From positions 23,573,150 to 23,637,149 of the forward strand of contig NC_069005.1 in the NCBI RefSeq assembly GCF_001194135.2: a stretch of DNA of 64,000 nt, given 5' to 3'. The DNA comes from Octopus bimaculoides. Taxonomy: Eukaryota. Below are positions 1 to 64,000 of this stretch, one piece after another. Numbering within the stretch: position 1 is the stretch's first letter; the number at the start of each line of letters is the position of its first letter. The position numbers and the translations under genes are program-made. The notes beneath the pieces are model-generated. The model was given only the letters and a program-made list of their open reading frames with translations, ran no database searches and was not told the DNA's origin.

Positions 1-72
1 CCTCACGTGGTATTGATGTTCACATGGTCAAAATTAACGTGAGTTATTTAGACATTAACAAATTTATTAGAA

Positions 73-136
73 TATTTAGCTGAAGATCAGAATAGAGTAT
101 TATGTACTCTTAACTGTGAAACAATTGTACTAAATT
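73..136 (+). ncRNA. Type I hammerhead ribozyme motif (probable Penelope pLTR/retrozyme)
   Basis: Core CTGAAGA at 80-86 and GAAA at 118-121. Stem III is A121-T128 and C122-G127 around the palindrome ACAATTGT, with a GUA cleavage triplet at 127-129. Stem I is a perfect 6 bp (ATTTAG 74-79 / CTAAAT 130-135). Stem II is CAG/CTG plus AGAGTA/TACTCT, with a T.T mismatch next to the core. Folded by eye. Confidence 0.8.
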
Positions 137-399
137 AACTAAAGGCAAGTGTTTTTTACTCTTCTCTATTGTTTTTTGTTCTGTGTGTATCAAAAATATC
201 GCTATCAATCTGGAGTAATAATTTGTAGTTTTGAAATCAGTAGTTCTTTGACTGCTATTTCTGAATTCTCAGTATGTTGGAGAAGCAGGTTACTGTCAAT
301 CCCTATATATTTATGTTTATACTTGCTAAAATATGTAAATATACACACATATATATACACTGGCACTCTGTTAGTTATGATGATGAATATTCTGGTCGA

Positions 400-1157
<758 letters not shown>

Positions 1158-1175
1158 CACACATATACATATAGG

Positions 1176-1335
1176 TGCAGGAGTGGCTGTGTGTTAAGTA
1201 GCTTGCTTACCAACTATGTGGTTCCAGGTTCAGTCCCACTATGTGGCACCTTGGGCAAGTGTCTTCTACTATAGCCTCAGGTCGATCAAAGCCTTGTGAG
1301 TGGATTTGGTAGATAGAAACTGAAAGAAGCCCGTC

Positions 1336-1370
<35 letters not shown>

Positions 1371-1580
1371 TGTGTGTCTGTGTTTGTTGCTCCATCACTG
1401 CTTGACAACTGATGTTGGTGTGTTTACGTCCCCGTAACTTAGCGGTTTGGCAAAAGAGAAGGATAGAATAAGTACTAGGCTCACAAAGGATAACTCCTAG
1501 GGTCGATTTGTTCAACTAAAATTACTGCTCCAGCATGGCTGCAGTCAACTGACTGAAACAAATAAAAGAATAAAAGAATA
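1176..1580 (+). mobile_element. SINE family A
   Basis: GTGGCTGTGTG..AAGTAGCTTGC head with GGTTCAGTCCC B-box, internal TA tract, conserved 3' half. Confidence 0.9.
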
Positions 1581-1779
1581 TGTTCATACAAACATACATG
1601 CATACACACATACATATGCACCCATAGATGAAGACAGGTATTTCAAATACCACACAAACAGGTGTTAAATGATGACAATCTCTGTCTCTGAAAATGTGTC
1701 ATTATTACCACATGGCAGTTGAGAGCAGCTCTATATGAGATGGAAACTAATCTCAAGAACCCTTCACTGACCACCCCAC

Positions 1780-2809
1780 TGTACACTGATATTTCCTATC
1801 AAGCTGCACCTCCACTCCTGTTCATCACACACTACATATACCTCAACCGTTATCTCTAACCATCTGTTACTCTTCCCTCACACTCTTACAACTGCTCACA
1901 ACCCATGATTCACTGCTTGTATTATCCCTTAATTCTTGAGGGTTTTGCTCTGGCAAAACCACAACCATCTTACCCTTTCTCCCAGATACTTTTATCTATC
2001 CTGTGAGACAGCAACTCAATCAGGAGCAGGTGGTGTCCTCCAGTTTTACAAAAGAAATCTATTCATGTGTTTACACCTGCTAAAATTTCAGATCTTTAAT
2101 TAAGCTATGCAGTGGAATTCTTGGATCTAAGAAGAATGAGATCTTTCTGCTTTACATAAGAGTATGCACATATTTTCTCTATAGCAAGATACTGTCTTTC
2201 CCTGACTTAAAAATCGCCTCTCCACCCTCTCAAATACCCCACTGCCATTACCACTCAGTTGTCCTGTTTCCTCTTTCTTGTTTTTTCATGTCTTGTAAGT
2301 TACTTGGCAACCCCACTAGTGTTGGAGGCATGAAAAAAAGCAACCGGTACACTCTGTGAGGTAGCTGGCATTAGGGAGGACACTGAAACCCCCTTCGGTC
2401 ATGACTGACCATGGGATTGCACTTAGAAAGTTACCCTCCCAAGCACAAGTCCGGGCAAGGTTGTTTTATGGGAGAACAGCAGGCGCCCATGCATACCGGC
2501 CTCCCCTCTCCATGCCACCACTGTTATCCAAGGGAAAGGCAAAGGCTGATACAGTTTAGCACCTGTAACATCGCAACTCATTTCTACAGCTGAGGGAACT
2601 GAAGCAATGTGAAATAAAGTGTCTTGCTCAAGAACGCAACACGCAGCACGGTCCAGGATTCAAACTCACAACCTCATGACCGTAAGCTTGACGCTCTAAC
2701 CACTGAGCCATACGCCTTCACTAGGGAGGACAACCAGTCATAGATCACTAGATCTTGTCAAACCATCCAACTCATCCAACTCATGCCAGTACAGAAAATG
2801 GATGTTAAG

Positions 2810-2850
<41 letters not shown>
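1780..2850 (+). mobile_element. RTE-LINE 3' UTR remnant (CT-rich segment plus AAAAAGCAC..CCAACCCATGCC..(GAT)n tail), interrupted by SINE D
   Basis: The same tail directly follows RTE ORF ends at 49345-49820 and 53130-53490. This copy ends in (GAT)n at about 2811-2870. Confidence 0.6.
2385..2720 (-). mobile_element. SINE family D (tRNA-like head GGCGTATGGCTCAGTGGTTAGAGCG)
   Basis: Reverse tRNA-like A/B boxes at about 2650-2720. Homologous to 9140-9447 and 50235-50556. Confidence 0.85.
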
Positions 2851-2871
<21 letters not shown>

Positions 2872-3548
2872 ATATATATATGTATCTATGTTTGGGTGTG
2901 TGACTTTGTGTTTGTGCTTGTCTCTCACCACTGCTTCACAACTGGTGCTGGTTTGGTTATGTGTGTGTAACTTGGCAGTTNNNNNNNNNNNNNNNNNNNN
3001 NNNNNNNNNNNNNNNNNNNNNNNNNNNNNNNNNNNNNNNNNNNNNNNNNNNNNNNNNNNNNNNNNNNNNNNNNNNNNNNNNNNNNNNNNNNNNNNNNNNN
3101 NNNNNNNNNNNNNNNNNNNNNNNNNNNNNNNNNNNNNNNNNNNNNNNNNNNNNNNNNNNNNNNNNNNNNNNNNNNNNNNNNNNNNNNNNNNNNNNNNNNN
3201 NNNNNNNNNNNNNNNNNNNNNNNNNNNNNNNNNNNNNNNNNNNNNNNNNNNNNNNNNNNNNNNNNNNNNNNNNNNNNNNNNNNNNNNNNNNNNNNNNNNN
3301 NNNNNNNNNNNNNNNNNTATATATATATATATACATATATATATACACATAAATTTGTACATTATATATATATATATATAAATATACACACACACACATA
3401 CATACATTTTCATATATATATATATATATATATATACATGCATACACATAACAAACACACCCACACTCACAAATGTAGATAGTCAGATATAGATGTTTAT
3501 GTCATCTAATAAATCACTCCTGTCTCTAGAACACCTCATGTTGCTTAA

Positions 3549-3578
3549 AGCTGCCAACGTATCAGAGAAAACAACAAT

Positions 3579-3609
<31 letters not shown>

Positions 3610-3860
3610 GCAGCAATTTCAAACTTCAAATGCAGACATACCACCCACACCTGAAATATTGCCTGAAACGACGGCGACGACGACAACAACAACAACAACA
3701 ACAACATCGACAGCTTCGTGCCTCAATGAGCAATGGAAATCAATACCACTTACATCAGCCAGTAATATGTGGCAATGGCAGAAAAACTTGGGCTGCTGCT
3801 AATGAAACTACGTCTCGTGTATTGGTGTATAGATCTATCATGCCCGTACACACACATACA
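3549..3860. other. CpG-retaining (CAA)n/(CGA)n-rich island; possible UTR or low-complexity exon
   Basis: The + frame is open from 3549 (poly-N, KRRRRR, poly-Q). There is also a - strand donor GAT|GTAAGT at 3754/3753. No recognisable domain. Confidence 0.25.
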
Positions 3861-4130
3861 CACACACATAAACCTACCCTTACCTACACAAACACACACA
3901 CACACACTCTTTCCAATAGAAGTGGAAAATCTATGGATAGGTATATACATGTTAGTGGGCCTCCCACATGCATAAATACATGAATACACACACGTGTACA
4001 TTCATGCAGGTGGGTACTTGAATATTCGTTTATGTTGTATACATTCATAGATTTCTCTACACCCAACTATCTACATATACATCTCTTTCTCTTGTACGTA
4101 TGTATGAATGTATGTATGTGTCTATATTCA

Positions 4131-4210
<80 letters not shown>

Positions 4211-5702
4211 NNNNNNNNNNNNNNNNNNNNNNNNNNNNNNNNNNNNNNNNNNNNNNNNNNNNNNNNNNNNNNNNNNNNNNNNNNNNNNNNNNNNNNNNNN
4301 NNNNNNNNNNNNNNNNNNNNNNNNNNNNNNNNNNNNNNNNNNNNNNNNNNNNNNNNNNNNNNNNNNNNNNNNNNNNNNNNNNNNNNNNNNNNNNNNNNNN
4401 NNNNNNNNNNNNNNNNNNNNNNNNNNNNNNNNNNNNNNNNNNNNNNNNNNNNNNNNNNNNNNNNNNNNNNNNNNNNNNNNNNNNNNNNNNNNNNNNNNNN
4501 NNNNNNNNNNNNNNNNNNNNNNNNNNNNNNNNNGGGGGGGGGGTGAATGGATAGATAGATAGTGAGATTGATTGATTGATAGATAGATAATGCACTTCAT
4601 GTTTACGTATTTCTTGTTTCAAGGATATAAACAAGCAGGCGGATTAGTTGTGAGGCAAGTGCGTGGTGAGCATTTGATGTCATTGATGTCATGTTCAGCT
4701 TAAACCTGAAACATTGTATGGCTTCTCACCAACTCCAAGAATTAAACAGCAAGGTTCAGAGTGTTTTGAGGAGAATAAGAGACAAATAAGTAGTTGGTCT
4801 TTCAACAAATACCATTTTTTTTTCCTTTTGTTCAGGAGTGGAGGGCAATTCTCTTGTTCCTTCACAGGGCCTCAAACCCTTGTAAGGAGAAAGGGAAGAA
4901 AGTATCCTCCAACTGAAGATTTGGTTCAAATGCTTGCGCCAGAGTGAACTATTGTTACCCAAGGTGCCAGGTAGTGGTGTTAAAACAAACAGTGGGTTAA
5001 ATCTACCACCCATATAATAAGCCATAGTAGGATTTAAACCCTGACTGCAAAGAGCTGGGGCAAATGAATGAAGCATTGTACCTGACATTTTAATATATAT
5101 GTCAATTTTCTGCCAATAATATAGAAAAGTACAAGGAAACATTTACCCCAACTGTGGAGTTTTTTCACACCGTAGTCTCAAATTTTGGGATGAGACAGAA
5201 ATTTCACAGGCTTTGAAACAGTTGCCAGATTTGTGAAAACAAAACAAGGAACATGTTAAGAGAAAAGGCAAATAAAATGCTGGAAGTCCATCACAAATGG
5301 GTGCTCAATCCCTTTGGAATGTTTGAACTTTATGGAATGCTAGGAGGTACCAGAGGAACAGGTGGTTATTAAAGACTACATCAGCAGTCTATTCACAACT
5401 AAGAAATCACAGCCCAAAGGTGAGACACTTTATGATTAGGCTAAGACTAGAAAACATTCATGGGTAATTTCTGGATGACTCATGGGATCTGAGTACAAAA
5501 GTGGCCTATGTTATGAGATACCCTGATCCTACCCAGGTGGTAGCTTTTCCCTCCTGTGAGACTGAATTATTGCACTGCATATTTGCTCCACTAATTATGT
5601 ATAATATACACATGTGGACTACCATGTTTTGTAGGCCTTTTGTATAAAACATTCGGCATTGCATATCAGGGTCATTGTGACCAATAACGAAATTTTTGAT
5701 TC

Positions 5703-5915
5703 AAAGGTGGCAAACTGGCAGACCTGTTAGCACACCTGGCAAAATGCTTAGTGGCATTTTGTCTGTTTTTATGTTCTAAGTTCAAATTCTGCCAAGGTTA
5801 ATTTTTGCCTTTCATCCTTTAGGAATCGCTAAAATAAGTACCAGTTGATCACAGGGGTCAATATAATGACTTAACCCTTCCCCAAAACTGTTGACCTACC
5901 AAAATTTGAAACCAT
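5703..5915 (+). mobile_element. SINE family B (GAGCTGGCAGAATCGTTAGC head; GCCTTTCATCCTTTCGGGGTCGATAAA core)
   Basis: Diverged match to the intact copies at 48609-48822 and 57235-57470. Confidence 0.8.
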
Positions 5916-6067
5916 TATTATTTTTATTCATATTCTTTCTATTTCCCTTTCTTCTCCTGAGCTATCAATGTCATGTCTCAGCTCCTTTCCACAGATGCAA
6001 CACTTTCCTCAGCATATGCTGTTCCAAGTATTGCTGTCAACTGTTTACTTCCTATATAAATAAATAA

Positions 6068-6317
6068 ATGCGCCCTTTTAAAGCCCAGCCAGGCTCATGG
6101 GCCCGGTTTCCCGGTTTCAATGGCGTATGTGTTCCCCAGCTGGACGGGACGCCAGACCATCGCAGCATTACTCATCTTTGCCAGCTGAGTGGACTGGAGC
6201 AACATGAAATGAAGTGTTCTGCTCATGAACACAACGCGTTGCCTGGTCCAGGAATTGAAACCATAATCTTACGATCATGATGCTGACACCCTAACCACTA
6301 AGCCACGCACCTCCACA
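6068..6317 (-). mobile_element. SINE family E
   Basis: Homologous to 61950-62245 and 55720-55965. Reverse tRNA-like head ending at GCCACGCACCTCCAC. Confidence 0.85.
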
Positions 6318-6339
6318 TTTACTTCCTATAAAGTTTGAT

Positions 6340-6715
6340 ATTTCCAGCTTTTCATGACAGAATATTGCTTTCTTTGAGATGATCCCAAGTGCCGACCACA
6401 ATAGATATCACACTCACTTTTGAGACTCTATTCTAGGTCTTGGTATTTCTTGACTTTCTCAATCTCTGTCTTCACAATATTCTGGTCTCCAAGCATAGCT
6501 ATGCTGATGAAGGTTCATTCTTTGGACTCCTTCAGTAGGAGAGCGATATCTTGTTGATTATGTTGCAGCTTCTTATTTGTGTAGATTGACATTTCCCAAG
6601 TGAATTTCACCTGGTTGTTCTCTGCTACTGGCAAAGATTTGTGCTCATACCATTTGTAGGAGCATTCTAGCCCATACTTCCTGCACAGCAATAATCTTCT
6701 GATGAACAACATTGA
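6340..6715 (-). mobile_element. R4/Dong-type non-LTR retrotransposon C-terminal remnant (restriction-like endonuclease region)
   Basis: The minus ORF LLCRKYGLECSYKWYEHK..ENNQVKFTWEMSIYTNKKLQHNQQDIALL matches the LC.KYG..WY.H..EN..K..WD..I.TD..L.HNRPDI motif of the R4/Dong clade. Downstream is IVVGTWDHL-like. Confidence 0.8.
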
Positions 6716-6734
6716 AGGAGATTATTTTACTTTG

Positions 6735-7016
6735 ATTATTAAGACAAAGAGCTGGCAGAATTATTAGCACATAAGACTAAGTGCACTTCAAGTGGCAAGT
6801 TAGCAGAATCATTAACACACCAGGCAAAATGCTTGGCAGCATGCTGCCAAGATCAACTTGGCCTTCCAACATTTTGGGGTCAATAAAATAAGTATCAGTT
6901 GAGTACTGGGGTTATTGTAATCAACTAGTCCCTGCCCTACAAATTTCAAACCTTGTTTCTATAGCAGGAAGGATCATCATCATCATCATCACCACCACCA
7001 CCACCACCACCATCGC

Positions 7017-7055
<39 letters not shown>

Positions 7056-7885
7056 TACATTGACCCCTGTGATCAACGGGTACTTATTTTATCGATCCCT
7101 AAAGGATGAAAGGCAAAAATCAGCCTTGGCAGAATTTGAACTTAGAACATAAAGACAGACAAATTATTAGTATTGTGGATTGGCACATTCTTTGAGTATT
7201 GCATTTCTTCCTGCTGTTCACTTTCTGGGGTCAAGTCTCACCAAGGTCAACTTTGCATTTCATTCTTTGAGGCTTGATAAAATAAAATAGCAGTCAAGTA
7301 ATGGGATCGATGTATCAACTAGTCTCCTCCCTTCAAAACTGCTNNNNNNNNNNNNNNNNNNNNNNNNNNNNNNNNNNNNNNNNNNNNNNNNNNNNNNNNN
7401 NNNNNNNNNNNNNNNNNNNNNNNNNNNNNNNNNNNNNNNNNNNNNNNNNNNNNNNNNNNNNNNNNNNNNNNNNNNNNNNNNNNNNNNNNNNNNNNNNNNN
7501 NNNNNNNNNNNNNNNNNNNNNNNNNNNNNNNNNNNNNNNNNNNNNNNNNNNNNGACTCTTTTATCCTTCTGGGGTTTGATTAAATAAAGTACCAGCCCAC
7601 TACTGGAGTTGATGTAATTGATTTACCCCTTCCTTCAAATTGCTGGTCTGGGGCCAAAATTAGAAAGAATAATTATTCTTTTCTACTCTAGGCACAAGGC
7701 CCGAATTTTGGGGGAGGGGGCCAGTCGATTAGATTGACCCCAGTACGCTACTGGTACTTTATCAACCCCGAAAAGATGAAAGGTAAAATTGACCTTGGCG
7801 GAATTTGAACTCAGAATGTAAAGACAGACGAAATACCGCTAAGCATTTCACCCGGTGTGCTAACGTTTCTGCCAGCTCGCCGTGT
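6735..7885. mobile_element. Cluster of SINE B fragments in both orientations, with (CAT/CAC)n tract and gap
   Basis: + copies at about 6735-6970 and 7170-7343; - copies at about 7060-7160 and 7680-7885. Confidence 0.7.
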
Positions 7886-8429
7886 TAGAAAGAATAATTG
7901 TTATGGATATAAAAACAATGGAACAGCATGGCTGTCAGTTTGGATTAAATACATTCAACACATTTACATTTATTCCCTTATATTCAGAGCTGGTGCAAAT
8001 AGAGTTTAGTTAAGAAGTTCAGTTCACAACCATGAGATTCTTGGTTCACTCTCAATATGTGGCACTTTGGGCAATTAAAACTTTGGTAGACATCCACAGT
8101 TTTCAAATCCTAATCTCCCCATACAGCAAAGTTCAATTATTATTTTTTTGTATTCCACCATATAAAATAAATATCATACAAAATACTAGGTTGATATATT
8201 TACTGGAGATACTCCAGTATGGTCATGGTCCAATGAAAGACAATAGTAAAAGAATACAACAAAAAGAAAGTTCAAATCTTGGTAAAGTTAACTTTGCCTT
8301 TCTCGTAATACAGGTTAAAAGCCATGCACTAGAGTAAATTGTTTTTTAATAGTTGTGCCTCTCTTACTCCCTCAGTCTATCCATCTATACATTCATCAAT
8401 CCATCCAACCCTCTCCCCTCTCAAGTGTG

Positions 8430-8880
8430 TCCCATTTTCAAGAAGGGCAACCTTTCTGACTGTCAACTATTGAAAGCACTTCCACCATCTCAAAGATGAT
8501 GGTGACAGACATTCACAACAACTTTCTCCAGCACCTTAGCTCCTCCTCCTTACTTAATGACTACAGCACAACTTTTGTACAGTTAGACCTACAAGACGTC
8601 TATTCTCCTATGTCATGCACCATGCCACATGTTCAAGAAATTTGGTAAAAACAGTGATGTTGCACTCTGCTTCTGTAAAGAATTTGACCATATCTGAGAT
8701 CCTGGCAAAACTGGTCACCCTAAGCGCTCCCTCCATCTGCAGCTCTTCAATCTGAGATTTCCTGTTAGATTGAACCCTCACTGTGTGCTGGTGTAGTTTC
8801 CTCTGACCCACACTCTATCTACTGTGGTTTGACTCCATTCCACAAATTCATAACATATACCTAAACAACTTCTATGTCAT
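8430..8880 (+). mobile_element. CR1-clade LINE reverse transcriptase remnant
   Basis: Frameshifted translation KGNLSD..NFLQHLSSSSLLND..FKKFGKNSDVALCFCKEFDHI resembles the CR1 RT segment (LQHL.S.SLL.D.Q.GF..ALDISKAFDRVW). Confidence 0.6.
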
Positions 8881-8902
8881 CACCTTGAACAGCCTTTTAT
8901 CT

Positions 8903-9125
8903 TTTACTTGTTTCAGTCGACTTCAGCCATGCTGGATAGGGCACCACCCTGGAATTTTAGTCAAACTAATCAACCCCAGTACTTATTTTCTTTTTGAATC
9001 TGGTACTTATTCTATTGGTCTCTTTTGCTGAACCACTAAGTTATGAGGACATAAACACACCAACACTGGTCGTGGTGGTGGTGGTGGAGGACAAACACAG
9101 ATACAAAGACATACACACACATAGG
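8903..9125 (-). mobile_element. SINE A 3' half
   Basis: CTTTTACTTGTTTCAGTC..GGACATAAACACACCAAC match to the family. Confidence 0.85.
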
Positions 9126-9139
9126 CAGAGGGAAAAAAA

Positions 9140-9447
9140 AAGTTTGGTCACAAATGATCATGGGATTTGCACCTAGAAAGTTCCTCTCCAAGGCACAATT
9201 CCAGGCAAGGTTGTTTACGGAAGACCAGCAGTCGCCCATGCATACCAACCTCCCCTCTCCACACCAAGGGAGTGGCAAAAGCTGATACAGCTTGGCACCA
9301 GTGACATCACAACTCATTTCAATAGCTGAGTGAACTGGAGCAACGTGAAATAAAATGTCTTGCTCAAGAACACAACACACAGCCCAGTCCAGGAATTGAA
9401 CTCACTGCCTCACAATTATAAGCCTGACACTGTAACCATTGAGCCAT
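9140..9447 (-). mobile_element. SINE family D
   Basis: Homologous to 2385-2720. Confidence 0.85.
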
Positions 9448-9449
9448 AG

Positions 9450-10094
9450 GCAGACAAATCACAAATACCAAGATGGCCCTGCTTGATCTGTAGAAAAGGC
9501 ATAGGTAGAAAGTTCATAAAATGCACCCTGTGTAAGCTTTGGACACATAAGAGTTGCAGCAATATCAGAAGAAAGTTAACAAGGAAAATAGCTTTTGTGT
9601 GTAGAAACTGCACAAGTAGAATAAACACTGAAAATAGACCCTATCAACTGCCAATGGGGTAAGCTAGAGGTAGTAGATAGCTTCCGTTACCTAGGTGACA
9701 AGTTAGTAGCAGAAGTGGATGCTCTGAGAGCATAGCTGTGAGAATAAGATTAGGCTGGGCAAAGTTCAGAGAGCTCCTACCTCTGAAAGGCAGATTGTAT
9801 GATGTCTGTGTGCAAACAGCCATGCTACACGGCAGTGAAACATAGGCTGTGACAGCTGAGGACATGCATAGGCTTGAAAGAAATGAAGCCAGTATGCTTT
9901 GCTGGATGTTCAATGTCAATGTGCATGTTCAACAGAGTGTAAGCATCTTGAGAGAAAAGTTGGGTATAAGAGGCATCAGATGTGGTGTGCAAGAGAGACG
10001 AATGTGCTGGTATGGTCATGTGATGCATATGGACGAGGACAGCTGTGTAAAGAAGTGCTGATCTCTAACTGTGGAGGGAATCTGTGGTAGAGGT
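9450..10094 (+). mobile_element. RTE-clade LINE ORF2 3' remnant with Cys-rich insert
   Basis: RLGWAKFRELLPL..KGRLYDVCVQTAMLHGSET*AVTAEDMHRLERNEASMLCWM..LREKLGIRGIRCGVQERRMCWYGHVMHMDEDSCVKKC, a typical RTE C-terminus. It runs into a gap. Confidence 0.9.
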
Positions 10095-10544
10095 NNNNNN
10101 NNNNNNNNNNNNNNNNNNNNNNNNNNNNNNNNNNNNNNNNNNNNNNNNNNNNNNNNNNNNNNNNNNNNNNNNNNNNNNNNNNNNNNNNNNNNNNNNNNNN
10201 NNNNNNNNNNNNNNNNNNNNNNNNNNNNNNNNNNNNNNNNNNNNNNNNNNNNNNNNNNNNNNNNNNNNNNNNNNNNNNNNNNNNNNNNNNNNNNNNNNNN
10301 NNNNNNNNNNNNNNNNNNNNNNNNNNNNNNNNNNNNNNNNNNNNNNNNNNNNNNNNNNNNNNNNNNNNNNNNNNNNNNNNNNNNNNNNNNNNNNNNNNNN
10401 NNNNNNNNNNNNNNNNNNNNNNNNNNNNNNNNNNNNNNNNNNNNNNNNNNNNNNNNNNNNNNNNNNNNNNNNNNNNNNNNNNNNNNNNNNNNNNNNNNNN
10501 NNNNNNNNNNNNNNNNNNNNNATATATATATATATATATATACA

Positions 10545-10710
10545 CACACGATGGGCTTCATTCAGTTTCTATCTATAAAATCCACTCACAAGGCTTTGGT
10601 TGGACTGAAGCTATAGTAGAAAACACTTGCCCAAGGTGCTATGCAATGGGACTGAACCCAAAATCATGTAGTTGTGAAGCAAACCTCTTACCACACAGCC
10701 ATGCCTGTGC
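10545..10710 (-). mobile_element. SINE A 5' half
   Basis: TCCACTCACAAGGCTTTGG..CCACACAGCC match. Confidence 0.85.
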
Positions 10711-11086
10711 CAATGTTCATTCTTATGGAGATAATACCAACCTTCCTTCTTTCCTAATCATTCATAGAACACCTCGACAATATTCAGATACAGTCACCAG
10801 ATTTTCCAATGTGCAGGGGGTATCAAGAAAACATCATCCTATGTGTCCTTTTCTAAGACTGGAGTGTCATTTGGAAAGATCCGGCTGCTATTTCTAGCAG
10901 GCAGAAGTGTATGGAAGGGAAGGAAGTCAGTAACATGTCAGTCAGATGTGGTAAACACCATGGTGTAATGACGAAATGGAAGTGTGTGCGTTTTTAGTGA
11001 ACCATCAGAGGAAATTAGGAATGATGTCAGACTGTGAAAGATGCAGCAGAGAACGACACAAGTATTGATGCTGAGCTGGACAGACA

Positions 11087-11144
<58 letters not shown>

Positions 11145-11146
11145 CT

Positions 11147-11177
<31 letters not shown>

Positions 11178-11650
11178 TTACACATAGATTTAGAGAGAGA
11201 GAGAAACAGCTGATAGATAGAAAGNNNNNNNNNNGGTAGATAGATAAGAGAAGAGAGACAGACAATCACTTACCTAAACAATCGAGGCCAGATGCAGTCC
11301 AGGTTTGAGAGAGAGAGATAGAAAGAGAGAGAAAGAGGGGGGGGGGTAGAGAAATTCAGTGAAAACAGCTAAAGTTGCCAATATCAAAATACAGTTTGAT
11401 ATGATTATGATATCCCATGTGTGTGTGTGTGTGGATGATGTATGTATGTATGTATGTATGTATACATGCATGCATGTGTGTGTATGTATGTATGTTTGTA
11501 TGCATGTATGTTATGAATGTATGTTATATATATATGTATATTATGGCTATGTGTGTGATGATGTGTGTATGTATGTATGTCTAAATATTTTAATATAATT
11601 AATATTTGATATATTTAAATATATGTTAAATATATTTCATGTTAAATATA

Positions 11651-11685
<35 letters not shown>

Positions 11686-11947
11686 TTACAGTTCCTATTT
11701 CATGTTGCATGAGGTCATCTCACCAGACAATCAGCAACAAGTTCTCCACAGATTGTTGTGTGGTTGCTGGAACACAACAACACACATGACACAGTACTCC
11801 ACCACACACCACACAAATCACTCTACACCACCACCACCACCACCACCACTACCACTAATACTAACCACATTACATCAGTCCCAATTGCTACCTTAATAGG
11901 AATTCACTGTCCTTATCTTAAAACAACCAAAACAAAACTAAAAATTA

Positions 11948-12366
11948 AGCTGTGTGGTTAAGAAGTTTGTTTGGTAGCCACATGGTTTTGGGGTTGAGCT
12001 CTACTGTGCAGCACCTTGGCCAAGTGTCTGCTACTATAGTCTTGGGGTTACCAAAACCTTGTGAATGAGTTAGTGAATGGAAATTCCATGGAAGCACATC
12101 AGATGTGTGGGATATCCATGTGTGTATGTGTGCATGCACGTGTGTGTCTTTGTATTTGTGTCCTGCCATTACTTGATAACTAGTGTTAGTTTGTTTACAT
12201 TCCTGTAATGTAACTGTTCAGCAAAAGAGACTGACAAAATAAGTATCAGAACTTCAGAAAAGAGTATTGGAGCCAGATTATTCAACTAAAACCCTTCAAA
12301 GTGATGCCCCCACCCCTCCACCAGTATATTAAGAGTTCTATGACTGAAACAAGTAAAAGACAAAAG
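11948..12366 (+). mobile_element. SINE family A (diverged)
   Basis: Head, body, TG-rich middle and tail are all recognisable. Confidence 0.85.
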
Positions 12367-13382
12367 AACCCTAACCATTTTCTCTTCTCTCACCTTCTTC
12401 ACACAGAACTTGACAAAGTCAGTGGTGGGGCTTGACTGTAGTGAAAGTGTCTCTCCTCAGTTCGTTCAATTGTGTTTACAATGCAAACTTTCCCACCATC
12501 ACCATCAGACAAGCTGAAAACTGTCTACCTTTCCTAGCCAAAGGAAGGTAGCAACATAATTCTCTCAATGGACTATACAGGTGGCCAGGTCTGTCCTACT
12601 TGTGACAAAAGCTGTTGAACATAACTCGACAGCTTAGCAATGCTCAGACACTGAATAAATGTGTGAAGTATGGTTTCAACAACTTGAATGCTTCTCAGAG
12701 AGGTCTAGTCGACAGCACTCTTGTGTCTGTTTAGCTTTTCTGAACTAGCAATCCATCAACAGACCATACATCAAAGCTGTCCATAGTTTTCTGGCTGGCA
12801 AATATTGATAATTAATCCTACCAAAGGGTTTTGATTGATCCAAGTGAATTAGAGCACTACTTTGATAAAAATGGGGTCTGCCACCATATAAAATACAAAA
12901 CTTTGTATGGAAAATGATTTCAAGCACATAGGTGTGCGTGTGCGTGTCTGGGCGTGCACAATAAACATAAAAATATGTATTTGTGTGTGACCTAGATAGT
13001 AGTACTGCAAGCATCTCCACTTCTGGTCCTACTATCCTACTTCCCAACTTCCACTTTACACAAGACCAACCATGTAAACAGATGTAAATCTGGTAACATT
13101 TATTTCTAGTTTTCTCTTGCCTCTCATGTCTTTCCTTTCTCTTTGAAATAGGGCATAACCTGAAATATTAGATTCTCTTGTTTCTTTGCCTGGCATATTT
13201 ATTTGAATTGTATACATTTTCCAGTGTTATTGTTTTGTTCCATATTTCTATGTTTTCTATTTTTTAATTTTTAGCAAAGGGTTTTGCTTGTCTGATTTAA
13301 GTATTATTTATCTGGTCGTTACTTCATTGCATCATAGTGGTACTTCTTTTATTTGTGTGGTTTTATCCATTCATCTGTCTGA

Positions 13383-13416
<34 letters not shown>

Positions 13417-13418
<2 letters not shown>

Positions 13419-13818
13419 TTTTACTTGTTTCAGTCATTTGACTGAGACCATGCTAGAGCACCACCTTGAAGGGTTTAAGTTGAATAAATTGACCCCATGA
13501 CTTATTTGTTTTTTTTTTTTAAAGCCTAATACTTATTCTATCAGTCTCTTTCACTGAACCACTAAGTTACAGGGATGTAAACGCACCGACACCAGTTGTT
13601 AAGCAGTGATGGGGGGGAAAACACAAAGATACACATACACACACACACACACATACGATAGGCTCATTTCAATTTCCATTCACCAAATCTACTCTCAAGG
13701 CTTTGGTTGACCCAAGGCTATAGTAGAAGACACTTGCCCAAGGTGCCATACAGTGGGACTGAAAACGGAACCATATGATTGGGAAACAAGCTTCTAACCA
13801 CACAGCCACATCTGTGCC
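13417..13818 (-). mobile_element. SINE family A
   Basis: Full reverse copy with internal (CA)n. Confidence 0.85.
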
Positions 13819-13824
13819 TATATA

Positions 13825-14050
13825 TATGAAAGCATTATCATTATTTTAACGTCTACTTTTCCATATTTGCATGGGTTGGATGGAATTTGTTGAGGCTGAT
13901 TTTTTTTATGCCCAAATGCTTTTCCTGTTATTATTCTCACCAGTTTCCAAGTAAGGTGATATTTCGCCATGACCAGGTATAGTTTCATAGAAGATAAGAA
14001 ATGAAAGACACCACTTGCATGATGGTGACAAGGAGACAGTAACACACACA
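13825..14050 (-). mobile_element. RTE-LINE 3' tail fragment
   Basis: TTTTAACGTCTACTTTTCCAT..GCATGGGTTGGA is the reverse of the RTE tail. Confidence 0.65.
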
Positions 14051-14223
14051 CACACAAACAGGCTTCTCTCAGTTTCTTTCTACCAAACCCACTTACATGG
14101 CTTTAGGCCAAGGACTATAATAGGAGATCGATCCAAGTGAATTACAGCACTGCTTTAATAAGAATGGGGTTTTCCACCATATAAAATATAAAATTTTGTA
14201 TTGAAAATGATTTCAAACACATT

Positions 14224-14258
<35 letters not shown>

Positions 14259-14553
14259 AATAAACACAAAAATGTGTGTGACCCATATAATAATACTGGA
14301 AGCACTTCTTGTTTCACACAGTGGGACTGAACCTGAAACTATATGGTTAGGAAGCAAACTTCTTACCACACAGCCATGATATACATACATGCATTTCATA
14401 TACAACAACTGACAAGACTAAGCCTCAGAACAGGACACAGTACAAGAAAGAGTGGAATGCTTATTGGTTCATATAAATAAATTCTATAAATGTTTCAACA
14501 CCTCAAAATTTTCTCATTCCTTTGAGAAAAATGCTGGAGTGTGGAAATATTTG

Positions 14554-15417
14554 TATTAAGGAGAGTCAAAAGTTTTGCAATATTTGCATACATGCTAGTT
14601 TGCAATGTGTGTACCATGTGACTAAAGTAGTTCAAGCCATGAAAGGTCCCACTCTGGGGTTGGTAGCATTGTGGAAGTCGTTGGTGCACATTGTTTCACT
14701 CTGTATGTGATCTGAAAGCCACACAAATGAACATGCAACGTAGTCTAATTCGAGAGCTCATGCTTTAGAAATTTGAACTGGGTCATAGCACTGCAGTGGC
14801 AACCAAAAACATTTGTTGTGCAAAAGGTTGATCACAGTACAGTAACCAGACGATTCAAGGGATTTCACCTGGGTTGCAAAAACCTTGATGATCAGGTAAA
14901 GTCAGGTAGGCTTAAAACCACGGATTCCAGGGCCATGCTCCAAGCCAGAGGCAAATTCAGCAAGCAGCACTTGTAGAGTATCAGGTGAGTTTGGCATCTC
15001 ATGTCGCAAAAATACCTGGCATTGATTAAAAGAAAAGTGAGCTCTTCTGCAACAATGCAAGACCTCAAACTGCTTTAACGGCTTGAAATGAAACTCCAGG
15101 AACTTGAGGGAATCAAACAGCTGCCGAACCTAGCATTTATAATCCCCTGGATTATTACCTCTTCTGATTCATGGCTCACTTCCTGCTCTCACAAAACTTC
15201 ATCAACCAAGAGGAGGTAGAAGCTTCAGTGAAGGAGTTCTTCATTTTGAAGGATAAAAACTGGTATCAGCATGGGATCAAAGAACTGGCAGAAAGGTGCC
15301 TTCAAACGGTGCCACATGATGGCCTCTACTTTGAATGCTAGGCTACTTTTGAAGGAAGTTGACAGATAAAGCAAATAAGTTACCGAAGTATTGCAAAACT
15401 TTTGTCTCAAAACAATA
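14554..15417 (+). mobile_element. Internally deleted mariner (Tc1/mariner) DNA transposon
   Basis: TIR-like GAGTCAAAAGTTTTGCAATA (about 14562) pairs with TATTGCAAAACTTTTGTCTC (about 15388), with TA flanks. N-terminal HTH remnant MQRSLIRELML*KFELGH..VDHSTVTRRFKGF..LDDQVKSGR. C-terminal remnant PLDYYLF*FMAHFL..EEVEASVKEFF..WYQHGIKELAER..HDGLYFE. Confidence 0.9.
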
Positions 15418-15453
15418 TAGTTGTAAGGCACTTTATATAAACATGTATGTGTA

Positions 15454-15511
<58 letters not shown>

Positions 15512-15639
15512 TACATACATATACACATTGGTGCTACTTTGGTGTGTGATCTACAAGGAAGATTAGGTTTCTTTTAAAATTATTTTGTACATACTTAGCA
15601 CTGTAAATGCATTTTTTTAAAAATTCTGACTATTTTAAT

Positions 15640-16113
15640 TAGCGGCTATGTGGTAAGTAGCTTGCTTACTAACCACATGGTTCCAGGTTCAGTCTCACTG
15701 CATGGCACCTTGGGCAAGTGTCTTCTACTATAGCCTTGGGCCAACCAAAGCCTTGTGAGTGGATTTGGTAGACGGAAACTGGAAGAAGCCCGTCGTATAT
15801 ATGTATGTGTGTGTATATGTTTGTGTGTCTGTGTTTGTCCCCCCCCCCCCNNNNNNNNNNNNNNNNNNNNNNNNNNNNNNNNNNNNNNNNNNNNNNNNNN
15901 NNNNNNNNNNNNNNNNNNNNNNNNNNNNNNNNNNNNNNNNNNNNNNNNNNNNNNNNNNCCCCGTAACTTAGCGGTTCGGCAAAAAGTGACTGATAGAATA
16001 AGTACTAGGCTTACAAAGAATAAGTCCTGGGGTCGATTTGCTCGACTAAAGGCGGTGCTCCAGCATGGCTGCAGTCAAATGACTGAAACAAGTAAAATGA
16101 GTGAAAATGAGTA
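15640..16113 (+). mobile_element. SINE family A (young; gap in the internal repeat)
   Basis: Near-consensus head and tail; CpGs retained. Confidence 0.9.
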
Positions 16114-16274
16114 AATATGATAAAATAAGCGTGTAGATCACTCACCAAAGTAAATTTGCTCGCGTAGATCCCACGGAAAGTATACGTTTGCTGTATGTGT
16201 GTGTGTGTGTGAATATAGGTGAGTGGACAAATGAAAGAAAGAGGTACTCAACACATTTAGTAGGAGTTACATAT

Positions 16275-16657
16275 ACTCTTTTACTTGTTTCAGTCTTTTG
16301 ACTGCGGCCATGCTAGAGCACCGCCTTTTGTCGAATCAAATTGACCCCAGGACTTATTCTTTGTAAGCCTAGTACTTATTCTCTCGGTCTCTTTTTGCCG
16401 AACCACTAAGTTACGGGGACGTAAACACACCAGCATCGGTTGTCAAGCGATGGTGGGGGGACAAACACAGACACACAAACATATATATATATACATATAT
16501 ACGACAGGCTTCTTTCAGTTTCCGTCTACCAAATCCACTCACAAGGCTTTGGTCGGCCCGAGGCTATAGTAGAAGACACTTGCCCAAGGTGCCACGCAGT
16601 GGGACTGAACCCGGAACCATGTCGTTGGTAAGCAAGCTACTTACCACACAGCCACTA
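16275..16657 (-). mobile_element. SINE family A (young, CpG intact)
   Basis: Near-consensus reverse copy, tail-to-tail with 15640-16113. Confidence 0.92.
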
Positions 16658-17170
16658 TTTAAAATTATTTGCTTCAGCCCCATGCAGCTTAAAGTTTTGT
16701 AAGCTTCTTACAGAAACTGTACGTTGCATGGGGTCGAATCAAACTGCTTTCAATAATAATAATAATAATAATAATGTGTGTATGTGTGTGTTTATAGGAA
16801 GCTGGCATGTTTTGAATAAGAGAAAGACTAATAAACACATAAAATTTATTTATTAAGAAACAGTTGTTTTATTCTGTCGTTACTCAGATTTTTCAGTTGC
16901 TCAGGTAAAGAAAATGTGCATACCTGCATTTGTGTATGTAAGTGTTAAGAGATAATAGAATGTATACAATTTTAAGCGAGACAACCGAACCAAGGAATTG
17001 AACTCGAGACCTCAATGGAACTAAACCACCTGTAGATTACCACTTCGTTTGTTTTGAGTTTTCGATCTCGGTGAAAGCAAGTGATGAGAAGCAATAAAGA
17101 ACTAATTAGATGATAGATGATTAATGAAGGTATTGTGTTTTCTCTCCCTCTGTCTCGTGTTTGTATACTT

Positions 17171-17205
<35 letters not shown>

Positions 17206-17301
17206 GCTGGTATTTCTTCAGATGTCAGCGCACGAGACATGGGAAAGAAAGAGGCGGTGACCAAAGAAGGGGACAGAAACAGAGAGGCAGAGATTAAAAG
17301 G

Positions 17302-17334
<33 letters not shown>

Positions 17335-17479
17335 TGAGAGAGAGAGAGAGAGGCTGAGAATGAAAGAGAGAGAATAGGAGAGAGAGGTACATTGTGTTAT
17401 CTGAATGAATAAACAAATAAAAGATAGAGTAGCAGAGACTGCAGTAGTAGTAAATAGAAAGAGAATTGAGGAAAGAAGT

Positions 17480-18280
17480 GAAATAATGGTAGAATTACTG
17501 ATACTAGTACTTCTTTTCCACAACATCGCCATTACCGCCACAACACGGTAATGCTCGTACTACTGTTGATGTGGTGATGGTGGTGTTATTACTGCTGTTG
17601 CCACCACCAGCACGTCAACATTAGTGAGCATCAAGTGGGGTCAGCCTCGTGAATGTAAAGTCTCGTGTGTCATGCCGTGATGGTAGTCGTGGTGGCCGTC
17701 GATATTTAGTAGGATGATATCATTGATGAAAACAACTGGCTGGTTATGCTGATGCGGTGGTGGTGTGTATATGTTTGTGAGTATGTAAGAAAGAAAGAAA
17801 GAAAGGGGGAGGAGGAGAGAGACAGGAAGAGGAGAGACAAATGTACACAGAGAGAGAGGGAGAGAGAAATACAGGAAAAAGGAGGGGCAGAAGAAAGAGA
17901 AGTGAAAGATACAAGGGGAGAAGAAAGAAAGAGAGAAAGGAGTAGAGACAGAAGCACGGAGAAATATCGCGAATGAAAAAGAGAGATAAGGCGGAGAGAG
18001 TGGGGAGGAGGAGGAGGAGGAGTGCGGGATTGGAATATTATTGCAGCGAAAATCAATGGAAATTTGTCGTTTCCGCCAGACTGACGATGGCGGCTAGATT
18101 GTTGTTATTATGGAGTTTTTGAGTGTTTAGGACGCTGTTAACTCATTAACACTGCAATAACATCACTGTAACACACCACTACTACAGCACACTCGAATAC
18201 TACCGCCGACACCACAACCACTTTCGTAGCACCACCACTACCACCGCGACTAAACTCCACCATCGTCCCTTTCACTGTTT
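17480..18280. promoter_or_regulatory. CpG-retaining low-complexity island; candidate promoter/5' UTR
   Basis: High CpG density relative to the flanks. YY1-like GACGATGGCGGC at about 18083-18094. GA-rich and ACC/GGT tracts. No long ORF in any frame. Confidence 0.35.
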
Positions 18281-18285
18281 GTAGA

Positions 18286-18501
18286 AGGTGGGCCAAAAGT
18301 CACGCACCAATACAGTCGACATTTTATTGATATTAACGTTATTTTTATTTATCATTCGTTCATTTTGTTCATAATGTACAATTTCGTGTGTATTCATCCC
18401 TATTTTATTTATTTCGTTCAATTTTAGAAAAATTGAAAAGCTTGTCTTAGACAATTCCCGAGCGAATTAAACTTATTTTGTGCGTGACTTTTGGCCCACC
18501 T
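18286..18501. mobile_element. MITE with 22-bp perfect TIR (Tc1/mariner-like)
   Basis: AGGTGGGCCAAAAGTCACGCAC (18286-18307) and GTGCGTGACTTTTGGCCCACCT (18480-18501) are exact reverse complements around an AT-rich interior. Confidence 0.8.
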
Positions 18502-18844
18502 CGACCTGTATTTACGTTAAACGGAAGATGGACAGTATTATGGGGTTGATGGACAGGATGGGAATTGGTCTGATGTTAAGTATGGCATGGTGTAAGGGTA
18601 GATCTAACATGATGCAGTGTTGTGCAACATGGTGTGGTGTCATGTGCAATAGTACAAAAATGGGGTAGCAAAGTGCAGCATACCAAATATTGAAATGAAT
18701 GGGTGTTCCTTCTGCATTTCTGAAAAATGAGATGTTACCATTTTGTCAATCAAAAACAAGAGTTGACAGAAACTCTGGTTAAAGTACGATGCAATGTATT
18801 CTCACTTGACCAAGGCAGGGCTTATGAAAGCATGTACCTGTTAA

Positions 18845-19057
18845 TTGGTTTCAAATTTTGGCACAAGTCCAGTGATTTAAGGGCAGGGGAAAAGTTGATT
18901 ACATCGACCTCAGTGCTCAGTCGGTACCTATTTTATTGACCCTGAGACGATGAAAAGCAATGCTGACCCCAGCGGTATTTGGACTCAGAATGTAAAGACG
19001 GATGGAATGCTGCTAAATATTGTGCCTGGCATACTAACGATTCTGCCAGCTCACTGC
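18845..19057 (-). mobile_element. SINE family B
   Basis: Reverse core and head (..CTAACGATTCTGCCAGCTC). Confidence 0.8.
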
Positions 19058-20127
19058 TCTAACATGCCCTTTAATTAAGACTGGGCATGAGGCAAGTAGA
19101 CAGGTAGAGTTGGTGTGACCACATGCCTTGCCAACATGCTGGTCCTGCAGTAAATGAGAAAAAGAAATACAAGGAAACATGGGTCAGAGATATTGGTACT
19201 GGTACTGACCACTGACTTGGCACCTTTATGACACAGTTCTGGCAGATGGTGAAAGCAGAGGTGATCTGCAATAACATAGTTGGTTGGGATCCCACATGAA
19301 TTTCCAAGCCCTGATGACCGCTAAAAATCAGAGGGGTAGCCCAGAGTTTAACCCATTTGAAGGAATAGAGCTCAGATAGGTGGCACAGAGCAGAACTCCT
19401 ATTTGCTCCATATATGGTAATGAAGATCACTTAAGGCCTTTCTACCTAGAAGAGGAAGAGAACAAGCAAAACAAGAAAAAGTACAGTCATCAACATCAGG
19501 TCTGAGGGGAAGGCCATGGAAGGTGCTATTGCCATTGTTTCTACAACACCATTGGTTATAGCTTTGAGGATAGCCAGGGTAGAAGGGGGGACAAATGAAT
19601 TTGTCTTATCCTCTGTGCCACCCACACAAACAGACAAGAAGAAGCACTAAGAAATTAAGGTGTTACCCCCTTTAGCATAAAACTGGCCAGAGGTTTACAA
19701 GCAGAAGTCCTACTCTATTGTCAATGGAGGTGCTTAGAAGAAGATAGTAAACCATCAGGGTGAGTAAAATAAAAGGAAAAATTAAAAGATTGAGCTTAGA
19801 TTAAAAGGGCAAGTAGGAGGACAGAATACTTCACAAAGAGGCAACCATATCTATGAAGTGTCTGAACATTATGGTATTTCAAAGAGATAACCATAGGTTA
19901 CACTGGGTAACAAATTTTTATTTATTTATTTTTTCGTCTTTGGTCAGTTTGCTTCTATCTAGAAACCAAAGGAAATCACTACTATTCCCTTCAACTTCTG
20001 CCTTTGTGACCTGGATATCAATTTTTACAAACTGACCTATTTCCCATTACGTTTCAGACAGATTCACTGTTGAGTTGCTGAAGCAGAAATATCATTATAG
20101 CAAATATTCTGCTCAATACCAATGCTC

Positions 20128-20258
20128 AAAAGGAACTCAGCCACCTTGCCTCTCTGAGGCTCAACACATGAAAGGAACTCAGCCACTTTGCCTCCATGAG
20201 GCCCAAGCTCAAAGGGAACTCAGCCACTTTGCCTCCGTGAGACCCAATGCTCGAAAGG
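20128..20258 (+). repeat. About 3 tandem copies of a ~41-bp unit (AAAGGAACTCAGCCACTTTGCCTCC..)
   Basis: Units are directly visible, starting at about 20128, 20170 and 20211. Confidence 0.8.
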
Positions 20259-20509
20259 AATCTCATTTTAAATTTACTCCTAGGTCTCCTGCCAGCTGGC
20301 CCAGTTTGAAGAATTCATGTTGTAATTCTTTCCTCTAAAATTACAATGGTACGTCCATAGTCCCAGAGCTGTGACCTCTCAATGCAAAGAAGTAGCAGCT
20401 CAACCTGGAAAGATTCCCTGCTTTCCAAGCTATTTACCTTGTTGAGTGATGTTACTACAGAGACCATTTCACTCACTTGTATTCGTGATCCTATTTTTTC
20501 AATCATTAC

Positions 20510-20850
20510 CCAACATTCATGACCTCACATGAGGAGAAGCACAAAAACCAAATTGAAGACAAGTTTGACATAGTGCTACTTGGTTCATCAGAAGGTGACC
20601 TCCAGCATGCATTGAATGGGTTTGCTGCGAAGTGCTGCAAGGCAGGAATAAGAATTAGTGTTGCAAATACTGAGACATTGGTCCTCCCAAGAAAGTCTTT
20701 CCAGTGCACCGTTGATGTTAGTGGAATGTCACTAAGACAAGTGGAGAAGTTTAAGTTGAGCGATATTTACGAGTGATGGAAGTTGGGAGGCTGAATTGCA
20801 TGATAGAATTGCTGGTGTTGGCATGGTGATACACTGGCTCCAACATGTCC
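20510..20850 (+). mobile_element. RTE-clade (Rex3/Expander-like) RT remnant
   Basis: DKFDIVLLGSSEGDLQHALNGFAAKCCKAGIRISVANTETLVL..MSLRQVEKFK resembles the post-FADD segment of RTE RT. Confidence 0.8.
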
Positions 20851-20859
20851 TCTGAAGGG

Positions 20860-21073
20860 GAGAAGGTGCATTTGGCAGAGTCGTTAGCATGTCAGGCAAA
20901 ATGCTTAATGGCCTTTTGTCTGTCTTCACATTCTGAGTTCAGATTCCACCGAGGTCAACTTTGCCTTTCATCTTCTCAGGGTCGATAAATTAAGTACCAG
21001 TGAAACACTGGTGTTGATGTAATTGACTGGTCCTCTCAAACAAAATTTCAGACCGTGTGTCAGAAGGATTATA

Positions 21074-21106
<33 letters not shown>

Positions 21107-21500
21107 TTTAAGGTGTCAAGCTGGCAGAATCGTTAGCACACCAGACAAGATGCTTTGCGGTGTTTCGTCCGTTTTTACACATTGAGTTCAAATGCAACTG
21201 AGGTCAACTTTGTCTTTCATCCTTTCGGGGTCAATAAAATAAGTAGAAGTTAATGACTTGGATCAATGTAATCAACTTACCCCTTCCTCTGAAACTGCTG
21301 GCCTTGTGCCAAAATTTGAAACCCACGCCAGGCAAAATGCTTAGCAGTATTTCGTCTGTCTTCACATTTTGAGTTCAAATGCCGCTGAGATCAACTTATC
21401 CTTTCAGGGGTCGATAAAATGAGTACCAGTTGAGTACTGCGGTTGATGTAATTGATTTATCCCCTCCCTGAACTTGTTGACTTTGTGCCAAAATTTATTA
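20860..21500 (+). mobile_element. Three head-to-tail SINE B copies
   Basis: Cores at about 20935, 21185 and 21370; a (TAT)n spacer at 21071-21105. Confidence 0.8.
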
Positions 21501-21961
21501 TTATTATTATTATGGCCACAAGGTGCAACTTAAATGCAGATTTACAAAAATGAGAATCCAAAGGAAAAAAAACAAAAAAAAAAAAAACAATGATGGGTAA
21601 GGATTAGGATTAACCTACTATTTTAAAAATGTAAGGGCACATTTATTTGATAATGCAGTTCTAGATATATGTCCTGAAAACAAATAGAAAAATAAGACAG
21701 GAACACTTTTCATCATAAGTGTGCTCAATGAAGGCTGACCTTGTATTATTCATGTTAAGTGGTTATCTGATACCTCAAACAAATTACCAACATATATATA
21801 TATATATATATACATAGAGAGAGAGAGAGAGAGAGAGAGAGTGTGTGTGTGTGACATCTGACTGAAAGTGATACAACATAAACACACACATAAAACCAGC
21901 TATTTCACATATACACACACTGTGATACATTGTGTATAGATGAATGACATCATTAAATAAG

Positions 21962-22042
<81 letters not shown>

Positions 22043-22099
22043 CATGTTAGTATGTATACAAACATCAACACAAGAAATACTGATGGAACATTCCCATCA

Positions 22100-22455
22100 A
22101 AATATGTCAAAGTGTAAACATAACAGGCCGGATATTGTTGTTTGGGACAGAAAAGAAAAAGTATATACTGTTATAGAGCTGCCCTGGTGATGACAATACC
22201 TCTTTGGAAATCAATAAGAAAGAAGATAACAAAGGATAACTGCTTTGAAACCTCCAGCTTTTATATCTAGATTATAAATTTACATTTATACCAATAACAA
22301 TTGGTGCACTTGGTTTTGTAAGTAAATGGCTAACTGACAATCTGGATAAGCCTGGATTTTCAGAAAGAGAAATCAACCATCTGAATCGCACATTAGAAAT
22401 ACTATTTGTAAGCAGGGCAGTAAAAATATGCAAGACTTTTCTCAAAGTTTAAAAT
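22100..22455 (+). mobile_element. R4/Dong-type retrotransposon 3' end (REL endonuclease)
   Basis: KCKHNRPDIVVWDRKEKVYTVIE..P.DDN..LQLLYLDYKFTFIPITIGALGFV..AVKICKTFLKV*, with RPD..E and IPI.IGALG motifs. Confidence 0.85.
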
Positions 22456-22737
22456 GTGACATTGCTGTTATTGTTATCAACATTCCAATAAGGGAGCTTT
22501 GTATTTTTTTTTTGTTAGAAACCAGCTCCTTGCTCAGAAGAAGAGTTTTTTAAAAAAATCAAAAACAGGAGAGAACATACATATATTGATTGGTAGTGTG
22601 TGATATTTCACAGACAAAAAAAAAAATATAAGAAAATAAAATCAAACAACATAAACACAGAATTAACAACGTTATCTCACATATACACACTGTGATACAT
22701 ATTGTCATATTGTATAGATGTGTGATATCATTAAATG

Positions 22738-22786
<49 letters not shown>

Positions 22787-22942
22787 TAGATAGATATATG
22801 TATGGTTAGTAGTGTGTGATATTTCACTGAAAAACAAAAATAACAATAATAAACACTGATGTATATGTGCAACATAAAAGCCAACAGAACTAGCTATGTT
22901 ATCAAACATATACACATTTGATATACAGTATTCTTTTTAATC

Positions 22943-23194
22943 CTTTGTTTCTCAGCCATTTTTTGCCTGTGGACCCCTTTGGTTCTATTTCACTCTACTG
23001 GGCCTCCTCAACCATTTGAAATTTTCAAAAAAAATGCCGTCATATTTTCAATAATTAAATATCATTAAAATTTGTATAAAAATAATTGTTAAAATTTTGT
23101 GTATTATAGAAGTAGTAACACATTTATAACTCACAAACTTCAATATCTTATGTGGAACCCTAATGGCCATATGGACCCTGATTGAAAACCACTG
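22943..23194 (-). mobile_element. hAT-type MITE
   Basis: Ends in GAAAACCACTG; homologous to 24036-24275 and 61724-62295. Confidence 0.75.
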
Positions 23195-23589
23195 TTTTAG
23201 TCAGTTGTTAAGGCACCCAGGTCCTTCCTTCTCTCTCTGCTGGTGAGGAGAAAAGGAAGGAGCTGTCCTCAAACTGGAGACCTGATTCAAAGGTTTGCAA
23301 CAGAGTAGACTACTAAAGTCACCCAGTGTACCACCAAGGTAGTAGTGTTAAAGCAGATGACTGTGTAGGCTAGGGCAGGATTTGAACACAGGATACAAAG
23401 GGTCACAACAACTACCATGAGATATCCAGTGTAGTGGTCATACAGTTGTGCGCTTGTCTGCTTGGGTTGGTACTTTTTAACTGACCCCAAATAGATGAAT
23501 GGCAAAATTGACCTCAATAGGATTTGAATTCAAAGTGCAAAGAAACCAAACAAATATTGTGAGATATTCTATGTCTATGTAGCTGTATG

Positions 23590-23905
23590 ATATCTTTAAT
23601 GGGCCATTTGTATATTTTGGTTGGCAGTGTGTGATATCTAGTTGTCATTAAGACTGAAAGATATACAACACAAACTCCCAGAGAACTACCTATCATATAT
23701 CACATAAACACATTGAGATGCACAACTCTATAGCTGTGTGATATCTTAACTGGGTTGTTTCTATATTTTGGTTGGCAGTGTGTGATATCTAGTTGTCATT
23801 AAGACTAAAAGATATGCAACACAAACTCTCCGAGAACCACCTCTCTTATATCACATAAACACACTGAGATGCACAACTGTATAACTGTGTGATATCCTAA
23901 CTGGG
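23590..23905 (+). repeat. Tandem duplication of a ~151-bp unit rich in TGTGATATC
   Basis: GTGATATCTAGTTGTCATTAAGACT occurs at 23631 and 23782. Confidence 0.85.
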
Positions 23906-24035
23906 CTATATGTATATGTTTGGGTTGGTAACATGTAATATCGAGCTGACAGTAACACAGAACGATATACAACACAGAACATGTACACAACTAGCTATCC
24001 CATATACACACAATGTGATACACACTGTATTTGCT

Positions 24036-24275
24036 CAGTGGTTCCATATTACCCTTCAGGGTCCACAGAGGATTTCATTGTTAAAATTTATGAGCAATAA
24101 ATTGGTTACACTTCTACAATACGCAAAATATGTTAACAATTTTTTTAATGCAATTTCTGATATCTAATTATGTAACTATAATAGGATTTTTGAAACATTG
24201 AATGAGTATTAGGGTCCACCCAAGTAAAATAGGAATCAAAGGGGTCCATAGGCAAAACTTGTTTGAGAACCACTG
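24036..24275 (+). mobile_element. hAT-type MITE
   Basis: CAGTGGTTC..GAGAACCACTG termini with internal GGGTCCATAGGCAAAA. No TSD recovered. Confidence 0.8.
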
Positions 24276-24913
24276 ATATAACTGAATGATATCACTGGAT
24301 TGTGTGCGTGTGTGTATCACTTGTTTGGTAGTGTGATATCCGGTTGATAAATAATACTGAATGTTATGAAACATACGACTGAAGCACACACACAGGCGCT
24401 AACCATCCCATTTCTACGAAAAGGAAGCCATCTACCCAACATATACATCCAGAAACTGTATGATGTATGATCTGAGAAGTCAATATATATGCTTTTTTTT
24501 TATTGGAAATATGTGATATCTACAACGATCTACTTCCATATACATACAGAAAACCAGCCAAATCCAAATACGCACTGTGATATATTTGTGTGTGCGCGTG
24601 TATGTGTGTGTGTGTGATGGGTTAGCTATGAGATATCCTGATAACCACAAGTAGGCAGTCGTGTCGTGTATATATATTCGTTGACTGTGTGATATCTAAT
24701 TTGACAGAAAGCCTGAAAGACATATACAACGTAAACACGGAGTCAGTTATCCTATATACATAGTGACATAGACAGAGAGGGAGGGAAAGAGGAAACCAGG
24801 CACTGATATTGCGCTAAACAACAATACAACACATTTCAAAAACATAACAGAAAGAGAAAAAAAAAATCCCACCACAGACAATAAAAATATTCCATGAATC
24901 TTTCAGCACCCAC

Positions 24914-25050
24914 CTTTCTTCATTTTTTTGTTTTTTTTTTTCAAATCAGTTCTGTTTCGGTTTGATTAGGTTTACTAAATGAGAACTGGTTCTTTATCGG
25001 CTATCGTGTCTCCTCCTGCCTCAGTTGCCATTTATGTGAGTGAGTGAGTA
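24914..25050 (-). other. Candidate first exon of a minus-strand gene (AAAATGAAGAAAG|GTGGGT)
   Basis: Donor-like AAG|GTGGGT at 24914/24913 with an A-rich-context ATG at 24923 (M-K-K, phase 1), in a CpG-retaining region. No matching downstream exon found. Confidence 0.2.
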
Positions 25051-25210
25051 AGTGTGTATGTATGTATGTATGTCTATGCGTGCGTGCGTACGTGCGTGAG
25101 AGAGAGAAAGACAGAAAGAGAGTGGGAGTGAGAGAGTTAAATATTACTTTGTACAAGTGTCCAATTTTCTATCCATGTTGACATCATATCGACAGCCATA
25201 TATGTATTGT

Positions 25211-25271
<61 letters not shown>

Positions 25272-25889
25272 GTGGTTCTGTTTTCGTGCGTGTGTGTATA
25301 GGGGGGGAGGAGTAGTTGGTTGTGTGTGTGTATGTGTGGATAACTGGTTATGTGAACGTGTGAATGCGCGCGCGTAAATATATATGGGATAGCTGATTCT
25401 GAGAAGGGAAATAGCTGGCTGGATGTGTATATCGGCTAGTTCTGTGTGTATAGGGAGAAGGGATGTTGCTTGTTGTGTACGTGTCTGTGAATTAAGGGAT
25501 CCTATTGATATCACGTTCTATCAGTCATAACCTAACACACGCTCTAGTTTGTATAACGTACATATAACATAGCCAACGTATATTTATGAATGAAGTGTGG
25601 CTAGCTTCCTCTCTCTTTGCTCTGTGTGTATGTTATGTAACTGACCAGCGCATATACTGTACACACATTTTTAAATTTTTTTTTTTACCAGCTAGATATC
25701 ACACATCACTAAACAAAAGATACGACACTGTCCAGTAAATATGTTTTAAATATCAGATGGCAACATATGCTGTTACATAGGTTAACCAACCAAATGTCAC
25801 ACGTGTCTCAGTCAGCTGTCTAGATTTCACTAATCGCCAAGTCACGTTATAAATTGTTGCTACCACATTACAACCACCGACACACCAAC

Positions 25890-27140
25890 CAATAAACCTT
25901 CACTCACCACTGTCACACTAACCCACAAACCTTCACTCTCTACTGTCACATCAATAATTAATTATCTAGATAATACTTAGGTAAAATACATCAACTCTTA
26001 TGCTAAAAAATAATAGGGTATCTAATTCTAGTTTATTTTTTAAATTTCAAAGTACCTTCATTCACCACTGTCACACTAACCCACAAACCTTCATTCACCA
26101 CTGTCACACTAACCGACAAACCTTCACTCACCACTGTCACACTAACCGACAAACCTTCACACCACTGTCACACTAACCGACAAACCTTCACTCACCACTG
26201 TCACACTAACCCACAAACCTTCACTCACCACTGTCACACTAACCCACAAACCTTCACACCACTGTCACACTAACCCACAAACCTTCATTCACCACTGTCA
26301 CACTAACCCACAAACCTTCACTCACCACTGTCACACGAACCCACAAACCTTCANNNNNNNNNNNNNNNNNNNNNNNNNNNNNNNNNNNNNNNNNNNNNNN
26401 NNNNNNNNNNNNNNNNNNNNNNNNNNNNNNNNNNNNNNNNNNNNNNNNNNNNNNNNNNNNNNNNNNNNNNNNNNNNNNNNNNNNNNNNNNNNNNNNNNNN
26501 NNNNNNNNNNNNNNNNNNNNNNNNNNNNNNNNNNNNNNNNNNNNNNNNNNNNNNNNNNNNNNNNNNNNNNNNNNNNNNNNNNNNNNNNNNNNNNNNNNNN
26601 NNNNNNNNNNNNNNNNNNNNNNNNNNNNNNNNNNNNNNNNNNNNNNNNNNNNNNNNNNNNNNNNNNNNNNNNNNNNNNNNNNNNNNNNNNNNNNNNNNNN
26701 NNNNNNNNNNNNNNNNNNNNNNNNNNNNNNNNNNNNNNNNNNNNNNNNNNNNNNNNNNNNNNNNNNNNNNNNNNNNNNNNNNNNNNNNNNNNNNNNNNNN
26801 NNNNNNNNNNNNNNNNNNNNNNNNNNNNNNNNNNNNNNNNNNNNNNNNNNNNNNNNNNNNNNNNNNNNNNNNNNNNNNNNNNNNNNNNNNNNNNNNNNNN
26901 NNNNNNNNNNNNNNNNNNNNNNNNNNNNNNNNNNNNNNNNNNNNNNNNNNNNNCACTCGCCACTGTCACACTACAACCATTGATACATTAACCTTCATTC
27001 ACCACTGTCACATTAACCCACAATCCTTCACTAATCAGTTATACTAACCCACAAAACTTCAATCATCACTGACACAGTAACCCACAAACCTTCACTCGCC
27101 ACTGTCACACTACAACCATTGATACATTAACCTTCATTCA
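25890..27140 (+). repeat. Minisatellite, 33-35-bp unit ACCTTCACTCACCACTGTCACACTAACCCACAA, spanning a gap
   Basis: About 9 clean copies at 26054-26353, a gap at 26354-26953, and diverged copies on both sides. Confidence 0.92.
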
Positions 27141-27785
27141 CCAACACACCATACTACCATGTTCTCATTGATACACAAATCTTCATTCACCAACACACAG
27201 CAACAATCTTCGCACTTCACCTTGTTAACTCTTGTGTACCTCAGAATTTGAATTTCTACCCTCTGCTCTCTACTGTGGTCAACATCCAACAACACCCACC
27301 TTTACGTGTATAATATTAGCCTTCACTTGCTCCTAATTTTCTCTTCCCAAACATCATCCATTGCACACATTCTCCACTGATGTCATGCCAATCTTGTCTT
27401 TTTTAATAGCAACCAATCACAAAAGCTGCTCATATCAAGAAAGCATAATTTACACCTCATTCTTCTTAAACATAAGCAACAAGTAAGTAGAGCTGTTGTG
27501 ATTGTTCCAAGTGCTAGACTTGACTACCACTGAGGGTCTTTTATGAAGAAAGCACATCCTTAACAAGTGAAAGTGTGTGATCTAGTAGTAAAGGTGTTGC
27601 ACTCATAATCAAAAATATGTTGATAAACATGTTAAATTACAGACGCAGCCTACCTGGTGTTATATTGTCACTGACTAAGTATTCTACAGAAACATATATT
27701 TTTAATGCAAATATTTTAAACAAAATCAGTGAGACCACTGCAAGGGCCAAGTCCTTATTGTAGTGTGGTGGCTGGTATACCTTAA

Positions 27786-28005
27786 CCCTTTAGCATTTAA
27801 ACCAGCAATATCTGACCAAAATATTTTACCTGTTTCAGCTTCAGATCAGCCAGGGTTGGCCTCTCACACCTACCCTACAATGTCATTTTTAAAATAAACA
27901 ATCACATCACCAAAATCTCAAAGCTATGAGATAATGCATGATTGATTCAAAATGATGCGAATAAATAAGCATTACATTTGAGAAAATAATCTAAATGCTA
28001 AAGGG
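27786..28005. mobile_element. piggyBac-type MITE (TTAA TSD, CCCTTTAGCATTTA TIR)
   Basis: TTAA at 27782-85 and 28006-09; CCCTTTAGCATTTA / TAAATGCTAAAGGG termini. Confidence 0.88.
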
Positions 28006-28164
28006 TTAATGGCCCCTATGTGCCTTAATGACCCTGTTACCCTAGTGGTATAATATTGGAACAAAAGTTCCTAGTAAGGCCTCCCATGACAGAAACCACA
28101 GTAATATAGTTTATTTTTTTCCCAAAGGTAAAAAAACGGTTTCTGTAGGGTCAACATCCTTACC

Positions 28165-28440
28165 TAGAAGAAAAGCAAAGTTATAGAAGACTTCATGATG
28201 ATACAAAACCAACAAATAAAGGGAAGGCCTTTTCTGAGGAAAGCACATGACAAGAAAGAAGATACCCTAAAAATAGCTGCAGGTGAGACACTGTGGCAGA
28301 GTTGGAAAACGAGGGGTCCAACTGGAGACAAGAAGAAAAGATAGACCACAATCAAGAAAAATGGGAAAAAATTAATCACTGGCCTAGCCTCTACAAGAAA
28401 CGATGGACCCAAAGAGTAAGAAAAGAAGACAGTACATGAT
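28165..28440 (+). mobile_element. Degraded RTE-LINE 3' coding end
   Basis: Resembles the RTE C-terminal W.P.GKR.RGRPK.TWRRTVE.E..W..QNR..W segment; related to 40430-40640. Confidence 0.55.
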
Positions 28441-28460
28441 AAGGCTGGTCTTTTAAATTA

Positions 28461-29093
28461 CAGATACAGTCCAAACAATAAACATTCACCCAGTTCAATC
28501 TACTCAGTTTCAGTAACAACGCTTGGACAATTGGAAATCATGCTAGAAGACACTTCATCAAGCCACTGTCCAGATGAAATCCAGCCAATGAACATTCACC
28601 CAGTTCAATGTAGTCACGTTCTGTAATAAGGCTTGGACAACTGGAAATCATACTAGAATACTCTTGACCAAACCACTGCCCAGATATAGTCCAGCCAATA
28701 AACATTCAACTAGATCAATGTGGTCTGGTTTTGTAATAGAGCTTGGAGAACAGGAAACAATGCTAGAAGACACTTAACTAAACCACTGTCCACATACAGT
28801 CCAACCAATAAACATTCACCTAGATCAATCTACACAGTTTCAGTAACAAAGCTTAGAGTATTCGAAACCGTGCTAGAAGACACTTGACCTTATTGGCTGT
28901 CCACATACAGTCCAGCCAATAAACATTCACCCAGTTTCAGTAACAAAGCTTCGACAATTGGAAACCATGCTAGAAGACACTTGAGAAAGCCAATGTCCAG
29001 ATACAGCCCAGGTAATGCACATTCATATAGTTCAATTTACTTAGTTTCACTGATAAAGCTTGGACAATTAGAAGAAAACACTTGACCAAGCCA
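28461..29093 (+). repeat. Satellite-like array, about 6 x 110-bp units
   Basis: Unit starts at 28461, 28571, 28681, 28791, 28902 and 28998. Recurring AACATTCACC..GCTTGGACAA..TGCTAGAAGACACTT. Confidence 0.92.
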
Positions 29094-29464
29094 GTTTTTT
29101 TTTGGCATCAGACCAAAGATCTCATAATTAAAAAAAAAAACTGCTTTAATATTTCGGCCATAGCTGCAATTTAACCCACTGATAAACAAACCTTCACTCA
29201 CCATTCACCATCAACCATCACAACTGGTCACAATTCCTTCATTAGTCTGACCATGGCCAAGGAAGGCCCCCAGGATGCAAGACGAAGTAGATAAAAGACT
29301 TCACATTTGTGCTGCTGAACTTATGCTGTTTTTGTGAAGTGACCTTTGCAAAGAGTTGCTACGGAAACAGTAAAATTTCATCATTACATCAGCTGACCTT
29401 TTAAAACAGCATTGAAAATAGAAACAGATAATCTATCTACAGATGAAGGATGTTGGACCAAAAT

Positions 29465-29890
29465 TAAAATGTGGTGGTGGTGGTGGTGGTACTGGCAATG
29501 ATGATGATGATGATGGAGGAGGTGAGGTTGGTGATGGTTAACACAATGATGGTGATGATAATGATGATGATGACGAGGGGGTGGGCATGGTGATTGTGAT
29601 GATGATAATGGCACTGATAATGATGGTCATTAATTATCACCAAAAGCAGGAGCAGCAGCAGCAGCATCACTACTATTGTCCTCAGCAGCATCACTTTCAC
29701 TGTCATCATCACCACCACCACCACCACCACCACCACCATTATCATCATGACAGTTCCCATCCTTTCCACCATCACCATAACCACTACCACCACCCTCATT
29801 ATCATCACAGTACCCCACTACCACCATTATCATCCTAATCACCACCACCACCACCACCACCACCACCACCACCACCATCACCACCACTGC
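29465..29890. repeat. Mixed trinucleotide low-complexity tract (GAT/GGT then CAG/CAC/CAT)
   Basis: Accounts for the His/Val/Met-rich ORFs in the track. Confidence 0.85.
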
Positions 29891-30634
29891 TATGTTTGTA
29901 TTTCTTTCATGTCATCAATTTGACAAATGTTTCTCTAGAATGTGAAAGATCTGAGGTAACTCTTTGGTCTTTTATTTTTATCATCTCCTCTCAGAAGAAC
30001 TCTAAACATCTTTAAGATACAATCTCACTACCACCAACTCCCCCACCTACTGCTTCTCTCCTCTGCTACCTGAGCCACCGGCTCTCAACTGTGCACACAC
30101 ACACACACACACACACACATTTACATTCAACACTTACCACTTCCACATGGTAGTGTCCATGTCTGTGCAGTACCCACCACCACCTCCAACACACAGACAC
30201 ACACACACACCAAACACTGACTAATAGTTTTAGTTAAGCTACTTCACCTGGTATTCGGTGCCTTTAAACGAAACCACTTGTTTATCCTGCAAGGGAATTT
30301 CTACATGGACACTGGTCCTGCAAAAAATAGCAACTACAACTCCTTCAAACAACACCCTTCTTACTTTCTTACTTTCTTTCTACACCACCAAGTCAACAGA
30401 ACCCCTGCTGACGTCCTTAACAAGTAACAAGTGCTTGTCATGGAATTTTCAGGAAAGAATTCAAAAGTGGTTTCCAATTGCCATCCTTCGGTTATTTCTT
30501 ACAAGGTATCATCTTGCTGGTGAGACACAGATAAGTTTCTCACAACTGACAAGAAACTCAGAAATGGAAGAACCAGAACAAATATTGCAAAACATTTCGT
30601 ACAATATTGGAATTTTATTCCGTCAACCCTGAAA

Positions 30635-30870
30635 ACAGCGAGCAAGCAGAATTGTTAGCACGTCGGGCGAAATGTTTATCAGTATTTTGTCCATCTTTAC
30701 ATTCTGAGTTCAAATTCCACCAAGGTTGACTTTGCTATCCATCCTTTTGGGATCAATAAAATAAGTACCAGTTGAGCACTGAGGGGAAGGTGGGTGGGGT
30801 GCTTGATGTAATTGGCTAGTCCCTTTCCCCGAAATTTCAGGCCTTGTGCCTATAGTAGAAAGGATCATAT
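30635..30870 (+). mobile_element. SINE family B
   Basis: GCGAGCAAGCAGAATTGTTAGCACGTCGGGCG head and core. Confidence 0.85.
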
Positions 30871-31339
30871 CAACCCTGGAAGAATAAAAAGCTAAGTTAA
30901 CATGAGCAAGAGTTCAACAACATGCAACAGTCTGAAAATAATTACTTTTGATTTGGGAGCTAAGAATACTCAATGCTAGATAAAAAAAAAAAAAGGGACA
31001 GTTGTTGTAAGGGACAACTAAAAGGCATTGAGAAAGGTATGCTTTAAAATGTCCTGCCCAACCCATGCCAACATGGAGGAGCGGACACAACAATGAGGGT
31101 CATGGCTGGAATGCTTGACATGAAGGAGGGATGACTTCAGGCTAACCAACAATGATTGGTTTCTTTGACACTTTACTACACTCTCCCTTTCTCTCTCTCT
31201 CTCCCTCCCTTTCTCAAGTTATCTGTACCCACCTGCACTTTTCATTCAACTCAATCTCTCTCCCTCTTTCAGATCATCTGCGCAATGTGTGCATGTGTAT
31301 ATATAAACATGTCTATGTGTATGTACTTATATGCAGATG

Positions 31340-31952
31340 ACTGCGTTGATTATGAAACCATTGGTTTACCGTTAAGTTAAAAGTTTTTAAGAGGTTAGCT
31401 TTGAGAGTTGCATCCCCTTGCGATAGGTAAAATGTGCTTATTATAGTAGTTTGACTTCTGGAGTCCCTCTTAGCGTGAGGTGTTATTGTATAGTAATGCC
31501 CTTATATAAATTAAATATATTTATAGGGAAAAATGATGGTTTTTTTTCCCTTATGAGGTTTTTTCACGCTAACTACTTGATAAATTCTTATAAAGCCTAT
31601 TATTGAAGTATATATATATGTAAGGGATTATATATATATCGTCTGGCCGTAAAGCCTTTTCTGTTTGTTTTCCTGTCTTGCTTTTTGTTCGCCACTACAT
31701 TCCTCCATGGCTAGATTTAATTTGCATATACAAATTTAATCTGAGGTCCATGGGATGAGCCGTTTTAACGATGCGTCCTGCCCAAGCTCGTCGAAACGCC
31801 GGTGTTAAAACGTGGGTAGCTGATGAAGTAGAATGTTCTCTATGTGGCTCGTGTGTTTTCTCGTCTACGTTTGCTTGCAATGTCCTGTACCCAGATATGC
31901 ACCTATACATACAGGTGGATGTCGGTATGCACATACCTGTACGTATATATGT
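31340..31952. mobile_element. Unclassified dispersed repeat, possibly a Penelope pLTR, with a decayed hammerhead-like fold
   Basis: 8-bp stem CGTTTTAA/TTAAAACG (31761-68 / 31805-12) encloses C-GATG..GAAACGCCGGT. Adjacent hairpin AGATTTAATTTG/CAAATTTAATCT. Confidence 0.4.
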
Positions 31953-33241
31953 NNNNNNNNNNNNNNNNNNNNNNNNNNNNNNNNNNNNNNNNNNNNNNNN
32001 NNNNNNNNNNNNNNNNNNNNNNNNNNNNNNNNNNNNNNNNNNNNNNNNNNNNNNNNATATAGTTGTATCTATATCAGTGTGTGCGTGTGTGCACTTTTAG
32101 CAAAGCAAAAAATGAGCTGCATCATTAGTGTCAGGTAGCATGTATTACAGAATGGTTCATGTCCCTGTGCTTTGAATCCAAATTCCTCTGAGGTCAACTT
32201 CAACTCGTATCCTTTGAAGGAGGTCAATAAAACAGCCAGGGACCGAGGACAGTTTAATAACTCGATCTCTTCACCCAAATTCCTCTCCTCGTACTCAAGT
32301 TAGAAACTATTGATAGATATCAGAATATAGCAAACCAACAGAGACAAAATACTTCGTTGTATTCGTTCCGTCCCCCTGAATTAAAATTCAACCACTTGTC
32401 ACAAGCCTTCTTGAAGCAGGAAATGGGTCTTTCTGGGATCTGGCTAATTATGATAGGGTACCAGTGTTAGATGGATTGTGAACAAAAGGGCTCCTGTTTT
32501 TGTCACCTCAATGGTCATAGATAACAGAAAACCCGGACAGTGGAGAAAATCATGAATCTTTAGCTTTGAATGAATAAATAAACTCCACTTAGATGTATTC
32601 CATTTCTAGCTCTAAACAAGAGTATATACGTGTGTGTGTGTATATACATACATATACACAAGCATACACAACAGACTCCCTAACAACAGGAATAGCAACA
32701 AGAAATAGAAGCATCAGAACTTTAAAGAGATATGAAGGTGAAGTAGGTGAGGCATTGTGTCTGAGAGAGAGAGGGGGGGTGAGGGAGAAATATTGAGAAA
32801 GTGAGAAACATAGAGAAAGAGACAGAGAGATGGAGAGAAAGACAAACAGTGAAAGAGACAGAGAGATAGAGAGAAAGACAAATAGTAAGAGAGAGAGAGA
32901 GAAGTTATGTATGTGTGTAGCGAGCTGTGTGTATACATCAAAGAATCTATATTCTATTGATTCACAGCTGTAACTGTATATAGGTTTAGAAATAGCATGA
33001 ATGAAGACACACAGACATTGTGTTACAGTCATGAAATAAAGGACGTATATAATATGTATGCACACATGTATATCTACGTGTGTGTGTGTGTATACACATA
33101 CATACACACACATATATGCGTGTGTGTACATACACACACATTCATATACACACATATCATCATCATCATCTTAATGTCTACTTTTCCATGCTTTCAGGGA
33201 TCAGACAAGAGTATATAAGGGCAGAATTTCTTTTTTTACAG

Positions 33242-33501
33242 TTGCTTTCCTTTCTTTTGACACCAACCTCCACTTGCTTCCAAACGAGGTAATATTCTTG
33301 CAATGTATTGAAAAAAAAAACAATACAGACATAGTTACATGGAGAACTGGAAACAAATGGCACCATCTGAATGAGCCTTCCATTTACGAAGATTGCACAA
33401 CGTGTCAAGATGCCAAAAAAAGTTTGGACATGCATTCGCAGTGGATTGTTAGAAACAACACCGTCTGCACGGACAGCCTAGCCGTTGTTTACAACCAGTG
33501 A
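33242..33501 (+). CDS. Candidate terminal coding exon of unknown product (VAFLSFDTNLHLLPNEVIFLQCIEKK..VVYNQ*)
   Basis: Strong acceptor (tttctttttttacAG) followed by about 85 open codons. No recognised homology; a TE origin is equally possible. Confidence 0.2.
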
Positions 33502-33544
33502 ACATATGTAATGACAACAAGAATTAGAACTCACAAAATATGCA

Positions 33545-34468
33545 CACAGAAAACAGTTATATATACATACATGATAGAAGAACACCTTTCATCTTGAAAC
33601 CAAAGATGGTCCTTTTTCTTTTGGTGCTGACTGAAGTCCCTCAAGCTGCTTGCAGTAGATCCCCTTTGTTATTGTTTGGTTTGGGTTCAAAAGTTAAAAG
33701 TGGACTAAACCTTTAATATCCCACCAAACAGATAACAACACCTTACATGGTCGAAGACATTTAGCCTGGGGTGCCGGTGTTTCTCCTTTCCCTATCCACT
33801 GTCTTCAGCGTTTGACATTTTTATATGGAGAACCCATTTCTCATCACCAGTCACTATTTGATCCAAAAAAGGTTCATTCGTGAGACATGACTGCAAAGAA
33901 GAGCACATTCACTCTCTGCACACAATTAAACTCAGAAAGTTTGTGAGGAACCCATTGACCCAACTTGCAGACTTTTCCGATGGCATGCAGAAGTCACTGA
34001 ATGGTTGATTGACCAAATCCAAGCTTCTCTTTTAGTTCCTCAACAGTTACGGTGGGATTTTGCTCCACCAGGGTCTGCAGGACATCCTCGTCGAGCTCTA
34101 AATATCTTCCAAGATGAGGCTTGTCTTCTAGGTTGTAGTTTCTGGAATCACCGTTGACACTGGCTTACGCTCATTGTCCGATCCCCATATATTTCATTAA
34201 TATTCCTCGAAATTTCCATTACATTGTTGCCTTTATTGAACTCATAAAGCAAAATATGCTGAATATTCTCCTTTGTCACTTCCATTATAGCTTTGGAAAA
34301 AATAACTGTTAAAATCGAAATGCACTCTTCAAAACTTGCACTAAGAATAAGGACAAGGTAAAATTACTACCTACTTTTATAGCAAGTTGATGCAGGTAGT
34401 TTATCCCATCCCCCTCTGACTTTTAGTTCATGCAATTGAAAAATCGCATTATTTATGGGATGACCCTA
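33545..34468 (-). mobile_element. 3'-truncated mariner transposon with decayed transposase
   Basis: ATG at 34285: MEVTKENIQHILLYEFNKGNN. With frameshifts: DEDVLQTLVEQNPTVTVEEL..KLGQWVPHKLSE..DQIVTGDEKW..VWWDIKGLVHF. TIR-like TAGGGTCATCCCATAAATAATGCG at about 34445-34468. Confidence 0.92.
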
Positions 34469-34599
34469 CACATATATATATATTGGAAGGTTGGGCCTCC
34501 TTAAAGCCAGGAACTTTTCAGCAACCCTTCGTATATGTGTATCTGTGTTTATAAATATGTGATGGGTTTCTTTCAGTTTCCCTGTATGAAACCCACTCA

Positions 34600-35395
34600 A
34601 TAAACTACATCACCCTGCTTTGTCAGATGCCTTTCTTTCCCTGACCCGAAATCCCTTTCATTTCCCATTATCTCTACCCCTCATTCACCTACTGTCTCCA
34701 CCAATCAACTGCTTTCTGTGCTTTCTCTTTCCTGTGCTGTTCTTCAGCATTAACACCTCACTTATCTGCTATCACCCTCAATTCCCCCCTCACATATCTA
34801 CCACAACCCTCACCCCTGAGCCTCTCCTATATTTCTTTCTATCATTTGCTACAGTTACCTCTATCCTGTCCACTCACCCACTCCAAACCCCAGTATCACC
34901 TCACTTATTCTCACCACTCCCAATGTCCTACAAGGGCATGCCCCAATGCATCTTCACCAGCATCTCTCTCACCATCACTCTATCTTACTCTCTGACACAC
35001 ATTATTGCTCTTATCTGCTTCTCCTTTCTTTTCCAACTAGGGTATTATCCATCTATCTACTCTGCAAGACACCTGTCTCTGTCCTCTATAATTTTAATTT
35101 CTCATCAACTGACACAAAGTCACCCCTACCAACACTACTCCCCTCCCCCACCAGCTGAGAGGGGTTTTGTCTTGCAAGTTACTTGGTGACCTTGTTGATG
35201 ATGGTGTCATGTATAAAATACTGGCGCTGGTACCACATCAAGTGGTTGGCATTAGGAAGGGCATTCAGACATAGAAACCATACCAAAACAGGCAATGGAA
35301 CCCAGTATGGCTTCTGGCTTTACCAGCTGCTGTAAAACTGTCCAACCCATGCTAGTGTGGTAAACAGATGTTAAATACTATGATGATGATGATGA

Positions 35396-35400
<5 letters not shown>
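34600..35400 (+). mobile_element. RTE 3' UTR remnant (CT-rich segment plus conserved tail and (GAT)n)
   Basis: TGCAAGTTACTTGGTGACC..GTTGGCATTAGGAAGGGCAT..TCCAACCCATGC..(GAT)n. Confidence 0.65.
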
Positions 35401-35432
<32 letters not shown>

Positions 35433-35439
35433 TTATGAG

Positions 35440-36490
35440 CGGTAGTGGTGTCAATGAGACCCAAAGGTGTCAGGTAATGTTGAGTAAGAGCTTATGGATA
35501 GACCATAGTTAAGCTCCAGGTTTGGTGATTATGCGAATGAGAGGTCCAACATAGGTCATATATCAGCATGTGTATTATAATAAATTACTTTTTGTAATGA
35601 GATAAAAAACCAAGGCTGTGTAGATTTTAGAACATTTATAAATAGAAGGTCTTACAGCTGTTTCCTACACAGCCTTGGTTTTTTATCTCATTACAAAAAG
35701 TCATTTATATATATATATTCATATACAGATTTTTCATAATTTTGTATCAGTTTTTTTACAGTAAGATTGGAAACATAAAGTTCTTAAATTCAAAGTTTCC
35801 AGACCTTCACAGTCTTATTTTCAGAATATAAAATATATTTGGTTTCTGTATTGCTTCTTCTTATACTGCTCAACTACATGTAGATTTTGTCATCAAAGTT
35901 ATTTTTGACCATTAGGCTTCCAGTCGTTAGCAGTCGCATGTTAATTTGATTTATTGTGGTCAAATTTATGTAGGCCTTACCGTCTAAATTTTTACGATTA
36001 GCAGCCACATGTTAATTTTTCAATGTGTTGTTTGCATGTTTATTTTGATGTGTATGGCACCATGTTGCAATATGAATATGGCTTCCATGTTTAATTGTCT
36101 TTTGTATGAGGAATTTTATACACTACACAATTATTATCCCTTAGTATTTTCATATTTCACTTTGTTTTGTGGTATGTAGTACAGTATGCTGCAATTGCTC
36201 TTTGCTGTGAATTCACAGTGAGCTAACAAAAGATTTTTGCAGTCATATGGCCAATATAACAGCTGGAGTCCTGAAGTTTATAACTTTCAATTTTATAATC
36301 AAATATATAGATTATATTGGTCATTAGTAGTTTGTTTTCAGTGATGTGTTGTTGATGAGGTTGACTTTGGCTTTGGTGTATTGCAGTATATTCTTCGTTT
36401 TAGTTTATGATCAAGTATGATGCATTTCATGTTTCCTTTTATGAGGATTTTATTTTGGTTATGCATTTGTCTGTGTGATAACTGTTAAAC
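35440..36490 (-). mobile_element. Penelope-like element remnant (GIY-YIG region) with pLTR-like terminus
   Basis: Minus-strand NMKCIILDHKLK and TNIIYIFDYKIESYKLQDSSCYIGHMT (GIY-YIG-like NIIY..YIG). Hammerhead 3' half GAAACAGCTGTA at 35664-35653. Confidence 0.65.
35587..35701. repeat. Perfect 37-bp inverted repeat with a 41-nt loop
   Basis: ACTTTTTGTAATGAGATAAAAAACCAAGGCTGTGTAG (35587-35623) and its exact reverse complement at 35665-35701. Confidence 0.95.
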
Positions 36491-36514
36491 ATTTGATTCT
36501 TATAAAAATTTTAC

Positions 36515-36708
36515 GTGGCTGTGTGGTAAGAAGCCTGCTTCCCAACCATATGGTTCCAGGTTCAGTCCCACTGCATGGAACCTAGGGCAAGTGTCTTCTA
36601 CCATAGCTTGGGGATGATTAAAGCCTTGTGAGTGGATTTGGTAGACAAACTGAAAGAAGTCTGTCATATGTATGTGTGTGTTTATATACATATATATATA
36701 TATATATA
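36515..36708 (+). mobile_element. SINE A 5' half ending in (TA)n and gap
   Basis: Family head and body match. Confidence 0.88.
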
Positions 36709-37210
36709 NNNNNNNNNNNNNNNNNNNNNNNNNNNNNNNNNNNNNNNNNNNNNNNNNNNNNNNNNNNNNNNNNNNNNNNNNNNNNNNNNNNNNNNNNNNN
36801 NNNNNNNNNNNNNNNNNNNNNNNNNNNNNNNNNNNNNNNNNNNNNNNNNNNNNNNNNNNNNNNNNNNNNNNNNNNNNNNNNNNNNNNNNNNNNNNNNNNN
36901 NNNNNNNNNNNNNNNNNNNNNNNNNNNNNNNNNNNNNNNNNNNNNNNNNNNNNNNNNNNNNNNNNNNNNNNNNNNNNNNNNNNNNNNNNNNNNNNNTGTG
37001 GCTGTAAAACTTGCTCTGTGTAAGCATTCGACTTGTTTGGGCATGCTTATGTTAAAAAACAATTTTAGAATGACTTTTTTCTGTCAAAACACTAGAAATA
37101 ACTGATCAACAACAAAAAAACAACAACCTAGATTCAACCAAATCAGAAAATAAACCCAAATACTAAGCAAACAAAGATGAACCATCCCACTTCCATTGCG
37201 TGCGCACACG

Positions 37211-37251
<41 letters not shown>

Positions 37252-37640
37252 CCCCCATTTTTACATACACACATATATTCACAGAGTTGAAACGCTGTTT
37301 GATTTATTTTTTCAGCATACAATTTTCATCATCTCACTACCAAGTATGACATCACCCCTTCCTTCCTCATTCATCTATCACCCCTTCCTTTTGCATTCAT
37401 AAATACAAGAGTATTACTATAGTAGATTATCTCGGTAACCATGGGAGCTATGAAAAAAATACAAAGCCCAGCAACACCACCGGGTCATTCTACACATCTG
37501 TGTAATTTCTCACGCAATTCCACCCAGCTTTTTGAATGTGAATCCCAAGACATGAAAGAATCGCCCATGTCAAATTTATTTGTATATATTTATTTATTCA
37601 TGCCAGGAGTGCTAACGATTCTTCCAGTTCACCTTATACA

Positions 37641-37673
<33 letters not shown>

Positions 37674-37679
37674 GCATAT

Positions 37680-38030
37680 ATGATGGCTGCCCCCTCGTTA
37701 TCGAGTATGGCCATTGCACGAAGCTTAACTTAACGGTGCTGTGATCAAATGTGACTTTTTAGCCCAGCCAAAGATCTACAATGTCTTGCACAGAGTTGGC
37801 ATCCAAAACCTTTACTGGCAATAAGCTGGCTGTTGTTGTAATTGGGCTCCATGTACTTTTGCGTGTCGTTTAAGTCCTCCTGCTGAATCACACTCCCTTC
37901 CACATGCCCGACAGACAGGATTAGTATGGTGTGTAGCATCATCACCAGCGGCCTGGTAGTCAACCATCGGTCTTGCTTTATGACTACGAAGATGCCTCAT
38001 GAGTCCAGCTTTACTGAGGCACGTACATAC
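37680..38030 (-). mobile_element. RTE-like LINE 3' end encoding three C2H2-type zinc-finger motifs
   Basis: CLSKAGLMRHLRSH, CRACGRECDSAGGLKRHAKVH and CQLCARHCRSLAGLKSHI (one frameshift), followed by MAILDNEGQPS and a (ATAC)n-type tail. Confidence 0.7.
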
Positions 38031-50810: not shown

Positions 50811-51389
50811 AACATATGATGTCACTTGTGTGTACGCAGTAATCAATGAGTGGGCGGGTGACAGATAGACAAAGAGACGGACAGAGAGACAGAGTGAGGC
50901 AGGTAAGTAGGTAGGTGTGAAAAGTTCTGAATAATTTGTTTTAAATATTTATGAATCAATATCCAGGTTATCTCTACCTTCCCTGTTAGAATGTAAATTA
51001 TTTCTGACTGCTGAGCATTGTTTGTTTATATGTAAATTCTGAATATGGTTTCACATTGGCTTAAAACAACCTGGTGCTTCTATTTTAATTGATTCAGAAG
51101 TGGGGGTTTTTTATGTTTTTTTTTTAAACTCACTTTGTAATTCTCAACTATAATACTCTAAATCATTAATCAGTTTTGATCAGCTGTTATAAAATCAATT
51201 GAACTGGTTTTGTTTTTTGGAGTGGTGGTGGTGGTGGTAGTGGTGAGGTTTTTTTATTTCTTTTTTTAAATAAAGTTAAGCACCAAATGTATTTTTGACT
51301 TAGGTAAAAAAGAAAAACAGAAAATCCTTCCCCCCTCCTCCTCCACCTCCTTATCCTTCGAAAATGACACATGCTTAGGTTATTGACTC

Positions 51390-51720
51390 TCAGACATTCA
51401 CCAAAACACACATATACATACATTCACAAACACATAAATACATACAGACACACATAAATACATACACACACACACACATACATGCATACATACATACATA
51501 CACACATACATACATACATACATACATACATACATACATACACAGACACACACAAATACAGAAATATGCACAAACATGCTCATAAATACATCCATACACA
51601 AATACACAAACGCAATACAAACAAATACATACATATACACACAAGTAACATCACACACACACACACACACATATATATGTATGTATGTATGTATATGAAT
51701 ATCCATTATTTCATTCATCT
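51390..51720. repeat. (CA)/(CATA)n microsatellite complex
   Basis: Directly visible. Confidence 0.9.
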
Positions 51721-51984
51721 ACATAGATATAAATACAGAAATTAGCCCAGACTTCTTAGCTGCAAATAAACCATGCTGTCTTTTTCCCTGTATTGTGTCC
51801 ATGGCTAAAGAACCATTTCAAGATACATATTCCCGTTGCATCACCAATACACTGCACTGATGATTTCACTCAGGTCAATTAGTGTACAGATGTAGATTTA
51901 TAGCTTTCTTTTCATGTGCACGAGGGCATATTAAAGCCTTTCATACAACGAAAAACATTAAATTTAATGTTGTCATTATGTGCA

Positions 51985-52133
51985 GAAGTGGCTGTGTGGT
52001 AAGAAGCTTGCTTTTCTAACTACGCGGTTCCATGGTCAGTCCTACTACGTAGCACCTTGGAAAAATGCTTTCTTCTATAGCCTCGGGTCAACCAAAGTCA
52101 CGTGAGTGGATTTCGTAGACGGAAGCTTAAAGA

Positions 52134-52184
<51 letters not shown>

Positions 52185-52372
52185 TCCCCTACCACTGCTT
52201 GACAACTGTGCTGGTGTGTTTACATATCCGTAACTTAGTGGTTCGTCAAAAGAGACTAATACAATAAGTACTAAACTTAAAAGAATAAGTACTGGGGTTG
52301 ACTTGTTTGACAAAAACTCCTTCAAGGCAGTGCCCCAGCATGACCACAATCAAATGACTGAAACAAGTAAAC
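51985..52372 (+). mobile_element. SINE family A with internal (TG)n
   Basis: Full-length match. Confidence 0.88.
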
Positions 52373-52509
52373 GATAATAGATTCTAGAATGACCTCTCGG
52401 GAAGAACATATTTCTCTGAACTCTTTCATTGTTTTCTTTCTTCTATTTGGAAACGGGGAATATTTTACCCCAATATATTACAGGGTCATTAAACAACCTA
52501 TGACAGAAT

Positions 52510-52952
52510 AAAAAGTTTCGAATGGTACAACAATGCACCATATAATACAAAAGATGGACTATATACCTGTTGTAATTTAGTTATCTATAGTCCGATGATA
52601 TTTCGGAATTACAATTTCTTCTTCAGATCTTCTTAGATGAAGTCTCTGTTATCAGCTGTTTACTAACGGCTTTTATTTTTTCCCCAGGAGTGTCTCAGTA
52701 GTGGTCTCTCTCATGAGGAATTCTGGAAGGAGCTTCGTGAGACCACTACTGAGACACTTCCGGAACAAAAAAAAAAAAAAAAAAAAAAAAAAAGCCGTTA
52801 GTAAACAGTTGATAGCAGAGACTCCATCTAAGAAGATCTGAAGAAGGAATTGTATTCCGAAATATCATCGGACTATGGATAACTAAATTACAACAGGTAT
52901 ATAGTCCATTTTTTTGTATTATATTGCATTGTTGTACCATTCAAAACTTTTT
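52510..52952. repeat. Long foldback (~200-bp arms, ~28-nt loop) with a hammerhead-like core in each arm
   Basis: 52510-52708 is the reverse complement of 52739-52952, roughly 90% by eye apart from a polyA/T length difference. CTGAAGA-A-GGAAT-TGT-ATTCC-GAAA at 52838-52862. Confidence 0.92.
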
Positions 52953-53129
52953 GTTCTTTACAAACAATACACAATGCTTCAAGCAAACTACAATACTCTC
53001 TTAACCTATGACAGGTAACACAATATCTAATCATTTACTGACATCACCTATATATTTTGCCTCACTTCTCACCTACACTACTCAAAGGTTTTCACATTTA
53101 TATTGTATGGAAGTTCATCTGTGTAGACA

Positions 53130-53490
53130 GTTGTAAACAGAAGAGCTGATCATTCAAAGTGGATGGAACTTATGAAAGAGGGAAACCCAAGAAGACATGG
53201 GACGAAATACTAAAGGCCGATCTCAAGAGTCATACAAAAAGAGAAGACTAAGGATCAAGACATCTAGAGCAGAACTGATACCGGTGCTGGTCCCACATAA
53301 AAAGCACTGGTGCTGGTGGCATGTTAAAAGCCCTCAGTACACTCTGTGAAGTGGTTGGCATTAGAAAGGGCATTCGGCTATAGAAACCATGCCAGAACAG
53401 ACAATGGAGCCTGGTGTGGCTCATGGCATTACCAGCTCCAGTCCAAACTGTCCATTCCAGCATGGAAAACAGATATTAAATGATGATGAA
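53130..53490 (+). mobile_element. RTE-LINE 3' end
   Basis: SFKVDGTYERGKPKKTWDEILKADLK followed by the conserved tail. Confidence 0.85.
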
Positions 53491-54623
53491 GATTAAAAAT
53501 GAAGAGAAAAAGTTCTAATGTTTCCAGCACTAGCCCTGCATCAGAAGAAAAGTAAAGTATAGAAATAGAGGAGGAAAGTGAAAGAGGAAAAGTTGTTGTG
53601 GGGCGGGTAAAAATGTGTATGGTGTGAGGAGCCAGAGGGGATTATTATTCTGTGGGTGGGACTTAAGAAGGGGATGGGGGTGTGCACTTAGAAGAGTGCA
53701 ATAAGATAGACATAAGGGGGGAGATGCGTCTATGTGGGGTTTTTTGGCAGTAGGGGTGTGCTAGTGTAGAAGTGTACTGGCATGGGATGATGGGAATGTG
53801 GGTTAGGGATGTGTATGCATGTGTTGTGTGGAAGGAGAGATGAAAATAGAAGGGGGTGGCAAACGGAATGTGATGGGTGTGGTAGAAGTATATGAAAGAG
53901 TATGGGTGTCAGATGCAGCTGAGAGAGAAGTGAGAGGAGAACAAGAGGAAAGCAGGCTACTACTTCAGGTTCTGTCAGCCAATTTCATTTGCAAGGCAGG
54001 CATTGACTGACTTGCAGCTAGAAGTATAAACCGAACCCCTAACCATCTAGTTCTAAAGCAAACTTCTTAACCACACAACCATGGCTATGCACACACACAC
54101 ACACACACACACACACACNNNNNNNNNNNNNNNNNNNNNNNNNNNNNNNNNNNNNNNNNNNNNNNNNNNNNNNNNNNNNNNNNNNNNNNNNNNNNNNNNN
54201 NNNNNNNNNNNNNNNNNNNNNNNNNNNNNNNNNNNNNNNNNNNNNNNNNNNNNNNNNNNNNNNNNNNNNNNNNNNNNNNNNNNNNNNNNNNNNNNNNNNN
54301 NNNNNNNNNNNNNNNNNNNNNNNNNNNNNNNNNNNNNNNNNNNNNNNNNNNNNNNNNNNNNNNNNNNNNNNNNNNNNNNNNNNNNNNNNNNNNNNNNNNN
54401 NNNNNNNNNNNNNNNNNNNNNNNNNNNNNNNNNNNNNNNNNNNNNNNNNNNNNNNNNNNNNNNNNNNNNNNNNNNNNNNNNNNNNNNNNNNNNNNNNNNN
54501 NNNNNNNNNNNNNNNNNNNNNNNNNNNNNNNNNNNNNNNNNNNNNNNNNNNNNNNNNNNNNNNNNNNNNNNNNNNNNNNNNNNNNNNNNNNNNNNNNNNN
54601 NNNNNNNNNNNNNNNNNNNNNNN

Positions 54624-54896
54624 GGGAAGCCACTCATCTCCAGAACTACTTAAAATGCAAGCATAAGGAAAGGAAATCTCTGAATTGGAGGAGAGTACGT
54701 TGGAATTCGCTTTCTCTGGATGTTGCCGATGACTGAAACTGAATCCTTCACCCACTGAAGGCATCAAACCATCAGTAGAGATGGGAGGAGGAGGGGAGGG
54801 AATTGATGTGGTGCAGTGGTAGTAGGAGGAGAAGGAAAAGAGTGTGTTAATTTCTGAAATGTAAGGCTGTGTGTGGTGGTGGTGGTGTTGGCTCAT
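54624..54896 (-). CDS. Candidate coding segment running into a gap (MSQHHHHHTQPYISEINTLF..PPPPISTDGLMPSVGEGFSFSHRQHPEKANSNVLSSNSEISFPYACILSSSGDEWLP)
   Basis: 91 open codons of non-repeat sequence from the ATG at 54896. No recognised domain. The pyrimidine-rich strand lowers stop frequency. Confidence 0.22.
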
Positions 54897-55719
54897 GGGG
54901 AAAGACGAGGTGGTGGAAAAGAAGCTAAGTTGGAAACAACAGAATTTCTTGCACACATGCACATACACACGAGTGTATGCAAATACACACACATGCACAC
55001 AGACACACACATGTATATGGATGCAGATACAAAACAAACCAACAGACACACTGATTCAAATTATATACATCTTACCCATAGATGCAGACAGACACACACA
55101 AACATACGCCACACATACATACAAACACAGACCTAGATATAAAATAAACCAACAGCCACAGTAACTAACTCAAACACACATGTATGCACACACAGACATG
55201 CATGCATGCACACACGCACATACATGCACACACATGCACATACACACACAAACACACATGCACGTACACAAAAGTTCCTGTCCAATATCTCCACAGAACC
55301 GACAAACATCAAAATGCTTTCTAAATCCATATTGCTATTACTTTTGCTAGGCGTGACTGTTGCATAGGAATTATTGCTTCTCTCATCTTCTCTTGTCTTG
55401 GAATCATAATGGCAATGGCTAAAAGAGGTTTGTTGTTGATGTTATTGTTCAACTTCCAGGTCACCTCTAATTCCAGCAGACCAATGACCTTTGATCAAAT
55501 GTGTTCTAACTGCAGCCATTACATCTATTAATCGGTGTATTCATACCAAGGACTAAATTATCTAATATACACTCCCTCCATGCTGGTTAGTTCTTGGTGA
55601 GCCCTGATCTAATAAACCTATGATCAAGGATGTTCCAGATGTGGCCATACAGTCTTTTATTCAGAGTGTATTTAAGAATACATTGTCTAATGTGTCTCTC
55701 CTTAGTATTATTTAGCTCT

Positions 55720-55965
55720 AAGTCAACCCTAGGGTTTGTCCACAACACTCAGTAAGGAGCATAGGGCTAGTTTTCCAATTTCTCTGGCATATATATTCTT
55801 CCCTGGATGGGATGCCAGTCCATCTCAGGATCACTCATTTTTACCAGCTGAGTGAAATGAAGAGTTTTGCTCAAGAACACAATGCATTGCTTGGCCCAGG
55901 AGTCGAAACCATAATCTTACAATCATGAGGCCAACACCCTAACCACTAAGCCATGTGCCTCCACT
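55720..55965 (-). mobile_element. SINE family E
   Basis: Homologous to 6068-6317. Confidence 0.8.
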
Positions 55966-56084
55966 ATGTCAACCCTAATCCAATATATATTGGTTTTTAT
56001 TAGTGGGTTTCATGCACAATTCATATGTTTTCGTTTAATGGTTACATCAAGAAAATTGCCTTGGTTTTTTTACTTTTTCTTTCC

Positions 56085-56190
56085 GATGGTTTTTATTTTT
56101 TCTTTTCAATGGTTTTTCCTTTTTCTTTTCAATGGTTTTTCCTTTTTCTTTTCAATGGTTTTTCCTTTTTTTTTTTTTTCAATGGTTTTG
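56085..56190 (+). repeat. ~23-bp tandem repeat TTTTCAATGGTTTTTCCTTTTTC x4-5
   Basis: Directly visible. Confidence 0.88.
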
Positions 56191-56559
56191 TGAGAAACCT
56201 AGACTTTTAAATTATGTTAGTTCTTTCTGAACCTTTCTATAGATTGAGAACAGAAAATTCAAAATACAAGGAGCCCATTGTCTCTGTATATGCCTCTAGT
56301 GATGAAAGGGAATTTACCATGCAAAATTTTAAGAATATATAATCTGATCACATCCAGCATAGTTTACTGTGACTATCAACATATGTTAAGAGATGGTCAG
56401 GCAATATTCTTTGATAGTGAATTGGAAGAAGCAGTTTCTTTTCTCCTTTTGAATGACTGATTCATTTCAAGACTGATTCTGTATTATTCCATAATAGCAG
56501 AGAGGATTTTTTGGAGATTTTTCAAAGTTGGGTAGTGGGTAACAGTATACAATATACAA

Positions 56560-56856
56560 GGTACCAAACTGGCAGAACCATTAGGACATCATGTAGAATG
56601 TCTTGTGATAACATTTATTTTGGCTCCATGGCTCTGAGTTCAAATCTCAGTGAGGTTATTTTGTTTTTCATCATTCTGGGATGAATAAATAAAATACCAA
56701 TCAAGTACTAGGATTTTTTTTTTTAATCAGAACTGGCTACAAGATGCTGTGAGAAGGGTTGTAAAATACCCCTTGCAGTACCCTTTCTCTAGAAGTGGCA
56801 AAGGGTTGAGTGAGAAGCTGACCACTTCTAGAAAAACTGAAATGCTACTGAAGCCA
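56560..56856 (+). mobile_element. SINE B variant with a distinct 3' tail
   Basis: Reverse complement of 58281-58512. Confidence 0.75.
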
Positions 56857-56938
56857 TCTAAGGACAGGCTGCAGTACATTAGAAAACCATATCGATAATA
56901 TATGTTGTATGACTTGTAAAGAGTATATTAAGATTTAA

Positions 56939-57151
56939 CCCTTTGGTATTCAGATTAATCTATCAAATGTAATGCATATTTATTCACATTGTTTTGAATT
57001 AATTATGCATTATCATGTAGCTTTAAGATTTTGATTAAGTGACTGTATATTTTTAGACTAACATTGTAGGGTAGGTGAGAGAGAATGGATCTGGCCAGTC
57101 TGAACATAACACAGGAAAAATAATTTGGTCAGATATGGCTGGTTTAAAGGC
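56939..57151. mobile_element. piggyBac-type MITE (decayed right end)
   Basis: TTAA|CCCTTTGGTATTCAGA start; body homologous to 42815-43034. Confidence 0.78.
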
Positions 57152-57234
57152 TACTGTCAACTCTAATTGAGTAAAACTATTCTTCATTTTAAGACAGTAA
57201 GATGAAATTTTTTAGTGAAATTTGGCACTTATTT

Positions 57235-57470
57235 CTTATTTCTTTATTACCCACAAGGAGCTAAACACAGAGGGGACAAACAAGGACAGACAAAGGGATT
57301 AAGTCAATTACATCGACCCCAGTGCATAACTGGTACTTAATTTATCGACCCCGAAAGGATGAAAGGCAAAGTCAACCTTGGTGGAATTTGAACTCAGAAC
57401 GTAACGGCAGACAAAATACTGCTAAGCATTTCGCCCGGCGTGCTAACGATTCAGCCAGCTTGCCGCCTTG
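57235..57470 (-). mobile_element. SINE family B (young)
   Basis: Near-identical to 48609-48822. Confidence 0.92.
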
Positions 57471-58265
57471 CATCTATTTCTAGCCACTTTAGTGACCACA
57501 CTGAGGTTCTCCCATCAACCTGTTACATTTACTGGTTATTGTCAAAACAGAATATTATATTTGCATACAGAATGATAGGAGTAAGTTAATGCAATCTCTA
57601 ACCCCCAGCAACTAGTATTAATTTCTTTGATCAACCTCTTGCTATATGTAAACAAATGAAGGAGCTACTGTGTAAAATGACCCTTAAATCACATACCCTA
57701 CTGCTTTGATCCAACGAAATTTCTTTTACATGGTCACTCAACCTGCTAGAAACAGCAGCTAAATATTTTTCATATTATACACTACCATCTGAAAAACAGG
57801 CACATTAGATAATGCTGAACAAGGTAACATTCTGTCTTTAAGAAACAAGATAGTTATACTAATATCTGGGGAATTTTATGGGATGTGCTCAACCAGCAAG
57901 AAATAACAGCCAAATCTCTCTCAAATAACACCCTAACAATTTTGAAGAAGGAAGGACATAAATGACACTGTAATCTTAAATAAAAAAAAGGTAAGACAGC
58001 CATGGTAGGAATCTTTATCTTTTGATCATATATCTGCTGGATCCAAGGTTAACCAGGGGTTAAATAACAACGAAGAAGGATACATTAGATAGCATAGTTC
58101 AAGAGACTTTGATCAGAGATGTGCTGGTTCAAAGATGTCAAAGCCAATGTCATCTGAAATATGCAAAAACATGGGATGGTCACAGTTGGAATGTCTTCTG
58201 TAAGAGGTCTGCTCAATCAGGGATGACCAAGTTAAACACCAACAACAAAAAGGCACATATTAGAC

Positions 58266-58737
58266 CAGTGGTTCACAACCTGGCTTCAGTAGCATTCCAG
58301 TTTTTCGAAGTGGTCAGCTTCTCACTTAACCCTTTGCCACTTCTATAGGAAGGGCCCTGCAAGGGATCTTCCACAACTCTTCTCACAGCACTTTGTAGCC
58401 AGTTCAAATTTAAAAAAAAAAAAAATCAACTCCTAGTACTTGACTGGTATTTTATTTTTAGTCATCTCAGAATGATGAAAAGCAAAACAACCTCAGTGAG
58501 ATTTGAACCAAGAACTAGGGTTGGTCCATGTAAGATTTTGTTGTTGAAATTTATGAGCAATAAATTGTTTATACTTCTACGATACAAAGAATATTTTAAC
58601 AATTTTTTTAAACAACTAATAATAATTAATTATAAAAATACAATAGGAATTTTTTAAACATCAAAACGCTCTGAGAGTTCATCTGAATAAAATTGGAATC
58701 AAAGGGGTCCATAGGCAAAAACGGTTACGAACCACTG
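58266..58737 (+). mobile_element. hAT MITE with 8-bp TSD containing a nested SINE B variant (58281-58512, -)
   Basis: CAGTGGTTCAC / ACGAACCACTG termini. Flanks TATTAGAC / TATTAGAT. Confidence 0.85.
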
Positions 58738-59069
58738 TATTAGATCATACCCACTAGGAACACTATTTATGATTACTAGGTGTGATGGTCATGGCTGGTA
58801 AGTCTATTTGTTTATAAGTCTCCTAGATTGAGGTTGAGGTTAAACAACAAAAGTAGCGAGAACACATTAAATGACACCGTTTGAGAGATAAAGTATGTCT
58901 GAATCAACGATAGGACATTTGAATAAAAGAGGGGATACATTAGATAATGTAGTCCAAGATACACTATACCTGAACATAAGACACAACATAGACGATGTAG
59001 TCATTGACACACTAAGTTACCTTAAAAGATAGGTGTGGTTACATCCAATATGTCCTCGATCATTGGTCA

Positions 59070-59077
59070 GTTACTGT

Positions 59078-59108
<31 letters not shown>

Positions 59109-59121
59109 GCTGCTGCAGCTC

Positions 59122-59176
<55 letters not shown>

Positions 59177-59222
59177 AACCACCACCACCACTACTACTAC
59201 TGTTACCACCACTACTACTGTT

Positions 59223-59288
<66 letters not shown>

Positions 59289-59330
59289 GTTACCACTACC
59301 ACTGCTGCTGCTGCAACTACTACTAGACTC
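59070..59330. repeat. (ACT)n/(ACC)n trinucleotide microsatellite
   Basis: Directly visible; generates the poly-L/Y/S/V ORFs. Confidence 0.92.
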
Positions 59331-59875
59331 CAATGACCTCTGACTAGATAAATATAGGACTGGGACCAATTTCATTGGAATTAAAACCAAATGAAGCAAT
59401 AAGGAATTGTTCCTTCAAGAACCATAATTACAACATACATGGCTGAGTTTGCCACCAGAAGCTTGCACACCAAATATTTCTGATATGGTAAGTATACAAA
59501 GGATAGTAATGGCTTAGAGCTTTGCATTTCAAAGAATGCAGTTGTGCATTCTAAAAATTCTTGAAATTTAATTAAACTCAAATTTGCTTGATGTTTTTAA
59601 TTGAATTCACATTTGTAATTAGTGTAGAGTTCTTGATGTCAGCAGAATAAATGGTGGCTTAGAATAGAGTCAGAAATATCATAATGTCTTTGGGGTGGAC
59701 CAAAATAATGCAGTACCACAGAAAACTCTGCTGCCACCATTTTCACCATCAACAACATTATTAGCACACTCATTCCCTGCTGTGGTTGTTATCATAATCA
59801 ACATCATCATTATTATATAATTACATATAGATATATACATCATTACATAGCTATTATATATACATATAGATGCAA

Positions 59876-60712
59876 ACATGGCTGTGTAGTAAGAAGTTTG
59901 CTTCCTAGCACATGGTTCTTGGTTCAGTTCCCTTGCACAGCACTGTGGGCAAACGTTTTCTATTATAGCCTTGGCCCAACCAAAGCCCTGTGAGTGGATT
60001 TAGTAGACAGAAACTGAAAGAAGCCCATCATATATAATCCTATATTATATTATAAATAATTAGAATATATTCAGTGCTGAATATCATTCTGTATAAGCAC
60101 ATGTTACCGAGATGCAACTGGATAAATTCAAATCTCTTTCAGGGATATATAATTGTGAACAAAAGTCATCGTTGTTGTGATGGCTACATCGTGGTAGGTG
60201 ATCCTTGTTTATTTTTATATATCTTGACCATACGTGTACTGATGAACAAAAGAATACAGGTTACTTCACAGTTTTTTCTGTATTTGATTGAGAAACCAGT
60301 GGTCTACCGTTGAGTTAAATGTTTTTAAGAGATAAATTTTGAAAAGCTGCATTCCCTCGCTTTCGGTAAATATGTTGCTTATTTTTGGTAGTTTTTTTAC
60401 TTATTTAGTCCCTCGATAGCATGAGGCATTGATACACAGTTAATGCCCTTTATATATAATTATATATATATACATATATATATAGTGTGTCTGTGTCTGT
60501 GTCTGTTTCCCCACCATCACCTGACAACTGATGTTGGTGTGTTCACCCCTCCGTAACTTAGCAGTTTGGAAAAAGACACTGATAGAATAAGTACTAGGCT
60601 TACAAAGAATAAATCTTGGGGTTGATTTCCTCGACTAAAACCCTATAAGGCAGTGCTCCAGCATGGTTGCAGTCATATGACTGAAACAAGTAAAAGAATA
60701 AAAGAAAAGAAT
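59876..60712 (+). mobile_element. SINE A split in its internal AT tract by a ~410-bp hammerhead-bearing insert
   Basis: 5' half at 59876-60035, 3' half at about 60450-60712. Confidence 0.82.
60232..60310 (+). ncRNA. Type I hammerhead ribozyme motif (probable Penelope pLTR/retrozyme)
   Basis: CTGATGA at 60239-45 and GAAA at 60292-95. Stem III is ACC/GGT with an AGT loop, with a GUC triplet at 60302-04. Stem I is GTA/TAC plus ACG/CGT with one bulge. Stem II is CAA/TTG plus AATACAG/CTGTATT, with an A.A mismatch next to the core. Confidence 0.72.
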
Positions 60713-61008
60713 AGAGTAAGTAGTAGACTTTAAAAAAAATAATAAGTACAGGGGCTGATTTGTGTGACTAAATCCCTTCAAAGTGCAGTGCTCCAGCATG
60801 GCTGTAGTCCAATAAATGAAACAAGTAAATGACAAAGAAGAGGTTTTGGGTTTTGTTTCTCTTTTGTCTGTCTTTTAGACATGGGATAAGGCAATGCTCA
60901 GAATCCTTTTACTGGATCCTGTGGAAGGGATGAAAGGAAGGAGGCAGAGGTCCTTAAACTGGAGACCCAATGACTAGGTGATGGGTGTTAAACCAAGGAA
61001 CTGATTAA

Positions 61009-61386
61009 CCCATTAGCATTTAAACCAGCCATTTAAACCAATCAAAATATTTTACCTGTTTTATGTTCAAACTGGTTAGATCTGACTTCTAACACCAACC
61101 CTACAATATTATTCTCAATATTAACTGTAACCTCAACAAAATCTCAGAGCTACAAGATAATGCATGATTAGCACCCACTACACTCTCGGAGTGGTTGGCG
61201 TTAGGAAGGGCATCCAGCTGTAGAAACTCTGCCAAATCAGATTGGAGCCTGGTGTAGCCATCTGGTTCACCAGTCCTCAGTCAAATCGTCCAACCCATGC
61301 TAGCATGGAAAGCGGACGTTAAACGATGATGATGAATGTGAATAAATAAGCAGTGCATTTGACAGCATAATGTGAATGTTAAAGGG
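61009..61386. mobile_element. piggyBac-type MITE with a nested young RTE tail (about 61150-61335)
   Basis: TTAA at 61005-08 and 61387-90; the CpG-intact tail GCACCCACTACACTCTCGG..AAACGATGATGATG lies inside it. Confidence 0.85.
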
Positions 61387-61723
61387 TTAAATCTATCACA
61401 CAAGTAAACCAAAGTGGGATTCAGGTTCAGAGCTGAAACAAACACCACAAGGTACCTAGTCTGATATTCTTACAGTTCTGCCAATCCACTGGCCTGAATA
61501 CATATTTGTTTTTAATTCCAGTAGGATAAAAGGCAAAGTTGACCGTGGCAGGACTTGAACTCAGAGTGTAGAGATTCAAAAGAAATATTGTGACACAGTC
61601 AAACTGACACTCCAATAACTCAGTTAGCTACCCCCTAGTTCAACCCACCTTCAATTTTTATAGGAAAGAGATACTGTGAGTGGACCCTACCCACTCATTA
61701 CTCTTTCACAGCACAGTATAGTT

Positions 61724-62295
61724 CAGTGGTTTACAACCAGGGTCCAAATGGCCCTTTGGGTTCCATAGAAGATTTTGTTGTCAAAATTTATCTGCAATAA
61801 ATTGGTTGTTACTTGTACAATACACAAAACATTTTAATGATATTTAATTACGAAAATATAATATGAAGTTGTTAAACATTGAATGGCTAGGAGGAGGGTT
61901 CACCCAAGTAAAATGAACACCAAAGGGATCCATTTTTTTATTTATTTATGCACCCTTTTCAAGCCTAGCCAGGCTCATGGGTCCGGTTTCCCAGTTTCTA
62001 TGGCGTATGTGTTCCCCCCCAGCTGGATGGGACGCCAGTCCATCGCAGCGTTACTCAAGAAAGAGGAAGAAAGAGTGAGAGAAAGCTGGGGCGAAAGAGT
62101 ACAACAGGGGTCACCACCAATCCCTGCGGAAGCCTCGTGGAGCTTTAGGTGTTTTCGCTCAATAAACACACACAACGCCCGGTCTGGGAATCGAAACCAC
62201 GATCCTTCGACTGCGAGTCTGCTGCCCTAACCACTGGGCCATTGCGAAAGGGATCCATAGGCAAAAAAAAAAAAGAAAATGGCTGAGAAACATTG
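61724..62295 (+). mobile_element. hAT MITE with 8-bp TSD containing nested SINE E (61950-62245, -)
   Basis: CAGTGGTTTAC / GAGAAACATTG termini. Flanks GTATAGTT / GTGTAGTT. Confidence 0.85.
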
Positions 62296-62424
62296 GTGTA
62301 GTTGAAAGAGAGAGAGAGAGAGAGGGGGGAGGGAGAGAGGGAGGGAGAGAGGGAGGGAGAGAGTGAGTGAGAGAGAAAAAAAGGTTGCAAAATTAACTGG
62401 TATTTTATTAATCAGCCTCAATAA

Positions 62425-62645
62425 TTCAGCAAGCTGGCAGAATCATTTGAGCACCAGACAAAATACTTAGTGGCTTTCATCTGTATCTACATTCTGAGTT
62501 CAAATACTGCCAAAGTCAACTTTGCCGTTCATCCTTTTAGGGGCCGATGAAAATAAGTATCAGTCAAGCACTGGGGTCAATGTAATCAACTAGGCTCCCT
62601 TCCCCAAAATTTCAGGCCTTGTGTCTATAGAAGAAAGGATTAATC
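62425..62645 (+). mobile_element. SINE family B
   Basis: GCAAGCTGGCAGAATCATT head and core. Confidence 0.82.
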
Positions 62646-62899
62646 AACTTCAGAAATATAAAAAGCAAAAGTGACCTCAGCAGGATTTGAACTCACAAAC
62701 TACAGATCCAGAACAAATAATACTGCAAAGTTAATCGAACACCTGACACTGTTAGAAAACTGAACTGTTATTTGTATCTCCCCCTCCTGCCCCTCCTCCT
62801 GTCCTGTGTAGAATCTGCAACACGTGACTGACACATCACTGCACAGTTTATCAGCTACGAACACACCTGAGAGATGCGTCGTTCTGTTGCAATGCAGCG

Positions 62900-63520
62900 T
62901 ACTTTTGTGAATGTGTTTGCATGTGTGAACATCTGTTTATGTGAGTCTATGAATGTCTGTGCTTGTGTGTGTGCGTGTGAGCGTGCGTATGTGTGTCAGC
63001 GAAAGAATGAGGGTTCGTACGTTTCTGCTTTCGACAGTGTGTGTGCGTGTGTATGTGTGTGTGGTGATGTATGCATGTATATATGCGTATGTATAAGCAC
63101 GTTTATGTCTGTATGAAGGTGTATGCGCGTGTGAGCGTCTGTTTATGTGAGTTTATGCATGTCTGTGCTTGTATGTGTGCATGCGTGTGTATGCATGTGT
63201 GTGTGTATGTGTGAGTATGTATGTCAGTGAAAGAATGAGTGTTTGCACATATGTTCATGACAGTGTATGTGTGATGATGCATATATGTGTGTGTGTGTGT
63301 GTGTATGCATATGTGTAAGTGTGTTTATGTTTGTATGAATTTATGCATGTATGTATTTAAATATGTTTGTGTATGGATATATATATATATATATATATTT
63401 ATGTGTGTGTGTGTGTGCCTATGTAAGTATGTGTGTATGCATATGTATATGTTTTTTTGTATGTAAGTTTATGTGTATGCTTGTATGTATATTTGTGTAT
63501 GTGTGTGTGTGTGTATTTAA
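62900..63520. repeat. (TG/TATG)-rich low-complexity tract
   Basis: Directly visible. Confidence 0.88.
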
Positions 63521-63764
63521 TCAACTACTCAAGAAGAGAGGAACTAGGACATACACAACAAGCTACCTCACAGTCGTTGCTCTTTTAGCCCAGCTTATCC
63601 CTGATCCAGTGAATAAAGGATCAAACTGTTCCAGCCATGACCATCCCACCGGTGAACTTCATTATCTATTATGCCATTTATTTATTTAAAGCAATCAGGT
63701 CTGATTTGAGAGAATTTGGCTGCTATTTCTGACAGGGTTGATGTAGAAGCTCCTTCATGTGGTC

Positions 63765-64000
63765 CTACTGATGATATTGCAGATAACACTGATGATGATG
63801 ATGATGATGATGAATTATATAATGTTGTTATTGTTGTTGATGATGATGGTGGTGGTGGTGTTGTAGATAGTACTGCTGCTGATGATGGTGATGTAGACAT
63901 CACTGTAGTTAACGGTGATGATTTGGAAAGTGTTTAGGATGATGATGATGATGATAGTGATGGTGGTGGTGAGGTTATCTAGTGTTGTTGTTGATGTTGC
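63765..64000. repeat. (GAT/GGT/GTT)n trinucleotide tract
   Basis: Directly visible. Confidence 0.88.

What the first reader, a model, noticed from the sequence alone, without database searches (positions are those of the whole stretch)
73..136. Complete type I hammerhead ribozyme fold with a palindromic stem III
Seen in the sequence: all core nucleotides (CUGAAGA, GAAA, GUA cleavage triplet), a perfect 6-bp stem I, and a 2-bp stem III whose loop completes the palindrome ACAATTGT. Stem II is long (CAG/CTG, 3x3 internal loop, AGAGTA/TACTCT) and opens with a U.U mismatch at 10.1-11.1. Established: Penelope-like element pLTRs and animal retrozymes carry type I hammerheads with palindromic stem III that cleave as dimers. 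Inference: this is such a motif in an octopus-like genome, and possibly still self-cleaving. It lies in sequence the ORF track and SINE families do not explain.
Basis: partly seen in the sequence, partly recalled or inferred. Interest (0 to 1): 0.85.

Follow-up and report, generated by a model that had tools for sequence, protein, structure and literature searches.

The report
Lone hammerhead-ribozyme-like motif in octopus-like DNA
A 62-base stretch at the start of the window has every sequence feature of a small self-cutting RNA (a type I hammerhead ribozyme) of the kind carried by animal mobile elements, but it is a single copy, scores below the curated database cut-off, and could not be shown to belong to a repeat family or to cut.

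Summary
Window 74-135 (+) holds a complete type I hammerhead layout: 6-bp helix I, CUGAAGA, U.U at 10.1/11.1, an interrupted helix II, GAAA, the 8-nt palindrome ACAATTGT, and a GUA site with the cut predicted after A129.

It is unlikely to be chance at the scale of one window:
- Rfam Hammerhead_1 gives 22.7 bits, about 1.5e-4 expected per family per window.
- A model I built from four tested animal hammerheads ranks it first in the window (19.1 bits).
- A composition-matched simulation gives 2e-5 to 1e-3 per window.

Chance is not excluded at genome scale, where about 1 to 40 such hits are expected. The score is also below Rfam's gathering cut-off of 34 bits.

The architecture matches the tested axolotl retrozyme ribozyme HHR_Amex2: U.U plus 3 bp, an 8-nt palindrome, GUA and a 6-bp helix I.

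I found no second copy, no tandem array and no Penelope RT or endonuclease in the 64 kb. The sequence upstream is cut off by the window edge, and no octopus DNA was reachable with these tools.

The best reading is a solitary copy or relic of a retrozyme- or Penelope-type hammerhead. Cleavage is untested and probably weak without a partner copy. Interest is modest.

The parts
67..70 (+). Distal closing stem of helix I, 5' strand (TTAG). It pairs with 139-142.
   Evidence: Sequence. Recovered in the minimum-energy fold of 63-146.
71..73 (+). Internal loop in helix I, 5' side (AAT), in the position of 'loop 1' after 6 bp.
74..79 (+). Helix I, 5' strand (ATTTAG).
   Evidence: Six Watson-Crick pairs with 130-135. 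Aligned as helix I by Rfam RF00163 and by model R1.
80..86 (+). Catalytic core box CUGANGA (CTGAAGA; C3 to A9).
87..117 (+). Helix II, 31 nt. It runs T87.T117 (U.U at 10.1/11.1), then CAG 88-90 / CTG 114-116, then a 3x3 loop AAT 91-93 / TAA 111-113, then AGAGTA 94-99 / TACTCT 105-110 with loop TTATG 100-104.
   Evidence: Sequence. Both parts are recovered by RNAfold. Both covariance models treat the extra length as an insertion.
118..121 (+). Core box GAAA (G12, A13, A14, A15.1).
121..128 (+). Helix III: the 8-nt palindrome ACAATTGT. In a monomer it gives 2 bp (A121-T128, C122-G127) and an AATT tetraloop. In a dimer it gives an 8-bp intermolecular helix.
   Evidence: Sequence. Cofold of two copies forms the 8-bp duplex, -32 versus 2 x -11 kcal/mol. 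The length equals that of the Rfam consensus palindrome ACGcgCGU.
129..130 (+). Predicted cleavage site: A129 is position 17 of the GUA triplet, and the scissile bond lies between 129 and 130.
   Evidence: Position follows from hammerhead numbering applied to the sequence. Cleavage itself was not tested.
130..135 (+). Helix I, 3' strand (CTAAAT).
136..142 (+). Internal loop, 3' side (TAA 136-138), and the closing stem, 3' strand (CTAA 139-142).

Best explanation
Window 67-142 (+) is a genuine hammerhead-derived sequence. I read it as a solitary copy, or the last visible copy, of a type I hammerhead of the animal retrozyme / Penelope-like-element lineage.

How it would work (inferred, not shown):
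- When transcribed, the RNA would fold into the three-helix junction.
- Helix III is too short in a monomer (2 bp plus a tetraloop). Efficient cutting would therefore need a second copy, pairing through ACAAUUGU to make an 8-bp helix III.
- The 2'-OH of A129 would then attack the A129-C130 phosphate, leaving a 2',3'-cyclic phosphate and a 5'-OH.
- In the parent element this step cuts unit-length RNAs out of multimeric transcripts, ready for circularisation and reverse transcription.
- At this locus no partner copy is visible, so the motif is most likely a leftover. At best it would cut its host transcript weakly.

Shown here: the sequence anatomy, its statistical rarity, and its match to tested ribozymes. 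Inferred: origin from a mobile element, dimer dependence, and any activity.
For: - The core is complete and all three helices are in type I topology.
- Rfam Hammerhead_1 aligns end to end at 22.7 bits, E = 8.8e-4 for the 91-nt search.
- Model R1, built only from coral, mussel and two axolotl retrozyme hammerheads that were tested in vitro (sequences; model), puts 74-135 first among all sites on both strands with filters off.
- Composition-matched simulations give 2e-5 to 1e-3 expected per window.
- The architecture equals that of axolotl HHR_Amex2: 6-bp helix I, U.U then 3 bp in helix II, an 8-nt palindromic helix III and a GUA site (my parsing; the paper's text). That ribozyme is active.
- The geometry of 6 bp in helix I and 4 positions in helix II before a loop matches the canonical description in PMC4209133.
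- The fold of 63-146 recovers helices I and II, and a cofolded dimer gains 10 kcal/mol through the palindrome.
- Octopus genomes are rich in Penelope-like elements, so a source of such motifs exists.
Against: - The score is below Rfam's gathering cut-off (22.7 versus 34 bits), and standard filters dropped the hit.
- It is not G10.1-C11.1.
- Helix II is twice the usual length and interrupted.
- The canonical loop 1 / loop 2 contact nucleotides cannot be recognised.
- The window holds no other copy, no tandem array and no RT or endonuclease.
- The AU-rich fold is not more stable than shuffles, and in the 1-200 context the minimum-energy fold is different.
- About 1 to 40 such motifs per octopus-sized genome are expected by chance, so selection from many windows would weaken the statistics.
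- R1's E-values look optimistic: five hits at E <= 0.55.
- No paper in the held library reports cephalopod hammerheads.
Confidence: 0.55

Rival explanations
1. Chance match. AT-rich, repeat-rich DNA happens to spell the 13 core bases with short AU-rich complementary flanks. There is no ribozyme ancestry and no function.
For: - Expected genome-wide counts are not negligible: about 6 per 2.7 Gb at 22.7 bits or more, and 0.8 to 40 by descriptor.
- The score is below the Rfam gathering cut-off.
- The fold is no more stable than shuffles.
- No relatives were found anywhere I could look.
- Loose hammerhead-like cores are common: about 0.6 per window with a helix I of at least 4 bp, and several are present in this window.
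- Model R1 also gives 16.6 bits to a site with a broken core (4677-4724).
Against: - The per-window expectation is 2e-5 to 1e-3.
- Several features that neither Rfam nor my descriptor scores also fit: the closing stem 67-70 / 139-142, the 6+4 helix geometry, and a perfect 6-7 bp distal helix II.
- It matches a tested ribozyme architecture in detail.
Confidence: 0.3
2. A single-copy, host-retained (domesticated) hammerhead that acts in cis on a host transcript, for example inside an intron or UTR. Known examples are the amniote intronic hammerheads HH9/HH10 and the discontinuous 3'-UTR hammerheads (recalled from established literature, not checked here).
For: - It is single-copy in the window.
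- All helices are perfect and the core is intact, which is not typical of an old decaying relic.
- The extended helices I and II could stabilise a monomer.
Against: - No exon or host gene could be identified in the window. Pfam hits are only TE-like fragments.
- Helix III is of the weak, dimer-dependent type, which suits tandem elements and not a cis-acting single site.
- No cross-species conservation data are available.
Confidence: 0.1
3. Part of some other structured or repeated element, such as an unclassified SINE-like retroposon ending in the TA-rich stretch at 299-366, in which the hammerhead resemblance is incidental.
For: - Region 1-366 is unexplained and ends in a TA-rich tract like the tails of the SINEs in this window.
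- A 17-mer at 144-160 matches the SINE core at 15-16 of 17 positions.
Against: - No other Rfam family fits 60-150.
- The SINE similarity does not extend beyond the 17-mer.
- No copy of 1-366 occurs elsewhere in the window.
Confidence: 0.05

Closest known systems
Axolotl retrozyme hammerhead HHR_Amex2 (construct Rtz_353; Cervera and de la Pena 2020, PMC7229834)
   Same: Type I topology. 6-bp helix I. U.U mismatch at 10.1/11.1 followed by exactly 3 bp. An 8-nt palindromic helix III (ACACGUGU there, ACAAUUGU here), which is 2 bp plus a tetraloop in a monomer. A GUA cleavage triplet.
   Different: In Amex2 helix II ends in a 5-nt loop. Here it continues through a 3x3 internal loop into a 6-7 bp hairpin (31 versus 13 nt). 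N7 is U there and A here. Amex2 sits in about 350-bp tandem repeats with about 60,000 copies, whereas this motif is solitary in 64 kb. Amex2 has measured cleavage and this motif has none.
Invertebrate non-LTR retrozyme hammerheads (mussel Mg353, coral Amil224; PMC7229834)
   Same: Canonical core. 6-bp helix I. [quoted passage not shown] A low-GC context. The mussel ribozymes also lack the archetypal loop 1 / loop 2 nucleotides.
   Different: Those ribozymes have G10.1-C11.1, a 4-bp helix II with a 5-nt loop and a GUC site. They lie in 220-390-bp tandem repeats with thousands of copies. None of these holds here.
[quoted passage not shown]
   Same: Type I topology. A helix II larger than usual. 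A palindromic 15.2-16.2 / loop 3. Expected to act as dimers. They often occur as single dispersed motifs from truncated elements. Penelope-like elements are abundant in octopus.
   Different: [quoted passage not shown] Here there is a U.U mismatch, no G-C pair and a 6-bp helix I. No RT or GIY-YIG ORF or pLTR arrangement is visible.
Rfam RF00163 Hammerhead_1
   Same: Full-length alignment to model positions 1-45, covering helix I, both core boxes, the 8-nt helix III palindrome and the cleavage site.
   Different: 22.7 bits against a gathering score of 34. Helix II is not aligned and is treated as a 31-nt insertion in place of 14 nt.

Membership tests
Hammerhead ribozyme, type I (general class) | Conserved core CUGANGA ... 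GAAA ... UH with A15.1-U16.1 | tested here: met
   CTGAAGA 80-86, GAAA 118-121, T128 and A129.
Hammerhead ribozyme, type I (general class) | Three helices around the core, with helix I open-ended | tested here: met
   Helix I 74-79 / 130-135, helix II 88-116, helix III 121-128. Aligned in this way by RF00163 and by R1.
Hammerhead ribozyme, type I (general class) | G10.1-C11.1 pair closing helix II | tested here: not met
   T87 faces T117. This feature is not absolute: HHR_Amex2 has the same U.U and cleaves.
Hammerhead ribozyme, type I (general class) | Loop 1 / loop 2 tertiary contact nucleotides | tested here: inconclusive
   Loops occur at the canonical distances (after 6 bp in helix I and 4 positions in helix II). 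However, both are symmetric AAU/UAA internal loops and not the canonical loops. Mussel retrozyme ribozymes also lack the archetypal nucleotides.
Hammerhead ribozyme, type I (general class) | Site-specific self-cleavage | not testable with these tools
   This needs in vitro transcription of monomer and dimer constructs.
Rfam RF00163 Hammerhead_1 | Score at or above the curated gathering score (34 bits) | tested here: not met
   22.7 bits. No hit at gathering on the whole window.
Animal non-LTR retrozyme | Tandem repeats of about 170-400 bp, each with one hammerhead | tested here: not met
   No second copy downstream and no tandem period. Only 73 nt are visible upstream, so an array ending at this copy cannot be excluded.
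Animal non-LTR retrozyme | Type I hammerhead with a short palindromic helix III | tested here: met
   ACAATTGT 121-128. Compare the tested constructs.
Animal non-LTR retrozyme | Expression as small circular RNAs | not testable with these tools
   No transcriptome data were available.
Penelope-like element pLTR hammerhead | Location in a pLTR flanking an RT plus GIY-YIG ORF | tested here: not met
   No RT or GIY-YIG Pfam match in 218 ORF segments of the window. The upstream side lies outside the window.
Penelope-like element pLTR hammerhead | [quoted passage not shown] | tested here: not met
   No register gives a bulge followed by a G-C pair. The criteria are taken from PMC4209133.
Penelope-like element pLTR hammerhead | Membership of a multicopy consensus family with covariation | not testable with these tools
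   No octopus DNA beyond the window was reachable. There is no second copy within the window.

The most novel reading that the evidence does not exclude
The motif is a live member of a so far undescribed cephalopod hammerhead or retrozyme family. In that family helix II is extended, and the matching AAU/UAA internal loops in helices I and II replace the usual loop-loop contact, so the ribozyme would be active with a new kind of tertiary stabilisation.
Probability: 0.1. Interest if true: 0.5.

Novelty: new member of a known kind. Interest (0 to 1): 0.3.

Why it matters
If it is real, it would extend the retrozyme / Penelope-type hammerheads to cephalopods. I found no report of them there in the searchable literature. 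It would also add a second natural example, after axolotl HHR_Amex2, of a hammerhead with U.U at 10.1/11.1, here combined with an unusually long, internally looped helix II.

That would be a small addition to a well-mapped field. Such ribozymes are known in thousands of copies in many animals, so a further example is expected and not surprising. If it is a chance match, it shows that complete hammerhead descriptors do occur by chance at the scale of a few per large AT-rich genome.

Tried and rejected
1. Rfam on the whole window at gathering, and on 1-400 at E <= 10, gave no hammerhead. This turned out to be a filter effect, because the 91-nt search found it.
2. I looked for copies inside the window with blastn (word sizes 9 and 7) and nhmmer and found none. 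The weak match at 44881-44913 has no core upstream and I rejected it.
3. I tried to get the upstream flank or other octopus loci.
   - The look-up of encoding contigs with ORF 149-427 found nothing.
   - The exact look-up of ten window ORFs found nothing.
   - The search for homologous proteins with the LINE RT remnant at 42555-42845 gave no hit.
   - Metagenome scans found nothing, either with a hammerhead-specific pattern or with the conserved SINE core.
   - The collections available here appear to hold no octopus DNA.
4. I looked for Penelope RT / GIY-YIG or host exons with Pfam on 218 ORF segments. Only PHD-like and Mos1 HTH fragments appeared.
5. Supplementary files of PMC8557442 and PMC4209133 are not held as text.
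6. I considered a Penelope minimal hammerhead in the hairpin at 52505-52957. It fits several published criteria, but helix I is only 3 bp and Rfam gives no hammerhead hit even on 76 nt. It is not used as support.
7. I considered the second R1 hit at 4677-4724 as a possible partner or decayed copy. Its core is broken (TTGATGTCA), its flanks are unrelated, and it is not repeated in the window.
8. I checked whether the 17-mer at 144-160 makes the motif part of the SINE. The similarity stops at the 17-mer.

Full report
**What is there.** The sequence at window 67-142 (+) reads: TTAG-AAT-ATTTAG-CTGAAGA-T-CAG-AAT-AGAGTA-TTATG-TACTCT-TAA-CTG-T-GAAA-CAATTG-T-A-CTAAAT-TAA-CTAA.
- In hammerhead numbering, helix I is 74-79 / 130-135 (six Watson-Crick pairs).
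- The core is C3-A9 at 80-86 and G12-A15.1 at 118-121.
- U16.1 is T128 and H17 is A129, so the predicted cut is between 129 and 130.
- Helix II opens with T87 facing T117, then has 3 bp, a symmetric 3x3 internal loop and a perfect 6-bp stem (7 bp with a U.G pair).
- Helix III is the 8-nt palindrome ACAATTGT. In a monomer this gives 2 bp plus an AAUU tetraloop.

In addition, helix I continues beyond a 3x3 internal loop into a 4-bp closing stem (67-70 / 139-142), which the minimum-energy fold of 63-146 recovers together with helices I and II.

**Is it more than chance?**
- *Rfam at standard settings.* Rfam gives nothing on the whole window at gathering thresholds and nothing on 1-400 at E <= 10.
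- *Rfam on 60-150 alone.* With laxer filters, Hammerhead_1 (RF00163) aligns end to end with 74-135 at 22.7 bits, E = 8.8e-4 for that search, against a gathering score of 34. Helix II is skipped as an insertion. Rescaled by me, this is about 1.5e-4 expected per family per 64-kb window and about 6 per 2.7-Gb genome.
- *An independent model.* I took four animal retrozyme hammerheads that were tested in vitro (coral Amil224, mussel Mg353, axolotl Ax353 and Ax330; sequences from the supplement of PMC7229834). I aligned them, built a covariance model without the candidate, and searched both strands of the whole window with filters off. The candidate is the top hit (19.1 bits, rough E = 0.003). That model's E-values look somewhat optimistic, with five hits at E <= 0.55.
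- *A descriptor scan.* My own scan finds the candidate as the only site in the window with a helix I of at least 6 bp.
- *Simulation.* In 400-600 Mb of first-order Markov sequence with the window's composition, sites with a helix I of at least 6 bp, a helix II of at least 3 bp and any palindromic helix III occur at 1e-3 per window (about 40 per genome). With an 8-nt palindrome they occur at about 2e-5 per window, or about 0.8 per genome.

The motif is therefore unexpected in one window but not at genome scale. If this window was picked from very many, the statistics weaken. The AU-rich fold of 73-136 is no more stable than shuffles.

**Comparison with tested ribozymes.** The closest match is axolotl HHR_Amex2: ACCUCA-CUGAUGA-U-GCC-CACUA-GGC-U-GAAA-CACGUG-U-A-UGGGGU (my parsing).
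- It shares with the candidate a 6-bp helix I, U.U at 10.1/11.1 followed by exactly 3 bp, an 8-nt palindromic helix III and a GUA site.
- The paper describes the U.U mismatch at the base of helix II. It reports 22% cleavage in one hour for the monomer and much better cleavage for dimers.
- Cervera and De la Pena (PMC4209133) describe canonical animal type I hammerheads as having a helix I of 6 bp, a helix II of 4 bp, and a helix III of 1-2 bp capped by a 2-4-nt palindromic loop, working as dimers. The candidate has that geometry if its internal loops stand in for loops 1 and 2.
- What differs is the long continuation of helix II and the absence of recognisable loop-loop contact nucleotides. 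The mussel retrozyme ribozymes also lack those nucleotides.
- In silico, two copies of 63-146 cofold at -32 kcal/mol against 2 x -11, through the 8-bp ACAAUUGU duplex.

**Context.**
- Nothing in the window links the motif to a mobile element. Region 1-460 has no other copy in the 64 kb.
- There is no tandem period.
- From about 367 onward the sequence is SINE.
- Pfam on 218 ORF segments finds no reverse transcriptase or GIY-YIG domain. The only hits of note are a PHD-like finger at 9450-9659 and a Mos1 HTH fragment (for the finger). By eye, I also noted LINE-like remnants at 9887-10087 and 42555-42845.
- The motif lies 73 nt from the window edge, so an upstream array or a Penelope body cannot be seen.
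- Against the Penelope minimal-hammerhead criteria of PMC4209133 (an extra nucleotide between 9 and 10.1, conserved G10.1-C11.1, palindromic 15.2-16.2, consensus families), only the palindrome is met.
- Octopus genomes do carry many Penelope-like elements. I found no paper describing cephalopod hammerheads.

**Attempts to find relatives elsewhere.** All failed. The window's ORFs are not in the protein collection. The LINE fragment found no homologues. Two metagenome scans, one hammerhead-specific and one with the SINE core, found nothing. The test that matters most, a conserved multicopy family with covariation, therefore remains undone.

**Verdict.**

| Reading | Confidence |
|---|---|
| Real hammerhead-derived sequence of the retrozyme / Penelope lineage, present as a solitary copy or relic. 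It has every sequence requirement for cleavage but a dimer-dependent helix III and no visible partner, so any activity at this locus is probably weak. | 0.55 |
| Chance match | 0.3 |
| Single-copy host-retained ribozyme | 0.1 |
| Incidental resemblance inside another element | 0.05 |

It behaves on paper like a type I hammerhead. Formal membership is provisional: the core and topology are met, but the Rfam cut-off and G10.1-C11.1 are not, and family and activity are untested. Hammerheads of this kind are already known in thousands of copies in many animals, so the finding is of modest interest unless the extended helix II variant proves active.

Noticed in passing
window 52505-52957 (motifs at 52835-52869 + and 52629-52594 -): This is a roughly 450-bp near-perfect hairpin with arms 83-97% complementary, a central A(30) run and an inner hairpin. 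Each arm carries CTGAAGA-A-GGAAT-TGT-ATTCC-GAAA-TA-TC. That fits several published marks of Penelope minimal hammerheads: an extra nucleotide after A9, G10.1-C11.1, a palindromic AUAU, and paired motifs on opposite strands 100-700 bp apart. However, helix I is only 3 bp, Rfam gives no hammerhead hit, and there is no other copy in the window.
   Followed up: partly
window 4677-4724 (+): This is the second-best hit of my hammerhead model (16.6 bits, rough E = 0.016): ATGTCA-TTGATGTCA-...-GAAACATTGTA-TGGCTT. The core is broken (U at position 3 and a 2-nt insertion), helix II does not pair, the flanks are unrelated to 1-200, and it is not repeated in the window. It is probably chance, but a decayed hammerhead is not excluded.
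   Followed up: partly
window 67-73/136-142 and 87-93/111-117: The same module, (T/C)AG-AAT ... TAA-CT(A/G), occurs twice and nested: once as the outer part of helix I and once as the inner part of helix II. Both helices therefore carry an identical symmetric AAU/UAA internal loop. I have no explanation for this.
   Followed up: no
window 144-160: GGCAAGTGTTTTTTACT, two bases after the closing stem, matches the conserved core GGCAAGTGTCTTCTACT of the tRNA-like SINE. That SINE is present in at least 9 copies in the window (for example near 861, 1254, 10631, 13738, 15713, 16584, 40110 and 44568). The similarity does not extend into the flanks.
   Followed up: partly
window 9450-9659, 9887-10087, 42555-42845: These look like remnants of a LINE-like retrotransposon. 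They comprise a PHD-like zinc finger (Pfam PHD, best E = 1.2e-6 among the segments) and two related RT-C-terminal-like fragments (..GSETWTL.., ..ERK(I/V)GYKR..). A Mos1 transposase HTH (PF17906, E = 4e-13) also lies somewhere in 1-42400, but I did not locate it. The 42555-42845 fragment found no homologue in the protein collection.
   Followed up: partly
window 2-8 / 38-44: A 7-bp inverted repeat, CTCACGT / ACGTGAG, lies just upstream of the motif. In the 1-200 minimum-energy fold it forms the base of a separate hairpin.
   Followed up: no
window, 13 N runs (for example 2981-3317, 26354-26953, 54119-54623): The window is draft scaffold sequence with 3641 N in 13 gaps, many flanked by microsatellites. 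Copies of any element hidden in the gaps would be missed.
   Followed up: no

What the first reader, a model, noticed from the sequence alone, without database searches (positions are those of the whole stretch)
60040..60450. Second hammerhead of unrelated sequence but the same architecture, carried by an insert inside a SINE
Seen: CUGAUGA..GAAAC-CAGUG-GUC with stems I-III at 60232-60310. Its stem II plan matches the motif at 73-136 (mismatch at 10.1-11.1, 3-bp helix, internal loop, 6-7-bp helix) despite a different sequence. It sits in a ~410-bp block that splits a SINE A at its AT-rich middle. Inference: a small mobile HHR-containing element (solo pLTR or retrozyme). Two independent sequences with one unusual fold hint at a lineage-specific hammerhead variant with a long stem II.
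Basis: partly seen in the sequence, partly recalled or inferred. Interest (0 to 1): 0.85.

Follow-up and report, generated by a model that had tools for sequence, protein, structure and literature searches.

The report
Hammerhead-like motif in octopus retroposon insert
A 413-bp retroposon copy that landed in the TA-repeat of an octopus SINE carries a hammerhead-ribozyme-like RNA motif with an unusually long second helix; this is an octopus example of the known link between hammerheads and retroelements, and here it is probably a decayed relic.

Summary
CUGAUGA-46 nt-GAAAC-CAGUG-GUC lies at 60239-60304, with stems I-III spanning 60232-60310. The surrounding block, refined to 60039-60451 (413 bp), is a true insertion in the (TA)n middle of a tRNA-derived SINE. 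It is flanked by a perfect 9-bp duplication, ATATATAAT.

A second, 5'-truncated copy lies at about 31338-31503, with the same 3' end and 75% identity. The block is therefore a mobile, RNA-mediated element.

Motifs this good are expected 0.0002-0.0007 times per shuffled window; two are seen. However, Rfam finds no hammerhead at 60232-60310. It finds only a sub-threshold Hammerhead_1 match (22.7 bits, cut-off 34) to the companion motif at 74-135.

Position 10.1/11.1 is a mismatch in every copy readable here. Only one complete copy exists, so core conservation could not be tested.

The anatomy matches Penelope-like element (PLE) tails or PLE-dependent retrozyme monomers:
- a sense-strand hammerhead 147 nt from the 3' end;
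- a palindromic helix III;
- a conserved 3' hairpin;
- an AT-rich target and 5' truncation.

No RT/endonuclease partner could be reached. Verdict: a real insertion and probably a hammerhead-derived relic, a new member of a known kind. Interest is modest.

The parts
60039..60451 (+). 413-bp retroposon copy ('copy A') inserted in the (TA)n middle of a SINE. The sense strand is +.
   Evidence: Absent from 6 other SINE copies, which join head to body directly. Bounded by a TSD. A second copy shares its 3' end.
60030..60038 (.). Left copy of the target-site duplication ATATATAAT.
   Evidence: D1, I7. The AAT that breaks the TA period is present on both sides.
60452..60460 (.). Right copy of the target-site duplication ATATATAAT.
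60232..60310 (+). Type-I hammerhead-like motif. Stem I is 3+3 bp with a bulged U60235. Also present: the CUGAUGA core, an A.A mismatch at 10.1/11.1, an interrupted helix II of 3 + 7-9 bp, GAAA, helix III ACC-AGU-GGU, and GUC with the predicted cut after C60304.
   Evidence: the hammerhead fold is 2.4 kcal/mol above the MFE. Chance expectation 1.5e-4 to 7e-4 per window. No Rfam match.
60239..60245 (+). Core box C3-A9 (CUGAUGA).
60246..60291 (+). Helix II domain (46 nt): A10.1, CAA/UUG, internal loop, AAUACAG/CUGUAUU, 18-nt loop, A11.1.
   Evidence: helix II forms in both the MFE and the centroid fold.
60292..60304 (+). Core box G12-A15.1 (GAAA), near-palindromic helix III (ACCAGUGGU) and the cleavage triplet GUC.
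   Evidence: Self-duplex -12.2 kcal/mol. Kept in copy B as GAAACCAUUGGUU.
60425..60447 (+). 3'-terminal hairpin GGCAUUG-AUACACAGU-UAAUGCC, 4 nt from the end of the element.
   Evidence: All 7 pairs are kept in copy B, 3 of them through one-sided changes that stay paired only on the + strand (C-G to U-G, A-U to G-U, G-U to A-U).
31338..31503 (+). Copy B of the same element, 5'-truncated inside the helix II loop. It has the hammerhead 3' half only, and the same 3' end AATGCCCTT followed by TA-rich DNA. The 5' limit is uncertain (31325-31346).
   Evidence: blastn 75% identity over 167 nt, E 2e-21. nhmmer. Alignments. CM R1, the covariance model built here from copy A and M1, scores 15 bits on it.
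73..136 (+). Companion hammerhead-like motif 'M1'. It has a 6-bp stem I, CUGAAGA, U.U at 10.1/11.1, CAG/CUG, a 3x3 loop, AGAGUA/UACUCU, GAAAC-AAUU-GUA, and a predicted cut after A129.
   Evidence: Rfam Hammerhead_1 gives 22.7 bits (gathering 34), E 8e-4 on an 85-nt slice.
59870..60029 (+). Head (tRNA-derived part) of the interrupted SINE.
60461..60730 (+). Rest of the (TA)n/(TG)n middle and the body of the interrupted SINE.

Best explanation
The block 60039-60451 is a dead copy of a non-LTR-type retroposon. Its RNA (+ strand) was reverse-transcribed at a staggered break in the (TA)n tract of an older SINE.

The element is most likely the 3' tail (partial pseudo-LTR) of a Penelope-like element (PLE), or a short non-autonomous element that PLE enzymes mobilise, that is a retrozyme monomer.

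Its RNA carries a sense-strand type-I hammerhead of the short, palindromic helix III kind. In an active source element, tandem or multimeric transcripts would pair two such motifs through helix III and cut after GUC (C60304). A 3'-terminal hairpin about 120-140 nt downstream would mark where the reverse transcriptase starts.

The copy in this window is solitary. It has a mismatch at 10.1/11.1 and a bulged stem I, so it is probably weakly active or inactive.

Shown: the insertion, the TSD, a second 5'-truncated copy, non-random hammerhead anatomy, and a conserved 3' hairpin.
Inferred: the PLE partner, dimeric cleavage, and the role of the hairpin.
For: Insertion and retroposition:
- Six uninterrupted SINE copies show what the empty site looks like.
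- There is a perfect 9-bp TSD.
- Copy B shares the 3' end and is cut short at the 5' side.

Hammerhead anatomy:
- All invariant core bases are present in the right order and the three helices are in place.
- The expected number of equally good motifs per shuffled window is 1.5e-4 to 7e-4, against 2 seen.
- The hammerhead fold lies 2.4 kcal/mol above the MFE.
- Helix III is near-palindromic in A, B and M1, with self-duplexes of -12.2, -13.3 and -8.4 kcal/mol.
- The 40 nt from GAAAC onwards are 90% identical between A and B, against 75% overall. The only two changes inside the motif fall at tolerated positions: the centre of loop 3, and H17 C to U.
- M1, which has the same plan, is picked up by Rfam Hammerhead_1 at 22.7 bits.

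PLE-like features:
- PLE hammerheads have a long helix II and a palindromic helix III, and mostly occur as single motifs in truncated copies (PMC4209133).
- In the Anolis PLE, the endonuclease cuts AT-rich DNA and reverse transcription starts in a stem-loop about 90 nt 3' of the hammerhead cut (PMC11167929). Here a conserved hairpin sits 121-143 nt 3' of the cut, 4 nt from the element's end.
- Neptune and Naiad PLEs prefer microsatellite targets, (TA)n for Naiads, and octopus genomes hold PLE remnants (PMC8557442).
- Retrozyme monomers dispersed in genomes derive from PLE pLTRs (10.64898/2026.07.22.740005).
Against: - Rfam finds no hammerhead at 60232-60310, even on a 101-nt slice at E<=10.
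- The G10.1-C11.1 pair and the extra base between 9 and 10.1, both typical of PLE mini-hammerheads (PMC4209133), are absent.
- Stem I needs a bulge.
- Folding energy is not better than shuffles.
- There is only one complete copy, so no covariation or core conservation can be shown.
- No RT or GIY-YIG reading frame is visible in the window's ORF list. That list was read by eye and not scanned against Pfam.
- There is no pLTR or tandem arrangement at this locus.
- No further copy was found in 73 kb of three Octopus genomes.
- AT-rich targets, TSDs and 5' truncation are also produced by LINEs.
Confidence: 0.55

Rival explanations
1. It is a LINE-dependent SINE-like retroposon, or the 3' tail of a LINE. 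It either carries a hammerhead, as the schistosome Sm-alpha/Sj-alpha elements do, or has a TA-rich tail that anneals to nicked (TA)n targets. No PLE is involved.
For: The TSD, 5' truncation and AT-rich targets fit LINE-type target-primed reverse transcription equally well. A 3'-terminal hairpin is also the recognition signal of stringent LINE/SINE pairs (own knowledge). The window holds LINE fragments but no PLE frame. Both copies are followed by TA-rich DNA, which could be the element's own tail. The imperfect match GCCCATC/GCCCTTT next to the TSD hints at microhomology priming.
Against: There is no poly(A) or short tandem-repeat tail that clearly belongs to the element. No tRNA-like head was found (ARAGORN). 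There is no similarity to the LINE fragments in the window. In animals, type-I hammerheads with a palindromic helix III are tied to PLEs and retrozymes (PMC4209133, PMC7229834).
Confidence: 0.2
2. The hammerhead likeness at 60232-60310 is coincidental. A retroposon with a long hairpin happens to have CUGAUGA and GAAAC beside it, and only the motif at 73-136 is a true hammerhead relative.
For: Rfam has no match at any threshold. There is an A.A mismatch at 10.1/11.1 and a bulged stem I. My descriptors were written after the fact. Loose core-only matches are common, with 10 seen against 5.6 expected. One of them lies in a GAT microsatellite at 63879-63936. The conserved block in copy B runs 20 nt past the motif, so it need not reflect ribozyme constraint.
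Against: Equally good motifs are expected about 1.5e-4 to 7e-4 times per window. A second motif with the same unusual helix II plan lies in the same 64 kb. Helix III stays palindromic in copy B. The motif lies on the sense strand at the distance from the 3' end seen in PLEs.
Confidence: 0.2
3. It is an active member of a lineage-specific hammerhead class with a long helix II, and it is functional at this locus, for example producing a processed or circular RNA.
For: The two motifs share the plan, with 97% of cells paired and 11 of 20 pairs differing on both sides in a hand-fitted alignment. A U.U pair at the base of helix II is compatible with cleavage in axolotl (PMC7229834).
Against: There is a single hammerhead in a solitary insert, so no unit can be excised. 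The copy is old, at 75% identity to copy B. No tertiary loop contacts are evident. The alignment was fitted to the fold, so the count is circular.
Confidence: 0.05

Closest known systems
Mini-hammerheads in the pseudo-LTRs and 3' regions of Penelope-like elements (Cervera & de la Pena 2014, PMC4209133; Frangieh et al. 2024, PMC11167929)
   Same: Sense-strand type-I hammerhead. Longer than usual helix II. Short palindromic helix III suited to dimers. Mostly found as single motifs in truncated copies. AT-rich or microsatellite targets. The insertion's 3' end lies about 100 nt downstream of the cut site, next to a stem-loop.
   Different: There is no G10.1-C11.1 pair and no extra base between 9 and 10.1. 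Helix II is far longer (46 nt) and interrupted by an internal loop. No RT/GIY-YIG frame or pLTR pair is linked to it here.
Non-LTR retrozymes of animals (Cervera & de la Pena 2020, PMC7229834; Li et al. 2026 preprint, 10.64898/2026.07.22.740005)
   Same: Unit size (about 170-400 bp), low GC and a type-I hammerhead with a 2-3 bp helix III and palindromic loop. Dispersed monomers exist. Axolotl HHR_Amex2 has a U.U mismatch at the base of helix II and still cleaves.
   Different: There is no tandem array at this locus. Canonical retrozyme hammerheads have a 4-bp helix II with loop 1-loop 2 contacts and reach the Rfam threshold. This one does not.
Sm-alpha / Sj-alpha SINE-like retroposons of schistosomes, which carry a hammerhead (own knowledge; cited in PMC4209133)
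   Same: A short dispersed retroposon with an internal type-I hammerhead.
   Different: Those have a tRNA-like Pol III head and a canonical hammerhead. No tRNA-like part was found here.
Naiad PLEs with an 'HHR_half_core' (Craig et al. 2021, PMC8557442)
   Same: (TA)n target preference. Core halves CUGANGA and GAAA lie 35-50 nt apart (46 nt here). Old remnants are reported in Octopus.
   Different: No sequence comparison was possible because the consensus files are not held. In that paper the half-cores were not shown to form a hammerhead.

Membership tests
Hammerhead ribozyme, type I (Rfam RF00163) | Invariant core: C3 U4 G5 A6 N7 G8 A9 ... G12 A13 A14 A15.1 ... U16.1 H17 | tested here: met
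   CUGAUGA 60239-45, GAAA 60292-95, U60303, C60304.
Hammerhead ribozyme, type I (Rfam RF00163) | Three helices around the core, with open ends at helix I | tested here: met
   Helix I is 3+3 bp with one bulge, helix II is 3 + 7-9 bp, and helix III is 3 bp with a 3-nt loop.
Hammerhead ribozyme, type I (Rfam RF00163) | Watson-Crick pair at 10.1-11.1 (G-C in nearly all natural examples) | tested here: not met
   A60246 opposite A60291. Copy B has U at 11.1. M1 has U.U.
Hammerhead ribozyme, type I (Rfam RF00163) | Covariance-model score at or above the curated cut-off (34 bits) | tested here: not met
   No hit at 60232-60310, even at E<=10 on 101 nt. M1 scores 22.7 bits.
Hammerhead ribozyme, type I (Rfam RF00163) | Self-cleavage 3' of H17 | not testable with these tools
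   Needs in vitro transcription of monomer and dimer constructs.
Penelope-like element (pLTR / 3' tail) | Linked reading frame with a TERT-like RT and a GIY-YIG endonuclease | tested here: inconclusive
   None is visible in the window's ORF list, which was read by eye without a Pfam scan. The copy is 5'-truncated, so absence is expected. Source genomes could not be searched.
Penelope-like element (pLTR / 3' tail) | Sense-strand hammerhead with a palindromic helix III, about 100 nt upstream of the insertion's 3' end | tested here: met
   The cut site is 147 nt from the end. ACCAGUGGU is near-palindromic.
Penelope-like element (pLTR / 3' tail) | Extra base between 9 and 10.1 plus a conserved G10.1-C11.1 (PMC4209133) | tested here: not met
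Penelope-like element (pLTR / 3' tail) | AT-rich or microsatellite target, TSD, frequent 5' truncation | tested here: met
   This is not specific to PLEs.
Penelope-like element (pLTR / 3' tail) | Partial tandem (pLTR-ORF-pLTR) or inverted arrangement | tested here: not met
   A single unit at both loci.
Non-LTR retrozyme | Head-to-tail tandem repeats, each with a hammerhead | tested here: not met
   TRF and repeat scans find no array. CM R1, the covariance model built here from copy A and M1, finds no second motif in the insert.
Non-LTR retrozyme | Linear and circular monomer RNAs with ends at the cut site | not testable with these tools
   Needs RNA-seq or northern data from octopus tissue.
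tRNA-derived SINE with a hammerhead (Sm-alpha type) | tRNA-like Pol III promoter head | tested here: not met
   ARAGORN finds nothing in 59800-60800. This is a coarse test for a degenerate head.

The most novel reading that the evidence does not exclude
Octopus genomes hold a lineage-specific class of retroelement hammerheads. In this class helix II is a long interrupted stem (3 bp, internal loop, 6-9 bp) that sits on a non-Watson-Crick 10.1/11.1 pair. The class may be the folded form of the 'half-core' motifs, 35-50 nt apart, that were noted but left unexplained in Naiad Penelope-like elements. That would mean the supposedly hammerhead-less Naiad clade has ribozymes after all.
Probability: 0.15. 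Interest if true: 0.6.

Novelty: new member of a known kind. Interest (0 to 1): 0.3.

Why it matters
Hammerheads in animal retroelements are well documented, so one more example changes little. Its value is as a lead. Standard tools (Rfam, canonical descriptors) miss this architecture, yet two instances occur in 64 kb. If genome-wide copies keep the core and the long helix II, current counts of animal hammerheads are too low. It would also bear on whether some PLE clades truly lack ribozymes. The locus itself is also a clean, datable example of nested retroposition into a SINE microsatellite.

Tried and rejected
Rfam:
- Rfam at gathering threshold on the whole window found nothing.
- Rfam at E<=10 on 400-500-nt slices found only low-complexity miRNA noise.
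- Narrow slices recovered Hammerhead_1 for M1 only.

Searches for more copies:
- Protein-space probe with the insert's 79-aa ORF: no relatives, and the ORF is not on record.
- A 28-nt degenerate DNA pattern against metagenome contigs: 0 hits.
- A window LINE ORF used as a probe to sample more octopus DNA: no relatives.
- Octopus rhodopsin loci from O. vulgaris, O. bimaculoides and O. sinensis (73 kb): O. vulgaris and O. sinensis carry the same SINE family, but no locus holds a copy of the insert or of this hammerhead type.
- Look-ups of two more window ORFs, to extend the window: not on record.

Within the window:
- nhmmer and blastn found only copy B.
- A covariance model built from both motifs (R1) found only A, M1 and the half motif of copy B.
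- A dead M1-like hammerhead at 60077-60128 is suggested by an alignment (p about 0.03) but not supported by the model, so I do not claim it.
- Homology between the 3' parts of M1 and A is not significant (p 0.06 and 0.9).

Other:
- tRNA-like head: none.
- The supplementary consensus sequences of Craig et al. 2021 are not held, so the Naiad link could not be tested.

Full report
**Naming.** Copy A is the 413-bp insert at 60039-60451. Copy B is the truncated second copy near 31338-31503. M1 is the companion hammerhead-like motif at 73-136. R1 is the covariance model I built from copy A and M1.

**What is there.** The window is octopod DNA. Its abundant tRNA-derived SINE recurs at 76-85% identity beside the rhodopsin genes of Octopus vulgaris and O. 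sinensis. At 60239-60304 the + strand reads CUGAUGA, then 46 nt, then GAAAC-CAGUG-GUC.

Numbered as a type-I hammerhead, the motif is:
- stem I: ACG-[U]-GUA (60232-38) pairs with UAC-CGU (60305-10);
- core: C3-A9 at 60239-45;
- position 10.1 is A60246 and 11.1 is A60291, a mismatch;
- helix II: CAA/UUG, an internal loop, and a distal helix of 7 bp (9 bp in the MFE fold) closed by an 18-nt loop;
- G12-A15.1 at 60292-95;
- helix III: ACC-AGU-GGU;
- H17 is C60304.

The companion motif at 73-136 (M1) has the same plan: CUGAAGA, U.U, CAG/CUG, a 3x3 loop, AGAGUA/UACUCU, and GAAAC-AAUU-GUA.

**Is it an insert?** Yes. Six other copies of the SINE in the window run from the head (..GAAACUGAAAGAAGCC..UCG) straight into (TA)n/(TG)n and on into the body. 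In the interrupted copy, 413 bp (60039-60451) lie inside the TA tract, flanked by a perfect direct repeat ATATATAAT (60030-38 and 60452-60). The AAT that breaks the TA period is duplicated with the rest.

The repeat extends imperfectly for another 7 nt, GCCCATC against GCCCTTT. The second of these is the element's own end, because copy B carries it in a different flank. It may be microhomology used at integration.

**Is it mobile and multi-copy?** A second copy lies at about 31338-31503 (75% identity, E 2e-21). It shares the 3' end (..AGUCCCUC..UAGC.UGAGG...AAUGCCCUU followed by TA-rich DNA). Its homology begins inside the helix II loop, so it holds only the 3' half of the motif. A common 3' end with variable 5' ends plus a TSD is the signature of target-primed reverse transcription, with + as the sense strand. 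There is no tandem array and no second hammerhead in the insert.

**More than chance?** A loose type-I descriptor required the core, helix III of at least 2 bp, stem I of at least 3 bp, and helix II of at least 3 bp with 10.1/11.1 allowed to mismatch. It hits exactly these two places, against 0.033 expected per dinucleotide shuffle. I then also required the observed stem I (6 bp with one bulge allowed), the 4+4 palindrome at helix III and the helix II stability. The expectation fell to 1.5e-4 to 7e-4 per window.

These descriptors are post hoc. Even a generous penalty for that leaves the pair unlikely to be random. The hammerhead fold is 2.4 kcal/mol (A) and 0.7 kcal/mol (M1) above the MFE.

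Against this:
- Overall folding energies are ordinary (z +0.54 and -0.50).
- Rfam reports nothing for the window at gathering threshold.
- On narrow slices Rfam reports a sub-threshold Hammerhead_1 match for M1 only: 22.7 bits against a cut-off of 34, E 8e-4 on 85 nt, equivalent to about 0.6 for the whole window over all families.
- The motif at 60232-60310 gets no hammerhead match at all.

**What copy B says.** From GAAAC onwards, 40 nt are 90% identical between A and B, against 75% overall. Within the motif the two changes fall at the centre of loop 3 (G to U, palindrome kept) and at H17 (C to U, still cleavable). The stem I 3' strand is unchanged. Position 11.1 is U instead of A, and never C. 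The conserved block runs past the motif, so this is only mild support. The CUGAUGA half cannot be compared.

**Other anatomy.** A hairpin at 60425-60447 (GGCAUUG...UAAUGCC, loop containing ACACA) ends 4 nt before the element's end. All 7 pairs are kept in copy B, three of them through one-sided changes that remain paired only as + strand RNA. A second conserved pairing, UACCG 60305-09 with CGGUA 60365-69, plus a neighbouring helix with one compensatory change, would compete with stem I.

**What it most likely is.** The anatomy matches what is published for Penelope-like elements:
- Their hammerheads sit in the sense strand of the pseudo-LTR, have a longer helix II and a short palindromic helix III that works in dimers, and are mostly met as single motifs in truncated copies (PMC4209133).
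- In the one PLE studied in vitro, the endonuclease cuts AT-rich DNA. Reverse transcription starts in an AC-rich stem-loop about 90 nt downstream of the hammerhead cut, and that start site defines the genomic 3' end (PMC11167929).
- Neptune and Naiad clades favour microsatellite targets, (TA)n for Naiads. Octopus holds old PLE remnants (PMC8557442).
- Animal retrozymes are PLE-derived, and dispersed monomers are common.

I therefore read the block as a 5'-truncated PLE tail or a PLE-dependent retrozyme-like monomer, now a relic.

The PLE partner is inferred, not shown. No RT/GIY-YIG frame is visible in the window. I also found no way to search cephalopod genomes: the protein-space and pattern probes failed, and 73 kb of Octopus DNA fetched through the rhodopsin gene held no copy. 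A LINE-dependent SINE-like element with a hammerhead remains a serious rival. So does a coincidental likeness for this particular motif.

**Comparison and novelty.** The features called unusual have precedents. There is a U.U pair at the base of helix II in about 60,000 axolotl retrozyme hammerheads that still cleave (PMC7229834). Long helix II is known in PLE mini-hammerheads. The giant squid genome has 235 Rfam Hammerhead_1 hits (PMC6962438).

What has no described counterpart, as far as I could find, is the long interrupted helix II on a mismatch, seen twice here. In a hand-fitted alignment of the two motifs, 97% of cells pair and 11 of 20 pairs differ on both sides. The alignment was fitted to the fold, so that count is circular. 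The two sequences may also be distant relatives rather than independent.

Craig et al. noted CUGANGA and GAAA halves 35-50 nt apart in some Naiads and left them unexplained. The 46-nt spacing here fits that class, but I could not compare sequences.

**Verdict.** This is a new member of a known kind, a hammerhead-bearing retroposon, with a modest chance of representing a distinct variant class. It is probably inactive at this locus. Interest 0.3.

Noticed in passing
window 74-135 (+): The companion motif M1 is recognised by Rfam Hammerhead_1 (22.7 bits, cut-off 34) only when an 85-nt slice is searched. The same model reported nothing on a 400-nt slice or on the whole window, so the speed filters hide it.
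   Followed up: yes
window 60425-60447 and 31479-31500 (+): There is a conserved 3'-terminal hairpin in both copies of the element. Three one-sided substitutions all keep pairing through G-U, which points to an RNA-level signal on the + strand. It may be the reverse-transcriptase entry site.
   Followed up: partly
window 60305-60369 (+) and 31366-31430 (+): The stem I 3' strand UACCG can instead pair with CGGUA 60 nt downstream. The adjacent helix UGAG/CUCG becomes UAAG/CUUG in copy B, one compensatory change. This fold would compete with the hammerhead.
   Followed up: partly
window 60042-60128 (+) versus 43-136 (+): The 5' part of the insert aligns collinearly with the whole M1 hammerhead (CUGAAUA..GCAAC in place of CUGAAGA..GAAAC), with p about 0.03 by shuffling. 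It could be a dead M1-type hammerhead upstream of the main one. The covariance model does not support it.
   Followed up: partly
window 270-300 versus 60430-60451 and 31485-31503: The sequence 170 nt downstream of M1 ends in AAUCCCU followed by TATATA, like the ends of copies A and B (AAUGCCCUU + TATATA). This hints that M1 lies in a related element with the same target preference. The overall similarity is not significant (p 0.06).
   Followed up: partly
window 60023-60045 and 60445-60467: The direct repeat around the insert extends beyond the 9-bp TSD as GCCCATC / GCCCTTT. The second half is the element's own terminus, so this may be microhomology between target and template at integration.
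   Followed up: no
window 60156-60165 and 60243-60252: A perfect 10-nt direct repeat TGAACAAAAG occurs inside the insert. The second copy overlaps the hammerhead core and helix II. Chance cannot be excluded.
   Followed up: no
window 63879-63936 (+): A CUGAUGA...GAAA match with a strong hairpin lies inside a (GAT)n microsatellite. It has no stem I and is an example of a chance core match.
   Followed up: yes
window 9450-10058 (+), 42095-42845 (+), 20489-20773 (+): These are degenerate LINE reverse-transcriptase C-terminal fragments: two copies of one family with a Cys-rich finger, and one of another family. No relatives were found in the protein collection for 42555-42845.
   Followed up: partly
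window 14749-14973 (+), 34151-34363 (-): ORF fragments that look like N-terminal parts of mariner-type transposases. This is judged by eye only.
   Followed up: no
window 60700-60842 (+): A partial second SINE body directly follows the interrupted SINE (73% identity to its positions 121-259).
   Followed up: no
L001 19342-20534, L003 19326-20507; absent from L002: Two copies of the same SINE family lie head to head downstream of the rhodopsin gene in O. vulgaris and O. sinensis. They gave no BLAST hit in the orthologous O. bimaculoides locus, which suggests lineage-specific insertions.
   Followed up: no
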